Positions 1 to 64,000 of a stretch of 64,000 bases of DNA are shown in pieces. The DNA comes from Fimbriimonadales bacterium (GTDB lineage Bacteria > Armatimonadota > Fimbriimonadia > Fimbriimonadales > ATM1). The number at the start of each line of letters is the position of its first letter. The first letter of the stretch is position 1. The notes under the pieces are model-generated. The model made no database searches. It saw nothing but the letters and a program-made list of their open reading frames with translations, and was not told the origin of the DNA. Location: positions 47,637 to 111,636 of the forward strand of contig JBGTLG010000004.1 in assembly GCA_041744215.1 (NCBI GenBank), given 5' to 3'. A program made the translations under genes and the position numbers.

Positions 1-160
1 GAGACTCTTTCTTCAAAGCGACCTGATCGGCGCAGGCATGAAGATGATCCTTCCCCGCGGCATTCCTGCACTAAGTCTTTACTCCTCGCTCGACGGCGGC
101 TACCTGGCTCTGTACGACGAGAAGGGCAACACGGTGCAGCGACTGCCTAAGAGCGACTGA
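1..160 (+). CDS. 3' end of a hypothetical protein (partial, runs off window start)
   Basis: Frame 2 open from the window edge to TGA at 158-160 (...GGYLALYDEKGNTVQRLPKSD*); converges on the antiporter gene. Confidence 0.55.
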   Translation, partial: RLFLQSDLIGAGMKMILPRGIPALSLYSSLDGGYLALYDEKGNTVQRLPKSD

Positions 161-168
161 CGTGAAAG

Positions 169-1854
169 TTAGCGTCTCTCCATACTCTCAACCAACCGTT
201 CGACAGCCTCGACGCCGGCATCTTCAAATGGCATAAAAACAAAGTTCGCACCTCGGTCGATGAGCCACTGCTTGTCGACGTCGTTGTGTGCGGTTACGGC
301 TATGTTGCGTCGGTAGCTGTTCGATCGCAACGCGTGAACGAGCGATGCGCCGATATCTCTGTCCGGCACAGTGCTGACTATCCACTTGGCGGATGCCAAT
401 GGCAGGCTCGCAGCGAACTCCGCGTCGGTGGCATCGCCATATCTTACGGGAAAGCCATTTGCGGCGCAGGTTCGAATCGCAATTGGATCGAAGTCGATTC
501 CGAGCCCCTCAAAACCCTTCTCCTTTAGTCCCCGCAGGATAGTTCTTCCAAACCTGCCAACGCCAAAAACTAAAACGTCTGGACGGACTGCTGATTCGAC
601 ATCCTGTCGATCCTCGCGGTGGACGACGTTCCGCTCGAAGATCCGCAAATACGGCGATAGCTTCTCGTACAGAAAGTGTGAATACATGATCATGTAAGTT
701 GATAGGCCTATCGTCGTGAGGCCCACCAGCGTGACGAGACCAACGTGATCATTTGTCACGTGCCCAATCGCCAGTCCGAGTGCGATCATGATGAGCGAGA
801 ATTCGCTGATTTGCGCAACCGTCAATCCGGCCAGGAATCCAGTTCGTTTTCGGTAGCCCATCGCACCCATGATGATCATTACAATAAGCGGATTTCCTAT
901 CAGCACAAACGCGGACAGAGTTATTGCGGCTGGAACTTGAGCTCCCAGTTGTCCAAGCTGAAGCTGAGACCCCAAGTCGACAAAGAAGAACAGCAGCAAA
1001 AAATCGCGAACGCTGACGAGCCTCGACGCGACTGCCTCGCGATATGGAGTTGAGGCGATCGACACACCCGCCAGAAAGGCACCAACTTCTTTACTGAATC
1101 CAAGGAGGTCGCCCGCCGCGCCGAGCGCGAACGCCCAAGCGATTGAAAACAGAACTAGCAGCTCCGGCGACTTCGCGATTACCTGCATCAGTTGCGGAAG
1201 CCCAATTCGCATCAGCAGCGAAACCAGGCCGAGAAACCCAAGGCCTTTTGCCAAGACTAGCCCAAACTCGGCGGTTGCGTTGCGATCGGCATCGCCTGTG
1301 CCAAGTGCAGCCAAGAAAATCATTGCCAGCACGACAACGATGTCTTGAACGATCAAGAAGCCCACCGCGATCCGCCCGTGGAGCGAGTCGAGTTCTCGCT
1401 TGTCCGACAGCAGCTTGACAATGATGATCGTACTGGAAAATGTGAGCGCGACAGCAATGTAGATAGCGGGGATCTGTTCGACACCCATCCCGATTAAGAT
1501 CAGGTACCCAATGATCGAAGTAAAAGCAACTTGCCCCAACCCAGTCGCGAGAGACACCGGACCTAACGTCCTAATGAGGTGGACATCCAGCTTCAACCCG
1601 ACCACAAAGAGAAGTATCGCAATCCCCATCTCGGAGAGTAACTTCATTTCGTGACCCTTTGCGTCCTGGCCCAATCCTTGCGTCTCGCCGACCAGGCCAA
1701 GCACCGAGGGTCCAGCAACTATCCCCACTGCGATGAAGATCACAATCAGGGGCTGTCGCAGCAGGAGGCCGATCGCCCCAAAGGTCGCTGCCAAAAGCAC
1801 GAGAGCGGCGAACGTATGGAACGCGGTCTGCTGGAAGAACTCCACGGTCGGCAC
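169..1854 (-). CDS. Cation:proton antiporter (CPA2, KefB/KefC-like) with C-terminal TrkA-N/KTN domain
   Basis: ~13 TM segments, FSSTIIIVK and IVQDI motifs, C-terminal GVGRFG and YGDATD Rossmann motifs. Confidence 0.92.
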   Translation of the reverse strand: MPTVEFFQQTAFHTFAALVLLAATFGAIGLLLRQPLIVIFIAVGIVAGPSVLGLVGETQGLGQDAKGHEMKLLSEMGIAILLFVVGLKLDVHLIRTLGPVSLATGLGQVAFTSIIGYLILIGMGVEQIPAIYIAVALTFSSTIIIVKLLSDKRELDSLHGRIAVGFLIVQDIVVVLAMIFLAALGTGDADRNATAEFGLVLAKGLGFLGLVSLLMRIGLPQLMQVIAKSPELLVLFSIAWAFALGAAGDLLGFSKEVGAFLAGVSIASTPYREAVASRLVSVRDFLLLFFFVDLGSQLQLGQLGAQVPAAITLSAFVLIGNPLIVMIIMGAMGYRKRTGFLAGLTVAQISEFSLIMIALGLAIGHVTNDHVGLVTLVGLTTIGLSTYMIMYSHFLYEKLSPYLRIFERNVVHREDRQDVESAVRPDVLVFGVGRFGRTILRGLKEKGFEGLGIDFDPIAIRTCAANGFPVRYGDATDAEFAASLPLASAKWIVSTVPDRDIGASLVHALRSNSYRRNIAVTAHNDVDKQWLIDRGANFVFMPFEDAGVEAVERLVESMERR

Positions 1855-1913
1855 GGTGACGCGGTTATAGCATCGAATCTGTTGTGCCTTCTATCGGGGG
1901 ATCCTCCAGGAAG

Positions 1914-1955
1914 TGTGGAAAAGACGTGGAAATGAGGTGGGGGACGGGTGGGAAG
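1914..1955. promoter_or_regulatory. DnaA-box-like array (one consensus box, three degenerate) at 11-bp period
   Basis: TGTGGAAAA at 1914-1922 (reverse complement TTTTCCACA fits TTWTNCACA); GTGG recurs at 1915, 1926, 1937, 1948. Confidence 0.55.
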
Positions 1956-1985
1956 CAGATTTTTTGAAAATTGTCCTTGCTTCCC

Positions 1986-2014
1986 TTGACACGCGAGATA
2001 TTGTGTGGCACACT
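1986..2014 (+). promoter_or_regulatory. Sigma70-type promoter for nrdR-nrdJ
   Basis: TTGACA 1986-1991, 17-bp spacer, TG-n-CACACT (extended -10) 2006-2014. Confidence 0.6.
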
Positions 2015-2037
2015 ATAGCAGTACCCAGATATGGGTA
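1991..2037. promoter_or_regulatory. Tandem NrdR boxes
   Basis: acgCgAgATaTtGtgt (1991-2006) and tacCcAgATaTgGgta (2022-2037) match acaCwAtATaTwGtgt; starts 31 bp apart, the typical NrdR spacing; directly upstream of nrdR. Confidence 0.85.
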
Positions 2038-2071
2038 CGCCCCCCTTCCCAGGAAGGGATAGGAACCCCGA

Positions 2072-2569
2072 ATGAAGTGCCCCTGTTGCGGCTACCCCGA
2101 AGATAAGGTCATCGACTCTCGATCGGCTAGGGACGGGGCCGCCATCCGCCGCCGAAGAGAATGCCTAAAGTGCGGCTACAGGTACACAACGTTCGAAGAG
2201 GTTGAGCAAAGACGCCTGATCGTCGTCAAGAAGGATGGCCGGCGCGAGCCGTTCCAAAGGGCGAAGATTCTCTCCAGCATGGAGATAGCGTGCCGCAAGC
2301 GTCCAGTTCCCACAGCAATCTTAGCCGCTGCCTCGGAGGATGTCGAGAGGCGGCTGATCGAGATGCCTGAAGACGAGTTCTCGAGCGTAGAAATCGGTGA
2401 GCTGATCCTTGAGCGACTTGGCGACATTGATCCGGTGGCCTACATCCGTTTTGCAAGTGTTTATCGCGAATTCGACGATCCGGAAGAGTTTAGGGAATTC
2501 GTCGCTGCGCTCAAGCGCAGACGAAAACCTACCCGTGCTCGTGGCGTGCCGGAACCTATCGCGAAATAG
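2072..2569 (+). CDS. nrdR: Transcriptional repressor NrdR
   Basis: CPCCG...DSR...IRRRRECLKCGYRYTTFE zinc ribbon plus ATP cone (VVKKDGRRE, VAYIRFASVYREF). Confidence 0.98.
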   Translation: MKCPCCGYPEDKVIDSRSARDGAAIRRRRECLKCGYRYTTFEEVEQRRLIVVKKDGRREPFQRAKILSSMEIACRKRPVPTAILAAASEDVERRLIEMPEDEFSSVEIGELILERLGDIDPVAYIRFASVYREFDDPEEFREFVAALKRRRKPTRARGVPEPIAK

Positions 2570-2627
2570 CAAAGGAAGAAACTGCGCAAAGGGCGATAGC
2601 CCCAACACTCCAGGGAGGACAAGGTAA

Positions 2628-5600
2628 ATGAAAATCAATCGACGGTTCACGAAGTCTGGCAGCGATGCTTACGAGGGCATCGAGTTTGTCTCACGCAAAT
2701 CGGAGATCCGAAACACGGATGGGTCCAGCGTGTTCTCGATGGAAGACATCATGGTGCCCACGGGATGGTCGCAAGTTGCGACAGACATCCTTGCACAGAA
2801 GTACTTCAGAAAAGCAGGTGTTCCACAGGAGGACGGGTCGACCGGATCAGAACGAGATTCCCGGCAGGTTTTCAATCGCCTTGCAGGCTGCTGGCGGTTC
2901 TGGGGCGAGAAGCACGGCTACTTCGACACGGAAGCGGACGCCCAGGCGTTTTGCGACGAACTATGCAACATGATGGCTCGCCAAATGGCTGCTCCTAACA
3001 GCCCGCAGTGGTTCAACACTGGACTTCACTATGCTTATGGGATCACCGGACCGGCGCAGGGGCACTATTACGTCGACCCGGAGACCGGCGAAGTCAAAAA
3101 GAGCGAAAACGCGTACGAGCGACCGCAGCCCCACGCGTGCTTCATTCTTTCCGTCAAAGACGATCTCGTAGGGCAAGGCGGTATCATGGACCTTTGGACG
3201 CGTGAGGCTCGCATCTTCAAATATGGGAGCGGCGTTGGGACAAATTTCTCGAGTCTCCGAGGTGAAGGTGAATCGCTAAGTGGCGGAGGAAAGTCGAGCG
3301 GGCTGATGTCGTTCCTGCGTGTCGGCGACAGGAGCGCGGGGGCGGTTAAGTCTGGCGGCACGACTCGGCGCGCCGCGAAGATGGTCTGTCTCGATGTCGA
3401 TCATCCAGATATCGAAGACTTTATAGATTGGAAAGTGATAGAAGAGCAAAAGGTCGCGTCGCTGGTGGCGGGATCAAAGCTCTGCAACCTTCACCTAAAC
3501 GCAATAATCAAGGCATGCCATGGGTGGCGAAACGAAGATGAGAGGTTCGACGCCAGGAAAAACGACGAACTGCGAGTCGCGATCGCTGCGGCGAAAGGAG
3601 CAGAGGTTCCACTCAATTACATTCAGAGAGTTATTCAACTTGCTGAGCAAGGCTACAAAGGCATCGAGTTTCCCATCTACGATAGCGATTGGAACTCTGA
3701 AGCCTATCTCACTGTCAGCGGACAGAACTCGAACAACTCCATTCGAGTTTCGAATGACTTTCTCAAGACTGTCGAAGCAGGCGGCGATTGGAATCTCACT
3801 AATCGCACAACCGGCGAAGTGGCAAAGAAAGTAAGCGCTAAAGAGATTTGGGATTCGATTTGTTTCTCCGCATGGTCGTGTGCCGATCCAGGTCTGCAAT
3901 ACGATACTACAATAAACGAGTGGCACACTTGTCCGGAAGGAGGGAAGATCAACGCTAGCAACCCCTGCAGCGAGTATATGTTCCTCGATGACACTGCCTG
4001 CAATCTAGCGAGCCTCAATCTTTGCTCATTCTATGATCCGACCACGCAAACGTTTGATGTCGAAAGCTACAAGCACGCAATCCACCTCTGGACAATCGTT
4101 CTTGAGATCAGCGTGCTTATGGCACAGTTTCCCAGCAAGGAGATTGCACAGCTCTCATACGACTATCGAACGCTTGGGCTGGGATATGCAAATCTCGGCG
4201 CGCTGCTCATGCAGATGGGCATACCTTACGACAGCCCTCAGGGCAACGCGATCACGGGCTGTCTGACCGCGATTCTTGGGGGCGAATCGTACGCGACGTC
4301 TTCCGAGCTCGCACGAGAAATCGGCCCGTTCCCTCGGTATCACAAGAATCGTGACCATATGTTGCGAGTGATTCGGAATCACCGGCGCGCAGCATACAAT
4401 ACTGGCCCGAACGAATACGAAGGCCTCAGTACGGCGCCAATGGGAATCGACCCCGACGAGGCACCGACAGAGATGCTCAAAGCCGCACGCGTAGCGTGGG
4501 ATCGCGCGCTTGAACTCGGCGAAGCACACGGATATCGGAATGCGCAAGTTACGGTGCTCGCGCCGACAGGAACGATCGGTTTGATCATGGACTGTGACAC
4601 GACCGGGATCGAGCCTGACTTTGCCCTCGTAAAGTTCAAGAAACTTGCGGGTGGTGGCTACTTCAAAATCATCAACCAGTCCGTGCCGATAGCACTTGAA
4701 CGGCTGGGCTACAACATGGAGCAAGTCGAAGACATCATCAGCTATTGCATGGGCTCAGGAACTCTCCTCGGATCTCCGACGATCACACACGATGACCTCA
4801 AACAACGGGGATTCGATGATGAAGCGATTGATAGGCTCGAGAAAGCGCTGGCATCCTCATTCGAAATCAACTTCGCCTTCAATCACTATGTCCTTGGGCG
4901 TGACTTCTGCATTGACAAACTCGGCCTATCAGCTGAGCAAATTGATGACTGGAGCTTCAATCTGCTCCTTGCGCTCGGGTTCTCACAGGACGACATTGAT
5001 GAGGCGAACAACTACGTCTGCGGGACCATGACCGTCGAAGGTGCACCACACCTTCGCCTCGAGCACTACTCCATTTTTGACTGCGCAAACAAGTGCGGCA
5101 AGATCGGAAAAAGATACATCACATATGAAGGACACATCCGAGCGATGGCGGCCGCACAGCCATTCATTAGTGGTGCGATTAGCAAGACCATCAATCTGCC
5201 GAGCAACGCGCTCGTTGATGATATTGCGAAGGCCTATGTGCTGAGTTGGAAGCTTGGGCTAAAAGCGAACGCACTGTATCGCGATGGCTCAAAGCTGAGC
5301 CAGCCCCTAAACAGCGCGCTTGACGATGCGGCGGCAGCGATCATGGAAATCGACTCGACCTTGTCTCTGCCCGCGCAGCACGCGCAGAAACTTGTGTACC
5401 GTTACATTGCCAAGCGGCGGTTGCTGCCTGCTCGTCGTCGCGGCTACACCCAGAAGGCGAGAGTTGGCGGACACAAAGTCTATTTGAGGACCGGAGAGTA
5501 CGAAGACGGATCGCTCGGCGAAATCTTTGTCGACATGCATCGTGAAGGAGCAGCATTCAGAAGCCTTATGAATTGCTTCGCGATCTCAATCTCCCTAGGC

Positions 5601-6119
5601 TTGCAATACGGTGTGCCGCTCGAAGAGTTCGTCGATGCATTTTGTTTCACTCGATTTGAGCCCAACGGAATGGTCGGCGGCAACGATCACATCAAGATGG
5701 CTACGTCCGTGATCGACTACATCTTCCGAGAACTTGCTGTAACGTACCTCGGTCGCGCCGACTTCATGCACGTTTCGCCGGAAGACCTGAGAAGTGACAC
5801 GATCGGGAAACCGCAGCAGGAGGCCGACTTCACCGAGGAAGTGATTGTTGACGAGAACCACGGAGATCGCCCAGTACCAGGGCAAACAACCGAGAACCAC
5901 GAGGGTGCGGGATTCAGACCGGATCGCCCTAATGGGCACGCTCTCTCGGAGCCAATTCGTGTGGCATCTGGAGGGGCCGAAATCGAGGCGAAGATTCGAC
6001 AGGCGCGCCTTCAGGGTTATGAGGGTGATCCCTGTAACGAGTGCGGCCAATTCACGCTCGTTAGAAATGGCACATGCCTGAAGTGCCAGTCTTGTGGCGC
6101 TACGAGCGGATGCTCCTAA
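2628..6119 (+). CDS. nrdJ: Class II (adenosylcobalamin-dependent) ribonucleotide reductase with C-terminal TSCPD domain and Zn ribbon
   Basis: [37 protein letters not shown] motifs; C-terminal CNECG...CLKCQSCG. Confidence 0.97.
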
Positions 6120-6135
6120 CAAAGATAAGGCGAAA

Positions 6136-6160
6136 GCCCAGTATTTTTACTGGGCCTTTT
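6136..6160 (+). terminator. Intrinsic terminator after nrdJ
   Basis: GCCCAGTA-TTTT-TACTGGGC followed by CTTTT. Confidence 0.75.
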
Positions 6161-6210
6161 GGCCGTCGTCTTGCCGTATCGTAGATACGCATAGGAGAGT
6201 GCATATCTAA

Positions 6211-7428
6211 ATGAGACAGGTCTTGCGTTTTTCGCTGGGCTCGGTAGCCCTCGCCCTTTGCTTTATCCCGCGGGCGATCGTCCCTGACCTTCCAACGTCT
6301 AACTGGCCCTACGCCGGTCAGTTTGGGACAGCCACCCAGAAGTGGTCAGGCGTTGCGATTGGTGATAGATGGGTACTGACCGCCCGTCACGTCGCGTTTA
6401 TGGGTGACACTGAAGGCCGATTTGTGATGGACGGTGGTCCCGAGTACGCGAGCATTAGAGTCTACAGGCACCCAACCGACGATCTTGCTGTCATCGAGTT
6501 TCCTAACCCTCTTCCCGGCTGGTACCCAATCTACACCGGATCGTCGGAGATCGGTATGGTCGGCGAAGTCATCGGTTACGGCATAACGGGAGAAATCGTA
6601 GGAGGAGAGTACCAGTACACTGGCAACGGCGGAACAAAACGGGCCGGCAGAAACCGCCTTTCACTCTCACAGTTTGTTCAGTTTACTGAAATCCAGGGAG
6701 TGTTTCTGATATGCGATTTTGACGGAAGTGGTCGTGACACCTTCGGTGACGGCGGACCTGTTATGAATGAGTGCACGCTTGGAAGCGGAGACTCGGGCGG
6801 ACCTACGCTCGTCAACGATGGCGGAGTCTGGAAAGTTGCTGGAGTTCATAGCTGGGTGGGGAACGTTACAGGCGGACCAACTGCGCCCAGGCATGGCTCT
6901 GTCTTCGGCGACATTCAGGTGTCAAATTACGCGGCGTGGATCAATTCGATTGTCCCCCAGCGCGTAACGCCGACTATCTTGAATGTGAATCCGGGCATCA
7001 TTGTTGGCGGTGATGTCGGATCGCTCGCATTCAGCGACAACGTTCGCGTCCGAATCCGAGAGGTGCCGCCGCTCGCGCTCGGTGCGCCTTCGGTGCGCGC
7101 CGTCATTGACGGAGTGTCACCGATCCTCGCACCGGGCACTCTGACGTTTCGCATCGAGACCTCTACGTCGGCTGTTCCCGCTTCGAGTTTGTTGCAACGC
7201 ATAGAGATGCGGAACTTTCAAACAGGAGTCTGGGAATTGGTGGATCAACGGTCAACCACATCCGGCGACAATATGATCGTGATCACTCCGGCAGGCTCAG
7301 CTTCGAGGTTCGTGGAGCCTATCACTGGAGTTGTTCGCTCACGGGCATCCTGGTTCGACCCAGGCACGTTGTTTAGTTTCGGTTGGGAGGTGCGGATTGA
7401 CATGGCCATTTGGGAGGTTCTGCCTTGA
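6211..7428 (+). CDS. Secreted trypsin-like (S1) serine protease with a conserved 152-aa C-terminal domain
   Basis: Signal peptide; catalytic triad motifs WVLTARH, DLAVI, GDSGGP; C-terminal domain homologous to that of the next gene. Confidence 0.88.
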   Translation: MRQVLRFSLGSVALALCFIPRAIVPDLPTSNWPYAGQFGTATQKWSGVAIGDRWVLTARHVAFMGDTEGRFVMDGGPEYASIRVYRHPTDDLAVIEFPNPLPGWYPIYTGSSEIGMVGEVIGYGITGEIVGGEYQYTGNGGTKRAGRNRLSLSQFVQFTEIQGVFLICDFDGSGRDTFGDGGPVMNECTLGSGDSGGPTLVNDGGVWKVAGVHSWVGNVTGGPTAPRHGSVFGDIQVSNYAAWINSIVPQRVTPTILNVNPGIIVGGDVGSLAFSDNVRVRIREVPPLALGAPSVRAVIDGVSPILAPGTLTFRIETSTSAVPASSLLQRIEMRNFQTGVWELVDQRSTTSGDNMIVITPAGSASRFVEPITGVVRSRASWFDPGTLFSFGWEVRIDMAIWEVLP

Positions 7429-7550
7429 GCCTCCTCGCAATCATGCCGGAAACCCTCGGTCCAACGAGATTCGAAGACATCAGTATCACATAATGAACAA
7501 CAGTTGATGCCGAGATTGGTCAACAACCAATCTGATAAAGGAGAACAAAA

Positions 7551-8612
7551 GTGAAGGTTTGTAGAATTCGATGGGCAGTCTTGGTGGCAGCATCTCTCGT
7601 GGCGGCGCTGGCCTCTGCGGTGACGCTCGGACAGGTTGATGACTTCCAAGACGGGACGCTCATGTTCTGGGGCGGCGGAGCGGCGTTGACGAACGTAGCG
7701 AATGGCGGGCCGAATGGCGCGGGCGACCGCTTCCTCCAGATTCAGTCAAATGGGGGCAGTGGACCAGGGAGCCGACTCGCGACGTTGAACACGAACCAAT
7801 GGTCGGGTGACTACATCGCAGCAGGTGTACAGGCGGTGGAAATGCACCTCAACAACTTCTCCGCACAGGATCTTCACATGCGCATTGTCGTTTTTGGTCC
7901 AGGTTTGGCGACTCAGTGGACCTCAGCGCAGGCGGTTGTTCTGCCCGCTGGATCTGGTTGGAGAAGGGTAACGTTTCTTCTTACTCAAAGCGCATTGACA
8001 CGAGTGTCAGGCACCGACAGTTACACGACATGCCTGAGTAACGCCTCCCAGCTGATGATTCGCCACAATGTCAACGCTTCTTCCGGCGGAGACCCAATCG
8101 CCGCGACGATGGGCATGGACAACGTAACCGCTGTCGTAGGACCAACTCTGCTTCCTAATGTTTTCCAGATACTGACCGGTGTCCCTCAGTCCGGAAACGT
8201 GCAGTCACTTTGGTTCCAGGACACGGATCGACTGGTTGTGCGCGAGGCTCCTCCGATTGCTCTTGGCTTACCATCGGTAGACATTCGCATCGACGGAACA
8301 TCGCTTCTTACAACTGTAAGCGGGATGAGCCTCCGCGTCGTCACATCGACCAGCGCGGTCCCTGCGGCTGCGACAACGCAGGTCGTTCAAATGCGTAACT
8401 TCTCGGCTAGCATCTGGGAAACGGTCGACACGCGTGCTGGGACCGGTAGTGACAACGCGATTGTCATCACCCCCACTGGGGACCCGAATCGGTTCATCCA
8501 AAGTGGCACGAGATTGGTTCAGGTTCGAATCCGCTGGTTCGACCCCGGCACTCTGTTCACTTTTGGGTGGGTCGGACGCATTAACCAAGTCAACTGGCTG
8601 ACCACGCCGTAG
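7551..8612 (+). CDS. Secreted protein: N-terminal beta-sandwich domain plus the same C-terminal domain as 6211-7428
   Basis: AAGGAG RBS before GTG; signal peptide; WFDPGTLF(S/T)FGW motif shared with the upstream protein. Confidence 0.85.
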   Translation: MKVCRIRWAVLVAASLVAALASAVTLGQVDDFQDGTLMFWGGGAALTNVANGGPNGAGDRFLQIQSNGGSGPGSRLATLNTNQWSGDYIAAGVQAVEMHLNNFSAQDLHMRIVVFGPGLATQWTSAQAVVLPAGSGWRRVTFLLTQSALTRVSGTDSYTTCLSNASQLMIRHNVNASSGGDPIAATMGMDNVTAVVGPTLLPNVFQILTGVPQSGNVQSLWFQDTDRLVVREAPPIALGLPSVDIRIDGTSLLTTVSGMSLRVVTSTSAVPAAATTQVVQMRNFSASIWETVDTRAGTGSDNAIVITPTGDPNRFIQSGTRLVQVRIRWFDPGTLFTFGWVGRINQVNWLTTP

Positions 8613-8671
8613 TTGAGGGAGCAAGGTGCGACGCCTCATCCCACACGCTGTGGTATGGGGCGAACCGCCTA

Positions 8672-10408
8672 TTGGAAACCGATCGCGACCTTGAAGGGGT
8701 AGTTTACGCGGACATGGCCCAGGAAGGTGGCGAAGGATCCCCACAACTCGACGCAGCGCGGATGCTGGAGTTCGCGTCGTACGTGCGCGATTTGCCCACC
8801 GCCGCCGAGCAAGACCCTAGGGACCTCGCGAAGAGATTTGGGCTCCCAGAGGAACTCGTCCGGGAGTCCCTGCGAGTCGCGAGCAAGCGGGAAAGGCGAA
8901 CGGAGAGGCAGCCCTCCGGAAGAACGAGGCGGAGCGTGCGATCCGCGATGTCGCGCTTCTGCAGCTTTCTCTATGCGAGGCCAGTCGTCAACTCAGCTTT
9001 TTTGGGCGTGTTCGCGTCGGTTGCCTCGGATGTCAGTTCGCGGCTGGATCAGGTAGCCGCAAACATCCTCCTCGCTTGCGCCTTCACGCTCGCTGGCGGG
9101 CTGCTCCTGTTGGTCAACGGCCTGCGTGGGCAGGCTCGTTACGCGGTGCTCACATCGTTCGCTTCAGTCGGCTGTTGGATGGGAGGCAGCATTCTGTTTA
9201 GGGTTCTCGATGGGCGATCGATGAGCTTGCTTCAAACGCTGTGGCTATCCGCCGTGGTTCTCTTCCTTACCGCCCTGCTTGCAATGTTTCTCAGTCTTGC
9301 TGCGATGCTCGGAGCATTCATCAAGATTCGGCGCGAAGCAAGCCATGAGGAGAAGCAGGACCGCCTTCAATTGCTCCAGCGGATCTTCTACCTGCAAGAG
9401 CAGCTTTCCGCTGCCCCAGCCTCGCGATGGCATCGTTCTAGGTGGGACTGGGTCGAGTCCGCGCGGAACCGGTGGCCCTGGATTGCACTCGCAGCGGGAT
9501 TTGGCGTTGGCTTTATTCTTCTGCTTGAGAGAGTGACATTGGGATTGCCTACTATCGACGAAGCTCCTCAAACAGTCGCCTTTTTCGGCGTCGCAAACTT
9601 CTTACTCATCGCAATTGTTGTCCCATCCATTGGCTTTATCTCGGGCACGCTTTCACGCGGATTAGCGTCCGGCGTTCTATTCGCCGTGACAAAGTCGCTG
9701 TTTGATGTCATCGCAAACGGAGTCCCACAATCCTCCGCACTCTGGACGGAGTTGGTAATCACGTCCGCATGGTTTGTCCTCATTGCAGGTATTGGCGGCG
9801 TGGCAGGAACAATCGAGGAGCGGGGCCAACGATCACGGCGTCTTGCAGCAGCGGACCAAACAACAATTCTCAGCGAGATTATCCGGCTCCAGCAGTTATT
9901 GCAGACGGGCTCGGCCGAAATCTTCGTAATGTTTGCCGATGTCGTCAAAAGCACACAAATCAAGGCTGGCAAAGATCCGCTCAAGATAGAAGCATCATTT
10001 CGCGCCTTCCACGACTTCATTGGTCGTACGGTGCGCCAGCACGGTGGGTCGATACACAGCGTTTCTGGAGACGGCGCAGTCGCAAAGTTTAGCGTCGCCG
10101 CAGACATCTTAGCTGCGGCACGCGCTGTCCAACGGGACATCGACGGATTCAACACAGCCGCAAATCGCCTCGACCTGCCGTTTCGAGTCCGAATCGGATT
10201 GCATTGTGGCGAAGTCCATGGAGAATTGGATCAAGTCGTGTTCACCAATGTCGTCGACATCGCGGCGCACATCGAAAAGTACGCGCCGCCGGGGGGGATT
10301 GTAGTTACAGACAACCTGAAGGAACAGCTTCCGAATGAGCGCTTCGCCCAACTCGAGGAGGCAGTCGACGGGCATAGCGTTTACCTCGTTCTCGACCTTG
10401 GCCCTTAG
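8672..10408 (+). CDS. Membrane protein with class III adenylate/guanylate cyclase-like domain (non-canonical active site)
   Basis: ~8 TM segments; FADVVKST, GDG, RVRIGLHCGEV motifs. Confidence 0.85.
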   Translation: METDRDLEGVVYADMAQEGGEGSPQLDAARMLEFASYVRDLPTAAEQDPRDLAKRFGLPEELVRESLRVASKRERRTERQPSGRTRRSVRSAMSRFCSFLYARPVVNSAFLGVFASVASDVSSRLDQVAANILLACAFTLAGGLLLLVNGLRGQARYAVLTSFASVGCWMGGSILFRVLDGRSMSLLQTLWLSAVVLFLTALLAMFLSLAAMLGAFIKIRREASHEEKQDRLQLLQRIFYLQEQLSAAPASRWHRSRWDWVESARNRWPWIALAAGFGVGFILLLERVTLGLPTIDEAPQTVAFFGVANFLLIAIVVPSIGFISGTLSRGLASGVLFAVTKSLFDVIANGVPQSSALWTELVITSAWFVLIAGIGGVAGTIEERGQRSRRLAAADQTTILSEIIRLQQLLQTGSAEIFVMFADVVKSTQIKAGKDPLKIEASFRAFHDFIGRTVRQHGGSIHSVSGDGAVAKFSVAADILAAARAVQRDIDGFNTAANRLDLPFRVRIGLHCGEVHGELDQVVFTNVVDIAAHIEKYAPPGGIVVTDNLKEQLPNERFAQLEEAVDGHSVYLVLDLGP

Positions 10409-10429
10409 GTCGCGGTAACCTATCGCCTC

Positions 10430-11530
10430 ATGACATTGAACGGAGTGGACGCGGTCGACCTCGTTCTAGTCGGCGTCGGACTTGTCGCCCCTATACTCGT
10501 GGCGGCCGGCATCGCTGGCTGGCTAAAGAGTCTCGCGAGAAGGGCGTCCCAGGTTTCTGGAGTCGCTCCGGCAGAGACGATTGCCTCAATCTTCAGGTGG
10601 CCCGTCGTTTTCGCGGGCGTGCTTGCTGGGCTATACCTCTCATCGCTCTGGGCACGTGAACTTTCAGTCGAGCTCCTTCGAAATCGAAACTGGCCGCTCT
10701 TCGAGCGGTGGCTGATCGCCGCGGCAGTACTTCTCGCGTTCTACGTGGGCTACCGCCTTGCAGTGTCTGCGTTTCGCTTCGCCGCGCGCAGAGCCAATCG
10801 TGACCCGCGCGATTTCTTCTTCATCAGCAAACTTACAGCTGCGGTAATCAGTGCGATCGCCGCAGTGACTGCGCTCAATCTCTTGGGCGTTAACATCGGC
10901 CCAGTCCTGGCCTCATTGGGAGTAGCCGGAATCGCCGTGGCGTTAGCCCTCCAAGACACCCTCGGCAACTACTTTGCATCACTCTCCATTACCGTTGATA
11001 AGGCGCTCAAGCCGGGCGATTACATACGGCTCGAATCAGGACACGAGGGATTTGTCGAGGCGGTCGGATGGCGAACCACGCGGATCAGGCCGTATGGAGA
11101 GACGATGCTCATCGTTCCAAACTCCAAACTGACGTCGTCTATCGTCACTAACTTCTACCTTCCAGAGAATTCAGTGCGAGTCTACATCGATTTTGGAGTC
11201 GGTTACGAAGAGAACTTGGAGGAAGTGGAAGAAGTGCTGATCGAGACGGCCAAAGAAACGATTCACCGAGTGCCGGGCGCGGACACGGAGTTTGAGCCCA
11301 TCGTCCGATTCAAGGAGTTCGCAGACTCGAACATTGCTGGAACGCTGACCTTGCGCGCGAGCGACTTCGAAATGAGCTTTCGTTTGAAGCACGAGTGTAT
11401 AAAGGCGATACACAGGAAGTTTGCAGAGAAGGGAATTGCAATCAACTACCCGGTGCGGCAGATCGTTCCTATGGTAGTCGACACCGGGCCAAAATATCCG
11501 CCGCCAGACGTACCTCGGGACGTCATCTGA
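10430..11530 (+). CDS. Small-conductance mechanosensitive channel (MscS family)
   Basis: LGVAGIAVALALQDTLGN, GDYI, GWRTTRI, VPNSKL motifs. Confidence 0.95.
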   Translation: MTLNGVDAVDLVLVGVGLVAPILVAAGIAGWLKSLARRASQVSGVAPAETIASIFRWPVVFAGVLAGLYLSSLWARELSVELLRNRNWPLFERWLIAAAVLLAFYVGYRLAVSAFRFAARRANRDPRDFFFISKLTAAVISAIAAVTALNLLGVNIGPVLASLGVAGIAVALALQDTLGNYFASLSITVDKALKPGDYIRLESGHEGFVEAVGWRTTRIRPYGETMLIVPNSKLTSSIVTNFYLPENSVRVYIDFGVGYEENLEEVEEVLIETAKETIHRVPGADTEFEPIVRFKEFADSNIAGTLTLRASDFEMSFRLKHECIKAIHRKFAEKGIAINYPVRQIVPMVVDTGPKYPPPDVPRDVI

Positions 11531-11535
11531 ACGAC

Positions 11536-12288
11536 ATGATCAAACCAGACTGGCAATACGCAATGGTCATTGGCGCGTCAAGTGGCGTCGGTGAGCAGAT
11601 AGCGCGGCAGCTCGCCGCGACGGGGTGTAGAGTGGCGCTCGTTGCTCGGCGAGAAGATCGGGTGAGGAAGATCTCAATGGACATAAATGGACCTTCACTC
11701 CACCTCGCCGTTCCGTTTGCACACGATGTGCTTGACTTTACCAACGCCTCGACTCATTTCGATCATGTTGTGCAGGACTTGGGTGGCCTTGATATAGTTT
11801 TCTATGCTGCAGGTGTCATGCGGCGGGTGGGCCCGACCGAATACGACATTGAGAAAGATCAGACCATTGTGGAAACGAATCTCATCGGCGCCATGGCGTG
11901 GCTTAATCCGGCTGCAAAACGGTTTGAGCGCGCGAAAGCGGGAGTTATTGTTGGGATTGGTTCCGTTTCCGGCGACAGAGGTCGCCGAGGGAACCCGGCG
12001 TATGCCGCAAGCAAGGCTGGCCTGGAGTGCTATCTGGAATCCTTGCGCAATCGACTTGCCCAGTTGGGAGTGAGCGTCGTCACCGTAAAGCCCGGACCGA
12101 TCCTCACGGAGATGACTGCTGCGCTCGGAAAGCAGCCAATGATGATCCCTGCAGAGCGAGCCGCTGAACTGATCATCAAGGCTGCAAAGAAGTCAAACAA
12201 AACAGTGTACGTGCCAGGCAGGTGGTGGCTAGTCTCAAGAATTCTAAGAGCAATCCCTTCAGTTTTATTCAGGAGACTGCGGATTTGA
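11536..12288 (+). CDS. SDR oxidoreductase, DprE2-like
   Basis: GASSGVG Rossmann motif, SVSGDRGRRGNPAYAASKAG (YxxxK); overlaps the next gene via TTGA. Confidence 0.85.
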   Translation: MIKPDWQYAMVIGASSGVGEQIARQLAATGCRVALVARREDRVRKISMDINGPSLHLAVPFAHDVLDFTNASTHFDHVVQDLGGLDIVFYAAGVMRRVGPTEYDIEKDQTIVETNLIGAMAWLNPAAKRFERAKAGVIVGIGSVSGDRGRRGNPAYAASKAGLECYLESLRNRLAQLGVSVVTVKPGPILTEMTAALGKQPMMIPAERAAELIIKAAKKSNKTVYVPGRWWLVSRILRAIPSVLFRRLRI

Positions 12289-13754
12289 AACCGCCCACTC
12301 AGCGTCTCGAGCGCGTCGAGGCGTGGGGTATGTCCTCCAGTAGCGTCGCGTATCTTTATAAGCCCTCGTCAGTCGATGGGATTCTTGAAGCCTTCGCTGA
12401 GGCGCGAAGCTTGGGAAAGACCATCGCGCTTAAGGGCGCAGGCAACAGCTACGGGGATGCCTTTCAAAACGCCGAAAACGTCGTGATCGACCTCTCTCGC
12501 ATGACGAGAGTCCTCAAATATGACCCCGTTGAAGGGCTGATCACTTGCGAGCCAGGCGCAACGATTAGGGATATCTGGAGATATGTGATCGGTGATGGTT
12601 GGTGGCCGCCAGTCGTGAGCGGAACAAGCCATGTGACGATCGGAGGTGCCTTGGCTGCGAACATCCATGGCAAAAACAACGTTCATGCCGGACCGATTGG
12701 AGAACATGTTGTTTCCTTTGACCTCTTGCTTCCCTCGGGCCAAGTTGTCCATTGTGATCCGCTTACCGAGCCCGAACTGTTCTACTCAGTCATGGGATCA
12801 TTTGGCCTCTTAGGCGTTATCGTTTCAGCGACGTTGCGACTGAAGAGAGTTCACTCAGGTCAGTTAAACGTCGAAGCGATCGCGGTGAAATCGCTCACGT
12901 CAGCGTTTGAGGTCTTCGAATCTCGAGCGGACCGTCATGATTACATCGTCGGGTGGATCGATGCATTTGCCTCGGGAAGTAGGTGCGGCCGTGGCCTGAT
13001 TCATGTTGCAGACTACGCCGAAGAGGGGGAAGATCCACATCCTGAGGAATCACTACGTGTCGAGGCGCAACAATTGCCGGATACCTTCGGCGGTTGGCTC
13101 GCGCGGTCAAAGCTTTGGAGGATCATGAGGCCGTTCGTACGTCCGAGTGGAATGCGGCTTGTAAACTATGCGAAATGCGTGGGAGCGAAGCGCGAGCATG
13201 GCAAGCAGTATAAGCAATCATTGGTTGCATTCAATTTCCTTCTCGATTCCGCGCCAAATTGGAAGTGGAGTTACCGACCCGGCGCGCTCATCCAGTACCA
13301 ATCATTCATCCCCAAGGAAAATGCGTCTGTGGCGTTCGAGCGTATCATCACTCTATCTCAGGATCGGGGCCTTGTTCCTTACCTCGCTGTGATGAAGCGG
13401 CATCGAAGTGACAGTTTTCTGCTGAGCCATGCGGTTGATGGGTACTCGCTCGCGCTCGACTTCCACGTTACGCGCAAGAATCAAGAGAGGGTGAAGGAAC
13501 TGACACGCGCCCTCGATGATATCGTCCTCGCAAATCAAGGCAAGTTCTACTTCGCAAAAGACAGCACTCTTATTCAGGGGGGAGCTAAGCTCTTTCTCGG
13601 GGAAGATCTCGTCGATAGGTTTACAGCCCTTAAAAAGCGGCTCGATCCCGAAGCTATCCTTCAGACCGAACTCTCTAAGCGTGTGTTTGGTGAGTTCGAA
13701 TCTGCAGCCGCACAGCTTTCGCCAGACGATGAGAACGCGGAACCGATGCGCTGA
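12285..13754 (+). CDS. FAD-binding oxidoreductase, DprE1-like
   Basis: GAGNSYGDA, VTIGGALAANIHGKN, GKFYFAKDS motifs; TTG start overlapping the SDR stop. Confidence 0.85.
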   Translation: MKPPTQRLERVEAWGMSSSSVAYLYKPSSVDGILEAFAEARSLGKTIALKGAGNSYGDAFQNAENVVIDLSRMTRVLKYDPVEGLITCEPGATIRDIWRYVIGDGWWPPVVSGTSHVTIGGALAANIHGKNNVHAGPIGEHVVSFDLLLPSGQVVHCDPLTEPELFYSVMGSFGLLGVIVSATLRLKRVHSGQLNVEAIAVKSLTSAFEVFESRADRHDYIVGWIDAFASGSRCGRGLIHVADYAEEGEDPHPEESLRVEAQQLPDTFGGWLARSKLWRIMRPFVRPSGMRLVNYAKCVGAKREHGKQYKQSLVAFNFLLDSAPNWKWSYRPGALIQYQSFIPKENASVAFERIITLSQDRGLVPYLAVMKRHRSDSFLLSHAVDGYSLALDFHVTRKNQERVKELTRALDDIVLANQGKFYFAKDSTLIQGGAKLFLGEDLVDRFTALKKRLDPEAILQTELSKRVFGEFESAAAQLSPDDENAEPMR

Positions 13755-13773
13755 ATCGTGTCAAAATCGTGGA

Positions 13774-14631
13774 GTGAGTACAGATGGCGCGGCAAAGTAC
13801 ATTGAGTACCCGATAAGGTCCGACAAGCTCTCGATGCGGGCTGAGATAGGTGAACAAATTGCCTGCGTTCAGTCAGATTTCCAATTGATCGAGATTTTCG
13901 AAACTCCTGCTTTCGGCCGCATGCTGTTTCTCGATAAGCACGTCCAACTCGCTGAGTTAGACGAACGTGCATACCACGAATCACTCGTTCATGTGCCGAT
14001 GCTGAATATCAGGAACCCCAAACGCGCGCTCATCATTGGCGGTGGAGATGGCGGGGTGCTTCGCGAAGTCCTACGACACTCAAGCGTCGAACGCGTCGAC
14101 ATCGTTGAGATTGATCCGGAAGTCATCGAAGTCTGCCGGAGGCAGTTGCCGTTTCTCAACGCCGGAGTCTTCGAGGATTCAAGAGTACAACTCACAATTG
14201 GCGACGCCTTCGATTTTGTCCAATCCCCGAGAGAGTCGTACGATCTAATCGTCGTTGACTGCACTGATGTGTATGAAGAAGAGAATGGCGCCCTCAGCGA
14301 GCAGTTGTTCACCGAATCATTTTATCGGCGACTGCTCGAAATGACATCCCAGGAGGGATTCGTCGTCACACAAGCCGACAATTTTGTCTTTTGCCCTTAC
14401 TCGCTTGACGCAATCCGAAAGAGCTTCGCGAAGGTGTTTCCAAAAACGGGCGATTACTTTGCAGTGGTGCCCTCGTTCGGCGGATTCTCAGCGTTCTGTT
14501 GGGGAAGCAAGGATCCTGTGGTACGTCCGCGGTGGACGGACTTGCGAGCAGACCCCGGCGAATTGTCTTACCTTGGCAGCGAAGCGTATGACTTCGGGCA
14601 ATCAAAGCTTACCTTTGTCGATATCAAGTAG
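13774..14631 (+). CDS. speE: Spermidine synthase / polyamine aminopropyltransferase
   Basis: FGRMLFLD, YHESLVH, IIGGGDGG, VEIDPEV, YDLIVVDCTD motifs; start inferred at GTG 13774. Confidence 0.88.
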   Translation: MSTDGAAKYIEYPIRSDKLSMRAEIGEQIACVQSDFQLIEIFETPAFGRMLFLDKHVQLAELDERAYHESLVHVPMLNIRNPKRALIIGGGDGGVLREVLRHSSVERVDIVEIDPEVIEVCRRQLPFLNAGVFEDSRVQLTIGDAFDFVQSPRESYDLIVVDCTDVYEEENGALSEQLFTESFYRRLLEMTSQEGFVVTQADNFVFCPYSLDAIRKSFAKVFPKTGDYFAVVPSFGGFSAFCWGSKDPVVRPRWTDLRADPGELSYLGSEAYDFGQSKLTFVDIK

Positions 14632-14688
14632 CTGCGGAACCACATCGGCAGGAGAGGATTGACGAGCGGTCTGCTCTGCAGTGGTTGG

Positions 14689-14726
14689 TGTTTGGGCACA
14701 AGCCTCGGGAGAAGTGTGCCCAAACA
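14689..14726. repeat. Perfect 12-bp inverted repeat (14-nt loop)
   Basis: TGTTTGGGCACA ... TGTGCCCAAACA in the speE-prepilin intergenic region. Confidence 0.8.
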
Positions 14727-14805
14727 AGCACAAGAAGATAAAACCCGGTCGAACCTCCATCGCTCCGTATTCGTCAGAACGGTGAATCCTAAGGGGAATC
14801 GCGCT

Positions 14806-15618
14806 ATGTTCGAAACACGGCAGTATCGTGGCTTTACTGTAATTGAGTTGCTGGTGGTGGTCGCGATCATCGCGATTTTGGCCGCGATACTGTTTCCGGT
14901 CCTCAAGCAGGCGAGGGATGTTGCGAAGCGGACTGCCTGTATGAGCAACATGCACCAAATCGCAACGGCGATGCGCCTTTACCTCATTGACACGGACGAG
15001 AAGTGGTTCCCGTGCAGCTACTACGAGGAGGCTGGACCTGAGTTTGCTCCCCAAAAGGTTTGGCTGGGTTACGACAACAACAACGGGCCGCTCGTAGAAG
15101 GATTCTATGGTCGATCGAATGCCAGTGCACAGAACCGGCCGCGCCCGGGAATCATAGAACCCTACATCAATAGCCTTGAGATAAAAAGGTGTCCTGCGAT
15201 GCCGAACTCGTGGCAGACTTCCTATGCGCTCAATTGGTTCAGCACGATCTGGCCAAGTGCATACTATGCAACGAATCCAGCAGCGGAGGGGAAAGAGTTT
15301 GGGCCGGCTTCAAAAACCGTCCTGACTGCGTCCGACGGCAGCATGGTCGGTGAAGGTGCGATGGACTCTGAGATAGAAGAGCCATCCATGACGGTCGTCC
15401 TTTGGGAACACGATGCGCGTGCCCCAGTGTGCAACTGGCTACAGGGCTACGACTGGTTCGAAGCGCCGCCAGACGATCCCACGCTTCGAGGACACTTTCA
15501 CTTTTTGCACCACAGCGGCACAAACACGATCTGGGCGGACACCCACGCCAAATGGATGCAATACCGGCAACTACGCCGCCCAATGTTCTCGGTGTACAAG
15601 CACATCTACCCGGACTGA
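14806..15618 (+). CDS. Prepilin-type N-terminal cleavage/methylation domain protein (DUF1559-like, H-X9-DG-type C-terminus)
   Basis: RG^FTVIELLVVVAIIAILAAILFPV...CMSNMHQI; C-terminal HHSGTNTIWADTHAK. Confidence 0.9.
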   Translation: MFETRQYRGFTVIELLVVVAIIAILAAILFPVLKQARDVAKRTACMSNMHQIATAMRLYLIDTDEKWFPCSYYEEAGPEFAPQKVWLGYDNNNGPLVEGFYGRSNASAQNRPRPGIIEPYINSLEIKRCPAMPNSWQTSYALNWFSTIWPSAYYATNPAAEGKEFGPASKTVLTASDGSMVGEGAMDSEIEEPSMTVVLWEHDARAPVCNWLQGYDWFEAPPDDPTLRGHFHFLHHSGTNTIWADTHAKWMQYRQLRRPMFSVYKHIYPD

Positions 15619-15621
15619 TAA

Positions 15622-16239
15622 TCAGTTGATCTGACCAAACAGCGGAACACTAAGTAACTGAGCGTAGAGTTTAGCGTTTGCTACGAAGTCGCCCTGGCTC
15701 GAGTCCAGCGCGCCATAACTCGCTGAAGAATGCAGGTGCTCGACGACTGGCGGATAACGACTCGCATCTTTCCACCAAAGCCGAAGAACGTACACATACC
15801 CAAAGCCGACTCCCGCTGGGACCGAACCTGGAGGAGACCACGTCCCTCTCGCAGTCTTGGATAACGCGGGTAACAATCCCGTGTACCTCTCGAGGCCGAG
15901 GCAATTGACTTCGTCCATTGTTCCCGTTCGAGACTGCGAAATCATTCCGTGACGAAATCGGTGGAAGTAAGTTCGCTTTCGCAAATCAAATCGAAGGTAC
16001 TGAAATCGCAGATACGCCCAAACGCCGGCTCCCAGAAACATCGGCCCAAAGAAGAGGTGCCAATAGGGCATACCTGTATCAGGAATTCCAAAGAAGATGT
16101 CGCTTCCGCCGCTCACAATCATCGCGATACCGACACAAACAGCGGCATAAGCTCCATAAACCTCCAGCGAGCGTTGGCGGAAGGTGAGGACCGTGCGCTC
16201 GCGATTAAGATGAGCCCTGAGAGGATTCTCCATCTGCAT
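15622..16239 (-). CDS. Hypothetical membrane protein (2 TM plus soluble domain)
   Basis: Two hydrophobic segments; GAGG RBS; follows the kinase gene on the same strand. Confidence 0.7.
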   Translation of the reverse strand: MQMENPLRAHLNRERTVLTFRQRSLEVYGAYAAVCVGIAMIVSGGSDIFFGIPDTGMPYWHLFFGPMFLGAGVWAYLRFQYLRFDLRKRTYFHRFRHGMISQSRTGTMDEVNCLGLERYTGLLPALSKTARGTWSPPGSVPAGVGFGYVYVLRLWWKDASRYPPVVEHLHSSASYGALDSSQGDFVANAKLYAQLLSVPLFGQIN

Positions 16240-16248
16240 GGCGCTACC

Positions 16249-17325
16249 TCATATCGAAGCGACCAAGCTTTCCATCTCCGCGCAGTGGTCCTCCATAGAT
16301 TTCAACAAGGCGAACTGAGCGCGTGTCCGTTGCAGGTTTTGCGCCGGAAATGCTTGCCGATAGTATACGTCCCCATTGAGATAGTCCGTGAGAAAGCGGA
16401 TCCCCTGTTCATACGTGATTACCATGCCAGACGATACCAATAGTTCGCGCTCACTCGTCAGGAGACGATCTGCCATCTGAGAGAGGTAGCCCTCTGCCAA
16501 AGCCTTGAATAGATCAAGTCGCACGTTGACGAGACTCAAGTCCCGTTCGTCCTCGTCTCTTCCGGTGGTCATTGATCTCATCATATCTCCCACGTCATAA
16601 AGGGAGGTCCCAGGCATGACTGTGTCTAAGTCGACGACACACAATGCCTCGTGCGTTTCAGAATCAAACAGGATGTTGCTGATCTTAGCGTCGTTATGTG
16701 CAATCCGAACCGGTAGCGGCGGACCTGCGTTCACCAACCACTCTGCGAGGGGCTGACGAGACATCGCAAACGAGATCTCCGGCGCACACTCGCTCGCTCG
16801 ACGGAACGCGTCGCCTGCAACCGCTTCTTCGAAAAGCTGAAACCTTGATGGCGTGTCATGAAAACCAGGAATCGTCTCGTTGAGCAAGTGAGGGGGCAAA
16901 TCTGCGAGCATCGCCTGAAATCGCCCGAACGCAGCCCCAGCGGTTCGCGCTTCGTGTGGCCCTTCGACCGCCCGATGGATGTAAGTGCCGTCGATGAACC
17001 AGTACATCCTCCAAAAAGTATCCTCGCGCTCATAGCAAAACCCGCCGGCTGCCGTAGGTATCAGTCTCAGTACCCGTCGCTCTCGCTCGGACTCACACTT
17101 GGCAGAGAGATGATCGAGCACGCGCTCAATGTTCTCCATAAGCCTTACTGGATCCCGGAAGATAGCGGTGTTTATGCGCTGAAGCAAGTACTGCCCACCA
17201 TCCTCTGTGAGCACGCGATAAGAGTCGTTAATGTGTCCCGCTGCAACTTGCTCGGCCGAATGGATCCGGGAGTCAAGCAGGAAGTGTGAGGCGACGTGGG
17301 AGGGGTCCAGTTGCGAGCGAAGCAA
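16249..17325 (-). CDS. Aminoglycoside-phosphotransferase-family kinase (N-acetylhexosamine 1-kinase-like)
   Basis: GHINDSY, LQRIN, ETIPGFHDTP, HNDAKISN, VVDLDTVMPG motifs; start estimated at TTG 17325. Confidence 0.85.
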   Translation of the reverse strand: MLRSQLDPSHVASHFLLDSRIHSAEQVAAGHINDSYRVLTEDGGQYLLQRINTAIFRDPVRLMENIERVLDHLSAKCESERERRVLRLIPTAAGGFCYEREDTFWRMYWFIDGTYIHRAVEGPHEARTAGAAFGRFQAMLADLPPHLLNETIPGFHDTPSRFQLFEEAVAGDAFRRASECAPEISFAMSRQPLAEWLVNAGPPLPVRIAHNDAKISNILFDSETHEALCVVDLDTVMPGTSLYDVGDMMRSMTTGRDEDERDLSLVNVRLDLFKALAEGYLSQMADRLLTSERELLVSSGMVITYEQGIRFLTDYLNGDVYYRQAFPAQNLQRTRAQFALLKSMEDHCAEMESLVASI

Positions 17326-17381
17326 GACAGAGTAGTTTAGCTCAAGCAGGAACCACACGCCCGCATGACGAACCGAAGCAT

Positions 17382-18824
17382 ATGCCCGAGAACGAGCCAC
17401 CGCAGAAGAATGAGAGTGAACGGCGTCCTCTCATCGAGAGTCCACCTATTGAAACCTCTCATGAGTTGGAGGTGCCTGGCGGTTTACTGAAGTACAAGGC
17501 CACCGTAGGCATGATGCCCCTCAAAACCGAGTACGGGGATCACCAGGCCAACGTTTTCTATACTGCCTACACGAAGGTTGGCGCGCGCAGTTCACGTCCA
17601 CTGATGTTCAGTTTCAATGGCGGACCTGGCAGTTCGTCCGTGTGGCTCCACCTCGGTGCGCTCGGGCCAAAGAGGGCGAAGATGGAGAACGACGGAACGC
17701 TGCCGCCCCCACCTTACAAGCTGGTTGATAATCCGCATACCTGGTTGCGCCACACGGACCTCGTCTGTATAGATCCCGTCGGTACTGGTTACAGCCGCGC
17801 TGCAAACAAGGAGATAGGCAAGAGATTCTGGGGAGTCAAAGGTGACATTGAGAGTGTCGGCGAAGTCATCCGATTGTATCTGACTCGCAACAAGCGCTGG
17901 AGTTCGCCCCTGTTCTTAGTTGGCGAAAGCTACGGAACGACGAGAGCCGCTGGCCTTGCTGGACATCTGATTGAAAAGGGAATCTCTTTCAATGGAATTC
18001 TGCTCGTCTCCTCAATTCTCAACTTCCAAACCGCCAGATTTAATAAAGGCAACGACTTGCCCTATGTGCTGTTCCTGCCGACCTACTGCGCCACAGCATG
18101 GTTCCACAAGAAAGCCGGAACTAAGACACCTCTTCCAAAGTTTCTAAAGGAATGTGAGGCATTCGCAATAGGCGAATATGCCACTGCCCTTGCCCAAGGC
18201 GATAACTTGCGATCTGCGCAGCGAACCGAGACCATCAAGAAGTTGGCTTACTTCACCGGCCTCAGCGAGACCTTTTTGGACAACTGCAATCTTCGAATCG
18301 TAATCATGGACTTTTGCAAAGAGCTGCTGCGTGATAGGAAGCTAACCGTGGGACGGCTGGACTCCCGCTTCATGGGAATCGAAGAATTCGCTACAGGGCA
18401 GACGCCTGACCACGACCCGAGCATGACCGCGATTCGGCCTCCATATACCGCTGCGTTTAATCAATACGTTCGAGAAAAGCTGAGATATGAGACGGACCTT
18501 GAGTACAACATCCTCGGTGGTGGGATTGAAGAGCCCTGGGATTGGGGGTCGGCAGGCGAGGGCCACCCCGACACCAGCGAGGCGTTGAGAGAAGCGTTTG
18601 CGAAGAACCCCCACATGAAACTCTTCGTGGCGAGCGGATTCTACGATCTTGCAACTCCCTACTTTGCGACCGAATACACCTTGTCACACCTCGGACTCGA
18701 CGCCTCGCTAAAGAAGAATGTTAGCGTTGAATACTATCCAGCAGGGCACATGATGTACATTGACACCAAATGTCTTCAAGCGCTCGCAGGGCATGTGGAG
18801 TCGTTCATAAAGGAATCAGTCTAA
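17382..18824 (+). CDS. Peptidase S10 (serine carboxypeptidase)
   Basis: FNGGPGSSS, DPVGTGYSR, GESYG, YDLATP, GHMMY motifs; no signal peptide evident. Confidence 0.93.
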   Translation: MPENEPPQKNESERRPLIESPPIETSHELEVPGGLLKYKATVGMMPLKTEYGDHQANVFYTAYTKVGARSSRPLMFSFNGGPGSSSVWLHLGALGPKRAKMENDGTLPPPPYKLVDNPHTWLRHTDLVCIDPVGTGYSRAANKEIGKRFWGVKGDIESVGEVIRLYLTRNKRWSSPLFLVGESYGTTRAAGLAGHLIEKGISFNGILLVSSILNFQTARFNKGNDLPYVLFLPTYCATAWFHKKAGTKTPLPKFLKECEAFAIGEYATALAQGDNLRSAQRTETIKKLAYFTGLSETFLDNCNLRIVIMDFCKELLRDRKLTVGRLDSRFMGIEEFATGQTPDHDPSMTAIRPPYTAAFNQYVREKLRYETDLEYNILGGGIEEPWDWGSAGEGHPDTSEALREAFAKNPHMKLFVASGFYDLATPYFATEYTLSHLGLDASLKKNVSVEYYPAGHMMYIDTKCLQALAGHVESFIKESV

Positions 18825-18890
18825 GCTAACAAACAGTGTGCTAGTACTTGTGCCTGTGTGAATCGAGATTCCAAGTGGTATTGCCCCAGT

Positions 18891-19046
18891 ATGAAATGCT
18901 GGGCATTGGCCATCCTCGTGGCACTAGCGCTCTCGATTGTCGGTTGCGGCGACGACCCGTTCGAGCATCGTTCCACTCGAGACGAAGCCGAACAAACCGA
19001 GCACAGCATGCTCAAGGGCGTTGGGCGAAAAATCGACGGCGATTAG
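18891..19046 (+). CDS. Small lipoprotein
   Basis: MKCWALAILVALALSIVG^C lipobox; followed by a terminator. Confidence 0.6.
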   Translation: MKCWALAILVALALSIVGCGDDPFEHRSTRDEAEQTEHSMLKGVGRKIDGD

Positions 19047-19077
19047 TCCCAGTCCCATCGAATTGTCGAAGCATGTT

Positions 19078-19112
19078 AAAGCCCACGAGACCGCGCAGGT
19101 CTCGTGGGCTTT
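19078..19112. terminator. Bidirectional intrinsic terminator
   Basis: AAAGCCCACGAGACC-GCGCA-GGTCTCGTGGGCTTT perfect 15-bp stem between convergent genes. Confidence 0.85.
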
Positions 19113-19132
19113 GGACATTCTGATAACAGGGC

Positions 19133-19396
19133 TTAGCCTTCCGCAGGCGGTGCCTCGTCGGCCTTCTTCTTCGTAGTCTTCTTGGCAGGGGCCTTTTTGG
19201 CAGTCGTGGCCTTCTTCGCGGTCGCAGCCTTCTTCGGAGCGGCTTTCGGCTTCTCTGCGGGTGACCCCGCTCCAGCGGCTGCGGGTGCTTTCTTGACCTT
19301 TGATTTCGAGGAGGATTTTGCTTCCTTGATCGCTGCCTTGATCACTTTCTCTTTTCGGCTTCGCCGTCGGCGGATTTCCTTGTTTCTAATTCGCAT
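19133..19396 (-). CDS. Small basic Lys/Ala-rich protein (histone H1-like tail; Arg-rich N-terminus)
   Basis: MRIRNKEIRRRRSRKEK then repeated AKKA/PAKK; GAGGG RBS. Confidence 0.8.
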   Translation of the reverse strand: MRIRNKEIRRRRSRKEKVIKAAIKEAKSSSKSKVKKAPAAAGAGSPAEKPKAAPKKAATAKKATTAKKAPAKKTTKKKADEAPPAEG

Positions 19397-19514
19397 AGAG
19401 TTGGTTCCCTCGTGGGCCGGATGCGATGTTACCTCGGAGAGGGCAGCGGGCGGGTATCATGCGGCGGCGTGGTTAGTTGCCGCGCTTTTTAGTGTCAAGG
19501 ACACAACTTCCAAT

Positions 19515-20675
19515 ATGGCAAAGACATACGCAATTCTTGGCTCCGGCATGCAAGGCACCGCAGTTGCCTACGACTTGGCTCGCTATGGAGACGCAGCTCG
19601 AATTCTGATGGGTGACCGAGACCTGGAGCAAGCGCGCAAGAGTTCGTCCCGTGTTAATGCACTCGTAGGTGCCGCCATCTGCGAACCACACGCCGTTGAC
19701 GCGCTCAACGAATCCGAGCTGGCAGAGTTCTTCTCTCCTGTCGACGTCGCGGCGTCGTGTGTTCCATATTGGATGCACCCGAAAATCGTTCCTGTCGCCA
19801 TAAAGACCTTAACCAACATGATCGACATGGGCGGCGACACAGAAGTCACTCTCGAGTCAATGCGATACGACGAAGCGGCGAAGGCGGCCGGAGTGAGCAT
19901 CATTCCCGACACGGGGCTCGCGCCCGGATTGGTGAACAGCCTCGCTACGCACCTCATGTCAAAGCTAGATGAGGTGGAGGAAGTTCGCATGTATTGCGGT
20001 GGGCTTCCTCAGAACCCTAAGCCGCCGTTCAACTACAAGCTTGTCTTTAACATCGAGGGCCTTGTAGCCGAGTACACAGACGACGCTTACGCAATCCGAG
20101 ACGGAAAGCTGGCAAGACCAGAAACTCTCGCCGACCTCGAAGAGATCGAATGGCCGGAACTGGGCAAGATGGAAGCATTTGTTACGAGCGGTGGAACGAG
20201 TACCGCACCACACACATTCCTAGGCAAGGTGCGCACCTATGAATACAAAACAATCCGATTCCCTGGGCACTGTGCGCTTATGCGTGTCTTTATGGACTTT
20301 GGCTTTTGGTCCCAAGAACCTGTCGAGGTCGACGGAGGCTCTGTGCGCCCGCGAGATCTGTTTCACAAGATAATGAGCGAAGCGCTGCATGATCCGACCG
20401 ACAAAGACCAGATCCTGGTGAGAGCTACCGCCTCCGGAACGAAGTCTGGTCAACCAAAGAAGTATCAAATCGACATCTGGGACAAACAGGATGAGGGAAC
20501 TGGGTTCAGCGCTATGGAGCGAATGACAGGATTCCCTTCATCGATCAACATGATCGAAATCGCGAAAGGGAATGTCGGGCCCGGAGTGATCCCTTACGAA
20601 CTCGCAGTCCCTGGGACGGTCGTAGTCGAAGAACTTGCCAAACGTGGAATCGGAATCAGTGAGTCAGCTTCCTAA
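19515..20675 (+). CDS. Saccharopine dehydrogenase-like oxidoreductase (lysine 6-dehydrogenase-like)
   Basis: ILGSGMQG, DTGLAPG, CGGLPQNP, YKTIRFPGH, AMERMTGF motifs. Confidence 0.88.
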   Translation: MAKTYAILGSGMQGTAVAYDLARYGDAARILMGDRDLEQARKSSSRVNALVGAAICEPHAVDALNESELAEFFSPVDVAASCVPYWMHPKIVPVAIKTLTNMIDMGGDTEVTLESMRYDEAAKAAGVSIIPDTGLAPGLVNSLATHLMSKLDEVEEVRMYCGGLPQNPKPPFNYKLVFNIEGLVAEYTDDAYAIRDGKLARPETLADLEEIEWPELGKMEAFVTSGGTSTAPHTFLGKVRTYEYKTIRFPGHCALMRVFMDFGFWSQEPVEVDGGSVRPRDLFHKIMSEALHDPTDKDQILVRATASGTKSGQPKKYQIDIWDKQDEGTGFSAMERMTGFPSSINMIEIAKGNVGPGVIPYELAVPGTVVVEELAKRGIGISESAS

Positions 20676-20731
20676 TCGAAAGCCGCCCCCCCCGAACTCA
20701 TTCAGGAAACCGTATAACAACACGACGAATC

Positions 20732-20773
20732 TGTTACGCGATTCGACCTTCGAGTGCGTCGAATCGCGTAACA
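20732..20773. repeat. Perfect 16-bp inverted repeat (10-nt loop) between convergent genes
   Basis: TGTTACGCGATTCGAC ... GTCGAATCGCGTAACA; no U-tract follows on either strand. Confidence 0.8.
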
Positions 20774-20792
20774 AAACACATTCAATGGGGAG

Positions 20793-21320
20793 TTACTTGT
20801 TTTCCTTCTCGTACGCGCCTTCTATGAGCGTAACCCAAGAATCCCCTGTCTGGGTCTCGAGCACAAACCCGACTTTTCCATCGGACCGCTTTTCGTACGT
20901 TGCTCGATAAACGAGTTCTCCCATACCTGGCATGGGTGCCGGCTTGCTCGTTCCTACCAATTTCCCGTTCGTGAAATCGCCGGTGAACTCAAGTGGGAAC
21001 GCTGACATTTGGTCGTACCACCAGAAAGCCCACTTCTTCTTCTCCGTGTCATACGTCAGCAGAAGAAGTCCCCCCATTGCCGAACCCATCATGTCGTAGG
21101 TCTGGTGCGAAACGACATACCGTCCGCCGACACCCATCGTCGTCTTCGCTTTCGAGGTGCTCTTCACGGGCTGTTCGCCGAAAGTAAATGTCATCTCGCC
21201 CTTCCAGTCGCCCAGCAACCAAGCCATCTCCTTCATTTCGGCAGGCGGAGTCATGTCCATCTCTTGCGCCGCAGCAGCGCCCATGCACCCGGCAACCGCC
21301 ATACAAACAATCCACTTCAT
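20793..21320 (-). CDS. Secreted DUF1579-like beta-barrel protein
   Basis: Signal peptide; WLLGDWKG, GGRYV, YDTEKKKW...WYD pattern; GGAGGAAAGG RBS. Confidence 0.75.
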   Translation of the reverse strand: MKWIVCMAVAGCMGAAAAQEMDMTPPAEMKEMAWLLGDWKGEMTFTFGEQPVKSTSKAKTTMGVGGRYVVSHQTYDMMGSAMGGLLLLTYDTEKKKWAFWWYDQMSAFPLEFTGDFTNGKLVGTSKPAPMPGMGELVYRATYEKRSDGKVGFVLETQTGDSWVTLIEGAYEKENK

Positions 21321-21495
21321 GTCCTTTCCTCCTGTTTCCCCATTGCTTTTGGGGAACACATGTATACCTGTTTTTGCAGGAGTCGGCTCAAGCACTCTGT
21401 GCGAAGTGCTGGTCTGTGAAAATCGTCACAATCTGAGCCTCCGATAGGGTAGAACACGTCCCTAACATCGGGGCCGTCCGGCACCGAATTTCCGC

Positions 21496-23631
21496 ATGGC
21501 TGCAACAGCGAACGATCCGCAAACGGTGATGCTCACCATAAACGACGTCGAGATTGAGGTGCCCAAAGGGGAGCTCATCGTCGAGTCGGTCAAACGCATC
21601 GGCCTCGAGATACCCATTTTTTGCTACCACTCCCGATTGAAGCCGGTCGGTATGTGCCGCATGTGCCTCGTAGATGTCGGCTTCAAGCAGCCCGATGGTT
21701 CCGTCCGGATGATGCCAAAGCCGCAGGCAGGCTGCACCCTCCCCGCGGACAACGACATGGTCGTCTACACCGATACCGAAAACGTGAGGAAGGATCGGAA
21801 AGGCGTCTTGGAGTTTCTACTCATCAACCATCCTCTTGATTGCCCGATCTGCGACCGTGGCGGCGAGTGCCCGCTTCAAAACAACACAATCTTCTATGGC
21901 CCTTCCACCACGAGGTATGTCGAAATCAAACGCCACTTGCCTAAGGCATTTCCTCTCAGCAAGTACGTGACACTTGACCTGGAGCGATGCATCCAGTGCG
22001 GCCGTTGTGTAAGATTCACCGAAGAGATTAGCGGTGACTCGCAACTTGCGTTCAGATTTCGGGGTGCGATGATGCAGCCGAGTACTTTCGAACTGACGGA
22101 TTTCGAAAGCCGATTCAGCGGAAACGTGATAGAGATTTGTCCGGTAGGAGCCTTAACTTCGTCCGAATACCGATTTCGGGCGAGGCCTTGGGACCTCCAG
22201 ACGAAGCCTTCGATCTGCACCGAGTGCTCCAACGGTTGCAACACATGGTTCGATTACCGGGTCTCGTCACTCGTCCGAATCAACGGACGCACAAATGAGG
22301 CGGTGAACGAGGAGTGGACGTGTGATAAGGGTAAGTTCGGGCAGCAGTATTTAGACTCGCCGGATCGACTCACGGAAGTCTTTGTCCGTGATCAAAACAA
22401 GTTGGTGTCATCGGATTGGGCAGCCGCATTCCGTGGGATCTCCGACGCGTTCCAAGCTGCCGGTTCCAATTCCGCAGCGCTCGTTGGAGGCAAGGCGTCC
22501 AATGAGGACATCTTCATGCTCAAGCGGCTCTTTAAGGAAGTGTTTGGGTCGGACAACATCGATCATCGCTGGCGAAAGCACAATCCAAAAGTAGATGCTC
22601 TCACTCGCGTGACTACTCCGATCGCGAGTTTTGAAAGCGAGCCTGTTATCTTTGTCTTTGGAAACAATCTCGCTGAAGAGCAGCCGATTCTTTTTCTCAG
22701 AATTCGAAAGGCTTGGTCCAACCAAGATGCGAAAGTGGTTGTCGCGTGCCACGAGCCGTGCGAAGCCGATAACTTCGCTCATGTATCGCTTCGCTACAAA
22801 CGTGGCACCGAGGCGGTACTTGTCGGAGCGATTCACAATGCGATCACGGGTACGGGTGGCGTGGATGCAGTCGAAGCCGCAAAGATAACTGGCGTTGGCG
22901 AAGAGGCAATACGCCGAGCAGCCGAGGCGATGAAGAGCGGATTCGCGCTCGCTGCAAGTCGCTCGCTATATGACCTTCCAAACGGCGAACATGTCGTTGG
23001 CGCGCTAAACAACCTAACAATCGCAACGAACACTTCGAGTAAGTTCAATCTATTCGCGACATCCGCCAACGAACAAGGCGCACGGGAGATAGGATTTCTG
23101 CCGGAGAGCGGTGGGTTGAACACCCAAGAGATACTCGAAGCATGCGCAGCAGGCAAGGTCAAGGCACTCTGGCTCTTAGAATGCGACCCGATCCTGCAGT
23201 ATCACGACAAAGATCTCGTCGAGCGAGCGCTCGAAGGCGTGGAGTTCCTTGTCGTTCAAAATCACATGCGATCAGAGTGCGCCCAGTTTGCAAGCGTTCT
23301 GCTCCCCGCCTGCGCATTCAGTGAGAAGGAGGGGACCTACACGAACCTCGAAAGGCGAGTTCAGTTGGTCAAAGCGATCATCGCGCCAAAGGGAACCGCC
23401 AAGCCAGCGTGGATGGCGTTTGGTGAATTGCTGCTAAGGCTCCAGGGCACCCCACCTCCGTTCCATGTACACGAGATACTCAGTCAACTCGTTGAAACAC
23501 TGCCAGCTTTCCACCCAGTCGATTATCCAAACCTCAAGGGCGAGGGTGTGCTACTAGGCCCAGTGCCGCCCGCCGAACCGCGAATGGTAGATGTCGAATA
23601 CACTGCCGTGGAGGTATCCCCAGCCACGTAA
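21496..23631 (+). CDS. nuoG: NADH-quinone oxidoreductase subunit G
   Basis: FCYH...CRMCLV (N1b), HPLDCPICDRGGEC (N5), CIQCGRC...CPVGAL (N4), CTECSNGC...C (N7). Confidence 0.95.
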   Translation: MAATANDPQTVMLTINDVEIEVPKGELIVESVKRIGLEIPIFCYHSRLKPVGMCRMCLVDVGFKQPDGSVRMMPKPQAGCTLPADNDMVVYTDTENVRKDRKGVLEFLLINHPLDCPICDRGGECPLQNNTIFYGPSTTRYVEIKRHLPKAFPLSKYVTLDLERCIQCGRCVRFTEEISGDSQLAFRFRGAMMQPSTFELTDFESRFSGNVIEICPVGALTSSEYRFRARPWDLQTKPSICTECSNGCNTWFDYRVSSLVRINGRTNEAVNEEWTCDKGKFGQQYLDSPDRLTEVFVRDQNKLVSSDWAAAFRGISDAFQAAGSNSAALVGGKASNEDIFMLKRLFKEVFGSDNIDHRWRKHNPKVDALTRVTTPIASFESEPVIFVFGNNLAEEQPILFLRIRKAWSNQDAKVVVACHEPCEADNFAHVSLRYKRGTEAVLVGAIHNAITGTGGVDAVEAAKITGVGEEAIRRAAEAMKSGFALAASRSLYDLPNGEHVVGALNNLTIATNTSSKFNLFATSANEQGAREIGFLPESGGLNTQEILEACAAGKVKALWLLECDPILQYHDKDLVERALEGVEFLVVQNHMRSECAQFASVLLPACAFSEKEGTYTNLERRVQLVKAIIAPKGTAKPAWMAFGELLLRLQGTPPPFHVHEILSQLVETLPAFHPVDYPNLKGEGVLLGPVPPAEPRMVDVEYTAVEVSPAT

Positions 23632-23654
23632 CAGCGTCAGGACCTCAAGAGGAC

Positions 23655-24932
23655 ATGCAAACGACGACGATTCTTGCCCAGGCTAGCGAGATAAGCGGCG
23701 AAGACACCGTATGGTGGGCGCTGCTTCGCATTGGCATTATCGTCGGGTTCCTACTAGCCGTCGTGCCGGGCATCATTTGGTGGGAAAGGCGCTTGCTGTC
23801 CTGGTTCCAAGATCGCATCGGCCCGAATCGCGTCGGACTCTTCGGATTCCTGCAACCCATCGCAGATGGAATCAAGCTGTTTCTAAAAGAAGAGGTAGTG
23901 CCGGATAAAGTTGACAGACTGATTTACATGATTGCGCCCGCGGTTGCGCTCTTTCCAGCTTTCGTCATACTCGCGACGACCCCGTGGGGCCCAAACACGT
24001 TGCTCACTCCAATTGCGGACGTCGACATCGGCATCTTGTGGGTTCTCGCGATCTCGTCGCTCGGAGTGTACGGCGTCGTGCTCGGCGGCTGGGCATCGAA
24101 CAACAAGTATTCGCTACTTGGTGGACTTCGCAGTGCGGCGCAACTCGTCAGCTATGAACTCGCGATGGGAGTAGCTCTTTACAGCGTCGCGCTTCCCTCC
24201 GGTTCATTGAGATTGACAGAAATGGTACAGCGACAGTTCGAGCCTCTCTACGGTATTGAGTGGCTGCAAAGCTGGTTTATTCTCACTCCATTCGGACTGA
24301 TTGCGGGCATCATCTTCTTTATCTGCATGGTCGCCGAAACAAACCGCGCGCCGTTCGATCTTCCAGAAGCGGAATCCGAGCTCATCGCTGGATTCCATAC
24401 TGAGTACTCGTCGATGAAATTCGCAGTGTTCTTCATGGGCGAATACGCGACGATGCTCGCTTTTTCCGCGATTTTCGCAGTCTTGTTCTTCGGAGGATGG
24501 AGCCCCGTTCCTCTCAACCTTGAGTACCTCGCAAACCTCGCTGCAAACAATGGAATGGGATGGCTGTCATCTGCATTAACTTTCCTTCTCAACCCATGGC
24601 TCGCCCCTGTGTGGTTCCTCGGCAAGACGACTCTCTTCCTAACATTCTTTATCTGGATTCGTGCCACTCTCCCGAGACTTCGTTATGACCAGCTGATGGC
24701 AGTAGGATGGAAGTATCTGTTGCCGATCGCCGCACTCAACTTCGTCGTCGTCGCGATTTGGATGATGTATGGATGGCCCGCGATGTTCGCAGCCTTCGGA
24801 CTCCTCATTCTTGTCTACGCGATGTACGTGGCAGTAGTCAGAATGCCGAGGGCGAAAAAGTTTGGTCCAACACTCACTCTTCTCGACATCCCCGCAAACA
24901 CCGACCAAACAATTGAGGTGACCAAGTCATGA
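23655..24932 (+). CDS. nuoH: NADH-quinone oxidoreductase subunit H
   Basis: RIGPNRVG, QPIADGIKL, AETNRAPFDLPEAESEL, LPRLRYDQLM. Confidence 0.97.
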   Translation: MQTTTILAQASEISGEDTVWWALLRIGIIVGFLLAVVPGIIWWERRLLSWFQDRIGPNRVGLFGFLQPIADGIKLFLKEEVVPDKVDRLIYMIAPAVALFPAFVILATTPWGPNTLLTPIADVDIGILWVLAISSLGVYGVVLGGWASNNKYSLLGGLRSAAQLVSYELAMGVALYSVALPSGSLRLTEMVQRQFEPLYGIEWLQSWFILTPFGLIAGIIFFICMVAETNRAPFDLPEAESELIAGFHTEYSSMKFAVFFMGEYATMLAFSAIFAVLFFGGWSPVPLNLEYLANLAANNGMGWLSSALTFLLNPWLAPVWFLGKTTLFLTFFIWIRATLPRLRYDQLMAVGWKYLLPIAALNFVVVAIWMMYGWPAMFAAFGLLILVYAMYVAVVRMPRAKKFGPTLTLLDIPANTDQTIEVTKS

Positions 24933-25432
24933 ACGTGGAAACGGTCGCGTTCATGATTCTTGCGCTTCTCGCAGTCGTTTCGGCTGTAGGAGTGATCGCA
25001 TTCAAAAGCCCTGTGCGGAGCGCTATCTGCCTGGCGGGCAACTTCTTCATCCTCGGCGTTCTCTACTTCATGATGAACTACGATCTGATCGGAATAAGCC
25101 AAATCTTGGTTTATACAGGGCTCATCATGATGCTCTTTCTGTTCGTCATTCTCTTGCTAAACCTCAGTGCGCCGCAAATGCTCCAAGAAAAGAGCTATAT
25201 CAGATGGTGGGGAGCGTTCGCAGTCGCTGGAGCTCTCGGTATCGTCGTCTTCTCCCAAGTCGTAATGCCGCTTGAATGGGCGCTCAGCCCGACGTCGAAT
25301 CCCGAACTCGGAACAACAAAGTCCGTCGGCACCGCGCTCTTTTCAAACTACGTGTACGCGTTTGAAATCTGTAGCATTCTCTTGCTCGTCGGAATCGTGG
25401 GCTCAATACTGCTCGCAAAGAGGAGAGGGTGA
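24929..25432 (+). CDS. nuoJ: NADH-quinone oxidoreductase subunit J
   Basis: QILVYTG.IM.LFLFVILLL and YVYAFE motifs; operon position. Confidence 0.93.
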   Translation: MNVETVAFMILALLAVVSAVGVIAFKSPVRSAICLAGNFFILGVLYFMMNYDLIGISQILVYTGLIMMLFLFVILLLNLSAPQMLQEKSYIRWWGAFAVAGALGIVVFSQVVMPLEWALSPTSNPELGTTKSVGTALFSNYVYAFEICSILLLVGIVGSILLAKRRG

Positions 25433-25776
25433 TGGAAGGCATACCTTTGATGGGGTTCCTCGCCCTCGGCGCGGTGATGTTTCTTATCGGTGCCGTCGGT
25501 GTGACGATGAAGCGAAACCCGATCGTCATCTTCATGTGCATCGAACTAATGCTCAACGCCGCAAATCTGACATTCCTCGCTTTTGCTCGCTATCACGAAA
25601 CGCCGCTGCTCGGCATGATTTCGAGAGAGAACACGGTTATGAACGGACAGATGGCTGTGGTGTTCGTAATGGCCGTCGCCGCGGCCGAAGTCGCGATCGG
25701 GCTTGGAATCATCATGGCCATCTTCAGGACAAAAGACTCGATCGATATCGATGAAATGAACATTTTGAGAGGATGA
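25432..25776 (+). CDS. nuoK: NADH-quinone oxidoreductase subunit K
   Basis: MCIELMLNAAN, AAAEVAIGL motifs. Confidence 0.95.
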   Translation: MEGIPLMGFLALGAVMFLIGAVGVTMKRNPIVIFMCIELMLNAANLTFLAFARYHETPLLGMISRENTVMNGQMAVVFVMAVAAAEVAIGLGIIMAIFRTKDSIDIDEMNILRG

Positions 25777-25804
25777 AGAAACTGCAATCCAAACGGAGGG
25801 TGCA

Positions 25805-28006
25805 ATGCCTGAACTGATGGATCCGTCGATGCCGGCGGGTCTCAATCTCGTTTGGATGATCTTGCTGTTGCCGCTCGCAGGATTCCTGTTCCAAGCGGCA
25901 TTCGGCAGGATCATCGAACGCGCATTCGGTCCAGCTCTTGGCCGAAGAATTCTCGGGTTTATGGCAGTCATTCCGATCGCTGTGGCGTTTGTGATCGGGT
26001 GCATACTCGTTACGCACATCGCTAATCAACCCTCGGACGCGCGCGTCGCAATCAGCACCTGGTTCGACTGGATTAACCTCCAGTCAATCCATATTCCTTT
26101 CGAGTTGCGCGTAGATCCACTCTCTCTCACGATGGTGCTGATCATCACGGGCATTGGTGCACTGATTCATCTTTATGCCACAGGTTACATGGCTGCAGAC
26201 AAGGACTATCCGCGGTTCTTCACTTATCTAAACCTCTTCATCGCATTCATGTTGATGCTCGTTCTGGGCAACAACCTCGCGCTTGTATTCATAGGCTGGG
26301 AAGGCGTTGGACTTTGCTCCTACCTGCTCATTGGGTTCTGGTACGAAGACATTGAGAACGCGAAGGCGGCGAACAAAGCGTTCATCGTGAACAGAATCGG
26401 CGACTGGGGCATGGCTCTTGGCATGTTTCTTATCGCCGTCGTGTTCGCTTCGAGCCAAAATCTGCTCGGTGGCGAAACGCGCTATCTCAGTTTCGACGTG
26501 ATTCTCCCTCTCGCGCAGCAAGTTGTGGGCGAGTGGGGCGGCGCAGTCGTTTGGGCGATTCCGCTACTGCTGTTCATCGGAGCAGTAGGCAAGTCCGCGC
26601 AGTTTCCTCTGTACCTCTGGCTGCCCGATGCGATGGCGGGCCCGACTCCCGTCTCCGCGCTCATTCACGCGGCGACGATGGTCACGGCTGGAGTCTATCT
26701 CGTCACGCGATGTCACGTTTTCTTCGAGATGTCCGCTTTCGCGATGGGAACGGTCGCCGTCATAGGCTGCTTCACTGCGATTTTCGCTGCGACGATCGCG
26801 TGGGGACAATACGACATCAAGAAAGTGCTCGCCTACTCGACTGTTTCGCAACTCGGATTTATGTTTCTCGCATGCGGAGTCGGTGCCTTCTCCACAGGAA
26901 TGTTCCATGTCACGACCCATGCGTTCTTCAAAGCACTCCTCTTCCTTGGTGCGGGCGCGGTGATTTACGCAATGGCACACAACCAGGACTTGCGAAACTA
27001 TGGTGGGCTGCGGAAGTACATGAAGATCACGTACTTCTCAATGCTCATGGGGTGGCTCGCAATCTGCGGAATCCCAATCTGGGCAGGTTTTTGGAGCAAA
27101 GACGACATTCTCGGAAAAGTCTTTGCCAGCAACGATTATTGGCATGCACAAGGGTGGGCGATCAATCCTGTCGTCCTTTGGGCGATAGGCCTTGTGACCG
27201 CAGTCCTCACCGCGGCCTACATGACGCGAATGTTTTGGCTCACATTTTTCAGCGGGGAAGAGCGATGGAGGAACTTGCCGGACCCGCAGCACACGCATCG
27301 TCCTCATCACGTCCATGCGCACACCGCCCATCATGATGAAGACCCCGATGAACATGGTTTTTTCCTCGAAACAGTCGAAGAAGAGGGCCACCACGACCAT
27401 CACGACCTCGGACCCACACACGAACCGAGAGAGGTCAAACCGTCAATGTGGTTCCCGCTCGTCGTCCTCGCTGCGCTTTCAACCGTCGGAGGACTGATCC
27501 TATCAGGAGGCTATCCTGTAACTGAGGTCTTCGGTGTCCATACGACCAATCTGTTCAAAGAATGGAATGCTGTTTCCGCACAGCCATCTGTATTGCCTTC
27601 GAAGGAGCTGTTCCAAGTCTCGCACTCGACCGAGGCAGTTCTTATCCTACTCTCGATCGCCGCTGGCCTGGCTGGCATTTTGTGGAATCGTGCTCGGTAC
27701 AAGAAAGGTGTGCCAAAGAACGAAGACACGAAGCTCCGACGTTTCGCAGGTTCGCAGTGGGGTTACGACAATGCAATGTATCAGGCGTTTGTCAACGCCG
27801 GCGGCAAACTCTCGGAAGCGTCCTATAAGCTGTTCGACAAGGGGATCATCGATACGCTCCTCGTCAATGGAGTGCCGTGGTTGGTCGCATCGACTGGAAA
27901 GCTCTTCCGTAAGACGCAGTCTGGGTATGCCAGGTCTTACGCGATGGCGATTCTCATCGGCGCGCTTGCAATCGCGTCCTACATCTTCTACTCGGTTTCA
28001 AGGTAA
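25805..28006 (+). CDS. nuoL: NADH-quinone oxidoreductase subunit L (with His-rich loop)
   Basis: GWEGVG, KSAQFPL..WLPDAMAGPTPVSALIHAATMV, THAFFKALLF. Confidence 0.97.
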   Translation: MPELMDPSMPAGLNLVWMILLLPLAGFLFQAAFGRIIERAFGPALGRRILGFMAVIPIAVAFVIGCILVTHIANQPSDARVAISTWFDWINLQSIHIPFELRVDPLSLTMVLIITGIGALIHLYATGYMAADKDYPRFFTYLNLFIAFMLMLVLGNNLALVFIGWEGVGLCSYLLIGFWYEDIENAKAANKAFIVNRIGDWGMALGMFLIAVVFASSQNLLGGETRYLSFDVILPLAQQVVGEWGGAVVWAIPLLLFIGAVGKSAQFPLYLWLPDAMAGPTPVSALIHAATMVTAGVYLVTRCHVFFEMSAFAMGTVAVIGCFTAIFAATIAWGQYDIKKVLAYSTVSQLGFMFLACGVGAFSTGMFHVTTHAFFKALLFLGAGAVIYAMAHNQDLRNYGGLRKYMKITYFSMLMGWLAICGIPIWAGFWSKDDILGKVFASNDYWHAQGWAINPVVLWAIGLVTAVLTAAYMTRMFWLTFFSGEERWRNLPDPQHTHRPHHVHAHTAHHDEDPDEHGFFLETVEEEGHHDHHDLGPTHEPREVKPSMWFPLVVLAALSTVGGLILSGGYPVTEVFGVHTTNLFKEWNAVSAQPSVLPSKELFQVSHSTEAVLILLSIAAGLAGILWNRARYKKGVPKNEDTKLRRFAGSQWGYDNAMYQAFVNAGGKLSEASYKLFDKGIIDTLLVNGVPWLVASTGKLFRKTQSGYARSYAMAILIGALAIASYIFYSVSR

Positions 28007-28009
28007 TAC

Positions 28010-29707
28010 ATGAATACACTCGCGCAGACGACTACACAAGGCATGGGGCTTTTGAGCCTTATGATCTTCATCCCGCTCATTGGAGCGGGAGTCCTCGCGC
28101 TGATCCCTCGCGAGTATGCGTCGTGGCATCGCTACCTTGCGCTTCTCTGCTCCTTCGTCGCGTTCCTAGTTTCCGTATCCACCTGGTACTTCTTTAGTGG
28201 GAACACTTACCACTTCCAGTTTGTCGAGTCGATCCCATGGATCCAATCTCTTGGAATAACTTACAAACTTGGAATCGACGGAATCAGTCTTTGGCTGATC
28301 CTGCTGACCACGTTCATTACCGTGATTTCAATCTGGTTCAGCTTTTATGTGAAAGAGCGAGCCAAAGACTTTATGATTGCGTTGCTGGTGCTGGAAACCG
28401 CGATGCTCGGAGTGTTTTGCGCACTTGATCTGATCCTGTTTTATGTCTTCTTCGAGGCGACCCTCGTCCCAATGTACATCCTTATTGCTGTCTGGGGTGG
28501 CAAGAACCGTCAGTACGCATCAGTCAAATTCTTCCTCTACACGTTCCTCGGGTCCATTTTCATGCTCGTGGCCATCATCGCGATGCGGTTTATGGCTGGG
28601 TCGTTCGACCTGATCGTCCTGCAAGACCTCGCGAGCCGCGGCGAACTTGCCGTTGACAATGTGCAGATGTGGCTGTTTGCGGCCTTCGCATTGGCGTTCG
28701 CGGTGAAAGTCCCAATGTTTCCCGTGCATACGTGGCTGCCAGACGCGCACACCGAGGCGCCAACTGCCGGCTCAATCATTCTCGCCGCAGTCATGCTGAA
28801 GATGGGAGCTTATGGCTTCCTTCGTTTCTGCCTCCCTCTGTTCCCAGAAGCGACGATACAGGCAGCGCCATTCATGATGGGGCTCGCGGTAGTCGGCATC
28901 ATTTACGGAGCAATCATGGCTGCCGTGCAAACAGACTGGAAGCGGCTCGTCGCTTACTCGTCGGTGAGTCACCTGGGCTTTGTCATGCTTGGGATCTTCG
29001 CGCTGAATCACAATGGACTGACAGGCGGCGTGCTTCAATCAATCAACCACGGGATAAGCACTGGCGCATTGTTCCTCATGGTCGGAATGATCTACGAAAG
29101 AACGCACACGCGACTGTTCAAAGACTACAGCGGCCTCAAACGGCAAATGCCAATGTTCGCGATGCTTTTTCTGATTATCATGCTCAGCTCCGTCGGACTT
29201 CCGAGCATGAACGGATTCATTGGGGAATTCCTGACACTGCTCGGAGCATTCCAAGCTGGCTTCGAGGGCGCAGTGCCAATGTGGATGCCAATCGCCGCTG
29301 GCGCGGGAGTCGTACTCGCTGCGGTCTACCTGCTGTGGATGTTTCAGAGAGTCTTCTACGGACCAAATGATAAGCCTGTGATAAAGAGACTTCGCGACAT
29401 CAAGCCCTGGGAACAAGCATCAGTTTGGCTACTCGTCGTTTTCGTGTTCTGGGCAGGACTCTATCCGACTTTCTTTACGCAAAAGATGGAAGCGAGCATC
29501 AACGCGGTGAGACATCAAACCTTGTTGCCGCAGGGTGAGCGACCGACATGGGCGGACAAGAGTATCGACATCAATGGCAACGGCGACATTGTTGAGGCTC
29601 TCGAACGGGACTCCGAGGATCTGGGAACCTGGACACAAGGGCGAGTGCTTGTGCAGAACAACCACTACCTCCAAAAGGGTGAGGCTCGGGCGGTGGCAGT
29701 TCGATGA
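28010..29707 (+). CDS. nuoM: NADH-quinone oxidoreductase subunit M
   Basis: GIDGIS, KVPMFPVHTWLPDAHTEAPTAGS, LKMGAYG. Confidence 0.97.
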   Translation: MNTLAQTTTQGMGLLSLMIFIPLIGAGVLALIPREYASWHRYLALLCSFVAFLVSVSTWYFFSGNTYHFQFVESIPWIQSLGITYKLGIDGISLWLILLTTFITVISIWFSFYVKERAKDFMIALLVLETAMLGVFCALDLILFYVFFEATLVPMYILIAVWGGKNRQYASVKFFLYTFLGSIFMLVAIIAMRFMAGSFDLIVLQDLASRGELAVDNVQMWLFAAFALAFAVKVPMFPVHTWLPDAHTEAPTAGSIILAAVMLKMGAYGFLRFCLPLFPEATIQAAPFMMGLAVVGIIYGAIMAAVQTDWKRLVAYSSVSHLGFVMLGIFALNHNGLTGGVLQSINHGISTGALFLMVGMIYERTHTRLFKDYSGLKRQMPMFAMLFLIIMLSSVGLPSMNGFIGEFLTLLGAFQAGFEGAVPMWMPIAAGAGVVLAAVYLLWMFQRVFYGPNDKPVIKRLRDIKPWEQASVWLLVVFVFWAGLYPTFFTQKMEASINAVRHQTLLPQGERPTWADKSIDINGNGDIVEALERDSEDLGTWTQGRVLVQNNHYLQKGEARAVAVR

Positions 29708-30468
29708 ATTGTCGCGAGAGATTGACGGCCGCTGGCAGAGGAGGCCAGACAGACCGTGCGCCCTGGTTTGCTTGGTTTCCTAACGCCTCCTACCTCAATC
29801 TTTTATCATTCGCTCGTGAATACAAGCCCGACGCAATTGTCACCTCATCACACGACGATGCAACATCCTTCCTTGATGAGCTCGGAAGCGACGGACCGGC
29901 AGTACTCTTCGAAGTGGTGAACCCCTACGGACTCGCGCTCGTCGACGACCTCGATCTAAACGCGATGATCCAAGCAGACCCGTATGAAGGCCATGTGCTG
30001 CATGCGAAGTATTCGACAGTGATCGCTGAAACGCTCGAGTGGGCGATGGATGCAGGGTGCGATGGAGTCTTCTACCGCCTCCTCGGCGCCGCACCGCAGT
30101 GGTCGACGCCGATGCAGTACGGTGGACATCACCTCGGGCGCGATCGTGATCTGCTCGACTCTGTGAATGAGGCGCGATTTAACGTTGTCTATGTCGATGG
30201 CGGACCTGGCGTCTATCTCGACTTCGTTAGCGATCTCCCAGCATCGGCTTTTGCCTGGGACGAAGCCGAAAGCGGAATCTCGCCGAGCGAGGTCCGCGAG
30301 CTGCGGATGGGAACGATCGCTTGCGGATTGTTCGGTGATAAAAAGAAGCTTTGGAAAGACTTCGATGCAACCGGTTTGGTTTTCTTTGCGAGATCAACGT
30401 TCGATGCCGACTTTGAACAAATCGCTCTCGAGTGCAATCAGCTGAGGAGTCACGCGCCGCATGAATAG
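29704..30468 (+). CDS. Divergent uroporphyrinogen decarboxylase/MtaA-like TIM-barrel protein inside the nuo operon
   Basis: MNCRERL.AA..G..TDRAP N-terminus and AGCDGVFY motif typical of URO-D-like proteins; overlaps nuoM (4 bp) and nuoN (8 bp). Confidence 0.65.
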   Translation: MNCRERLTAAGRGGQTDRAPWFAWFPNASYLNLLSFAREYKPDAIVTSSHDDATSFLDELGSDGPAVLFEVVNPYGLALVDDLDLNAMIQADPYEGHVLHAKYSTVIAETLEWAMDAGCDGVFYRLLGAAPQWSTPMQYGGHHLGRDRDLLDSVNEARFNVVYVDGGPGVYLDFVSDLPASAFAWDEAESGISPSEVRELRMGTIACGLFGDKKKLWKDFDATGLVFFARSTFDADFEQIALECNQLRSHAPHE

Positions 30469-31975
30469 CGCAATTGTCCAACCCGCGCCGATTCCATGGG
30501 ATGCCTTGCTGCCTCTCATCGTCGTTGCCTCCACAGGCCTGCTTGCAATGATCATCGAGATGATCTGGCCCCGTCGCAGCAATGACTTGATCGTATGGGT
30601 TTGCATTGCGGGACTTGCCGCAGCGGCTGGCACGGTTGTCTGGCATTGGCACCTGCCCCCAATCGAATCATTCGGCCTTCGCTTCGACAACGCGGAAGGT
30701 TCGCTTGGTGGTGGTCTTTTCATCCATGATCGGTTCGCACAGATCATTCAGCTTACGTTGATAGCGACCGCGTTCCTGACCGTCCTGTTTAGCGAGGGCT
30801 ATCTGCGCGAAAAGAGGCTTGCGTTTGGCGAGTTTTATCCGCTCGTCATGTGGGCCACGATGGGTGGGATTATCATGGCAACGTCGAGGGACTTGCTAAT
30901 TGTCTTCCTGGGATTAGAAACACTCTCGATCGCCCTCTACGTTCTTGCTGGCCTTAGCCAGAAGGAGAAGCGATCGCAAGAGTCTGCGCTCAAGTACTTC
31001 TTGCTCGGTGCTTTCGCTTCGGGCTTTATGCTGTACGGCATCGCATTGATCTACGGCGCTACCGGGACTACCCATGTGGAAGGAATAAGTGCGCTCTTTG
31101 CGCTTAACCTGCCGAATCCAACCGCAGTCAACATCGCGTATGCAGGGTTCGGCCTTATTCTCGTCGGGTTCGCCTTCAAGGTGGCGCTGGTTCCGTTCCA
31201 CATGTGGACCCCCGATGTGTATCAGGGCGCGCCGACTGTTGTAACGGGATTCATGGCCGTGGCGTCGAAGGTCGCGGCGTTCGCCGCATTGGTTAGGTTC
31301 CTCGACGCGTCCATGCCGCTCAGTGCTGTCTGGATTCCCATTCTTACCGTCCTCGCGGTCGTCACGATGACAGTAGGAAATCTAATCGCGATCGCGCAAA
31401 AAGATGCGAAGCGCATTCTCGCGTATTCGAGCATCGCACAAGCAGGATACATTCTTGTCGGCATAATCGCATGGGCGAAGGCAAGCTCTCTACCTGACGT
31501 GTCCGTCGGCTTCCATGCCGTCATCTATTATCTGATCGCGTATAGCTTTACGACCATCGGAGCGTTCGCTGTGTTGTCCGTTGCGGCGCAGAAAGGTAAA
31601 GAGGGAACGCTCGTCGAAGACTTGAATGGCATGTGGCGCCGCGCGCCGTTCCCTGCTGCAATGATGATCATCTTCATGGCTTCGCTTGCAGGAATTCCAA
31701 TCACCGGCGGATTTTTCGGCAAGCTATTCATCTTCCAAGACGCGGTTCAAACCGGAATGTTGTGGCTCGCACTCGTTCTCGCCGTGAACTCGGTAATCAG
31801 CGTCGCTTACTACTTGCGAATTGTCCAGGCAACACTCAAAGATCCCGACGTTCACCCGACAAAGTTTGGGGCCGTCAACGTTGGACTTTTCGCGGCTTGC
31901 TTTGTGTGCGCGCTGGGCGTATTCGGAATCGCGGTGTTCGCGGATCCGCTGCTTCGCTGGATTAGCGGTGGGTAG
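30461..31975 (+). CDS. nuoN: NADH-quinone oxidoreductase subunit N
   Basis: ESALKYFLLG, FKVALVPFHMWTPDVYQGAP, KRILAYSSIAQ. Confidence 0.97.
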   Translation: MNSAIVQPAPIPWDALLPLIVVASTGLLAMIIEMIWPRRSNDLIVWVCIAGLAAAAGTVVWHWHLPPIESFGLRFDNAEGSLGGGLFIHDRFAQIIQLTLIATAFLTVLFSEGYLREKRLAFGEFYPLVMWATMGGIIMATSRDLLIVFLGLETLSIALYVLAGLSQKEKRSQESALKYFLLGAFASGFMLYGIALIYGATGTTHVEGISALFALNLPNPTAVNIAYAGFGLILVGFAFKVALVPFHMWTPDVYQGAPTVVTGFMAVASKVAAFAALVRFLDASMPLSAVWIPILTVLAVVTMTVGNLIAIAQKDAKRILAYSSIAQAGYILVGIIAWAKASSLPDVSVGFHAVIYYLIAYSFTTIGAFAVLSVAAQKGKEGTLVEDLNGMWRRAPFPAAMMIIFMASLAGIPITGGFFGKLFIFQDAVQTGMLWLALVLAVNSVISVAYYLRIVQATLKDPDVHPTKFGAVNVGLFAACFVCALGVFGIAVFADPLLRWISGG

Positions 31976-31996
31976 CTCAATCTGGCCCGCAAAGAT

Positions 31997-32764
31997 CTAG
32001 TAGAACCAAGCGGCAAGAAAGTAGTTGGTAATGTAAATCAAAACCATACTGATCACAACCGCATTCGTGGTGGCCCGCCCCACTCCGACTGCACCGCCAG
32101 TCGTTCGAAGTCCTTGTTGGCAGGCTACAATCGCGATAATCAAACCAAAAAACGCCGTCTTCAAAACCCCGCCTGCGAAGTCCCAAGGTTCCGTAAAGAC
32201 CTGAAGCGAGCGGATGAACTGCGACGTAGGAATTCCGTGCCCTGATGCGACGAGCATCGCGCCGGTCGTCGCGCAGTAAGTTCCAACCAGCGCAAGCACA
32301 GGCAGCATGGTTAATCCTGCTACGACACGAGGAATCAAAAGGTAAGAAAACGGATTCACGGCAAGCGCGCGCAGCGCATCGATCTGCTCGGTAACTGCCA
32401 TCGTTCCGATCTGGGCGGCCATCGCACTGCCACACCTCGCAGCAACCATGATCCCCGCGATGACAGGCGCGAGTTCCCGACCGACCGTCAGCCCGATAAC
32501 GCCGCCCATCAATTCGCCTGCCCCCGACCGCTGGAGCAAAGGCGAGAGATACAGCGAAAGCACTGCCCCAGACGCGAAGGTGGTCATTGCGACGATCGGA
32601 ACGCTGCTAACGCCGACGAAAGCCATCTGCCCCAGCGTCTCCCCCACCTCGAAAGGTCGCCGGAACAACCGCTTGCAGGTCTCCCAGAGAAGGATAGTAA
32701 CCTCGCCGACGAACACAATAGGCGGCAACAGCCAACTGTGCGCCCTCTTCGCCGGCCGAGACAT
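31997..32764 (-). CDS. mlaE: MlaE-family ABC transporter permease
   Basis: RELAPV, GSAMAAQIGTMAVTEQIDAL, GAVGVGRATT. Confidence 0.92.
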   Translation of the reverse strand: MSRPAKRAHSWLLPPIVFVGEVTILLWETCKRLFRRPFEVGETLGQMAFVGVSSVPIVAMTTFASGAVLSLYLSPLLQRSGAGELMGGVIGLTVGRELAPVIAGIMVAARCGSAMAAQIGTMAVTEQIDALRALAVNPFSYLLIPRVVAGLTMLPVLALVGTYCATTGAMLVASGHGIPTSQFIRSLQVFTEPWDFAGGVLKTAFFGLIIAIVACQQGLRTTGGAVGVGRATTNAVVISMVLIYITNYFLAAWFY

Positions 32765-32770
32765 GAAGGC

Positions 32771-32798
32771 AGTATATCCCCCCTAAAGCCGGTATATT
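32771..32798. promoter_or_regulatory. Back-to-back -10 hexamers for two leaderless transcripts
   Basis: TATACT (minus, 32771-32776) and TATATT (plus, 32793-32798), each 6 nt before its ATG; 40-bp intergenic region with no SD. Confidence 0.65.
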
Positions 32799-32804
32799 CC
32801 AAGC

Positions 32805-34493
32805 ATGCGCCGCCTGCCAGTCATCGTTTCCATCGCCGCTCTCAGCGCATTCGCCGCGAGTCAGACAGCGCCGTGGCCAACGACCAAGGCCGAGTCGACC
32901 AACTTTGAGCAAACTTCGACCTACCGAGATGTAATCGAGTTCATTGAAGAGCTGCAGCGTCTAGGCGCGCCTTATCAACTGGAATACATCGGCGAGAGTG
33001 AAAAGGGAAAGAGAATTCCGATGGTGGTCGTGGCGAACGGCCTCGTGGCAAACCCCTCGGATGCAAGGCGGAGCGGGAAGGCGATCGTATACATCCAAGC
33101 CAACATCCATGGCGGCGAGGTCGAAGGGAAGGAAGCGAGCCTTCGACTGATGCGCGAAATCGCCATCATGCTGGACGCCCGAAAAAAGGGGAGATCACTA
33201 TCAGAAGCAGAACAGCGTCTTGCGGAGATACTGCAAGGCACGATCTTGCTCTTCTGTCCGATTTACAACATCGATGGTAATGACGACTTCGGCGACGGAA
33301 TCAGGAATCGCGGATCGCAGGACGGACCTGCCACAGTCGGAACTCGTGCGAACGGGCAGGGTTTTGATCTCAATCGCGATTGCATCAAAGCACAGTCCCA
33401 CGAGATGCAGGCTGTTCTTCGGAACATCTACACAACGTGGGACCCCGACGTCATCATGGATCTGCACACGACGAACGGCACTCGCCATGGCTACCAACTG
33501 ACGTACTCACCGCCTTTATCGCCCATCACGGATCCCGGCATCCTCAGCTACTCGCGAGACGTGCTTCTCCCGCAAGTGCGGGCCTCGGTGAGAGACGAGT
33601 CCGGCCTCCAACTCTTCGACTACGGCAACGTCTCCAGGCGCGGAGAAATTCGAAGATGGGATACGTTCGGCGTGGAAGCTCGCTATGTCACAACGTACGC
33701 AGGACTTAGAAACCGTATTGGAATTCTTAGTGAAGCGACAAGCTACTCGCCTTTCAGGGAGCGCGAGCTCGCAACGCACAGCTTTGTACTCTCGATTCTC
33801 ACTCATATCGCTCGCGACTCTCGCAGAGTCGTAGAGCTGACACGCGCTGCAGACGAGCGAACAACTCGAATGGGAGTGGACGCGAAATCGGGACAGGCAG
33901 TAGAGCTTGGTGTCCGATTCGAGATGGCGAGCCGCGGCACCGAAGAGGTCATTCTTGAAGTGGCGCAACCGGCCGTGGCGGTTGCAAGAAACAAAGCACC
34001 GAAAGAGCTTGAAAGTGTCTCGATGGAGATCTTTGATCGATTTCGACCGACCCGAACATCGAAGCTGCCGGGAGGGTACCTCCTGTCTTCCGGCAGCGGT
34101 GATGCAATCGCGGTTCTCCTCAAGCATGGAGTCACTGTTGAGCGCGTGACTGATAACGCAGTTGTCCCTGTCGAACGCTTCGCAGTAGCGGAAGCGGTCG
34201 TTTCTACACAGCCCTTCCAAGGGAGACTCTTAACGCGGCTGGAAGGCGAATTCCAAAAAGCCGACCTGCACATCGAGCGAGGCTGGTACTACGTGGATAC
34301 TGCACAGCCCTTGGGTGTGCTCGCTTTCTACCTTCTCGAGCCGGAGGGCCTTGACGGTCTGATCGCTTGGGGGTTCATACCTCCGCCAGAGCCGAACTCC
34401 ATCGCTCCAATCTACAAGATGTTTGCACCCATCAGCGTTGCCCGCGAGCGGGTCAACAGCGTGCAGGAAACAGCGAGCCAAGCCGTCGAATAG
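32805..34493 (+). CDS. Secreted M14-family zinc carboxypeptidase
   Basis: Signal peptide; IHGGEVEG, DLNRD, DLHTTNG zinc motifs. Confidence 0.9.
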   Translation: MRRLPVIVSIAALSAFAASQTAPWPTTKAESTNFEQTSTYRDVIEFIEELQRLGAPYQLEYIGESEKGKRIPMVVVANGLVANPSDARRSGKAIVYIQANIHGGEVEGKEASLRLMREIAIMLDARKKGRSLSEAEQRLAEILQGTILLFCPIYNIDGNDDFGDGIRNRGSQDGPATVGTRANGQGFDLNRDCIKAQSHEMQAVLRNIYTTWDPDVIMDLHTTNGTRHGYQLTYSPPLSPITDPGILSYSRDVLLPQVRASVRDESGLQLFDYGNVSRRGEIRRWDTFGVEARYVTTYAGLRNRIGILSEATSYSPFRERELATHSFVLSILTHIARDSRRVVELTRAADERTTRMGVDAKSGQAVELGVRFEMASRGTEEVILEVAQPAVAVARNKAPKELESVSMEIFDRFRPTRTSKLPGGYLLSSGSGDAIAVLLKHGVTVERVTDNAVVPVERFAVAEAVVSTQPFQGRLLTRLEGEFQKADLHIERGWYYVDTAQPLGVLAFYLLEPEGLDGLIAWGFIPPPEPNSIAPIYKMFAPISVARERVNSVQETASQAVE

Positions 34494-34505
34494 GGAAGAC
34501 TGACA

Positions 34506-36368
34506 ATGAAAGCCCGAATCATCCCCGTCCTGTTGCTGGTCGTTGGCGGGTCGGCCGCATTCTCTCAAGCGTTCGACGTCGCCGCGAGTTATGTCAAGCA
34601 GGAGACCTATATCACCATGCGAGACGGCGTCCGTCTGTTCACGTCGATTTACACGCCGAAGGACCAGTCGCAACGTTACCCATTCATGATGATGCGAACT
34701 CCCTATAGTGTTAGGCCATACGGGGCTGCGCACCGCAACGCTGTCGGGCCATCAAACGAATTCGCTCGATCCGGATACATTTTCGTCTACCAGGATGTGA
34801 GGGGACGGTACATGTCAGAAGGCGACTTCAAGTGGATGACGCCGTACATTCCAAACAAGAGTAGTAATCAAGTCGACGAGACGACCGATACGTACGACAC
34901 CATCGAGTGGCTTATCAAAAACGTTCCTAACAACAACGGCAGGGTTGGGCAATGGGGAATATCGTTCCCGGGATTTTATACGGCAGCTGGAATGATTGAC
35001 GCGCACCCTGCGCTCAGAGCATCCTCTCCTCAGGCCCCAATGTGCGATAACTGGCTCGGAGACGACATGCACCACAACGGAGCGTTCTTTCTCCCCCACG
35101 CGATGAACTTCATCTCCGGGTTTGGGAAGAAACGTGAAGGCCCAACACAAGATTACGGGCCGAGAGTTTTTCAACACGGCACTAACGACGGATACAAGTT
35201 CTTCCTAGAGATGGGGCCGATACGCAACGCCAACACGAAGTACAACATGAACCAGATCGAGTTGTGGCAGGAATGGACAAACAACGGCGATTACAATGAG
35301 TATTGGCAAGCGCAGAACGTCCCACAGCACATGAAAAACATTCGTCACGCGGTGCTGGTCGTGGGTGGTTGGTTCGATGCTGAAGACCTCTACGGGCCAC
35401 TCGCCTTGTACAAGTCCATTGATAACCTGAATCCAGGACACAAAGCTCACCTCGTCATGGGGCCGTGGTATCACGGAACTTGGGCGTCACAGGCTGGAGA
35501 CTCCCTCCACGACATACTGTTCGTGGAGAAAACCGGAGAATACTTCCGCGACAACCTGCAGTTTCCTTTCTTTGAGTTCTATCTGAAAGATCGCGGCGCG
35601 TTTAACGCGCCAAAGCTCACCCTATTCAACACCGGCGCGAATCGCTGGCTGACATTCGAGCAGTTTCCGCCGGATGACGCGCGGGAGTACACGCTCTACC
35701 TAGGATCAGGCGGGAGGCTTACCCAAAGTCAACCGGGAGAAGTTACAGCGATCGACTTCGATGAATACGAAAACGACCCAGCGAACCCAGTTCCATTTAC
35801 AGCAACGACCTCCACAGGTATGCCTCGACAGTACTTGCTGGAGGATCAGCGCTTCGCGAAAGACAGAAATGACATCTTGCGTTTTCAAACCGAAGCCCTC
35901 GACCAGGACGTCACGCTCGGTGGGCCTGTCGAGGTGTCGCTATGGGTCGCCACCAGCGGCACAGATGCCGATTACATCGCAAAACTGATCGATGTCTATC
36001 CGGAGAGCGCGCCAAACAACTCGCCACGTGGCCCGGAGATTCAGATGGGCGGATATCAGATGCTTGTTCGAGGCGAACCCATGCGAGCCAAGTACCGGCA
36101 CAGTTGGTCGCACCCGTCGCCATTGACACCTCACCAGCCGACCCTCGTCAGATTCACGATGCCTGATATTCTGCATACTTTCAAACGGGGACATCGAATC
36201 ATGGTGCATGTGCAATCCTCCTGGTTCCCGCTCATCGACCGGAATCCGCAAACGTTTACTGACATCTTCAAGTGTGGAGAAGATGCGTTTCAAAAGGCGG
36301 AGCACCGAGTCTTTTTCTCGCGGCATATGCCCTCTCGACTCTCAGTTCGCTGGATCCAAACGAGATGA
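34506..36368 (+). CDS. CocE/NonD-family hydrolase (alpha-amino acid ester hydrolase-like), secreted
   Basis: MRDGVRL, RTPY, QDVRGR, WGISFPG, GGWFDAED, GPWYHG. Confidence 0.93.
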   Translation: MKARIIPVLLLVVGGSAAFSQAFDVAASYVKQETYITMRDGVRLFTSIYTPKDQSQRYPFMMMRTPYSVRPYGAAHRNAVGPSNEFARSGYIFVYQDVRGRYMSEGDFKWMTPYIPNKSSNQVDETTDTYDTIEWLIKNVPNNNGRVGQWGISFPGFYTAAGMIDAHPALRASSPQAPMCDNWLGDDMHHNGAFFLPHAMNFISGFGKKREGPTQDYGPRVFQHGTNDGYKFFLEMGPIRNANTKYNMNQIELWQEWTNNGDYNEYWQAQNVPQHMKNIRHAVLVVGGWFDAEDLYGPLALYKSIDNLNPGHKAHLVMGPWYHGTWASQAGDSLHDILFVEKTGEYFRDNLQFPFFEFYLKDRGAFNAPKLTLFNTGANRWLTFEQFPPDDAREYTLYLGSGGRLTQSQPGEVTAIDFDEYENDPANPVPFTATTSTGMPRQYLLEDQRFAKDRNDILRFQTEALDQDVTLGGPVEVSLWVATSGTDADYIAKLIDVYPESAPNNSPRGPEIQMGGYQMLVRGEPMRAKYRHSWSHPSPLTPHQPTLVRFTMPDILHTFKRGHRIMVHVQSSWFPLIDRNPQTFTDIFKCGEDAFQKAEHRVFFSRHMPSRLSVRWIQTR

Positions 36369-36745
36369 ATGAGAAACCGAAGATTGGCGTCGTAGGGTGG
36401 GTCGACATAAGCTCGAACAATTGCTCAGAACTTCGTGACTTCTACTCCAAAGTCGTTGGATGGCAAGCCGAAGCGGTCGATTGTGGGGAGTTCGACGATT
36501 TCAATATGATTCCGCCCGGCGCGAGCGAGCCCGCGGCTGGCGTTTGCCACAAAACAGCCATTACGCCGGACACCCCGCCCGTCTGGATGGTCTACTTCAC
36601 GGTCGAGAATCTCGCCCAAAGCCTCGAAGCGGTCGAGTCGAACGGCGGGAAAGTCCTAACGGAGAATCGTGCGTACGGGTCGGGCGCCTACGCGTTCATC
36701 CGCGATCCCGCTGGCGCGGTCTGTGCCTTGTTCCAGCCTGAATAG
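36365..36745 (+). CDS. VOC/glyoxalase family protein
   Basis: FYSKVVGW, WMVYFTV, RDPAGA; ATGA overlap with the upstream gene. Confidence 0.9.
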   Translation: MNEKPKIGVVGWVDISSNNCSELRDFYSKVVGWQAEAVDCGEFDDFNMIPPGASEPAAGVCHKTAITPDTPPVWMVYFTVENLAQSLEAVESNGGKVLTENRAYGSGAYAFIRDPAGAVCALFQPE

Positions 36746-36761
36746 GTATATAGTGACCTTG

Positions 36762-37139
36762 ATGGTCAAACTGATTTGCATATCTACACTCCTTGCGTCG
36801 CTGCTATCGCTCTCGGTGCTTGCCGCAGGTTGCCAAAAGCCGGAGGCGAGCGGCGTGGAAGTCAAACTGACGACGGATCCCGATCCGCCCAAGGCTGGGA
36901 CCATAAAGATCATCCTAACCGTGAAGAGAAACGGGGAGCACTTTCCTATGGCTAACCCTGACATTCTCCTCACCGATGTTCTTCGGGCTGGATTAGACCG
37001 AGACGTCAAACTGACCCAGAAAGACGGTCAGTGGTTTGGGTTGGCAAATGTGACGCGCGGGCGCTGGAGGGCAGAAGTCATGTACTACGATCATGATCGC
37101 CGTGATCTGCGCAAGTATTTCACCCTCAACGTGGAGTAA
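36762..37139 (+). CDS. Lipoprotein, YtkA/FixH-like Ig fold
   Basis: Lipobox LAAG^C; TDPDPPKAG and G.W.AEV patterns. Confidence 0.6.
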   Translation: MVKLICISTLLASLLSLSVLAAGCQKPEASGVEVKLTTDPDPPKAGTIKIILTVKRNGEHFPMANPDILLTDVLRAGLDRDVKLTQKDGQWFGLANVTRGRWRAEVMYYDHDRRDLRKYFTLNVE

Positions 37140-37189
37140 AAACGGCTAGCTGCACGTGCTCGGATTATAAGAAGCAGCGAACCAGTCAA

Positions 37190-38836
37190 ATGAGTTATTC
37201 GCTCGGCCTCGACTTTGGGACCAACAGTGTGCGCGCACTCATCGTCGACTGCGCAAGCGGCGACGAAGTCGGGACTGGCGTTGGCAAGTACCCTTCCGGA
37301 ACTGAAGGAATCCTTCTTAGTGCAAACGAACCGTTGCTGGCGCGCCAAAACCCTTTGGATTATCCCGCTGCGCTTCGAATCGCAATTGATAAGGCTCTGA
37401 AAGATGCAGATGAACATGACTCGTCGTTCAGCAGAGCAAGCATCATAGGAATAGGAGTCGATACGACAGCCTCTTCCCCGATACCGATAGACAGCAATGG
37501 CAATCCGCTCGCTATGCAGCCTAGATTCGCAGACAACCTCGCAGCGAAATGCTGGCTATGGAAGGATCACACGGCGCATGCTGAAGCAGACGAGATCAAT
37601 CGATTGGCGAAGGAGCAAGGCCGACCATATCTCGAAAAGTGCGGGGGAACCTATTCCTCAGAATGGTTTTGGTCCAAGATATTGCGATGTGCTCGCACAG
37701 ATCAGGAAGTTTTCGCTGCAGCAGACAGCTGGATCGAACTCCAAGACTACATCCCGGCGTGGCTGACACAAGCGTGTGAGCCACAGCGCGGAATCTGCGC
37801 CGCCGGACACAAAGCGATGTACGACGAGTCATGGGGCGGATGGCCTGCAGAGGAGTTTCTTCACGAACTTGATCCGCGACTCGCAAAGATGAGGCGTAAG
37901 TTTCTAAGAGCCGAGCCGTCTAGCACAAACGCGGGGACTTTGAGTCAAGAGGTCGGTCTGCCTATCGGAATTCCCGTCGCAATAGGGCTCATTGACGCTC
38001 ACGCCGGCGCAGTAGGTAGCGGAGTGCGCCCGGGTGTACTCGTAAAGATAATGGGCACCAGCACTTGCGACATACTCGTCGGAGACGAAGCTACGCCAAA
38101 CATCCCCGGAGTTAGCGGCGTCGCTCAGAGTTCTGTTATTCCTGGCATCGTCGGAATCGAAGCCGGGCAGGCTGCGGTCGGAGATCTCTTCCAGTGGTTT
38201 GCAAGCCAGGTCGCAGAAAAGAGTCAATCCGACTTGAGTGAGTTGGCCGCGCGCCTCCGTCCCGGGCAAAGCGGACTGATCGCACTCGATTGGAACAATG
38301 GAAACCGAAATCCGCTCGGTGACTCGCAACTGGTTGGCCTGATGGTTGGACAAACGTTGCACACCACTCATGCAGAAATGTACCGCGCGCTGATCGAGGC
38401 GACCGCGTTTGGTTCGCGAATGACAATGGAACGCGTCTCGCACTACGGCGTCCCTATTGAAGAGGTGATCGTGTGTGGAGGAGTCGCGGAAAAAAGCCAG
38501 CTCACGATGCAAACCTATGCGGACATTTGCAATCGGAGAATGAAAGTTAGCCGATCATCTCAAACCTGCGCGCTCGGTGCTGCGATCTTCGGCGCAGTCG
38601 TTGGAGGTGCACACGACTCGACGATCGACGCCATAAAAGCAATGACGGGCGTCCGGGAACAAGTATATGAACCAAACCCCAAAGCCGTCGTGGTTTACAA
38701 TGAATTGTACGAACTCTACGTTGATCTTCTAAACGCGTTCGGAGGGCAGGCGCAGCGCACAGAACTCGGAAGCCTGATGAAAAAGCTGATTCGAATTCGA
38801 GAAAGGGCTACACTGCCGGCCTCCGAGGTACCATAG
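37190..38836 (+). CDS. araB: Ribulokinase
   Basis: GLDFGTNSVRA, LWKDHTA, YSSEWFWSK, GIEAGQAAVGD, LDWNNGNR. Confidence 0.92.
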   Translation: MSYSLGLDFGTNSVRALIVDCASGDEVGTGVGKYPSGTEGILLSANEPLLARQNPLDYPAALRIAIDKALKDADEHDSSFSRASIIGIGVDTTASSPIPIDSNGNPLAMQPRFADNLAAKCWLWKDHTAHAEADEINRLAKEQGRPYLEKCGGTYSSEWFWSKILRCARTDQEVFAAADSWIELQDYIPAWLTQACEPQRGICAAGHKAMYDESWGGWPAEEFLHELDPRLAKMRRKFLRAEPSSTNAGTLSQEVGLPIGIPVAIGLIDAHAGAVGSGVRPGVLVKIMGTSTCDILVGDEATPNIPGVSGVAQSSVIPGIVGIEAGQAAVGDLFQWFASQVAEKSQSDLSELAARLRPGQSGLIALDWNNGNRNPLGDSQLVGLMVGQTLHTTHAEMYRALIEATAFGSRMTMERVSHYGVPIEEVIVCGGVAEKSQLTMQTYADICNRRMKVSRSSQTCALGAAIFGAVVGGAHDSTIDAIKAMTGVREQVYEPNPKAVVVYNELYELYVDLLNAFGGQAQRTELGSLMKKLIRIRERATLPASEVP

Positions 38837-38844
38837 CGCGGCCC

Positions 38845-38929
38845 GGGCGAGTGGCGGAACTGGTAGACGCGCTGGATTTAGGTTCCAGTCCTGCAAGGGG
38901 TGAGGGTTCGAGTCCCTCCTTGCCCACCA
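38845..38929 (+). tRNA. tRNA-Leu (anticodon TAG)
   Basis: GGGCGAG/CTTGCCC acceptor stem, A discriminator and encoded CCA; CTGGA-TTTAGGT-TCCAG anticodon arm; long variable arm; GTTCGAGTC T-loop. Confidence 0.97.
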
Positions 38930-38935
38930 CAGACC

Positions 38936-39451
38936 ATGCAGCCGTTCCAGATTTCTGGAGTCACGATCAGAGAACTTGAGCCAACTGACTCGATCGAAGA
39001 ACTCACCGCCCTGCTCCACCTCGCCTACGCACCGCTGGCAGATATGGGGCTCAAATTTTGGGCCACACACCAGCTTCCAGTCGACACGAGGGACCGATGC
39101 AGCAACGGCTTTACTCTAGTCGGAGAACTCGACAAAGCGCTCGTGGCGACGGTCACCTTCTACGGTCGCTCCGAAACCTCAGGTTCGCCGTGGCTGAACA
39201 GCCCCGACGTCGCATCGTTCGGTCAGTTCGCCGTGCATCCAAATCTGCAGGGCCTTGGAATAGGCTCGCGGCTGATACAAGAGTGTGAGAGGCTCGCGAA
39301 GGTGAATCAGTCGAATCATCTTGCTCTTGACACCTCCGAGAATGCGGTCCACCTGATCGACTACTACCGAGCTCGAGGTTTCCGCTTCGTTGAGCACGTG
39401 AGGTGGGATTCAGTCAACTACCGTAGTGTCGTCATGAGTAAACAACTGTGA
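38936..39451 (+). CDS. GNAT family N-acetyltransferase
   Basis: FAVHPNLQGLGIG acetyl-CoA motif; LDTSE...YYRARGF. Confidence 0.92.
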   Translation: MQPFQISGVTIRELEPTDSIEELTALLHLAYAPLADMGLKFWATHQLPVDTRDRCSNGFTLVGELDKALVATVTFYGRSETSGSPWLNSPDVASFGQFAVHPNLQGLGIGSRLIQECERLAKVNQSNHLALDTSENAVHLIDYYRARGFRFVEHVRWDSVNYRSVVMSKQL

Positions 39452-39544
39452 ATCGTGCCTCAGCCAACCTGCAATAATGAGCAGAGTTCACCAATCAGTA
39501 AGTACCGGCTTAGGCCGCTACGCCTGCCTTGCAACCCACTCTAT

Positions 39545-41542
39545 ATGCCTACCGTAGACGCGTCAATGCGACCTCTTGCCATAGCCCTAATCATGATCGT
39601 TTGCGGCGTCGCCGTGGCGCAGAACCCAGTCATTGAGGCCCGCCAGTTCTCGTCTCCGCCCACCATCGACGGAGTCGTCGACGAGCAAGAATGGGAGGAG
39701 GCGACCAGGGTCGAAGGATTCACCTTGATCGCAAATGGGTCGCCCGAGCCGCATCGAACTCGCGCCTGGATAGGATACGACACACAGAACATTTACATAG
39801 CATATATCTGTGAAGATCCAAATCCAACACTTCTTCGAGCAACAGAGTATCGAAGAGGTGCAAACTTGTCAGGAGACGATCGAGTCATTTTTGTCATTAA
39901 CGCTTTCGCGACGCAACGCGGCGACGACATGAGCGAATTTGAAGTGTCGGCCGGCGGAGGCTCTAGGTCGTCCATTGCAGGCGGGAGAGCTGCCAAGCGA
40001 GAGTGGCAAGGCGACTGGATCGCCAAGGCGAGAATCACAGATAGCGGGTATGAAGTTGAGGCTAGCATCCCTTGGGCAATCTTGCCGCTCCCAGGTGCTG
40101 GCGTACGGAACATCGACGTAAATCTCGGTCGCTTCTACCAGCGCCAGCAACTGATCGCCGCTTACTCAAACATTGGCCCTGAGGAAAGAAGCGACCGTCA
40201 CGCGGTCTGGCTAGGCGTTAACGTCCCGCAAGTAGCACAGGCAGGCGCGTTGCAAGCACTTCCATACCAGGTGCTTGGTTACGATGACGAAGGAGGTTCT
40301 GTAGTCTTCAATACGGGCGTTGACATGAGATACCGTGTGAATCCTCAGCTTACGGTGCTCTCATCAATAAACCCAGATTTTCAGAATCTCGAGAATGCTG
40401 TGCTCAACCTTGAATTCTCGCGCTTCGAGCGCCTTGCGGATGAGCGCAGGCCGTTTTTCGTCGAGGGAGGTGACTTCTTTAGAATGGGCGGTAGCGCGCG
40501 TCCTTTTGCGTCGCAGCGAATCGGCCCGTTTGACGTCGGCGGAAAGGTGTTTGGTAAGATAACCGACGATAGCGTCATCGGCGCACTGACAACGATTCAA
40601 TTCGGCGAAGCCGTGAACGCCGCAGTTCGCTACCGAAAGACTTTCGATCAACGGTCCCACGTCACGGTTGGATGGGTGTATAGCGACCGCGAGGGAGAAG
40701 GAATCACAAACCATGCTGCAAACACCGAGCTGATGATAGACGGTGAAAGGTGGGGCGTAGGTGTAATCCACGCGATAACGGAAGACTCAGACGTCGGCGC
40801 TGGTAAGCGAACGGACGTCGACGTGTTCTATCACGATGGAGCAGTGAGCGGCAGTTTTGGGTGGCAGCAGATCAGCCCGAACTACCTCCCACGCATCGGC
40901 TTCGCGCCAAGGCGCGGCCTCAAAGGATGGCAGGGAAGGCTGGAATATGAAAAGGCATTCACCTCGGGAGGCATCGTCGATGCCTCTGCGAGTGTTTCCT
41001 TCTTTGACTCCGACCATTGGGATGGAAGCGGCGTCTACTTTGATAATCGGTCGGTGAACGCCGGAATCAATCTTCGCAATGGTCTTAGTGTCAATGCCGG
41101 AACCGGCGTGTCAAACTTTAAGGGCTCGATCGATAAGATCACATGGATCTGGACCGAATACCCCAGCAACGATCCTTACCAATCGCTCGGCGTCGGTTCA
41201 GTTTTCGGATCCGTAGGCGGCGATCGGTACCTTCGGTATGACTTCTTCGGAAGATATCGCTTTCCGTTCAAACTCTCTGTCTTTGCCAGCCTCGGATTCG
41301 AGGCACTCGCAAGTGAAAACAATCACCTGCATATCATCGGAACCAGCTTTGAGCTATCCGAGTTTCAATCAATCGCCGGTCGAATGGTCATGCGGGACTC
41401 GAAGGTGAACTGGTATCTCTCGTATCGACAATCGGGCAACTTCGGTGCTGAGTACTACGTCATCATCGGCGACCCCAATGCACCAACGTTTCAGAAGCGA
41501 GTCGTTCTGAAGGCGGTCTTTCCGTTTGAGATTCGCTGGTAA
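39545..41542 (+). CDS. Secreted CBM9-like domain plus DUF5916-like beta-barrel protein
   Basis: PTIDGVVDEQEW, YEVEASIPW, INPDFQ, ERRPFFVEG motifs; C-terminal aromatic residue; start could be 39566. Confidence 0.8.
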   Translation: MPTVDASMRPLAIALIMIVCGVAVAQNPVIEARQFSSPPTIDGVVDEQEWEEATRVEGFTLIANGSPEPHRTRAWIGYDTQNIYIAYICEDPNPTLLRATEYRRGANLSGDDRVIFVINAFATQRGDDMSEFEVSAGGGSRSSIAGGRAAKREWQGDWIAKARITDSGYEVEASIPWAILPLPGAGVRNIDVNLGRFYQRQQLIAAYSNIGPEERSDRHAVWLGVNVPQVAQAGALQALPYQVLGYDDEGGSVVFNTGVDMRYRVNPQLTVLSSINPDFQNLENAVLNLEFSRFERLADERRPFFVEGGDFFRMGGSARPFASQRIGPFDVGGKVFGKITDDSVIGALTTIQFGEAVNAAVRYRKTFDQRSHVTVGWVYSDREGEGITNHAANTELMIDGERWGVGVIHAITEDSDVGAGKRTDVDVFYHDGAVSGSFGWQQISPNYLPRIGFAPRRGLKGWQGRLEYEKAFTSGGIVDASASVSFFDSDHWDGSGVYFDNRSVNAGINLRNGLSVNAGTGVSNFKGSIDKITWIWTEYPSNDPYQSLGVGSVFGSVGGDRYLRYDFFGRYRFPFKLSVFASLGFEALASENNHLHIIGTSFELSEFQSIAGRMVMRDSKVNWYLSYRQSGNFGAEYYVIIGDPNAPTFQKRVVLKAVFPFEIRW

Positions 41543-41563
41543 CCGAATGGGTACGATTCTCAA

Positions 41564-41884
41564 ATGACTTTCCAAACGACGAACTGCGTAGCGCTTGGCG
41601 TGCCGGATGTAGTCGAAGGCGCAACCTTTTACGAGCGCGTCCTCGGCTTCGTAAAGCTTGGACAGGGCGACGACTGGATCGAACTCCAATCTGGCGCGCT
41701 ACGACTTTTCATTACGAAGAATGATGGGACGACACCGACATTCGATCTCTCAGTATCCGATGTTGCCGAAGCGTCCAAGCATCTGATCGAGAACGGGTTT
41801 GAAAGGTTAGGCGAGAGCAACGGCGAAGTCTATCTGCGGGACCCCTATGGGAACGCTTTCGCAGTATCAAAACGGTCTGTGTAA
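41564..41884 (+). CDS. VOC/glyoxalase family protein
   Basis: FYERVLGF, YLRDPYGN. Confidence 0.88.
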   Translation: MTFQTTNCVALGVPDVVEGATFYERVLGFVKLGQGDDWIELQSGALRLFITKNDGTTPTFDLSVSDVAEASKHLIENGFERLGESNGEVYLRDPYGNAFAVSKRSV

Positions 41885-41885
41885 C

Positions 41886-42278
41886 TCACTCGCGCCGCTT
41901 TGCTGCGCGCGGTCCAAACCACTTTAGGTTGTCTTCCGGCGCGAGTTCCGATTCGAATGCGCGCACTAACTCCATGGCTTCTGATTCAAAGTGATACGAC
42001 CCATCGATCTCCCCTTGCCAGATCGTCTCGATCACCCACGAAGGCACGGGCAAAAACACGATCCGCTCTGGCGCCTCAACGCGGACACTCAAGACGGTCG
42101 CAGTCGAATGCTGTTCCGAAAAGATGAACTCGAATCGCGCAGCGTCTGGCTCATAGACCGTAGTGCCGATCTGCGGTGTGCCCTTGCCAAATCCTTCGAG
42201 TAAGACGCTCTCGCTGAATTCACCTTCGGACGGAGGGCGTTGATCCGACAGCGATTTGAAAATCGCGAGCTTCTTCAT
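41886..42278 (-). CDS. Hypothetical protein
   Basis: ORF MKKLAIFK... filling the gap downstream of the hydrolase; no recognisable motif. Confidence 0.7.
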   Translation of the reverse strand: MKKLAIFKSLSDQRPPSEGEFSESVLLEGFGKGTPQIGTTVYEPDAARFEFIFSEQHSTATVLSVRVEAPERIVFLPVPSWVIETIWQGEIDGSYHFESEAMELVRAFESELAPEDNLKWFGPRAAKRRE

Positions 42279-42301
42279 GGCCGACCATTCATTAAGGGTC
42301 A

Positions 42302-42979
42302 TCACAATCCGCCCCGAAGAAACGCGACCGTCCGCTTCCACGCGTCTTCTGCCGCAGCAGCGTCATAGACTTCCACTCTCTCGCTATTGCAGAAGGCGTG
42401 GCCGACACCTGGATAGATGTGGAAGTGATGCTCTTTGCCTTTTGAATCAAGGTCATCGCTCAAAGCCTTGACAACTTCCGGAGTTGTCATATGATCTTGC
42501 TCCGCGAATAGACCGAGTATCGGGGCCTCCAGCCTCTCGAACGGAGGGTGGACGTTCGGATGGATTCCATAAAAGTTGACGCAAGCGCCGATCTTCGGAT
42601 TGGTCGCGGCAGCATACATCGAGAGTTGCCCACCCATACAAAAGCCCACGACCCCAACCCGCTCACCAGAAGTTGCATCGTCGTTCAGCAGCCGATCGAC
42701 TGCCCGGCTTAAAATCTCCTCAGTATTGGCGATATCGAGCGCCATCATCAGCGTTCCGGCTTCGTCAGGCTCCGTCGTGCTTTCGCCCTCATAAAGGTCA
42801 GGGGCGAGGGCCGTAAACCCCTCCTCTGCAAATCGGTCCACAACATCCTTGATGTGCCCGACCAATCCCCACCACTCCTGGAGAACGATGACCCCCGGCC
42901 CCGTGCCCTGCGCCGATCGAGCGATGTAACCCTGAAAAGTCTTCCCATTGCTGGGAAACGAAACCATCTCGCCTTTCAT
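42302..42979 (-). CDS. Dienelactone hydrolase family protein
   Basis: QEWWGL, GFCMGG, YPGVGHAF catalytic motifs. Confidence 0.95.
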   Translation of the reverse strand: MKGEMVSFPSNGKTFQGYIARSAQGTGPGVIVLQEWWGLVGHIKDVVDRFAEEGFTALAPDLYEGESTTEPDEAGTLMMALDIANTEEILSRAVDRLLNDDATSGERVGVVGFCMGGQLSMYAAATNPKIGACVNFYGIHPNVHPPFERLEAPILGLFAEQDHMTTPEVVKALSDDLDSKGKEHHFHIYPGVGHAFCNSERVEVYDAAAAEDAWKRTVAFLRGGL

Positions 42980-42999
42980 GCTCAGATTATACGGCCACT

Positions 43000-43137
43000 A
43001 AAAAGAGAGGTGGGGCCGGTGGGCGATTCCGGCCCCTGGTGGTTGCACCCACCGCCTGAGGGCGTGGCAGTGGTGCAGTTGTGGGCGAGGGCATGGGAGA
43101 GGAAGTTTCGCGTTTCCTACAAGGCCTTCTACCCACC
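43000..43137 (-). ncRNA. Candidate structured small RNA (~135 nt) with 3' terminator
   Basis: Starts ~12 nt after a sigma54-type promoter; three consecutive hairpins, the last GGGGCCGG/CCGGCCCC followed by ACCTCTCTTTTT. Confidence 0.55.
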
Positions 43138-43146
43138 CTCTATCCG

Positions 43147-43162
43147 AGCAAGAACCGTACCA
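43147..43162 (-). promoter_or_regulatory. Sigma54 (-24/-12) promoter
   Basis: Minus strand TGGTACG-GTTC-TTGCT versus consensus TGGCACG-N4-TTGCW (one mismatch, exact spacing). Confidence 0.7.
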
Positions 43163-43348
43163 ATACCGGTCGCCCGCTCAATCCGGGCTTTTTGCTATGT
43201 TCGAATTGCGTGCAATCCCGCAATGTCGCGAGATCCGATCGCCCCTTAACATCCCGTTAGCACTCCCCTGACACAATGGCGAAACCTAACCTGAGTGCTA
43301 AACTGGGCTGCACAATTCAAGCCCAATCGGGCACTCGGAGGAACACAC

Positions 43349-44470
43349 TTGGGCACAGCCTATACACCTGGATTAACAGTCAGCGAAGACCAAATCGTCA
43401 GCAAGATCCGCCGCCTGCCGTTGAAAGGGCAGGTCCTGGTTCAAGAAGGCGACTCCGTCAACCCCGACACGCCGGTCGCGCGAACAGAGCTTCCAGGGAT
43501 GCTCCAAACCGTAAAGGTAGCCGAAAAGTTGGGCGTCGAAACCAAGGAGGTCCACGGTCTGCTGAAGGTGTCGATCGGCGACAAGGTTAAGGTCGGCGAC
43601 GTACTCGCTGAGTCGAAGGGGCTCTTTGGGCTGTTCAAAGGTACGGCCACGTCAGATTACGAAGGGACGGTTGAGGCGCTCTCAGAGGTGACCGGTAACC
43701 TGCTCGTTCGTGAAGCGCCGATTCCCGTCGAGATAACCGCCTACCTCACCGGAAAAGTCACCGACATTTTGCCCGAAGAGGGCGCAATCATCGAGACAAG
43801 GGGAGCAATTGTCCAAGGCATCTTTGGTATCGGCGGAGAACGCTTCGGTGAGATCAGAGTCGCAGTAAACAACGCGGCTGAAACACTTGACAAACACCAC
43901 ATCAGGCCAGAAGATGCTGGGAAGATTCTTATAGGTGGAAGCGGCGTCACGCTGGAAGCAGTGAAGGAAGCCGAAAAAGTCGGAGTCGTCGGCTTGGTGG
44001 CTGGAGCCGTCAGAGATGTAGACATTACTACCTACCTCGGCTACGACATTGGCGTGGCCATAACTGGCCAAGAGCAGATTCCATTGACGGTCATCGCCAC
44101 CGAAGGCTTTGGCAATCTTGCAATGGCGGGCCGAACTTTCGAACTCTTCAACTCCATATCGGGCAGGAAAGCCAGCATAAACGGGGCAACGCAAATCCGA
44201 GCGGGAGTTATCCGCCCTGAGGTCATCGTTCCCAACGAACACGCGCCGTCCGGCACGCCGAAAGTGGATAGCGCGACGAGTCTTGATAAGGGCACACCGA
44301 TTCGTGTGATCCGCGAACCCTACTTCGGTCAGCTCGGAGAAGTCGTAGAATTGCCGCCGGAGCTTCAAGTTGTTGAATCCGGCACAGAAGTTCGAGTTCT
44401 GAAGGCGAAACTCGCAGACGGAACTGTCGTAACAGTCCCACGCGCAAACGTAGAAATAATCGCAACCTGA
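43349..44470 (+). CDS. Conserved hypothetical protein with biotinyl/lipoyl-like barrel-sandwich repeats and C-terminal KOW-like motif
   Basis: GGAGG RBS before TTG 43349; VQEGDSV/VSIGDKVKVGD repeats; VRVIREPYFGQLGEV-type C-terminus. Confidence 0.8.
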   Translation: MGTAYTPGLTVSEDQIVSKIRRLPLKGQVLVQEGDSVNPDTPVARTELPGMLQTVKVAEKLGVETKEVHGLLKVSIGDKVKVGDVLAESKGLFGLFKGTATSDYEGTVEALSEVTGNLLVREAPIPVEITAYLTGKVTDILPEEGAIIETRGAIVQGIFGIGGERFGEIRVAVNNAAETLDKHHIRPEDAGKILIGGSGVTLEAVKEAEKVGVVGLVAGAVRDVDITTYLGYDIGVAITGQEQIPLTVIATEGFGNLAMAGRTFELFNSISGRKASINGATQIRAGVIRPEVIVPNEHAPSGTPKVDSATSLDKGTPIRVIREPYFGQLGEVVELPPELQVVESGTEVRVLKAKLADGTVVTVPRANVEIIAT

Positions 44471-44480
44471 CGGAGAACAG

Positions 44481-45149
44481 ATGAAGATACTGATAGTTGA
44501 AGACGAACCCAGCCTGCTGGAAACCATCGCCAGACAACTGTCAAAAGACGGCCACACCGTGGTCACCAGCCAAACTGCCGAAGATGCCATTAAGCAGTTT
44601 CGGCTCCAACGACCAGATCTCATTGTCCTCGATGTGATGTTGCCTGGCAGAAGCGGCTTCGAACTGTCCCGAGTGATCCGCGAGGAAAGCAAAGTGGCGA
44701 TCCTCTTCCTATCTGCGAGGGCGAGTGAAAGCGATCGGCTGCAAGGATTTGAGGTCGGTGGCGACGACTACCTGACCAAGCCGTTCAATCTAGCCGAACT
44801 TTCAGCAAGGGTTCGCGCAATTCTGCGTCGATCGATCCCTGCATCAGACGCAAAGCCAATCAGCGTCGGCTCCCTGAAAGTCGATCCAGACCGACACGAA
44901 GCTTGGGTGCGAGAAAGTCGACTGGAGTTAAAGCCGAAGGAGTTCGCCCTTCTCTATTTCCTGGCTTCAAATCCAGGGAAGGTGTTTACCCGAGACGCGC
45001 TCCTCGACCGAGTCTGGGGACCCGACGCATACGTAACTCCGCGCACAATCGACGTCCATGTCAGTTGGCTGCGTAAACAAATCGAAGCGGGCAATGGTGA
45101 ATCTCCTCGAATCGTAACTGTGCGCGGAATCGGCTATAAATTCGTTTAA
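44481..45149 (+). CDS. OmpR/PhoB-family response regulator (no adjacent kinase)
   Basis: VEDE, LDVMLPG, DDYLTKPF, RTIDVHV..LR, TVRGIGYKF. Confidence 0.96.
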   Translation: MKILIVEDEPSLLETIARQLSKDGHTVVTSQTAEDAIKQFRLQRPDLIVLDVMLPGRSGFELSRVIREESKVAILFLSARASESDRLQGFEVGGDDYLTKPFNLAELSARVRAILRRSIPASDAKPISVGSLKVDPDRHEAWVRESRLELKPKEFALLYFLASNPGKVFTRDALLDRVWGPDAYVTPRTIDVHVSWLRKQIEAGNGESPRIVTVRGIGYKFV

Positions 45150-45201
45150 CCGCTTGCTCGTATGCCCAAATAAGGCTCACTGCAAAATGACGCTATTGCG
45201 G

Positions 45202-45708
45202 TCACATTCCGAAATTTAGGTTGGCCATATCGATGTCCCCGAAACTCTCCACAAGCCACTTCTCTTCCGGAATCACAAACAGCCGTCGGTGAACCTCTTT
45301 CCTGAATCGGATCTCGACCGGACCATTGAATGAAAACGGAAACGGAGAGCCCACCGCAGCATTGACATGTGCCGTCACAATGCCGGTCTCGCCGCGAACT
45401 TCTGGCCGTAAATCGGTTATCTCTAATCTCTCAATCTGCGCTTGACGAATCCAGCGGCTGAACTCTGCAAGCTGATTTGACGCAGCCTCGTCGTACGGGG
45501 CTGGCAACCGAAAACTGCGCGACATATGTTCAAGAACTCCGCCGGCTTGCCCTTTCAAACTTGCCTCGCGCATCTCCAAAACTGCGGCGTGCATTTGCTC
45601 AGTAGGATCCGGCTTCATAGCAACCTGAATCACGTTGACAATTAGAATCACGACGATCCCGAAAATCACAAAGCCAACGGCATAACCCCAAGTTGGAATC
45701 TGCTTCAT
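45202..45708 (-). CDS. Hypothetical membrane-anchored protein, NTF2-like fold suspected
   Basis: N-terminal TM helix; helix-then-strand pattern ending W-L-V; 4-bp overlap with ribF. Confidence 0.7.
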   Translation of the reverse strand: MKQIPTWGYAVGFVIFGIVVILIVNVIQVAMKPDPTEQMHAAVLEMREASLKGQAGGVLEHMSRSFRLPAPYDEAASNQLAEFSRWIRQAQIERLEITDLRPEVRGETGIVTAHVNAAVGSPFPFSFNGPVEIRFRKEVHRRLFVIPEEKWLVESFGDIDMANLNFGM

Positions 45709-46625
45709 CGGACAACACCTAGCTTCTGCTTGATCATCTCAACATCTCGATGCATCTGCTCGACCAGCGCCTCAACCGAGTCGAAGCGCACTTCGTCACG
45801 AACGCGCTCCGTGAATGAAAGCGTCACATCGCAACCATATATCTCAACGTCTGGAAAGTCAATAAGGTGCGCCTCGATAGCAAATCCTGCGCCCTCCACC
45901 GTTGGCCGATCCCCAACGGAGATTGCAGCTTTGAACTCGCCAAGCTCAGTTTTTGCCCAGCCAGCGTAAATGCCGTGGGCAGGAAGAATCTGATCCGACA
46001 CAGGAGCAAGATTGATCGTAGGCATACCCAGCTGTCGCGCCAAGCCATTCCCGCGAACTACGACCCCGGCAAGGACAAACGAGGCACCCAGCAGGGAGTC
46101 TGCGGTACCGACGTCGCCGTTCCGAATCGCATTCCGAATCTCCGTCGAACTCACCCTTCTTCCGTTGTGCTCAATCGGCGACAGTATCTCCGTCGGTATC
46201 CGAGCGCGCAAAAACTCTACGTCGCCGCCGCGATCCCTGCCAAATGCGAAGTCGTGCCCGACAAACACCGACGCCGCACGCAGCTTTGCCTTCAGAACAT
46301 CGCTAACGAAACTCTCTGCGTCGATCACAGCAAACTCGCGATCGAATCTTGCCACCACCAAAACATCCACCCCGCAACCCTCGATCTTCGCCAACTTCGC
46401 AGACAGCGGCAACACGGTCTTGGGCGCAGACTCTGGCCGCAACACAGACATCGGGTGGCGATCAAAGGTAAGGGCAACGCATGGCCGACCACTCTCACGA
46501 GCGTCCAGCGTCGATGCTCGAATCAGCGCCTGATGACCCAGATGAACGCCGTCAAAAACTCCGATGCAAACAGTCGATTCCCTCCATCCAGCGGAAAGAG
46601 ACTCAAGCCCGAAGACGGTAAGCAT
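45705..46625 (-). CDS. ribF: Bifunctional riboflavin kinase/FAD synthetase
   Basis: GVFDGVHLGH, GHDFAFG, VSSTEIR, G.PTIN, IEAHL. Confidence 0.96.
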   Translation of the reverse strand: MLTVFGLESLSAGWRESTVCIGVFDGVHLGHQALIRASTLDARESGRPCVALTFDRHPMSVLRPESAPKTVLPLSAKLAKIEGCGVDVLVVARFDREFAVIDAESFVSDVLKAKLRAASVFVGHDFAFGRDRGGDVEFLRARIPTEILSPIEHNGRRVSSTEIRNAIRNGDVGTADSLLGASFVLAGVVVRGNGLARQLGMPTINLAPVSDQILPAHGIYAGWAKTELGEFKAAISVGDRPTVEGAGFAIEAHLIDFPDVEIYGCDVTLSFTERVRDEVRFDSVEALVEQMHRDVEMIKQKLGVVR

Positions 46626-46637
46626 GCGATCGAAAGT

Positions 46638-49523
46638 CTACCTTCGTGCGGCGGCTTTGCGAGCCCGAGCGGCCTTCCCGTTGCTGCTCGGCAAGGCCGA
46701 CAACACAGCTTTCAAAAACTGCCCCGTAAAACTCTTAGAGCATGCCGCAACGGACTCTGGCGGCCCGGCGACAACGACCTCGCCACCGCGATCTCCCCCG
46801 TCCGGTCCCAGATCAACAATCCAATCCGCGGTCTTGATGACGTCCATGTTGTGCTCAATGACAACAACAGTATTCCCCTGGTCTACCAATCGATGCAACA
46901 CACCAAGCAGTTTCCGGATGTCTTCGAAATGCAACCCCGTCGTCGGCTCATCCAGAATGTAAAGCGTTGCGCCGGTAGATCGCTTGCTCAGTTCTGCCGC
47001 CAGCTTGATGCGCTGCGCCTCTCCACCAGAAAGAGTGGTTGCGGGCTGTCCCATTCGGATGTATCCAAGCCCAACGTCTTCCAACGTTTGCAGTTTGCGA
47101 TGGATCTTCGGAATCGCGGAAAAAAACTCGAGCGCTTCCGATAGCGTCATGTCCAAAACTTCGCTGATGTTCTTGCCTTTGTAGCGAATCTCCAAACTCT
47201 CTCGATTGTATCGCTTCCCCTTGCACACTTCGCAAGGAACATATACGTCGGGCAAAAACACCATCTCAATCTTGATGATCCCATCGCCCTTGCACGCCTC
47301 GCAACGTCCCCCCTTTACGTTGAAAGAAAACCGCCCAGCCTTGTACCCACGCATCTTGGCATCAGGCGTCATCGCGAACAAATCGCGAATCATGTCGAAA
47401 GTTCCGGTATACGTTGCAGGGTTGCTCCTCGGCGTCCTGCCAATCGGCGACTGATCGATGTCGATCACCTTATCGATCTCATCCATTCCACGAATCTTCT
47501 TGTGCGGCTGCCAAACTCCGCGCGTCCCGTGAATCTCATACATCAATCGCGGAAACAGCGTGTCTTGAATCAATGTCGATTTCCCAGACCCAGAAACACC
47601 TGTGATGCAAACAAACATCCCAAGCGGAATCTCAACGTCGATGCCCTTCAAGTTGTTTCCGCTCGCGCCTTCCACCACCAACTTCCGACCGTCGCCGACG
47701 CGTCTCTCGTTTGGCGGCAAAACAACCTTCTTCCCGGTCAAATACTGTGCTGTCAAAGAGCCCGATTTCAAAAACTGCGCGTAAGTGCCCTGTGCGACCA
47801 CCTCGCCCCCATGCTCACCTGCGCCGGGCCCCAAGTCGATCACCCAATCCGAAGCGCGCATGGTCTCCTCATCGTGTTCGACGACAATCACAGTGTTTCC
47901 CAAATCGCGCAATCGCAAAAGCGTTTGAATCAATCGCGCATTGTCTCGCTGATGCAGTCCGATGCTTGGCTCGTCGAGAATGTAAAGAACTCCCATCAGC
48001 CCCGAACCAATCTGCGTCGCAAGCCGGATCCGTTGCGCTTCGCCGCCAGCCAGCGTCCGCGCATTCCTGCTCAATGTCAAGTATCCCAATCCGACATCGC
48101 GCAAAAAACCCAGCCGAGATGCGATCTCCTTAACCGCGCGCTCAGCGATCTTTCGCTGCCGCGACGTCAACCGCTTCGGCAAAGTCTCAAAAAACTGGGA
48201 GGCCTCCTCGATGTTCATCTCGGATACATGCGAAATGTTCTTGTCAGCCAAAGTCACAGCGAGCGTCGCATCCTTTAGCCGCGCACCCTTGCATCGCGGG
48301 CAAGGATTTGTCGACATGTATTGCTCCAAGTCCTGCTTGACCCACTCGCTCTCCGTCGAGCGATAACGCTTCTGCAAAATCTGCAGAACGCCATCCCACT
48401 CCGTGTTGATCTTCCGCACCCGACCACCGGAATACTTGATCTCCACCGTAACAGGCTTGTCGTATCCGTCCATGACAATCTTCTTTACCTTCGCAGGCAA
48501 ATCGTCGTATGCAGCCTCCGAATCCACCTTGAGCGCTTTCGCCAAACCATCCAAAACATCCGGCCACCACTCCTTCAACTCTCCATTCTTATGAACGAAC
48601 GGCGCAATCGCACCCCCCCTCAATGAAATCGAACCGTCCGGCACCAAAAGTCCCGGATCGAACTCCGTCCGCGTCCCCAACCCGTTGCATTCCTCGCACG
48701 CGCCATAAGGAGAGTTAAACGAAAACATCCGAGGCTCAATCTCTCCCAGCGAAATCCCGCAATCAGGACAAGAAAAGTGCTCGCTGAACAATCGCTCTTC
48801 GCCCCCGACCGCGAAAATCGTCACCAATCCGTTCCCAAGCTTCAGCGCAGTCTCAACCGAATCCGCAAGCCGAGTCTCGATCCCTTCTTTCACAACTACG
48901 CGATCGACAACCGCCTCGATCGTGTGCTGCTTATACCGGTCCATCGGAATGTCGTCGGTCACTTCATACATCTCGCCATCAACGCGAACGCGAACGAAAC
49001 CCTGCTTCTGTATGTCGCCGATAACAGTCTTGAATTCGCCCTTGCGCGAACGAACCATCGGCGCGAGAATCTGCAGCTTCGCGCCTTCGCCAAACTCAAT
49101 AATCGCGTCCACGATCTGCTCGGTCGATTGGCGCTGTATCGGTTTGCCGCATCCAGGACAATGCGGAATCCCCGCGCGCGCAAACAAAATGCGCATGTAG
49201 TCGTAAATCTCTGTCACCGTGCCGACTGTCGAGCGCGGGTTGCGCGACGCCGATTTCTGATCAATGCTAACCGCAGGTGAAAGCCCATCGATGTGATCCA
49301 CGTCGGGCTTGTCCATCTGCCCCAAAAACTGCCGCGCGTATGCGCTCAAAGACTCAACATAGCGCCGCTGCCCCTCGGCATAGATCGTGTCGAAGGCGAG
49401 CGACGATTTGCCCGACCCACTCAGCCCAGTGATAACAACGAGCTTGTCCCTCGGTATCTCGATATGAAGGTTCCGAAGGTTGTGCTCCCGCGCCCCATGA
49501 ATAACGATCTTGTCCTGCGGCAT
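46638..49523 (-). CDS. uvrA: Excinuclease ABC subunit A
   Basis: Two Walker A motifs ([18 protein letters not shown]), zinc fingers, L(A/S)GGEAQRI twice. Confidence 0.99.
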
Positions 49524-49560
49524 CTGAGGCGTATTCTACTCAGAAATGGTAGACGGGGGG

Positions 49561-50328
49561 CTACTGGTTGGACTCCCTCACCGGTGCCGAAGACTCAAAC
49601 GTACTCGCACGCCAACCTGAGTGATCATACAGATAGTTGCCGAGGAAGGCAATGAATAACGCGAGCATCATTCCGATTATTCCGGAGAGAATCGGACGGG
49701 TTTTGACGAAGTCCGCTAGCAGCTCATAGGTCGGCTTCTTGAGCCGACGCAGTTCTCTATCCATAATGGACAAGAAGTTTGCTGGCATTTGCTGTGATTT
49801 GAGTCTAGCTCGACACTCGTCGCAAAGTCGAGGCTTGTGCATCGAGTGGCGGATATCGAGTTTGTTTGCGTTCATGTCAAACAGGCAGCCACGAGTGTCG
49901 TCATGAGCGATTCCATACGGAGACTTTGGTATCTGATTTTTGCTAGAATAATAGACGCATGCCAAGAGATACAGATTGCGGATGACGAAGTTTTCAAGCG
50001 GCAAACGGTAGAACTCAAGGATGACCGACATCTCGTCGAGAGTTATTACGCACTTGTTGTTCCCGAGTCTTCGGACATAATATCCATCCTCCAGCGGTTT
50101 GTTGATAATCCCCACTGTCACATCGCAGTTCGCGTCATGCAGAATCACACTTTCCAACTCTTCATCGTCGTAGACCCACTCGTTTCCACCCGCATTTGGT
50201 AGTTGGGCGAGGTCTTCTACATCTACAATGCAGAAAATGTCACTCTTCCACTTTCTAATCTTGTGAAACAACAGTTCGGATTGGAAATGACCCAGCTTGA
50301 TCAGTTTTATTTTCAACGGAAGTCCCAT
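49561..50328 (-). CDS. Hypothetical protein with H..TRGCLFD...CxxC motif and C-terminal TM helix
   Basis: More AT-rich than neighbours; start at ATG 50328 (GAGT upstream); Cys pattern resembles archaemetzincin but HEXXH is absent. Confidence 0.7.
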   Translation of the reverse strand: MGLPLKIKLIKLGHFQSELLFHKIRKWKSDIFCIVDVEDLAQLPNAGGNEWVYDDEELESVILHDANCDVTVGIINKPLEDGYYVRRLGNNKCVITLDEMSVILEFYRLPLENFVIRNLYLLACVYYSSKNQIPKSPYGIAHDDTRGCLFDMNANKLDIRHSMHKPRLCDECRARLKSQQMPANFLSIMDRELRRLKKPTYELLADFVKTRPILSGIIGMMLALFIAFLGNYLYDHSGWRASTFESSAPVRESNQ

Positions 50329-50390
50329 ACTACTCACCTGCGGTTTATGCTGCCGACCGAATCCGGTCGGCTGCATAGGTATTCTATCTC

Positions 50391-51071
50391 CTATCCCGGA
50401 ATCGTCACGCTGCTGGGTTCGGAGAACGGGCCGAGTTCGCCGCGTGGCGACACCCATGCGCCGCGAACCCAAAACGTCTTCCCGATATCTTCCGGGTCAA
50501 ACGTCGGGTTGTTCGGCGTGCTCGTGTCGTCGGCGACAAACGTCATTTCCGTCGCGGGCGGCGCGGGCTGACCAACATCGACCACAGCCCCGATCAGCCG
50601 ACAAGCCCGCGCACCCGGCGCCTTGCCCCGCCGACCCGGCGCAGAACTGTCCGGCGACCAAAAGTGCACCCGCACCTCCTGCGGGCCAAACGGCTCGGCC
50701 TCCACTTCCGGCGGAACCTCTGGCGCGTTGATCGGCGACTTGGTCGTGTCGCGAATGGTGATGCCCAGCGCCGCACGCTCGGTATCGTCCACCGAGGGGC
50801 TCGCCTGAAGAATGGCGACCAGCGTTTGGGCGAACCCTTCCAGCGCATCGCGGGCGTCGTCTTTCGTCTAGGCGGCGGCCTGCGCGGCGTTTTGGGCGGT
50901 GATGTGGTCGGGGTAGGCGGTTTGCCAGTCGGCGTAGGCTGCCACCAGATTCGTCCATTCGGCCGAGAGGGGGTTGATGCCAAGAGCGGCGAGGTTCGCC
51001 GTGGCGTACGTCATGAAGGCCGTGATCCACGTGTTGAACAAGGCATCGGCGCGGGGCATGTATCCAGCCAT
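50391..51071 (-). pseudogene. Helical-bundle plus FN3-like protein interrupted by one in-frame TAG (50868-50870)
   Basis: Strong AGGAGG RBS before ATG 51071; ORFs 50868-51071 and 50391-50867 are in the same frame (AQAAA*TKDDARD); C-terminal W.RGAW..PRGE.GPFSEP FN3-like end. Confidence 0.8.
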
Positions 51072-51150
51072 TATTGACCTCCTAAGATCAGTTTGAACGT
51101 CACTCTTCGACGTAGCCTTGGTACCCTCCTTCTTGCGTTTTGGGAGCCCA

Positions 51151-51330
51151 TCCGCCTCACTCGGAAAGTGTTCCGGCTCAGCCGGAACACTTTCCCACCC
51201 GCCCGGAAAGGCTTCCGGCTCAGCCGGAACACTTTCCCGCCCACCCGGAGAAGCTCCCGGCTCAGCCGGAGAACTACCCGAGTCGGCTGGAGAAGCACCC
51301 GGCGCGCCCGTAGAACTATCCGACCCGGCT
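51151..51330. repeat. Tandem array of about 8.5 degenerate 21-bp units, several internally palindromic
   Basis: Units start 51151, 51172, 51193, 51214, 51235, 51256, 51277, 51298, 51319; TCCGGCTCAGCCGGAACACTT exact at 51172 and 51214. Confidence 0.9.
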
Positions 51331-51387
51331 GCGTCGGCCTGCAGCCGAAGGGTAGACGCCCCGCGCGAGCCGGCACGCTTGGCCGAG

Positions 51388-51466
51388 GCCACACCCCTTC
51401 CACGGGGTGTAGGCTCTGAATCGGATCCGACGGATGCCACGCCCGGTGGAACGGGTGTGGCATCCG
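51388..51466. repeat. Inverted pair of REP-like palindromes
   Basis: GCCACACCCC-TTCCAC-GGGGTGTAGGC (51388-51414) and CGGATGCCACGCCCG-GTGGAA-CGGGTGTGGCATCCG (51431-51466) are near reverse complements of each other. Confidence 0.75.
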
Positions 51467-51574
51467 GAAGCTACCGCAGCCTTCCATCGCGGACTTGCGC
51501 CAGGCCTCTCCAAAACCAAAACCGGCCGCGATGCAACAACATGCAGCGCGGCCGCGTTCCATAGTCCTCGAAGA

Positions 51575-52084
51575 CTAATGATCGAAGTGCATTTCCATGT
51601 CGCCCCAGGTGGTCTGCAAGTAGTCAATCTGCGCCGCATGGCACATTGCGTGCGTCGCGCAAAGTTGCAGCAAGAACGGCACGCTCAGCGTTCCAAATGG
51701 CGTCGGAATCTCTCGCGAGATGTCCTCAGGCTTAACGCCGTCTATCGCCGCCGCGAGGTCGGCCGTCGTCGCCTTCACCGCCGAAACGACTTCATCGCGT
51801 GTGGCCATCGCCTTTTCGGCATTGTCCATGTGGCCGATGAGTTCAGGGAGCGTCATCTCGGGCATGGTCTCGCCTCGCAGCATCGAAGCAAATGCCTGGT
51901 TGGTAACGGCGATGTGCGCGGCGAGCTGAAGGGCGGGTTTCGCCGTTGCTGATGGGCTGTGGCCAAGTTTGTCGTCGGGCACTGCGGCCAGTGTGGAAAG
52001 GAGGTACCCGGTGCTCCATTCGAGGCCCTGTTTGGCCTGTTCTTTCATTCCTTGGGTCGCGTCGGTCATAGTTGCTTCAGTCAT
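51575..52084 (-). CDS. DinB/YfiT-like four-helix metal-binding protein
   Basis: VPDDKL..SP, AAHIA, HAMCHAAQIDYLQ His triad. Confidence 0.85.
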   Translation of the reverse strand: MTEATMTDATQGMKEQAKQGLEWSTGYLLSTLAAVPDDKLGHSPSATAKPALQLAAHIAVTNQAFASMLRGETMPEMTLPELIGHMDNAEKAMATRDEVVSAVKATTADLAAAIDGVKPEDISREIPTPFGTLSVPFLLQLCATHAMCHAAQIDYLQTTWGDMEMHFDH

Positions 52085-52312
52085 GGGCCAAGCATTCCGG
52101 GCTCTGGCATCGCGCTGCCTCAGAGTGCTACAACTAACCCCTCTCATGCATGCACTTCTTTGCGTTGACGCGATAAGCTACTCCGCAACGATAACGCCAA
52201 AGTACTGCTTTCACGCGCCGGGAACAGGCCAAAGCTTGCTGAGCGCGCACATCAGAGTACGGATCCGCAATTCCAATGCCGCACCACTGCCAAAGGGTGT
52301 ATCACCGGGAGA

Positions 52313-53002
52313 TTACTCATCGTCATCAGAGTCCCAAAGCTTCTGCCGCTTTCGAACAAGCGATTGAAACTCTGAGTACATTTCCATTACTTCCAGCCTG
52401 TACTCTTCAATTCGTCCATCGAGTTCGATTGCGAAGCCCAAGAGATCGTGGAATGCTACACGACCAAGCTCCAGCTTATGATCGCAAAATTGGAACTCTC
52501 TCAGAAGCCGCGGAGAAGCAATCAACAACGTAGTCCAGCCAAGACGAAGTCCAGGGTCAACCATGATCCAGGCTTTTTGCCCATCTCTATGTCCATCGCA
52601 TGATCCCGCTGTGACAACCCCAATGGTGTTCAATAGCAGCACGATTCTCGCTATTCCAGGGTCCATCTGCAATGGACGATCATAGAACTTGATGTTGAGA
52701 TCCACCTCCCAATATGCGGTGCTTGTCTCGCCGCAAACTCCCTCCGCAAAGTTGACAATCTTCGATAGCAACTCGTTAAATCGCTCCAGATCTTCTGGGC
52801 AGGTCAAGGCTTCATTGACGAGTGACAGGAACCGCTCATTGGAGCCGTCAATGGAACGACATCGCTGAACTTGTTCCTCGATGTTACGGTCAGGGTCAAA
52901 GCCCCTGAGCCAAAGTGCAAAATCAAGTTTGTTAGCCCACCTTGAGTTCTGCTCGAGGTGGGCGATAGTCAGCGGTTCTCTTGTCCCATTTCGCATTTGC
53001 AT
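52313..53002 (-). CDS. Hypothetical protein with LN..G..T..SCDGH motif (TYW3-like fold suspected)
   Basis: MDPGIARIVLLLNTIGVVTAGSCDGH; overlaps the upstream nuclease gene. Confidence 0.65.
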   Translation of the reverse strand: MQMRNGTREPLTIAHLEQNSRWANKLDFALWLRGFDPDRNIEEQVQRCRSIDGSNERFLSLVNEALTCPEDLERFNELLSKIVNFAEGVCGETSTAYWEVDLNIKFYDRPLQMDPGIARIVLLLNTIGVVTAGSCDGHRDGQKAWIMVDPGLRLGWTTLLIASPRLLREFQFCDHKLELGRVAFHDLLGFAIELDGRIEEYRLEVMEMYSEFQSLVRKRQKLWDSDDDE

Positions 53003-53730
53003 CTTTCAGGTCCGTCCTGGATATACCTTTTGACAAATTCAATTGCGAGATCATCGCTCTTCGAACCACCTCGGTAGGCGAAGTCGTGGAACTTCTGAGC
53101 GAATCCCTTCCATTGCAGGCTTGAGTCGTCGTGAAATCGCTTTGTCGGATATCTTCTAAAACGCCCCGAAAAGAACTTTGCTATGTCGTCGAATGTCACC
53201 TGCAAAATGCGGGGATGCGTCTGTGCCAAATCGCCTTTATCAGATGATACCGTTACGTAACGCACCACATGAGTTGCCGTTTGCCCATCATCGTTTGAGT
53301 ATTCAGCATACAGTGATTTATAGATGCAGTCGGCAACTTGGTCTAAGTCTTCTTTTGGCGCAAAACCGACACGGTAAAGGGCCCGATGGATGTTACGTTT
53401 ACTTGGGTCAGTGTGTGGTCCATTGATTCTTGCATTTCCAGACTTCACTTCGACGAGATAGATCAAATGGCAGTTGGACGTTTCATTCGGAACGATTAGG
53501 GGATCGTCTTCCAATTCGACACATCCATGCGCCTCACAGGAGAGCGCGAATCGTATTGCGATTAGGTCGATATCTGTGCGTGGGGAGTTGCCCGGTTCAC
53601 CCGGATGAATGATGAATCCAGGAATCGTGAAGAAGCCGTTGAAACGGAAGTATGCCAGAGCGACGTCTTCCGCGCGTTCTCCGCGTTTCCGCCGCTCGAA
53701 TTCATCTCCTTGCTGTGGTCGCATGAACAT
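52969..53730 (-). CDS. PD-(D/E)xK nuclease-like protein
   Basis: G..AE.VA..YF..NGF, TDIDLIAIR, LVEVKSG motifs; GGAGG RBS and TAGAAT -10 upstream. Confidence 0.75.
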   Translation of the reverse strand: MFMRPQQGDEFERRKRGERAEDVALAYFRFNGFFTIPGFIIHPGEPGNSPRTDIDLIAIRFALSCEAHGCVELEDDPLIVPNETSNCHLIYLVEVKSGNARINGPHTDPSKRNIHRALYRVGFAPKEDLDQVADCIYKSLYAEYSNDDGQTATHVVRYVTVSSDKGDLAQTHPRILQVTFDDIAKFFSGRFRRYPTKRFHDDSSLQWKGFAQKFHDFAYRGGSKSDDLAIEFVKRYIQDGPERCKCEMGQENR

Positions 53731-53798
53731 GATCCTCCGGGTGCCATTCTAATCGGATCGCCCTCATTGCACCTCCTGTATACCCACACTTGGAGTGC

Positions 53799-53888
53799 CA
53801 ATGGGTTCGGCCGGGTGGCCGAGTTTGCCCCACCCGCGCGTGACGGCTTCCCCTTTGAAGTGTGAAGGGACGGGTGGCACAGACAGAT
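53799..53888 (+). repeat. Dispersed REP-like repeat, copy 1
   Basis: CAATGGGTTCGGCCGGGTGGCCGAG...CCACCCG...GTGAAGGGACGGGTGGCACAGACAGAT; similar to 62282-62348 and 63655-63689. Confidence 0.6.
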
Positions 53889-54179
53889 TCTTCAACAAAC
53901 ATCGCAAAAGGACAGCGCAGGGGAGCATCCTCTCCCGCGCAAACGCACAAGCTTCGCAAGAATTTCAACGACCCAGGGCATGCCCACGAGCTAACTTGGT
54001 CGTGTTATCGCGCGGGTACTTCGCCTCTCGTGAATAGGTCTACATCGTCATGATGAGCGTCGTCCAATTTCACAGAGGCGACACAAAAATCGGAGACCCG
54101 CGCGAACGTCTCGCATAGATGATACAATGCGCGCCTGAACCCGTTTTCGAAAGCGATCTCCGAGATTTTTGAAGAAGCC

Positions 54180-54608
54180 ATGACCGCCGATTGTTACGAG
54201 CGCACTTGGTTTCGCGACACAGAACCGAATTCCAGTTTCGTGCTCACGATTGACCAACTATCGGCCGAGCAGGCTTCGACGAAGCCGGCATGCGGACGCC
54301 ACTCCGCAGTTGCACACGCAAGACACGTTCTCGCACACATCGAGATGACGATTGGCTTTTTACGCGGCGAACAGCAGCTAGTTGATTGGGAAGAAACGTG
54401 GTCTGTGCAGCAGATGAACGACGAAGATTGGGCCACGCTGCGGTCGCGATTGAAATCGGCTTGCGACGAATTGCGCGAGCGCATGCTGGCGATCGAAGAT
54501 TGGAGCGACCCGGAATGGGTAAAGGGCGCTGTCGCCGACGTTGCCCATGCTGCCTATCACTTGGGAGCGATTCGACAAATCGCATCGGAGTTTATAAAGC
54601 GCGCGTGA
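54180..54608 (+). CDS. DinB family protein
   Basis: LSAEQAS, HSAVAHARH, HAAYHLGAIRQI. Confidence 0.85.
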   Translation: MTADCYERTWFRDTEPNSSFVLTIDQLSAEQASTKPACGRHSAVAHARHVLAHIEMTIGFLRGEQQLVDWEETWSVQQMNDEDWATLRSRLKSACDELRERMLAIEDWSDPEWVKGAVADVAHAAYHLGAIRQIASEFIKRA

Positions 54609-54712
54609 TAAGCTCTGAAACGAAACTGCGCTGCGTGGTTTGCTCTATCCCTACGTAGCGCCGTCACCATCCCAGTGTGAGTATCGGTTGCGCCTCCCGC
54701 GCAGCTCGGCGC

Positions 54713-55303
54713 TCACCGACTCAGCCACATCGTAATCAGGCTTCCTGCCGCGCCGCCCAAAGCCGCCGCAGTAAACAGCCAGAACATCACCTTCCGCGCG
54801 AATGGCCTCTCTTGACGCTCGCGTAGCCGCACATCGTGCAGTCTGAATTTCTTCGTCATGAACCCGTCCGTCGCCTCCACCCGCTCGGTCTTCGGGTTGT
54901 AGCTTACGATCGAGGCCGTGCCCCATCCCCACCAGCCCTTCCAGTTGCACATCAGTTTCTGACCGGGCAGCAAGTCCAGCGGACGAATGTCCGACGTGGG
55001 GACAGTGTGTTCACTGCCTTGCAAGAAGCGCACGCGTACCCCCCCCTCACTTGCGTCAATCACGTCGGCGACGTAGAAGTGGTCGTCGCTCGACCGGGCG
55101 AATACGCGGCTCCCGACCTCAGGCGGCACGATCATTGGCGAAAACTCCTGAATCGCCTGGATCATCGCGTCGCGTGAGATGCCGACCTCTTCTGCGGCGC
55201 GCAACAGGGCTTCGGCGTCCGCGCTGTTGCGCCACGGGCCACTCTCCTGTTCGATCTCCTCCGCGCGCGCGAGGACTTCGCGAATCTGCTCTTGCTTAAG
55301 CAT
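54713..55303 (-). CDS. Membrane protein with N-terminal helical domain, two Tudor/SH3-like domains and C-terminal TM
   Basis: GSRVFARSSDDHFYVADV...VRFLQGS and GQKLMCNWKGWWGWGTASI...ATDG repeats. Confidence 0.7.
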   Translation of the reverse strand: MLKQEQIREVLARAEEIEQESGPWRNSADAEALLRAAEEVGISRDAMIQAIQEFSPMIVPPEVGSRVFARSSDDHFYVADVIDASEGGVRVRFLQGSEHTVPTSDIRPLDLLPGQKLMCNWKGWWGWGTASIVSYNPKTERVEATDGFMTKKFRLHDVRLRERQERPFARKVMFWLFTAAALGGAAGSLITMWLSR

Positions 55304-55371
55304 GCTTCGTTTACGAGTCGTGCATCACGGCCGTTGCGGCGTTGCAAAGAGAACGTAAGCGATCGTTCGTG

Positions 55372-55872
55372 TCAGTCGAGCTTCGGCGCTTGCAGCTCTT
55401 CGCCGGACAGCGAATACCGCGCGACGACTTTCGCGTCCTTCGGGTCGGCGATCGTTCCTCCGTGTTCGCCCGACGACTCTTCGTCGTACGTGAGCTTGAC
55501 CACAAACTCCGATCCGACCTTCTCCACGTAAAAGTAATCGCCGCCGCCTGCCCACCAGCCGCCAACCGCCGAAAGCGCGGTGTCCGGAATGCCGTGATGC
55601 TCGGAGGTTAGCTTCGCGCATGCGGCTGACGCGCCGACTTTGACCGCGCGACCCCCCAAGTGCAGCATGACATCGTGAGCGGGCATACCCTCGTCCGCGC
55701 TTGTAGAGACGCAGGCGAGATAGACCTCGCTGTCCGCGAGCGCAGGCGGCGTGGGTTTGGTGTCGGTTGCGCTCTCTTGGGTCGGTGTCTCGATGGTTAC
55801 GGAACTCTCGTCCCTCGCGCAGCCGAACGCCAGGAACGAGAGGAGGGCCAAGGCTTGAGCGGTTCTTAACAT
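55372..55872 (-). CDS. Lipoprotein
   Basis: MLRTAQALALLSFLAFG^C lipobox; WWAGGGDYFY motif. Confidence 0.75.
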   Translation of the reverse strand: MLRTAQALALLSFLAFGCARDESSVTIETPTQESATDTKPTPPALADSEVYLACVSTSADEGMPAHDVMLHLGGRAVKVGASAACAKLTSEHHGIPDTALSAVGGWWAGGGDYFYVEKVGSEFVVKLTYDEESSGEHGGTIADPKDAKVVARYSLSGEELQAPKLD

Positions 55873-56051
55873 GGAAAGATTATGCACGCCCTCCGCTGCT
55901 GGCTCGGGCGAATCGCCTTCTCTCAGCGGGCAGCGCGATCCAGACGACCTCTTCCCCCATCGATCCTGGCCGGTGGAAGCATGTCGGCCCACGCCCGCTC
56001 GGCCCAGGGGGCACACCATAACCGAAGCGAATGCTGTTCTTCAAGTTTTTT

Positions 56052-56077
56052 GGAACAAACCGCGCCGAGCCCCAGTT
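56052..56077 (+). promoter_or_regulatory. Putative ECF sigma promoter
   Basis: GGAAC-N18-GTT ~40 nt upstream of the propeller gene, in a cluster with an ECF sigma. Confidence 0.5.
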
Positions 56078-56116
56078 ACGGCTGCTGGCTACCCAATACC
56101 ATTGAAGGAGAACAGA

Positions 56117-57001
56117 ATGAAAATGAGAGCGCTAATCTCGATCACTGCAATCGCCTTGATTGCGCCAGCCGTCGCTACGGAGTACCGAATCCGTGTTGTT
56201 AAGGATGGGCTTGCAAGCCCAACTGGCATCGCGGTCAGTGGCGCACACCCATTCAAAACGATCTGGTTCACCCAAGTCCCGACACCTGGCGTCCCGGGTG
56301 GTGGGAATTCGGTCGACAAGATGTTTCTGCCCACAAGGCATGTCGTTAACATCCACAGCGGCGAACCGGATCCTGTGAACATCGCGATCAGTCCATCCGG
56401 GTTCCCGTATTGGACTTGCCGGTCGGCGGGTGTGATTCTCAGGCAAACTGCGACTGGCGTCGAGCCGATACTAACTGGCTTGCAACGCCCCATCGGAATC
56501 TCATTCGACGCTCATCACAACTTGTACTTCACCCAAGTGCCTACGCCTGGCGTCGCCGGAGGAAAGAACACAGTGAATCTCTACGATGGGTCGATGATTC
56601 ACATACTCACGATGGGTGAACCCGAGCCCACCGACATCGCGGCAGATCGCTACGGAAACGCGTATTGGACGTGTAAGTCGGCCGGCGTAATCCTGAAACG
56701 AGACTCGAACGGAAATGTGTCGCTTCTACTGCATGGACTGAACAAGCCGGTTGGAATTGCGGTCGATCGAACCGGCGACAATCTCTACTTCACAGAAGTT
56801 CCGACGCCTGGCATCCCCGGAAGCATGGGCGGAGGCAACTTCGTCTGGAAATACAACGTAAACACCGGGCAGCGCGAGATCGTACATTTCGGCGATCCGG
56901 AGCCAACGGACGTCGCCGTTTCCGACGATGGCTTCGTCTATTGGACGTGCACGATTGCCGGAGTTATCATTGAGGCGAGACCAATTCCTCGCAGACACTA
57001 A
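56117..57001 (+). CDS. Secreted six-bladed beta-propeller built from three ~90-aa repeats
   Basis: AAGGAG RBS; signal peptide; GL..P.GI...FT(Q/E)VPTPG...G(E/D)P(D/E)P..IA...YWTC..AGVI occurs three times. Confidence 0.85.
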   Translation: MKMRALISITAIALIAPAVATEYRIRVVKDGLASPTGIAVSGAHPFKTIWFTQVPTPGVPGGGNSVDKMFLPTRHVVNIHSGEPDPVNIAISPSGFPYWTCRSAGVILRQTATGVEPILTGLQRPIGISFDAHHNLYFTQVPTPGVAGGKNTVNLYDGSMIHILTMGEPEPTDIAADRYGNAYWTCKSAGVILKRDSNGNVSLLLHGLNKPVGIAVDRTGDNLYFTEVPTPGIPGSMGGGNFVWKYNVNTGQREIVHFGDPEPTDVAVSDDGFVYWTCTIAGVIIEARPIPRRH

Positions 57002-57089
57002 CTTCTTCAGTTCCCCGTCATGTCAACGGCGCGGCGGGGAACCCCACGAATCCAAATGGATGAGAACCAATGAAGGTTTAATCTCTAGC

Positions 57090-57611
57090 GTGCCTGGCAA
57101 ACTGCCAAAATTGGATTTCGAAACGGCGGTTCGACCTGAGTTGTCGGTGCTTTACCGAGTAGCTCTTCGTCTGACGCGAAACGGCGCGGATTCAGAAGAC
57201 CTTGTGCAGCAAACGCTGATTAAAGCGTTTCGCAATTTTGGAAAATTCGATGGCGTTCATTTGCGGAGCTGGTTGATACGCATCCTCCGGAATGAGTTCG
57301 CCAGTTCGGTCGATCGAAGCGCCAAAATGCGAGCGGTCGAACTGAACGACGATGCCCCCGACGGTACAGTGATATGGAACGAACTGGTATGGCGGGATCA
57401 GGCGCATCGAATACTTCAGGAGATCGATCAGCTGCCCCGAGACCACGCCGTCGCGGTCCACTTGTGCGATGTAGAGGAGCTAAGCTATGAAGAAGCGGCA
57501 AGCGCTTTGGGGGTTCCTGTTGGCACGCTGAAGTCTCGACTCTCGCGTGCGCGCTCGATGATCGTCGCACGACTCAGGAACCCTGCACTACATCAAGGTG
57601 ACATAAGGTGA
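57090..57611 (+). CDS. ECF RNA polymerase sigma factor
   Basis: LYRVALRLT, EDLVQQTL, SWLIRILRN, SYEEAA..LGVPVGTLKSRLSRAR; start uncertain (57060 or 57090). Confidence 0.93.
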   Translation: MPGKLPKLDFETAVRPELSVLYRVALRLTRNGADSEDLVQQTLIKAFRNFGKFDGVHLRSWLIRILRNEFASSVDRSAKMRAVELNDDAPDGTVIWNELVWRDQAHRILQEIDQLPRDHAVAVHLCDVEELSYEEAASALGVPVGTLKSRLSRARSMIVARLRNPALHQGDIR

Positions 57612-58288
57612 GCAGCATAGATTGGCAGAGCTACGAAGATCAAACGATGGATAAGGCGACACGCGAGGATGTCGATAGTTTGTTGCGCAAAGACCAAGCG
57701 CTTCGGGAGGAACTGGCTGGGTTCCGCGCCTTTCGCGAAGCGCTGCAAACAAGCGCGCTCGGCCAAGAGGTTCCGATAGATCGGCTCAATCAAAGCCTTC
57801 GCAACGTTGTGCAATCTGCCAATGTCCGGCCTCAGCGAGTGCGATACATCGTTGCGTTCGCTGCCGCCGCTGTTGCCTTGTTCGCAGTGTTTCGCATCGT
57901 AAATCACGACCCGCTTGCCCTCGCCACGACTCCTGAAATCACCCGCATCGAAGCGAATGACACACTGGTAGCGGCGAACTGGATCAATAACACAACGCCG
58001 TTTCATATCTCCCCCCCCTCTGCGCCAGCGGGTGCAGTAGTCGTTTCGGCCAGGCGAGGGTCAAACTGGGCATGCATCGACTTTGAAATGCAGGGTGCGA
58101 CCTACCACCTCTACATTGCGAAGGACGTTGGCAAGTTCGAAAACGCGCAAAGTACCGCTCGCGCCGGGAAAGAGTTTTTTGTAGGAAAAGGCGTCGGGTG
58201 GACAAGCGACGGCCATGCATTCTATGTCCGAGGTGGAAACGAAGTGGGTCGGTGGCGGCTTGCAATTGAGGCGTCAAGCATTCGGTAG
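57608..58288 (+). CDS. Transmembrane anti-sigma factor
   Basis: 4-bp overlap with the sigma gene; ASD-like N-terminus lacking HxxxCxxC; single TM; extracytoplasmic domain. Confidence 0.8.
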   Translation: MSSIDWQSYEDQTMDKATREDVDSLLRKDQALREELAGFRAFREALQTSALGQEVPIDRLNQSLRNVVQSANVRPQRVRYIVAFAAAAVALFAVFRIVNHDPLALATTPEITRIEANDTLVAANWINNTTPFHISPPSAPAGAVVVSARRGSNWACIDFEMQGATYHLYIAKDVGKFENAQSTARAGKEFFVGKGVGWTSDGHAFYVRGGNEVGRWRLAIEASSIR

Positions 58289-58449
58289 GCGTGCTTTTGG
58301 CGGTAGCTGCTTCGAGCCACGATCGGTCACGGTGAACCCGCCCAAACTCGTGCTTCCCCGAATCCGACTCTAACACGGATGAGGGGCGGGCGAGACATTT
58401 CTTGCCGACTTGCGTGCGTTTCCGAAACCATCCCTATATAGTGAGAGCC

Positions 58450-60465
58450 ATGATCGGCGCAACCTTGATGTTGGCTCTCCTCGGCGCGAGCCCGATGCCC
58501 CTCGACGAACCCCCTCCCAATCATCCGGACATCCCGAAACTGCCGAGCCAACTCTGGGCGATCGACAACCAAGGTAACGCCCGGATCGAGCTCGAACTCG
58601 AGGTCGTAAGGCCCCCTGTTCGGTTGCGGATACTCGAGCGCTATTGCACCAACACCTGCCTGGGGGGAAAGCACTTACTGCACGCGCAATGCGATGATTC
58701 TTGCGACGAGCGCTGCGGGGAAACTCATTGGGAAAACGTTCGTGCGGAGATGTGGCCAAGAGGACTTGATGACCTTCGGGCCTGGCGACTGCTCCAGGGC
58801 ACGATCGATGAGGGGCTCAACCAGTTCGGCTGCTTAGACATAGCGAAGCCGTTGAAGCGCAGCATCAAAGCAAAGATCGCCGAGACTTTGGGATTCACTG
58901 AGCAAGGGTCGCCGTGGGACTACGAATGGCACGAGAGGCATTGGACCTCCGCGCATTGCGCGACTCAAGGACGGGGCATCCGATTGTTCGTATACGAGAT
59001 AAAAGCGAAGTGGAACATTCACCGCTACGACACCGCGCCAGACGGTCGACAGATCAAGGTTCAGGGTCCGCAGGGCGAGTCAATTGTCGCAGAGATTCAG
59101 GTGCCGGATCAGCAGTCGCTTCTATATCGCGTGTGGGTCACTTGCCGCTGCTCTATCGTGCAGGATGAACTGGAAGAGACGGGCTACGTGCCTGCCCCCG
59201 AGATCCAAAGATTCGGTGAGGCAGAAGAGACAGGTGTGTGCATGGGCGAAGAAAAGCGCGCTCCGCAAGCGACACCAGCGCTTCTTGCTTCAGCAGACTT
59301 CAACGTTGTATGTGAGGACATGAACAATTGCACAGTGAGCGCAACAAATCCAACAGACGATCCATTGACTTTTGTTGTGCATCCCGGCACTCTGCTTGCG
59401 TCTGCCGATCCGAAGGTGCAAGACATGGCGGTTGCTTCCCGGATCGTGCTTACGATGGCGCCGCGATCGAGCGCGTCGGTATCGGTGCCGATGTCGCGCG
59501 GACCATTCGACTCGTTTTCGTGGACGACGGCAGCGACGGGACGAGTGTTGTGCTTAAACATGTTCAAGCGCGAGCCGGGCCCCGGCGACAAGTTTAGCGT
59601 CGCGCTTCCGAAAAGCAGCGTTGTCAATCAGTTGGCGCACTTCACCGCGAAGCAGCGGATTCGCGGGCCGTGGGATCAGGTTCGCATGTGGATCGTTACG
59701 GACAAAGCGCCCTTGTCGAAGATGTCTGAGGTGCTCATCCCGGGTCCGACTCCCGGCAGGTATCTCGACGCAATGTACGAAGCGCACACGAACACAGCTG
59801 CGGACCTGACATCGGACGAGTACAGCGCAGTTTGGGAGCCGCGTTTGATTTCTGGCGCGTCCGCCGATCCCGATGCGCTCGAATGGTTTGTGTTGCACAT
59901 GTCGCAGACTGATCCAAATGGTCTTGCAGCTTGGGTGAAAAGCAGCTTGGGCGAGTTCAGGAAGAACTTCGATGCAGACGCGCAGGACTTCGAGAAAGCG
60001 TTTGCGGCGTTGGTGCCGAGACTGCTGGGTGCGTCAGAACAAAAGCCGCTGCGCGGCGCGGCAGTTGCGTATCTGATGGGCGTTCCCGCGTCCTCTCGCG
60101 CGTCTGTCGCGGCTTTGGGCGGTCTTAGCGGATTGGGTTGGTGGCTCACCACTTCAGATGCAGACGCCGCCGCAGAGGCGTTGACTGTTCTCGAAGCGTA
60201 CAAAACGCCAGACACTGTTTTCTGGCTCGCGAATGTCTCGCCTCAGCTTCCGGAAGCGATCCGCTCACGCGCTGCCAAAGCGCTGATTGAAGGCATCGGA
60301 CAATCATCGCTTAGGTTGAAAAATGTTATCCCTCCACTGCTTGCCGTGGAGGGTACCGGTCCAGCCAATCTTCATATCGCAATCCATCTTCATCACTCCA
60401 CTTCGATTCCTCAAGCAAGTTCGCGCTCGACCACTTCCAATCCAACACAGTATCGCACAAACTAG
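58450..60465 (+). CDS. Large secreted protein: Cys-rich N-terminus, thioester-domain-like middle, helical C-terminus
   Basis: Signal-like N-terminus; VLCLN...P and DQVRMW motifs; last ~45 codons overlap the RAYT remnant. Confidence 0.75.
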   Translation: MIGATLMLALLGASPMPLDEPPPNHPDIPKLPSQLWAIDNQGNARIELELEVVRPPVRLRILERYCTNTCLGGKHLLHAQCDDSCDERCGETHWENVRAEMWPRGLDDLRAWRLLQGTIDEGLNQFGCLDIAKPLKRSIKAKIAETLGFTEQGSPWDYEWHERHWTSAHCATQGRGIRLFVYEIKAKWNIHRYDTAPDGRQIKVQGPQGESIVAEIQVPDQQSLLYRVWVTCRCSIVQDELEETGYVPAPEIQRFGEAEETGVCMGEEKRAPQATPALLASADFNVVCEDMNNCTVSATNPTDDPLTFVVHPGTLLASADPKVQDMAVASRIVLTMAPRSSASVSVPMSRGPFDSFSWTTAATGRVLCLNMFKREPGPGDKFSVALPKSSVVNQLAHFTAKQRIRGPWDQVRMWIVTDKAPLSKMSEVLIPGPTPGRYLDAMYEAHTNTAADLTSDEYSAVWEPRLISGASADPDALEWFVLHMSQTDPNGLAAWVKSSLGEFRKNFDADAQDFEKAFAALVPRLLGASEQKPLRGAAVAYLMGVPASSRASVAALGGLSGLGWWLTTSDADAAAEALTVLEAYKTPDTVFWLANVSPQLPEAIRSRAAKALIEGIGQSSLRLKNVIPPLLAVEGTGPANLHIAIHLHHSTSIPQASSRSTTSNPTQYRTN

Positions 60466-60896
60466 CCTTTACCGGATTGCAATGGATGTAGGCAAGCTTT
60501 TGAAAGAAAAACCTCTCTTTGTCAATCAACAATCCGCGAAAGATTCTGTGCCAGAACACTCGGTCATTGAGGCCGCGTTGTGCATCGAATCCACGTTCCA
60601 CACTCCAGTCCAGCTATAACTGGAACTTGCGCGCGGATATTGACTTTAGCGCACGAACAAAGGAAGAAATGTGCATGCCTTCTGGAAGCCTCAACTTGAA
60701 GTGAATGTGATGAGGCATGACCACGAATGCATGTAGAAGCGCTACAAGTTTTGAGTGAACCTCGAACAAAACGTTGACCATCTCGTCCGACAAATGAGTG
60801 TTGCGAAACACAGCCACGAAATCGAGCACGGTTGTCGTAACAAAAAACGGTAGAGCCTCCGTCTCCAAAGTTCTTTCAGTGGCGGTATCGTGGCAT
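60326..60896 (-). pseudogene. REP-associated tyrosine transposase (RAYT, IS200/Y1 family) pseudogene
   Basis: FFVTT, FVVMPHHIH (HUH), FWHR, YIHCNPVKA, WKWSS motifs; in-frame TAG at 60614-60616; ATG 60896 reads MPRYRH* out of frame. Confidence 0.88.
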
Positions 60897-61075
60897 CGAA
60901 TTGGGTGTTCGACGCGAGGCTCGCCCCATCCTGTATGCCCAGAGACGCGGAACCGAGGTCAGCCCCTATTCTCCATGGCAGGCGGTCGAGGGATAGAAGT
61001 GCGCCCCACGAGGCGCTTGCCCCAACACACGACGACGTCGACACATTCTCTGGATTTACAGCCTATAATGTTGAT

Positions 61076-62275
61076 ATGAAGGGCGTGCTGGCAGGTGCGC
61101 TGCTGATGCTCGCATGCGCGGGCGGGGCTAACGACGGCTGGTGGGCGGCTACCGGCGCGGCGGAGGGATTCGGCAAGCACGAACACGTGCAGATGGTTTC
61201 GGAGTCGATTCTCATCAAGCTGAATAAGCGGTCGGCTTCAGTCGAAGTAGATTTCGTGTTCAAGAACCACGGCCCCACTACGACGGTGACTATGGGTTTC
61301 CCAGAGAAACACTCTGGCCCGATTACGGGTGCATTAGAGAACTTCAGGAGTTGGGTAGACGGCAAGGAGGTTACCGTGCGGCGCAAGGTCCTGGAGGCCG
61401 ACGACGAGGAGCGTGTCTGGAGCGCTGTTTGGCTCAAGGAAGTCGCGTTCGTCGAAGGACAAGTCTGCAGAGTACGCGTAACATACGACGCCGACTATTC
61501 AGGTAACACGATGGGCCATGGCTCCCTCACGTATATTCTGAGAACCGGCGCTACGTGGCGCGGTCCGATTGAGACGTGCCGGATCATCGTCGACTGGAGC
61601 GAGTGGGAATACGGCCCGCCCGATTTGCTGTTTACCGATCGCGACCGGGCGAGGGAAGGTGCGTGGATGAGAACGGAGAGGCGGGGGCGGGAAATCTCGC
61701 TTGAGGAAATTGTTCCCGACTTCGACCTGTCGATCGAGTTCGTTCCGGCATTCTGGAATTTCACTGTCAACGGCGAGAGGGTGTCGACAACGGCCTTCTT
61801 GGATCTCATCGGCAGTCCGCAAGATCCGCTCATCCCCGTAGACGCGCTGACAACGTATGGCGGTTTTTTCGGCGCATATGATGAAGAGGGGAGCTGGAAC
61901 TGGTGGACACATCCGGTTGTAGAGAAACTGGGTGGCGAGTTTGACATGGTCGGAAGGACGCTGCAGTTTGGAGACGGCCGGACACGGCAACTGGCGCGAG
62001 AGCCGGTAAGGAAGGAGTTCGAGCGCTGGCACAAGGAGATGGACTACGTGTACCTGAAGGACGTAGTTGAGGCATTAGGTGGGAAGTATCGCTACGACCC
62101 GGACCTCGAAGAGGTGGCGATCACGTTCGACGAACCCGAGAAGATCCTGGACGCCGCCACCCTGCCGAAGGAAGCGACAGAAGACCCGCAGTCTCGTGTC
62201 CGGATAGTGCTCTTTGCTCTCTTGGGCGCCGCTGTGTTGACGGTCTTGCTGCGACTTACGAGGAGATTTGGATGA
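61076..62275 (+). CDS. Secreted, C-terminally anchored DUF4424-like protein
   Basis: Signal peptide; MVSESI.I, F.FKN, MGFPE, YILRTGATWRGPI motifs; C-terminal TM plus RLTRR. Confidence 0.75.
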   Translation: MKGVLAGALLMLACAGGANDGWWAATGAAEGFGKHEHVQMVSESILIKLNKRSASVEVDFVFKNHGPTTTVTMGFPEKHSGPITGALENFRSWVDGKEVTVRRKVLEADDEERVWSAVWLKEVAFVEGQVCRVRVTYDADYSGNTMGHGSLTYILRTGATWRGPIETCRIIVDWSEWEYGPPDLLFTDRDRAREGAWMRTERRGREISLEEIVPDFDLSIEFVPAFWNFTVNGERVSTTAFLDLIGSPQDPLIPVDALTTYGGFFGAYDEEGSWNWWTHPVVEKLGGEFDMVGRTLQFGDGRTRQLAREPVRKEFERWHKEMDYVYLKDVVEALGGKYRYDPDLEEVAITFDEPEKILDAATLPKEATEDPQSRVRIVLFALLGAAVLTVLLRLTRRFG

Positions 62276-62281
62276 GGCTGG

Positions 62282-62348
62282 CGGCAGGGTGGCCGGAGTG
62301 ACGGATGACGAGAACTGATATGCGTGAAAGAGGGTGGCACAGGCAGAT
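62282..62348 (+). repeat. Dispersed REP-like repeat, copy 2
   Basis: CGGCAGGGTGGCCGGAGTGA...GTGAAAGAGGGTGGCACAGGCAGAT. Confidence 0.6.
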
Positions 62349-62394
62349 GCGTTGGATCGGCGAGATCCAATGTGGCCTTCTCGTGCATCTGCGG

Positions 62395-63186
62395 ATGAAC
62401 GCCGTTGCGCACACGCAGTACGGCTTGGGCGCGCGGGGGATCGATTGGATTCGCAACAAAGTCGGCAGCGATCCGGAGACCGTCGTGTTCCCGATTTATG
62501 ATGGGCATGGGAACATGATCTACACGCTCAAACGCGACGGCACTGATGATTATCTGCTCGGCAACAAACGCATCTACGGCGCATGGGGAGGCCTAAGACA
62601 CGACAGCAATCCCGGTGACGGACCCAACACGCAGTACGTCGGAAACCTCGGACACAAGAAAGACAATGAATCCGGCCTCACCTACATGCGCGCTCGCTAC
62701 TACGAGCCATGGACGGGACGATTCATCAGCGAAGACCCGGCGAGGGACGGATGGAATTGGTTCGCATATTGTTCAAACGAGCCGATTGGCCGATCCGATC
62801 CGACGGGCCTGAGGAGCTTTTTGGATAATGCATTCGCAGTCATCGGCATGATACTAGCAATCGCCGCCTTGCGAGTCTGGTTGAAGGACCCCCTTCATCG
62901 ATACTATAATGGCTACGATGTCGCTTCTGGACATTTTTTCGGACTCGCCTCAACTTTTTTCTTCGCACTTGCAGCTTTCACCGCCGATGAGACGGTTAAT
63001 CAACAGCGCCTTCAGTTGGCCGCTGTCTTCGTGCTCGGGTATCAACTGGTTGTTGCCGGCATGACCCTCGGAGCGAAGACTGCTTCGAAGTCCCATGCTT
63101 TCGCGGCTGCGATCGCAGCCTATGCCTATGGCCTCTGGTTGATAGGCGAGATTGTTTCACAAGATGTCCGTGACATGTTCGAGTAA
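62395..63186 (+). CDS. Orphan Rhs core fragment with hydrophobic C-terminal toxin domain
   Basis: YDGHGN, GLTYMRARYYEPWTGRFISEDP, NWFAYCSNEP...DPTG, then ~125 aa with 3-4 hydrophobic helices; N-terminal Rhs repeats absent; start uncertain. Confidence 0.85.
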   Translation: MNAVAHTQYGLGARGIDWIRNKVGSDPETVVFPIYDGHGNMIYTLKRDGTDDYLLGNKRIYGAWGGLRHDSNPGDGPNTQYVGNLGHKKDNESGLTYMRARYYEPWTGRFISEDPARDGWNWFAYCSNEPIGRSDPTGLRSFLDNAFAVIGMILAIAALRVWLKDPLHRYYNGYDVASGHFFGLASTFFFALAAFTADETVNQQRLQLAAVFVLGYQLVVAGMTLGAKTASKSHAFAAAIAAYAYGLWLIGEIVSQDVRDMFE

Positions 63187-63207
63187 AAGAGGACTCCGAG
63201 ATCCAAT

Positions 63208-63588
63208 ATGCTTCTTGCGCTACTAATCTTGCTTTTTCCACTCGTAACGATGGGCACTTTCGTGTTCCTGAGAATCGACAAGCGAATTCTGTCCCTAAGT
63301 CCGGAAACACGGCTCGCCTCGAAGAAGATCATAGAGGAGTACGAGCGAACTGTGCTTCAGGGCCTGCTCATTCTCGCTTTCGGTGGAGCACTCGCTGCTG
63401 TTTTCGTTGCAGTCTCGAAACTCTACATCTGGGCGGAGCTCGCAGCTGTTGGAGTTGCAACTGTCGCCTGCCTCTTATCAATCGCGAAGTGGTGGTGGCG
63501 CGGAGGGGGCATCGCTGCCCTCTTTCGCTTGCTGGATAGCCAGGAGGTTATCGAGGCGCCGGGTCCGATCGACGAGGTTGACAAGTGA
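63208..63588 (+). CDS. Small membrane protein, putative immunity protein
   Basis: AGAGGA RBS; 3 TM; immediately downstream of the Rhs toxin. Confidence 0.65.
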   Translation: MLLALLILLFPLVTMGTFVFLRIDKRILSLSPETRLASKKIIEEYERTVLQGLLILAFGGALAAVFVAVSKLYIWAELAAVGVATVACLLSIAKWWWRGGGIAALFRLLDSQEVIEAPGPIDEVDK

Positions 63589-63654
63589 AGAAAGTGAAAG
63601 AGACTTGCAGTGAAAACAATTCTAAGTGGCATGGATGGCGGGCGATCTGCTCGT

Positions 63655-63689
63655 CAATGGTTCGGCAGGGTGGCCTGAGCGAAACGATG
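63655..63689 (+). repeat. Dispersed REP-like repeat, copy 3
   Basis: CAATGGTTCGGCAGGGTGGCCTGAGCGAAACGATG; 13 nt identical to copy 2. Confidence 0.55.
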
Positions 63690-63872
63690 CAAAAGAATGA
63701 AAGAAACTATCGGCAGAAACAAGCTTGGGTGCCAAGGGTGGTGGGCGAATAGCAACTCGCTCGATCGGCACTCAACGGCATTTCGTACATGAACGGCCTT
63801 TCCCACCACCCGTGAATTCAGACGAATTGCGATTGAACAAAATCACAACAAGGTAAACGAATGAGGAAACGG

Positions 63873-64000
63873 ATGAAACAACTGACACTTGCAATCGCAG
63901 CCTTCGCGCTGACTTGCGCCGCAACGGCGCAGGGCTTTTTCACCATAGAGATTCCAACCGACGCCACAAACGGCATCAACGAACGCAAAGCGGCCCCAAC
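63873..64000 (+). CDS. 5' end of a secreted protein (partial)
   Basis: GAGG RBS; MKQLTLAIAAFALTCAATA signal peptide; open to the window end. Confidence 0.7.
   Translation, partial: MKQLTLAIAAFALTCAATAQGFFTIEIPTDATNGINERKAAP

Follow-up and report, generated by a model that had tools for sequence, protein, structure and literature searches.

A conserved structured RNA of the Fimbriimonadales is a candidate trans-acting small RNA with C-rich motifs

In the window, the 64,000-nucleotide stretch of Fimbriimonadales DNA analysed here, the minus strand of positions 43000-43148 most plausibly (with a probability of roughly 0.6) encodes a trans-acting small RNA of ~140-160 nt. This RNA, a candidate for pairing with Shine-Dalgarno (SD) sequences, would be a member of a so far undescribed family in the Fimbriimonadales (Armatimonadota). 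That the locus is a real, conserved, structured RNA we consider highly probable. The initial annotation had proposed an independent structured small RNA on this strand, and covariance-model matches, covariation and negative Rfam searches, all of them comparisons of sequences, support that proposal. The gene is the single covariance-model match in its own genome (121 bits, E 8e-28), where the match spans 43002-43138. Its 3' end lies within the U run at 43004-43000, and its 5' end is predicted at ~43136 if it is transcribed from a sigma-54 promoter, or at ~43147 if the promoter is recognised by sigma-A.

Searches of related genomes bore out the expectation that the RNA is conserved. Covariance model R1 found one strong match per genome, with E between 8e-17 and 8e-28, in 10 of the 20 genomes of the host's own family, covering 7 of 9 genera, and model R2 gave matches at E <= 0.001 in 74 of 151 Fimbriimonadales genomes, a count that is an upper bound, since known false positives occur among the weak matches (E from 1e-4 to 1e-3); just over 50 matches reach E < 1e-9. 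Besides the host genome, the R2 matches are split between the groups f1 (14/19), f3 (53/98), f5 (5/29), f2 (1/3) and f4 (0/1). The R2 search found nothing in about half of the genomes of the order, 25 of the 28 in genus g11 among them, which may reflect either divergence or true absence. Outside the order, R1 returned two marginal matches among 151 genomes sampled from the phylum (E 5e-4 and 9e-4, in G255 and G237), both set aside on score. Also set aside were the matches in G005 and G017, which consist of the 3' end of ftsZ plus a hairpin, an ambiguous match in G019, and a false positive at the 3' end of cox2 in G039. The RNA had not been recognised as a member of any known family by the initial annotation, and Rfam agrees: no match fell on it at E up to 10 across 41500-45000, and an Rfam 15 scan of five f3 loci at E up to 1 was likewise empty over the RNA.

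The three hairpins, U-rich tail, palindrome, -24/-12 motif and hydrolase TATAAT box described by the initial annotation were all read from the minus-strand sequence at unchanged coordinates, and comparison with relatives refined several of them. From 5' to 3', the RNA would begin with a GGAA motif, which is AGAA in the window (43127-43130) and GGAA in nearly all relatives; 43 of 44 members have one or the other close to their 5' end. A stem (P0) that would enclose this motif was sought and rejected, the best stems of 2-7 bp being no better than those of shuffled sequences (median shuffle fraction 0.67). The variable hairpin P1 (43100-43118) follows, as judged from sequence and fold: its inner stem AGGAA (43118-43114) / UUCCU (43104-43100), with loop ACGCGAAAC, is present as described, but the outer stem that had been drawn around it is not conserved, and relatives carry a hairpin of other sequence at this position (judged by eye). 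An unpaired C-rich stretch, CUCUCCCAUGCCCUCGCCCACAAC (43078-43099), contains the conserved blocks GCCCUCGCC and CCCACAA and leads to hairpin P2 (43044-43077). Here the outer stem TGCACC (43077-43072) / GGTGCA (43049-43044) stands, whereas the inner CGCC/GGCG pairing gives way to UGCC/GGCG, which relatives favour and which leaves the loop ACGCCCUCA (43065-43057) with its GCCCUC motif. The short C-rich linker ACCACCA (43037-43043) corresponds to (G)UGCCACC in f1 and CCUCCAGCCC in f3. It is followed by P3 (43012-43036), a terminator-like hairpin with an 8-bp G+C stem, made up of GGGGCCGG (43036-43029), the loop AAUCGCCCA (43028-43020) and CCGGCCCC (43019-43012); the 3' half of the loop is conserved, with the family consensus ..UYGCCCR. 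The tail ACCUCUCUUUUU (43000-43011) ends the RNA, and most members have a U run there.

Covariation in P2 and P3 is the decisive support for this structure. Among ten f1 sequences, 90.3% of alignment cells at paired positions could pair and 9 of 16 pairs had changed on both sides, giving a covariation score of 0.276, which none of 500 shuffles reached and which compares with 0.058-0.128 in slid controls. Seven of the eight P2 pairs had changed on both sides, the remaining one varying on one side only. For P3, assessed over 44 members, 98.8% of cells were paired and four of eight pairs showed compensatory change. Seven U:G pairs occur at one P3 position among the 44 members, with further ones in P2 of f1; on the opposite strand these would be A.C mismatches, which assigns the RNA to the minus strand. 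The models align the central part of the f3 sequences poorly, and P1, as well as P2 in f3, was assessed by eye. Fold energy by itself offers modest support: the minimum free energy of 42995-43140 is -61.3 kcal/mol (z = -2.29), and 3 of 200 shuffles were equally stable.

The exact P3 pattern occurs once in the host genome and in five relatives, and its sequence, loop included, is shared over four genera with divergent flanks. Scanning contigs for it yielded six loci, namely the five known relatives and L010, a Bipolaricaulota record in which the pattern apparently lies inside a coding sequence and which was dropped as chance. A relaxed P3 pattern gave at least 80 loci in metagenomes, nearly all of the listed matches being chance occurrences in G+C-rich coding DNA; one locus, L105, is identical to the copy in G013 across the 180 nt compared, and L117, L058, L100, L065 and L116 may be further members. 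The host itself is a hot-spring bacterium, and a search for sequencing runs that contain the stretch found three DNA runs, from one hot-spring study, and no RNA run.

The U run in the window begins 7 nt past the stem, and 8 of 44 members have no T run behind P3 (36 do), so P3 may not be a terminator, or not solely one. The U-rich tail noted by the initial annotation is there, but it does not make a textbook terminator and was not listed by a terminator scan.

We also weighed whether the locus acts as something other than an independent RNA. An open reading frame (MPSPTT...) had been named as the possible real product, and an ATG-initiated frame does exist in the window, although from the ATG at 43094 it runs for 35 codons and not 31. 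That this small protein is what the locus makes has next to no likelihood: its frame diverges after five residues between the window and the sister genome G001 and differs in G008, G009 lacks any ORF of at least 20 codons, and no SD precedes the ATG. Judged by these comparisons, the locus has no conserved ORF and is predicted to be non-coding. The genes around it bear on two further possibilities. On the same strand lies a dienelactone hydrolase gene (42302-42991; CDS 42302-42979; PF01738, 192 bits), found downstream of the RNA in the window and in G001, G002, G003 and G007, so that the RNA could be read as a cis-acting leader or attenuator with P3 as a regulated terminator. This is very unlikely, given that the hydrolase has a promoter of its own, as the initial annotation had recognised (a TATAAT box, 42991-42986, separated by 6 nt from the ATG at 42979), that the downstream gene is different or convergent in G006, G008, G010, G013 and f3, and that an unsystematic look noticed no alternative anti-terminator pairing. 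The hydrolase mRNA is probably leaderless. On the plus strand is a conserved gene of unassigned function encoding 373 aa (43296-44470), with an extended -10 element TGCTAAACT (43296-43304), an SD GGAGG (43337-43341) and a TTG start (43349); its product matches no NCBIfam family and gives a weak Pfam Biotin_lipoyl match below the cut-off, other leads coming from Atlas. Because the element always lies upstream of this gene in f1, at ~130-170 nt from its open frame or ~200-250 nt from its start codon, and because in f3, G010 and G013 the end of a convergent gene abuts or overlaps P3, it might instead be regulatory DNA of the divergent gene, its promoter included, or a mere bidirectional terminator. 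Such a DNA-level role is just as hard to credit as a leader: in f3 the element is far from the 373-aa gene (~100 kb in G036), the U:G pairs are strand-specific, and ~140 nt conserved with two covarying hairpins go far beyond the needs of a terminator.

Because neighbouring genes vary between lineages, we consider it probable that the RNA is trans-acting and not a leader. The hydrolase lies downstream in part of f1 only, while at 7 of 14 f3 loci examined the RNA ends 0-9 nt from a convergent ORF of ~500 aa; three of these ORFs, and a 450-aa ORF at an eighth f3 locus, match Peptidase_C11. Features by which a trans-acting sRNA gene is judged, namely conserved upstream boxes, P3 with a T run (36/44) and the lack of a fixed downstream gene, were found together.

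Upstream of the RNA, the initial annotation had pointed to a near-consensus -24/-12 promoter, and the motif TGGTACGGTTCTTGCT (minus strand, 43147-43162) indeed has one mismatch to TGGCACG-N4-TTGCW, with GG at 43161-43160 and GC at 43149-43148. On this reading, sigma-54 would transcribe the RNA from TGGTACG-N4-TTGCT, starting at ~43136, with activation by a single enhancer-binding protein at an upstream site. The spacing of GG and GC is exact; the motif is identical in G001, within a 24-nt identical block; the check for rpoN was positive (PF04552, 116.5 bits, contig C16), and the genome encodes one strong Sigma54_activat gene (PF00158, 252 bits, contig C6) beside four weak matches. Across the family, a sequence with at most one mismatch and the GG/GC core was found in two of the 25 members examined, the window and G001. 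Partial remnants are visible in G002, which has TTGCA at the right distance with TG in place of GG and two mismatches, and in G008, which keeps TTGC behind a spacer one base too long. A motif present in 2 of 25 members does not account for the conservation of the RNA or of its upstream boxes. The claim of sigma-54 dependence is thus partly supported: motif, rpoN and activator gene are all present, but dependence on sigma-54 is not a property of the family.

Within the host genome, TGGYAYR-N4-TTGCW occurs five times on both strands, against 4.2 expected from base composition, and the motif by itself is not beyond chance; four of the five matches, the window's included, lie between long ORFs. 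Given TGGTACG, which G008 keeps for other reasons, a correctly placed TTGCW has p ~0.0017 per lineage. A common activator site was sought among the four candidate sigma-54 promoters, and no motif was noticed that the window's promoter shares with the other three, apart from one exact 9-mer in common with one of them. The upstream GCAAT box, moreover, is conserved also in members without a -24/-12 site. Finally, the same bases fit GGTAnnnT: the sigma-A -10-like box GGTACGGT (minus strand, 43154-43161) overlaps the -24 element, and GGTAnnnT stands within 40 nt upstream of 30 of the 49 tRNA genes in this genome (0.008 expected). The box region of the window and G001 can thus be read from its sequence both as a near-consensus sigma-54 site and as a sigma-A GGTAnnnT box, and use of sigma-54 in this genome is in our view doubtful.

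The upstream architecture of the family as a whole does not, by its sequence, have the form of a sigma-54 promoter. It would consist of GCAAT-N9-GyAAAT, CCG(G)TTTT and CCnGGTAG, the last ~35 nt before GGAA. In the window, box D, CCGGTATT (minus strand, 43162-43169), represents the family-wide box CCnGGTAG / CyCGTATT; in 27 of 44 members, GGTA, CGTA or AGTA precedes the model start by exactly 26-27 nt, and the window has two overlapping GGTA, 29 and 23 nt before it. The box C region, CCCGGATTGAGCGGGC (minus strand, 43172-43188), corresponds to CCG(G)TTTT in relatives and in the window folds into a small hairpin, listed as terminator-like on the plus strand. Boxes A (CGCAAT, 43210-43205) and B (GCAAAA, 43195-43190), separated by 9 nt, occupy 43190-43216 of the minus strand; a loose positional count finds them merely 2-7 times as often as in shuffled sequence. 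The palindrome ATTGC-NN-GCAAT (43216-43205), which the initial annotation had offered as a possible activator site, is real and includes box A, but as a palindrome it is specific to the window, the conserved part being a one-sided GCAAT box. By eye, boxes A and B fitted neither a -35/-10 pair nor a sigma-54 site nor a palindrome.

Of the unpaired features, the C-rich sequence that the initial annotation had singled out as possibly pairing with SD sequences is the one best conserved in the family. CCUC occurs at least once in all 44 members, with a mean of ~3 against a rough chance estimate of ~0.8 per 140 nt, the motifs being short and the background 56-65% G+C. In 31 of 34 members from f3, and in 4 of 10 from f1, CCUCC stands just before P3. 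The 3' end of the host's 16S rRNA reads CACCUCCUUU, and the unpaired CCUC, CCCUC and CCUCCA motifs equal its anti-SD core. We infer that these repeated motifs could base-pair with the GGAGG-type ribosome-binding sites of mRNA targets and so prevent initiation, with additional C-rich seeds in the loops of P2 and P3. As a mechanism, anti-SD pairing, proposed by analogy, is possible, with the odds leaning a little against it.

The conserved loops can also be explained by protein binding, the RNA being a sponge or scaffold on which the invariant P3 loop, GGAA and the GCCCUC loop of P2 would be recognition sites. Loop sequences are conserved while stems covary, the exact P3 with its loop persists in four genera despite divergent flanks, and the RNA is single-copy and widespread, like housekeeping RNAs, in a genome where Rfam found no 6S RNA. 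Such a function is nevertheless unlikely: the rod-like architecture of 6S RNA is missing, the 3' end being a local hairpin; one or two GGA motifs per RNA are far below the number in sponges of the CsrB/RsmZ type; and no candidate partner gene is linked, neighbours being variable. The trans-acting RNA with C-rich pairing motifs can be extended into a bolder scheme, which we advance as speculation with a small chance of being right in full. In this scheme, the RNA would be a near-universal, undescribed sRNA of two Fimbriimonadales families and a global translational regulator mimicking the anti-SD tail of 16S rRNA (tandem UCCUCCA-CCCUCCA in f3, GCCCUC in f1). Its promoter would be unusual and strictly spaced, with CCnGGTAG (sigma-A-like, without the final T) and a further three boxes upstream; this would imply a dedicated activator or an alternative sigma factor. 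In one hot-spring genus the promoter would have been rewired to sigma-54, which, if true, would show a switch of sigma factor that arose naturally at an sRNA gene.

Among the titles and opening lines of abstracts that we found for Armatimonadetes small RNA, no paper was about a small RNA of the phylum. An sRNA that is single-copy, structurally supported and present in about half of the order's sampled genomes would be a first handle on post-transcriptional regulation there, and its covariance model is ready for use in genome annotation. The GGTAnnnT -10 consensus before tRNA genes and the short list of candidate sigma-54 promoters are by-products of use in annotating these mostly uncultured genomes. 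The sigma-54 question itself matters less than the initial annotation held, because it concerns one genus.

Several known systems invite comparison. The RNA resembles 6S RNA (RF00013) in its single copy and its wide conservation across the clade, in a genome without an Rfam 6S match; it differs in being shorter (~140-160 nt) and in having, in place of a long rod with a central bubble, separate hairpins and a terminator-like end, and 6S RNA was rejected as an identification on the folds of six members, which are separate local hairpins. SRP RNA was likewise dismissed, its RF00169 match sitting elsewhere (contig C25, 56 bits). Qrr, CrcZ and GlmY are sigma-54-dependent small RNAs of Proteobacteria, and the window and G001 resemble them in having a -24/-12 motif before a structured small RNA, in a genome with rpoN and one enhancer-binding protein gene. 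The resemblance stops there: the motif is missing in 23 of 25 members, no recognisable activator site was noticed in common with the other candidate promoters, and Rfam finds no similarity in sequence or structure. RsaE/RoxS and RNAIII of Staphylococcus aureus are C-rich anti-SD RNAs of Firmicutes, and the C-rich loops of RNAIII include its terminator hairpin. These RNAs belong to another phylum and have no sequence or model similarity to the present one (Rfam, E up to 10); their motifs are CCCC/UCCC where ours are CCCUC/CCUCCA, and pairing is here a prediction. What they share with it is a length of ~100-150 nt, several unpaired or looped C-rich motifs complementary to G-rich ribosome-binding sites, one of them in or beside the terminator hairpin, and an independent gene that ends in a G+C hairpin.

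The candidate small RNA gene lies on the minus strand of a 369-nt intergenic spacer (42980-43348), between a dienelactone-hydrolase gene (42302-42979, minus strand; PF01738, 192 bits) and a divergent gene for a 373-aa protein (43296-44470, plus strand). Read along the minus strand, the spacer holds a palindrome (43216-43205), a sigma-54-like motif (TGGTACGGTTCTTGCT, 43162-43147) and three hairpins: P1, with the inner stem AGGAA/UUCCU (43118-43100), P2, of the form TGCACC...GGTGCA (43077-43044), and P3, an 8-bp G+C hairpin with the tail ACCUCUCUUUUU (43036-43012). A TATAAT at 42991-42986 stands 6 nt before the hydrolase ATG. All of these elements, namely the -24/-12 motif, hairpins, U-rich tail, palindrome and TATAAT, had been placed correctly in the initial annotation; the small open frame that it noted also exists, but runs from the ATG at 43094 over 35 codons rather than 31. 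Folding of 42995-43140 gave -61.3 kcal/mol (z = -2.29), which is only modestly above shuffles, 3 of 200 being as good. The genome itself measures 2.68 Mb and is 93% complete, the window being C4:47637-111636 of it, and the only sequencing runs that match the window are of DNA and carry the label hot springs metagenome.

The 373-aa gene belongs to the core genome of the order Fimbriimonadales, with a single copy in 59 of the 61 genomes (55-83% identity), and its true start is the TTG at 43349, where BLAST homology with relatives begins exactly, with a GGAGG at 43337-43341. Every locus read has a conserved extended -10, TGCTAAAMT, 40-110 nt ahead of the gene. The protein matches no NCBIfam family, and Pfam Biotin_lipoyl only below cut-off; its look-alikes in the Atlas come from several phyla and are hypothetical proteins, about 375 aa long, with Biotin_lipoyl, RnfC_N or KOW leads. 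On the other side, the hydrolase gene lacks an SD (42977-42991, minus strand), in a TATAAT-ATG arrangement shared with the sister genome, G001; since the TATAAT ends so close to the ATG and no SD is present, its mRNA is probably leaderless. Downstream of it, with an overlap of about 40 nt, lies a 151-aa ORF (41886-42341, minus strand) without a Pfam or NCBIfam family.

An initial BLAST of the spacer against 40 relatives found 80% identity in the sister genome, and a short piece (43000-43063) was matched in four further genomes from three other genera. In an alignment of these sequences, P3 is identical, the 3' half of its loop too, within divergent flanks; the P3 pattern GGGGCCGG-NNTN-GCCCA-CCGGCCCC occurs once in the window's own genome. 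Four additional members, in which the P3 stem varies (G002, G003, G007 and G009), emerged from upstream regions of the 373-aa gene. In 10 of the 20 genomes of the window's family, f1, covering 7 of its 9 genera, a covariance model built from ten f1 sequences found one and only one strong match per genome (E from 8e-17 to 8e-28); genera g3 and g4 gave no match or weak ones only. In a second family, f3, the model matched over its full length in 17 of 98 genomes, at loci other than those in f1. At E <= 0.001, a second model, from 24 members, had matches in 74 of the order's 151 genomes, an upper bound because known false positives are among the weakest matches: 14/19 in f1, 53/98 in f3, 5/29 in f5, 1/3 in f2 and 0/1 in f4, plus the window's own genome. 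E is below 1e-9 for just over 50 of these matches, with nearly every genome matched only once. Across the phylum (151 genomes sampled), the first model found only two matches outside the order, both marginal, and by these searches the family is restricted to Fimbriimonadales as far as searched. One genome flagged as unpublished, G011, is counted in the tallies of 40 relatives, 59/61, 10/20, 17/98 and 74/151; no conclusion rests on it. Among the matches listed, two metagenome contigs, L117 and L058, carry ...CCCTCCAGCCCA(A/C)-GGGCCGG-TTTCGCCCA-CCGGCCC-GTTT, an f3-type 3' end, so the RNA family also occurs in environmental data outside the searched genomes. In genus g4, a hairpin GGGGUCGG-ACCUGCCAU-CCGACCCC directly 3' of ftsZ (L174 on G005:C15 and L176 on G017:C28), with GUCCCACCUCC before it and a U run after it, resembles the RNA's linker and P3 without the remainder; it could be an RNA remnant or a convergent terminator.

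When the ten f1 sequences were aligned to the model, 90.3% of cells were paired and 9 of 16 pairs had changed on both sides; the covariation score was matched by none of 500 shuffles, and sliding the partners by 1-3 columns lowered pairing to 34-55%. By eye, the P2 stems of the window and its roughly 80% identical sister differ at both partners of a pair, with A:U replaced by G:C and C:G by U:A. Across 44 members, P3 is 98.8% paired, with compensatory changes at 4 of 8 pairs and U:G at one position in seven sequences. U:G pairs of this kind, which P2 has as well, would read as A.C mismatches on the opposite strand; this identifies the window's minus strand as the functional one. Alignments fitted to a model are biased toward its structure; the slid controls and an independent MAFFT/RNAalifold analysis nevertheless argue that the pairing signal is real. 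P1, and P2 in f3, are hairpins of differing sequence at corresponding places (by eye). The small-RNA proposal of the initial annotation is thus borne out by covarying P2 and P3, and this comparative evidence marks the element as a genuine gene for a conserved, structured small RNA whose family is undescribed.

Other identities were considered. A leader is very unlikely given the varying neighbours downstream: the hydrolase gene follows the RNA in the window, G001, G002, G003 and G007, and other or convergent genes do so in G006, G008, G010 and G013. In f1 the RNA and the 373-aa gene always diverge, with the RNA upstream; the distance is about 130-170 nt to the open frame of that gene and about 200-250 nt to its start codon. 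In f3 the RNA is near neither the 373-aa gene nor the hydrolase gene, and at 7 of the 14 loci examined its end is separated by 0-9 nt from a convergent ORF of about 500 aa. Three of these seven ORFs match Peptidase_C11, as does a 450-aa ORF at an eighth f3 locus, and in G032 the convergent gene is instead one for an SRP54-type GTPase. The small ORF was rejected as the product, its frame being unconserved among relatives, and SRP RNA was found elsewhere in the genome. 6S RNA forms a rod, whereas this RNA folds into separate local hairpins; a search of the 93%-complete genome with the Rfam 6S model (RF00013) gave no match, and the 6S RNA of the clade may be too divergent for that model. In line with the initial annotation, which recognised no known family in it, Rfam 15 matched nothing on the RNA stretch in the window at E up to 10, nor on the RNA at five f3 loci at E up to 1, and a literature search on small RNAs of Armatimonadetes turned up none of this kind.

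Dependence on sigma-54, also proposed at first, stands less well. The genome encodes rpoN and one clear enhancer-binding protein (EBP), but TGGYAYR-N4-TTGCW occurs five times genome-wide against 4.2 expected from composition, and among 25 family members only the window and its sister carry the motif: G002 has TG instead of GG, and in G008 the spacer is one base too long. Four of the five sites, including that of the RNA, lie between long ORFs and one lies inside a gene, so some are probably real. The other three near-consensus motifs between long ORFs, all outside the window on the minus strand, at C4:23977 (TGGCACGTATATTGCT), C25:67984 (TGGCACGGCATTTGCA) and C25:60571 (TGGCATACAAATTGCT), may belong to the regulon of the genome's one EBP (C6:123091-123585). 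The competing explanation is a sigma-A promoter. GGTAnnnT is found within 40 nt upstream of 30 of 49 tRNA genes against 0.008 expected (for example at C4:44825, outside the window), mostly as GGTATAAT, GGTAGAAT, GGTACCAT or GGTATCCT; no -35 box is evident there by eye, and the sequence looks like the organism's sigma-A consensus, a GG-extended -10. The window's -24 element reads GGTACGGT, and G009 has TGATACCAT at its position. What the wider family conserves is CCnGGTAG (CyCGTATT in f1), which resembles the tRNA box GGTAGAAT without the final T; in 27 of 44 members GGTA, CGTA or AGTA precedes the start of the model by exactly 26-27 nt. Three boxes precede it by eye, GCAAT-N9-GyAAAT and then CCG(G)TTTT, at only 2-7 times the shuffle expectation in a loose positional count; in the window, G001, G002 and G003, box CCG(G)TTTT lies about 8-10 nt closer to CCnGGTAG than in other members. 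Retention of CCnGGTAG, with the sigma-54 motif in 2 of 25 members, argues that the ancestral promoter was not a sigma-54 one. Within the genus of the window, a sigma-54 site may have evolved on top of it, or the resemblance to one may be accidental; the feature is limited to one genus at most, and we consider its use for this RNA in the window's genome rather unlikely. The palindrome, placed by the initial annotation where an activator site could be, is specific to the window, with its GCAAT half alone conserved.

We also compared the layout of unpaired parts across the 44 members. The order is GGAA near the 5' end (43 of 44; AGAA in the window), P1, an unpaired stretch, P2, P3 and a T run (36 of 44). 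A stem closing the GGAA motif was tested and was no better than chance. The unpaired stretch holds CCCACAA, plus GCCCUCGCC in f1; the P2 loop in f1 includes GCCCUC; immediately before P3, f3 members have UCCUCCAC-ACCCUCCAGCCC, which is strongly conserved; and the P3 loop reads ..UYGCCCR in f1 and YCUCGCCMR in f3. Every member has at least one CCUC (mean about 3), and CCUCC precedes P3 in 31 of 34 f3 and 4 of 10 f1 members. As the genome's 16S rRNA ends in CACCUCCUUU, these motifs correspond to the anti-SD core, and any SD would be a match for them. The likeliest mechanism is that the C-rich motifs would pair with GGAGG-type ribosome-binding sites and thereby occlude translation initiation; SD pairing, as suggested in the initial annotation, is the best-supported proposal for its function. 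Its main rival is that the conserved loops are protein-binding sites. The anti-SD mechanism takes its analogy from the C-rich small RNAs of Firmicutes. The element would be of a well-known kind, an sRNA that acts in trans and has C-rich seeds and a terminal hairpin; what is new here is the RNA family itself, and the phylum as host of such an element.

Follow-up and report, generated by a model that had tools for sequence, protein, structure and literature searches.

The locus considered here raises the question of whether a short tandem array and the gene directly downstream of it belong together and, if they do, what the array does for the gene. The window, i.e. the whole stretch of 64,000 nucleotides that was analyzed, is a chromosome stretch with housekeeping genes. 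The array is a non-coding minisatellite at positions 51143–51331 and is situated 87 nt upstream of a minus-strand gene that extends from 51071 to 50391. It has nine units of 21 nt (51331–51143 in the direction of the gene), which can be aligned in register without an indel. The units nearest to the gene are the best kept and the distal units are degenerate; all of them are variants of two types, A and B, whose alternation gives a super-period of 42 bp.

Tandem Repeats Finder (TRF) reports 18 rows for the 64-kb window, four of which overlap at 51158–51331. The top score, 170, belongs to a period of 42 with 2.7 copies, 87% matches and no indels; a second row with period 42 has 2.0 copies and 81% matches (score 114). 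Two rows display the period of 21, one with 5.0 copies, 63% matches and no indels (score 82) and one with 5.1 copies, 68% matches and 4% indels (score 74). The scores of the remaining rows are all 59 or less. The tandem array of 21-bp units and the alternation of unit types that a sequence-only reading had described are thus real, the alternation being seen as the 42-bp period.

Type-A units contain the palindrome TTCCGGCTCAGCCGGAA, an 8-1-8 dyad that is found in near-perfect form in three units, in agreement with their earlier description as palindromic. Exact copies with no mismatches are at positions 51171–51187 and, 42 bp away, at 51213–51229; a degenerate copy with two mismatches is located another 42 bp on, at 51255–51271. 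A search for TTCCGGCTCAGCCGGAA gives 6 strand-matches where 0.20 are expected, and six or more were obtained in none of 100 shuffles. Outside of the array the sequence does not occur in the 64-kb window. The RNA fold of the array is −105 kcal/mol for the gene-sense strand (z = −5.5) and −86 kcal/mol for the antisense strand (z = −6.6). The array is unlike a CRISPR array, as had also been claimed: unique spacers are missing, there are two unit types only, and no cas gene is present among the 41 large window ORFs scanned with Pfam and PADLOC or in the six ORFs of the 49.5–56 kb stretch.

On the far side of the array from the gene are two hairpins. One, at 51385–51416, has a 13-bp stem (85%) and the other, at 51431–51466, a 15-bp stem (93%); both have a 6-nt loop. 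The fold z-scores of the pair are −5.1 and −5.7, one per strand. These hairpins had been termed REP-like. Both exist and are inverted copies of each other, but each is unique in the window, and the designation as a dispersed element is therefore unsupported. They may be parts of a module formed by array and gene. The outer limit of the upstream region of such a module is given by a terminator-like hairpin with a T-rich tail at 51523–51554 (minus strand), which follows the upstream neighbor of the array, a DinB_2 gene at 51575–52147.

The gene itself has 226 codons plus a stop. The ATG is at 51071–51069, the stop codon at 50393–50391, and the sequence AGGAGG at 51083–51078 precedes the ATG with a 6-nt spacer, so that the strong ribosome binding site and the gene of about 226 codons noted previously are both present. 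Codon 68 (50868–50870, minus strand) is an in-frame TAG located within the long second helix, at the predicted dimer interface. In 19 homologues this column is occupied by Q (9), A (7), E (2) and R (1). An alternative genetic code is ruled out, since TAG ends 13 of 45 window ORFs, and long conserved genes, e.g. UvrA, are intact under table 11. The window copy is a pseudogene or contains a base error.

The AlphaFold2 model of the protein (pLDDT 93) displays a helix bundle and an FN3 fold, which is the layout that had been proposed. Residues 1–105 (51071–50757) represent a helical dimerization domain and residues 118–226 (50720–50394) the FN3 domain. Foldseek comparison of residues ~118–226 with the PDB yields many FN3 domains (E-value about 2e-5, target-normalized TM-scores of 0.55–0.71 for the top matches), and the Pfam fn3 match is below significance. 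The N-terminal domain has no relative in the PDB by sequence or by fold; the best E-value is 3.8, and matches to HTH, RHH or winged-helix folds are lacking. Two copies of the homologue P0016 give an ipSAE of 0.75 against 0.00 for the best control, a value that is reached by 20 of 30 pair-solved but only 1 of 23 single-chain proteins, these counts being approximate as our own alignment was used. Contact agreement between runs is at least 87%, partner pLDDT at least 85, and the interface spans residues 3–105. The gene product is thus predicted to form a symmetric dimer by way of its N-terminal helices.

The protein belongs to an unnamed family of 4176 clusters (E ≤ 1e-10) with a chain length of about 220 aa. 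Among 48 homologue matches, 39 are 219–228 aa long and cover 98–100% of the read-through sequence, and 39 of 48 homologues have the same start Met. Family members are only 30–45% identical to one another. A fused form of the N-domain is found in a single longer protein (527 aa, no Pfam domain). The gene is multi-copy, patchy over several phyla and often decayed, with 12 of 81 copies broken, the window copy included. Searches of Pfam, PADLOC, PHROGs and NCBIfam show no match to the window protein, tblastn shows none to the gene in phage and plasmid collections, and look-alikes in the protein atlas are unnamed clusters only.

Whether the array belongs to this gene was addressed in a survey of 80 loci outside the window's own subfamily (P0002–P0011, 44–51% identity). 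The earlier reading held that flanking 21-bp arrays should be enriched at homologues, and they are. According to TRF, 34 of 74 loci have an array of period 21, counted together with the multiples 42 and 63, whose end lies no more than 600 bp upstream of the homologue. The corresponding counts are 1 of 72 on the downstream side and 9 of 681 for background windows of 600 bp; the other 40 of the 74 loci have no array. By autocorrelation the best upstream lag is 21 in 25 of 75 loci and 42 in nine, versus 1 of 73 downstream. The arrays have 3–19 units, are located 50–500 bp upstream, and are found in most deep clades of a neighbor-joining tree that carries no support values, under six phylum labels. 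Three homologue loci (L014, L038, L055) display arrays of period 7 in place of period 21. Among genomes, the C-terminal half of the window copy is most closely related to L072, a truncated pseudogene that abuts its upstream gene and is thus uninformative on arrays.

Around the array only the gene is conserved, clustering in 78 loci. The two clusters that follow consist of its shadow frames, all others are present in six loci or fewer, and no conserved neighboring gene has been found. The neighbors are rich in restriction-modification and defense genes; PADLOC matches 28 of 136 nearest neighbors as against 3 of 41 housekeeping ORFs. Period-21 arrays are also found upstream of unrelated island genes, i.e. 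HEPN plus nucleotidyltransferase, Bro-N, HTH genes and a methylase fragment. Thus the array is not exclusive to the family.

In the window, the reading frame of the gene stays open through the array as far as the ATG (ORF 50868–51440), and in a few homologues the gene caller has added an N-terminal extension, e.g. P0033 (268 aa) and P0044 (351 aa). The units might therefore encode a heptapeptide repeat, either as an extension of the gene or as a separate small open reading frame. Comparison with the other loci indicates that the open frame is due to chance. In five of 36 arrays every one of the six frames is closed, a frame spanning the array runs into the gene body in none of 35 loci, and the start Met is common to 39 of 48 homologues. 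Differences between like units fall on codon positions 1, 2 and 3 in a ratio of 10/14/13, and synonymous to non-synonymous differences are 4/21 in the gene frame and 7/20 in the best of any frame. There is no 3-nt periodicity and no trace of the synonymous-codon pattern that the sequence-only reading had named as the mark of a coding repeat. A coding repeat is refuted by these tests and is left with next to no probability.

What is maintained in the arrays is the period. The mean autocorrelation is 0.69 at lag 21, 0.70 at lag 42 and 0.68 at lag 63, with no peaks at lags 3, 7 or 14; a 7-nt sub-period that would connect the arrays with heptamer repeats was rejected for this reason. Array identity in orthologue pairs is 0.64–0.75 compared with 0.72–0.79 at third codon positions, which suggests that the array sequence drifts at about or above the synonymous rate while its period is kept. 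In the near-identical pair L037/L039 the array (0.93) is less conserved than the flank (1.0) and third positions (0.97). Gaps between orthologues comprise whole units only, 21 nt in L037/L042 and an offset of 42 nt in L010/L011. Unit sequences are unrelated between clades, and paralogues within the same genome have a common gene but unlike arrays (L016/L051, L004/L030, L023/L055).

The whole-unit differences, the faster change of the array relative to its flanks in L037/L039 and the degenerate edge units, as in arrays undergoing turnover, are properties of a contingency locus, in which gain or loss of units by slippage or unequal exchange would tune or switch an island gene. However, steps of 21 bp preserve helical phase and would make a poor on/off switch, and the repeat units of known bacterial switches are much shorter than 21 bp. 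Switch repeats of 7 bp and 4 bp are cited in one account (PMC4679880). This explanation is regarded as improbable. No greater likelihood is given to a neutral passenger, i.e. an ancestral 21-bp duplication beside the promoter which turns over and is carried along with the gene. A drift close to the neutral rate, the lack of arrays in about half of the loci and the unrelated unit sequences of different clades would all be expected of it. Useless repeats are lost from bacterial genomes, yet these arrays have been kept in the majority of deep clades and across six phylum labels, in a family at 30–45% identity, always on the 5′ side (34 upstream versus 1 downstream) and with an exact period.

The spacer between array and start codon (51072–51142, minus strand), which contains the Shine-Dalgarno sequence, displays neither a terminator nor a fold above that of shuffles (z = 0.14) in the window. 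In related loci the array-to-ATG spacer is the most conserved non-coding part: close orthologue pairs have a spacer identity of 0.90–0.98, with third codon positions at 0.72–0.79 in four of six pairs. A GGAG- or GAAAGG-type site is present just 5′ of the ATG in most of 72 listed loci, as judged by eye and uncounted, and beyond this ribosome site there is no family-wide leader motif. One Phycisphaerae clade has, in place of an array, a different conserved upstream block of its own. A GCGGATG box shared by array-less loci was considered and rejected (3–4 of 42 loci, no enrichment). A scan for sigma-70-like sites, based on an E. coli-type consensus that is perhaps ill-suited to these phyla, places matches in the spacer for 8 of 36 loci and upstream of the array for 3 of 36, with no match inside any array.

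The sequence-only reading had left a choice between phased protein-binding sites on DNA and a multi-hairpin RNA. Its premise of a non-coding element linked to the gene is sustained, and tests of strand symmetry lean to DNA. Stem mismatches in 18 arrays comprise 53 GU and 52 AC, next to 531 Watson-Crick pairs, and this lack of strand bias favors a DNA-level element. The sense strand folds better in only 18 of 36 arrays, and the median z-scores are −2.6 for the sense and −2.8 for the antisense strand. Eleven arrays carry the recurrent core GGATG on the sense strand and four carry its complement. The position of the sigma-70-like matches, mostly between array and gene, points the same way. Rfam 15 gives only sub-threshold chance matches in the window region 49500–52500 and no match to the arrays of ten homologue loci. 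A CsrA sponge, with GGA in hairpin loops, was dropped because several arrays lack GGA, which moreover occurs in mixed orientation.

These results bear on two further explanations. The first is that structure alone matters: tandem dyads of any sequence would form a hairpin cluster in nascent RNA or unwound DNA, insulating the gene from read-through on either side or stabilizing a transcript end. Hairpin clusters have been proposed as terminators (PMC8355165). Most arrays fold better than shuffles, that of the window strongly so; folding on both strands and the equality of GU and AC mismatches would suit a two-way insulator, dyads are kept while sequence drifts, and similar arrays precede other island genes. 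Nevertheless 8 of 36 arrays (L002, L010, L016, L017, L033, L047, L048, L050) are no better than shuffles on either strand, T-runs do not follow the units, a terminator-like hairpin (51523–51554) is already present after the DinB_2 gene of the window, and the exact 21-bp period across phyla is left unexplained. A purely structural role is possible but rather unlikely.

The second is that the array is transcribed, perhaps cut into 21- or 42-nt units, and binds the dimeric protein as RNA in a stand-alone defense system with the logic of a type III toxin-antitoxin or of an array-guided system. The order of repeats, spacer and gene with a strong ribosome site is suggestive of this, as are an array private to each paralogue, the defense-gene neighborhoods (28/136 versus 3/41) and the multi-copy, often decayed (12/81) and patchy gene. 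It is difficult to reconcile with stem mismatches and folding that show no strand bias, a core motif in either orientation, units only 63–68% alike at period 21 (processed antitoxin repeats such as ToxI are near-identical), a protein without a nuclease-like or RNA-binding fold, and promoter-like sites that lie mostly between array and gene. An RNA partner is accordingly considered unlikely.

It is well supported that array and gene constitute a two-part module, in which a fast-evolving, non-coding 21-bp minisatellite with mostly dyad-bearing units is inherited together with the gene and is carried in variable or defense-island regions of many phyla. The copy of this module in the window is decayed and has a nonsense codon as its codon 68. 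What has been observed is the linkage to the gene, the lack of coding, a period that is maintained while the sequence drifts rapidly, the constraint on the spacer and the island setting. For the function of the array, the explanation we prefer, at a probability of roughly one in three, is that it acts as DNA, upstream of the gene's promoter and leader, as a row of phased dyad sites. With putative dyad-symmetric sites at intervals of exactly two helical turns, all sites would lie on one face of the helix, where a dimeric protein might load cooperatively along the array and thereby set the expression level of the gene. The gene's own product is the best candidate for the binder, because it is predicted to be a symmetric dimer and no other gene accompanies the array. 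As each paralogue has its own unit sequence, array and protein pairs would be insulated from one another. Binding, the identity of the binder and the regulatory effect are what we infer from these features.

Several findings count against DNA-level loading. The protein displays no nucleic-acid-binding signature: the median pI of the family is 6.1 (range 4.3–10.9), the median net charge of the N-domain is −2, and the window copy is acidic. Sequence-specific sites would not be expected to drift as fast as synonymous positions or faster, unless they co-evolve with the protein. Arrays are lacking at about half of the loci and are present before unrelated island genes. A bolder and rather doubtful proposal is that the 21-nt units, as DNA or RNA, are the cognate partner of the helical-bundle/FN3 dimer in a stand-alone, horizontally mobile immune or addiction module of an as yet undescribed kind with private unit codes, of which there would be thousands of variants in Planctomycetota, Acidobacteriota, Armatimonadota, Chloroflexota, Cyanobacteria and Bacteroidota.

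The pairing of array and gene looks like an undescribed repeat-plus-protein module, as had been suggested: no description was found in the literature searched, and there is nothing in Rfam, Pfam, PADLOC, PHROGs, NCBIfam or, for the N-domain, the PDB. More than once, a short-period array linked to a single protein family has proved to be a new nucleic-acid system, as with CRISPR, type III toxin-antitoxin, TIGR-Tas and VIPR. The present family comprises thousands of clusters without a name, domain entry or solved relative and sits among defense genes, and the period of its array is kept across phyla while the sequence is not. If the array is the partner of the protein, this would be a new array-plus-protein system with a new nucleic-acid-binding fold. 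If it is a platform upstream of a promoter, it would be an exceptionally clear example in nature of selection on helical phasing with the sequence left free, and useful for understanding regulation in phyla whose promoters are barely known.

Comparison with known systems places the module as follows. With REP/BIME elements it shares GC-rich imperfect palindromes in tandem, alternating types and a super-period; REPs, however, are dispersed in many copies per genome, whereas these units do not recur in 64 kb and are associated with one gene family. TAACTGA heptamer arrays of Beggiatoaceae, Cyanobacteria and Bacteroidetes, described as oriented and upstream of start codons (PMC4679880), are likewise tandem, just 5′ of start codons in several phyla, and have putative binding factors. 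In that account, though, one common 7-nt sequence abuts the start codons of many unrelated genes, while the arrays here are 21-bp, locus-specific, dyad-bearing, 50–500 bp upstream and without a 7-nt sub-period.

TIGR-Tas and VIPR, described in 2025–2026, are also short-period non-coding arrays tied to one protein family and found through periodicity. The TIGR-Tas period is 18 nt, with alternating repeats, and that of VIPR is 5 nt, with GGY/NN repeats; the VIPR protein oligomerizes along the repeat RNA. The present arrays differ in their period of 21 and in lacking a guide code of fixed plus variable parts. To judge by the descriptions of Vipr and Tas the protein fold is unrelated, Foldseek showing generic FN3 domains only. 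In section 2.3 of a survey of periodic intergenic clusters the peaks given are at 60–79, 18, 5, 10, 8 and 7 nt, a peak at 21 nt not being among them (10.64898/2026.10.21.760802).

Similar in layout are the type III toxin-antitoxin systems (ToxIN, CptIN, TenpIN), in which a direct-repeat array is directly 5′ of one gene on the same strand, the repeat is private to the locus, the context is mobile or defense-island and the distribution is patchy. Type III antitoxin units are 34 nt or more. The units here are 21 nt, 63–68% alike and without strand bias, and the protein is a helical dimer with FN3 and not an endoribonuclease of the ToxN/AbiQ type, as PADLOC, Pfam, PHROG and NCBIfam give no match of the gene product to the ToxN, AbiQ, CptN or TenpN families.

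The iteron/Rep, parC/ParR and omega-heptad arrays are different in that the present array is chromosomal, with no plasmid or phage match, no winged-helix or ribbon-helix-helix fold and no partner ATPase or origin features seen, and its 3–19 units are far more degenerate. On the other hand these too are direct repeats about two helical turns apart, 5′ of the gene of the putative binder, and the period of 21 is within the 17–22 bp of iterons. Their sequence is specific to each replicon, as it is here to each paralogue. By analogy, a phased row of dyad sites loaded by a dimeric protein would work in the manner of these iteron and centromere-like arrays.

The repeat array and its gene form a minus-strand unit in the window, and the order here is that of the minus strand. 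A DinB_2-family gene (52147–51575) with its terminator-like hairpin (51554–51523) comes first. A pair of hairpins that are mutual inverted copies (51466–51431 and 51416–51385) lies between this gene and the array (51331–51143), and a spacer of 71 nt, which has AGGAGG six bases ahead of the ATG, leads to the 226-codon reading frame of the family gene (51071–50391). Tandem Repeats Finder (TRF) gives array periods of 21 and, more strongly, 42 (87% matches, score 170) and no comparable repeat elsewhere in the 64-kb window. Nine units align in a 21-nt register with zero indels. The type-A palindrome is exact (8-1-8) in the copies at 51171 and 51213 and degenerate at 51255; it has 6 strand-matches in the window vs 0.2 expected by chance. 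These results confirm the 21-bp array with palindromic units and a 42-bp period that was claimed in the sequence-only reading. In the distal hairpin (51385–51466 region) a G-T pair on the plus strand is A-C on the gene-sense strand, where one long stem can also form by pairing between the two hairpins.

The GC content is 0.52 at 52–54 kb, 0.59–0.62 across the module of array and gene, and about 0.55 in the window overall. Open reading frames at 49561–50472, 52313–53002, 52969–53730, 54713–55303 and 55372–56019, all on the minus strand, surround the module and have no significant Pfam or PADLOC family; 54713–55303 displays only sub-threshold Tudor-like matches. PADLOC gives no match among the six open reading frames of no known family around the module. 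The 303-aa open reading frame directly downstream overlaps the end of the family gene if TTG is taken as its start. This unassigned stretch, which may be a small variable island, has UvrA on one side and an ECF-type sigma factor gene on the other.

The family gene in the window is broken by an in-frame TAG at codon 68 (50870–50868), opposite which 19 homologues have Q (9), A (7), E (2) or R (1). Since 13 of 45 open reading frames in the window end with TAG, it serves as an ordinary stop here, and this copy is therefore a pseudogene or contains a base error. Other family members are often decayed too, with in-frame stops or frameshifts in 11 of 80 related loci.

The window array is open in the frame of the family gene (ORF 50868–51440). 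This open frame is due to chance and is not coding. A heptapeptide coding repeat was considered and is rejected on four lines of evidence: homologue length, substitutions, closed frames and periodicity. The chain length is 219–228 aa in 39 of 48 homologues, and these cover 98–100% of the read-through from the window's ATG. Differences between like units fall at codon positions 1, 2 and 3 in the ratio 10/14/13. A synonymous-codon pattern, named earlier as the mark of a coding repeat, was sought and is not seen, with 4 synonymous to 21 non-synonymous changes and 7 to 20 in the best of the frames. Among 36 arrays (35 loci and the window) all six frames are closed in five, and in no locus does an array-spanning frame run on into the gene body. 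The pooled arrays lack a 3-nt periodicity.

A pattern scan with one genome per species gave 109 loci with relatives of the family gene, of which the best 80 were fetched, and TRF was run on all 727 kb. Arrays were scored as period-21-type at periods of 20–22, 41–42, 62–63 or 83–84, a score of at least 50 and a length of at least 55 bp. Of the 74 loci with enough upstream sequence, 34 have such an array with its end no more than 600 bp upstream of the gene, vs 1/72 downstream and 9/681 windows more than 1.5 kb away. The enrichment of 21-bp arrays beside homologues, anticipated in the sequence-only reading, is thus present. An autocorrelation scan independent of TRF shows a best strong lag of 21 in 25 loci and of 42 in 9 (34/75), with 1/73 downstream and 3/54 far upstream as controls. 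A neighbour-joining tree of 61 full-length proteins (of 77), which carries no support values, has arrays in the majority of its deep branches. By record title the array loci are Planctomycetota (21), Acidobacteriota (4), Armatimonadota (2), Cyanobacteria (2), Chloroflexota (1), Alphaproteobacteria (1) and unlabelled (4); these labels may be wrong, since the source records are metagenome bins. Clustering of neighbours shows no other conserved feature around the gene, and the module is therefore taken as array plus gene. It is real and conserved.

Other upstream elements are seen in some relatives. Six loci of a Phycisphaerae clade (L007, L026, L044, L049, L052 and L056) have, instead of 21-bp arrays, a conserved block of about 100 nt that lies about 110 nt before the start codon and reads CCGCGTGCCGA..TTGAYGGC..GGGTAGCGG..GAGCGGGTCAACGAATCCA; short repeats of 9 nt (CTCCGTGCG type, with GGTGAAA at the end) occur farther upstream. 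Period-7 arrays (also 14, 15 and 22) replace or accompany period-21 arrays upstream of some homologues (L014:262–444, L038:2013–2165, L055:5758–5891, L033:5716–5910 and L047:3668–3840), and the 21-bp arrays themselves show no 7-nt sub-period. In one Planctomycetota clade (L020, L023, L024, L041, L053 and L065) a GC-rich hairpin, GGCGGCGG-loop-CCGCCGC, lies 20–45 nt upstream of the start codon just before the ribosome site, with stems kept and the loop variable. The array–gene spacer of L048 has an Acido-Lenti-1 RNA match (5644–5690, minus; 50.9 bits vs a gathering score of 37), and its length of 451 nt would be due to the apparent small inverted-repeat insertion in which the match sits. A group II intron domain match (L016:12118–12194, 46.4 bits) is about 5.5 kb downstream of the Hormoscilla copy.

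The array sequence is free to change. No relation is seen between the units of different clades, or even between those of paralogues within a genome (L016 vs L051, L004 vs L030); the alignment of these paralogue pairs is confined to the gene. Six close orthologue pairs were compared, with some loci shared between pairs (L020 and L042 in two each, L037 in three), so that the pairs are not independent. Array identity is 0.64–0.75 where third codon positions are at 0.72–0.79; in the near-identical pair L037/L039 the values are 0.93 (array), 0.97 (third positions) and 1.0 (flank). The array–ATG spacer is 0.90–0.98 identical in all six pairs, well above third positions (0.72–0.79) in L010/L011, L020/L023, L020/L024 and L042/L045, and not above them in L037/L042 (0.90 vs 0.94) and L037/L039 (0.92 vs 0.97). 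Divergence between orthologues rises with distance from the gene. Averaged over 25 arrays, autocorrelation reaches 0.69 at lag 21, 0.70 at lag 42 and 0.68 at lag 63, against about 0.25 at other lags. These identities and lags indicate that the period is kept and the sequence is free, and that the adjoining leader or promoter is tightly constrained. The drift would suit a neutral passenger, an improbable reading beside the kept period. Array gaps between orthologues are whole units; a rheostat set by copy number would vary in this way, and is judged just as improbable. A weak sub-period of about 4.2 nt is seen within the pooled units of 25 loci, with autocorrelation raised at lags 4, 8, 13, 17, 25, 29, 34 and 38.

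The nearest open reading frames of at least 120 aa on each side number 142; six were left out and 136 scanned, and four of the six, scanned earlier with Pfam, include one HEPN and one Bro-N protein. PADLOC matches at E ≤ 1e-10 are found for 12/68 and 16/68 neighbours, i.e. 28/136. Specific types account for 23 of the 28 (12 DNA methyltransferases, 2 restriction enzymes, a TIR effector, SIR2/ThsA-like, SoFic, caspase, PLD/DrmC-like, a phospholipase effector and candidate systems) and generic domains for five. In a small control, 3 of 41 housekeeping open reading frames of the window matched, all generic (cyclase, spermidine synthase, UvrA). Among the first 68 neighbours, Pfam adds an IS1595 transposase, phage tail-collar domains, Fic, SLATT and HEPN, as well as polysaccharide-synthesis genes, about eight of them, all from one Pirellulales clade. 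No relatives are found in phage or plasmid collections. The commonest nearest neighbour is a DNA methyltransferase, 12/136 (L013, L019, L036, L048, L055 and seven more loci). A methylase, fused restriction-methylase or restriction gene is divergently oriented to the family gene in five loci; the array occupies the shared intergenic region in four of these (L019, L036, L048 and L055), and L013 has no array. Other period-21 arrays (L033:4623–4679, L037:1347–1457, L031:151–287, L027:3430–3524 and L009:1122–1193) precede unrelated island genes, i.e. a HEPN plus nucleotidyltransferase pair, Bro-N, HTH proteins and a methylase fragment; those of L031 and L033 have a GGATGACCCG core in common.

The family protein has no match among Pfam, PADLOC, PHROG and NCBIfam models or PDB sequences. 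A profile search with 40 sequences gives 6852 cluster representatives at E ≤ 1e-3; the number is 4176 for E ≤ 1e-10 and 867 for E ≤ 1e-30. A length of about 220 aa is shared by almost every one of the 150 representatives listed. The AlphaFold2 model is confident (pLDDT 93), with predicted helices at residues 9–25, 37–66, 70–90 and 96–101 followed by a beta domain at 122–223. The beta domain has many FN3 matches (E about 2e-5), and viral library matches are to generic FN3 only. The helical domain modelled alone gives pLDDT 92, with no significant PDB match (best E 3.8). Two copies of the homologue P0016, used in place of the broken window copy and with the analyst's own alignment, give an ipSAE of 0.75 vs 0.00 for the best control; among proteins of solved structure, a mark of 0.75 is attained by 20 of 30 pairs and by 1 of 23 single chains. 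Runs share at least 87% of their contacts, partner pLDDT is at least 85, and the N-terminal helices make up the modelled interface. The model is support for, and not proof of, a symmetric dimer.

Most array units contain a dyad, and folding of the arrays is usually stronger than that of shuffles (median z about −2.7), with 8 of 36 arrays no better than shuffles on either strand. A hairpin insulator acting through structure only would draw on this folding, and is considered unlikely. Strandedness was tested in three ways, each with a negative result. Folding favours the gene-sense strand in just 18 of 36 arrays; stem mismatches are G-U in 53 cases vs A-C in 52 (18 arrays with a defined stem); and the recurrent GGATG core has the sense orientation in 11 arrays and the opposite one in 4, where the 11 are not independent since 7 of them belong to one Pirellulales lineage. 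The sigma-70-like consensus may not fit these phyla; of 36 loci, 8 have such a site in the spacer and 3 have one on the upstream side of the array, and no site falls within an array. Strandedness and site placement together tip the balance in favour of an element of double-stranded DNA that lies upstream of the promoter, with RNA the less likely reading.

The best guess, given roughly one chance in three, is that upstream of the promoter the array sets out dyad sites in phase, one every two helical turns, and that a dimer would bind them cooperatively, the protein of the module itself being the most plausible candidate. However, the protein has no nucleic-acid-binding signature and the array drifts at a neutral rate. 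The family protein is not basic (median pI 6.1, median N-domain charge −2).

No description of the module was found in the literature; full-text searches on period-21 arrays or this family, preprint supplements apart, gave nothing. With regard to known systems, the array could supply an RNA partner as in type III toxin-antitoxin or array-guided systems. The negative strandedness tests speak for DNA, and an RNA partner is judged less probable still than the insulator. A survey of periodic intergenic clusters (2026 preprint, 10.64898/2026.10.21.760802), in the part of its text that was available, has no peak at 21 nt and places its peaks at 60–79, 18, 5, 10, 8 and 7 nt.
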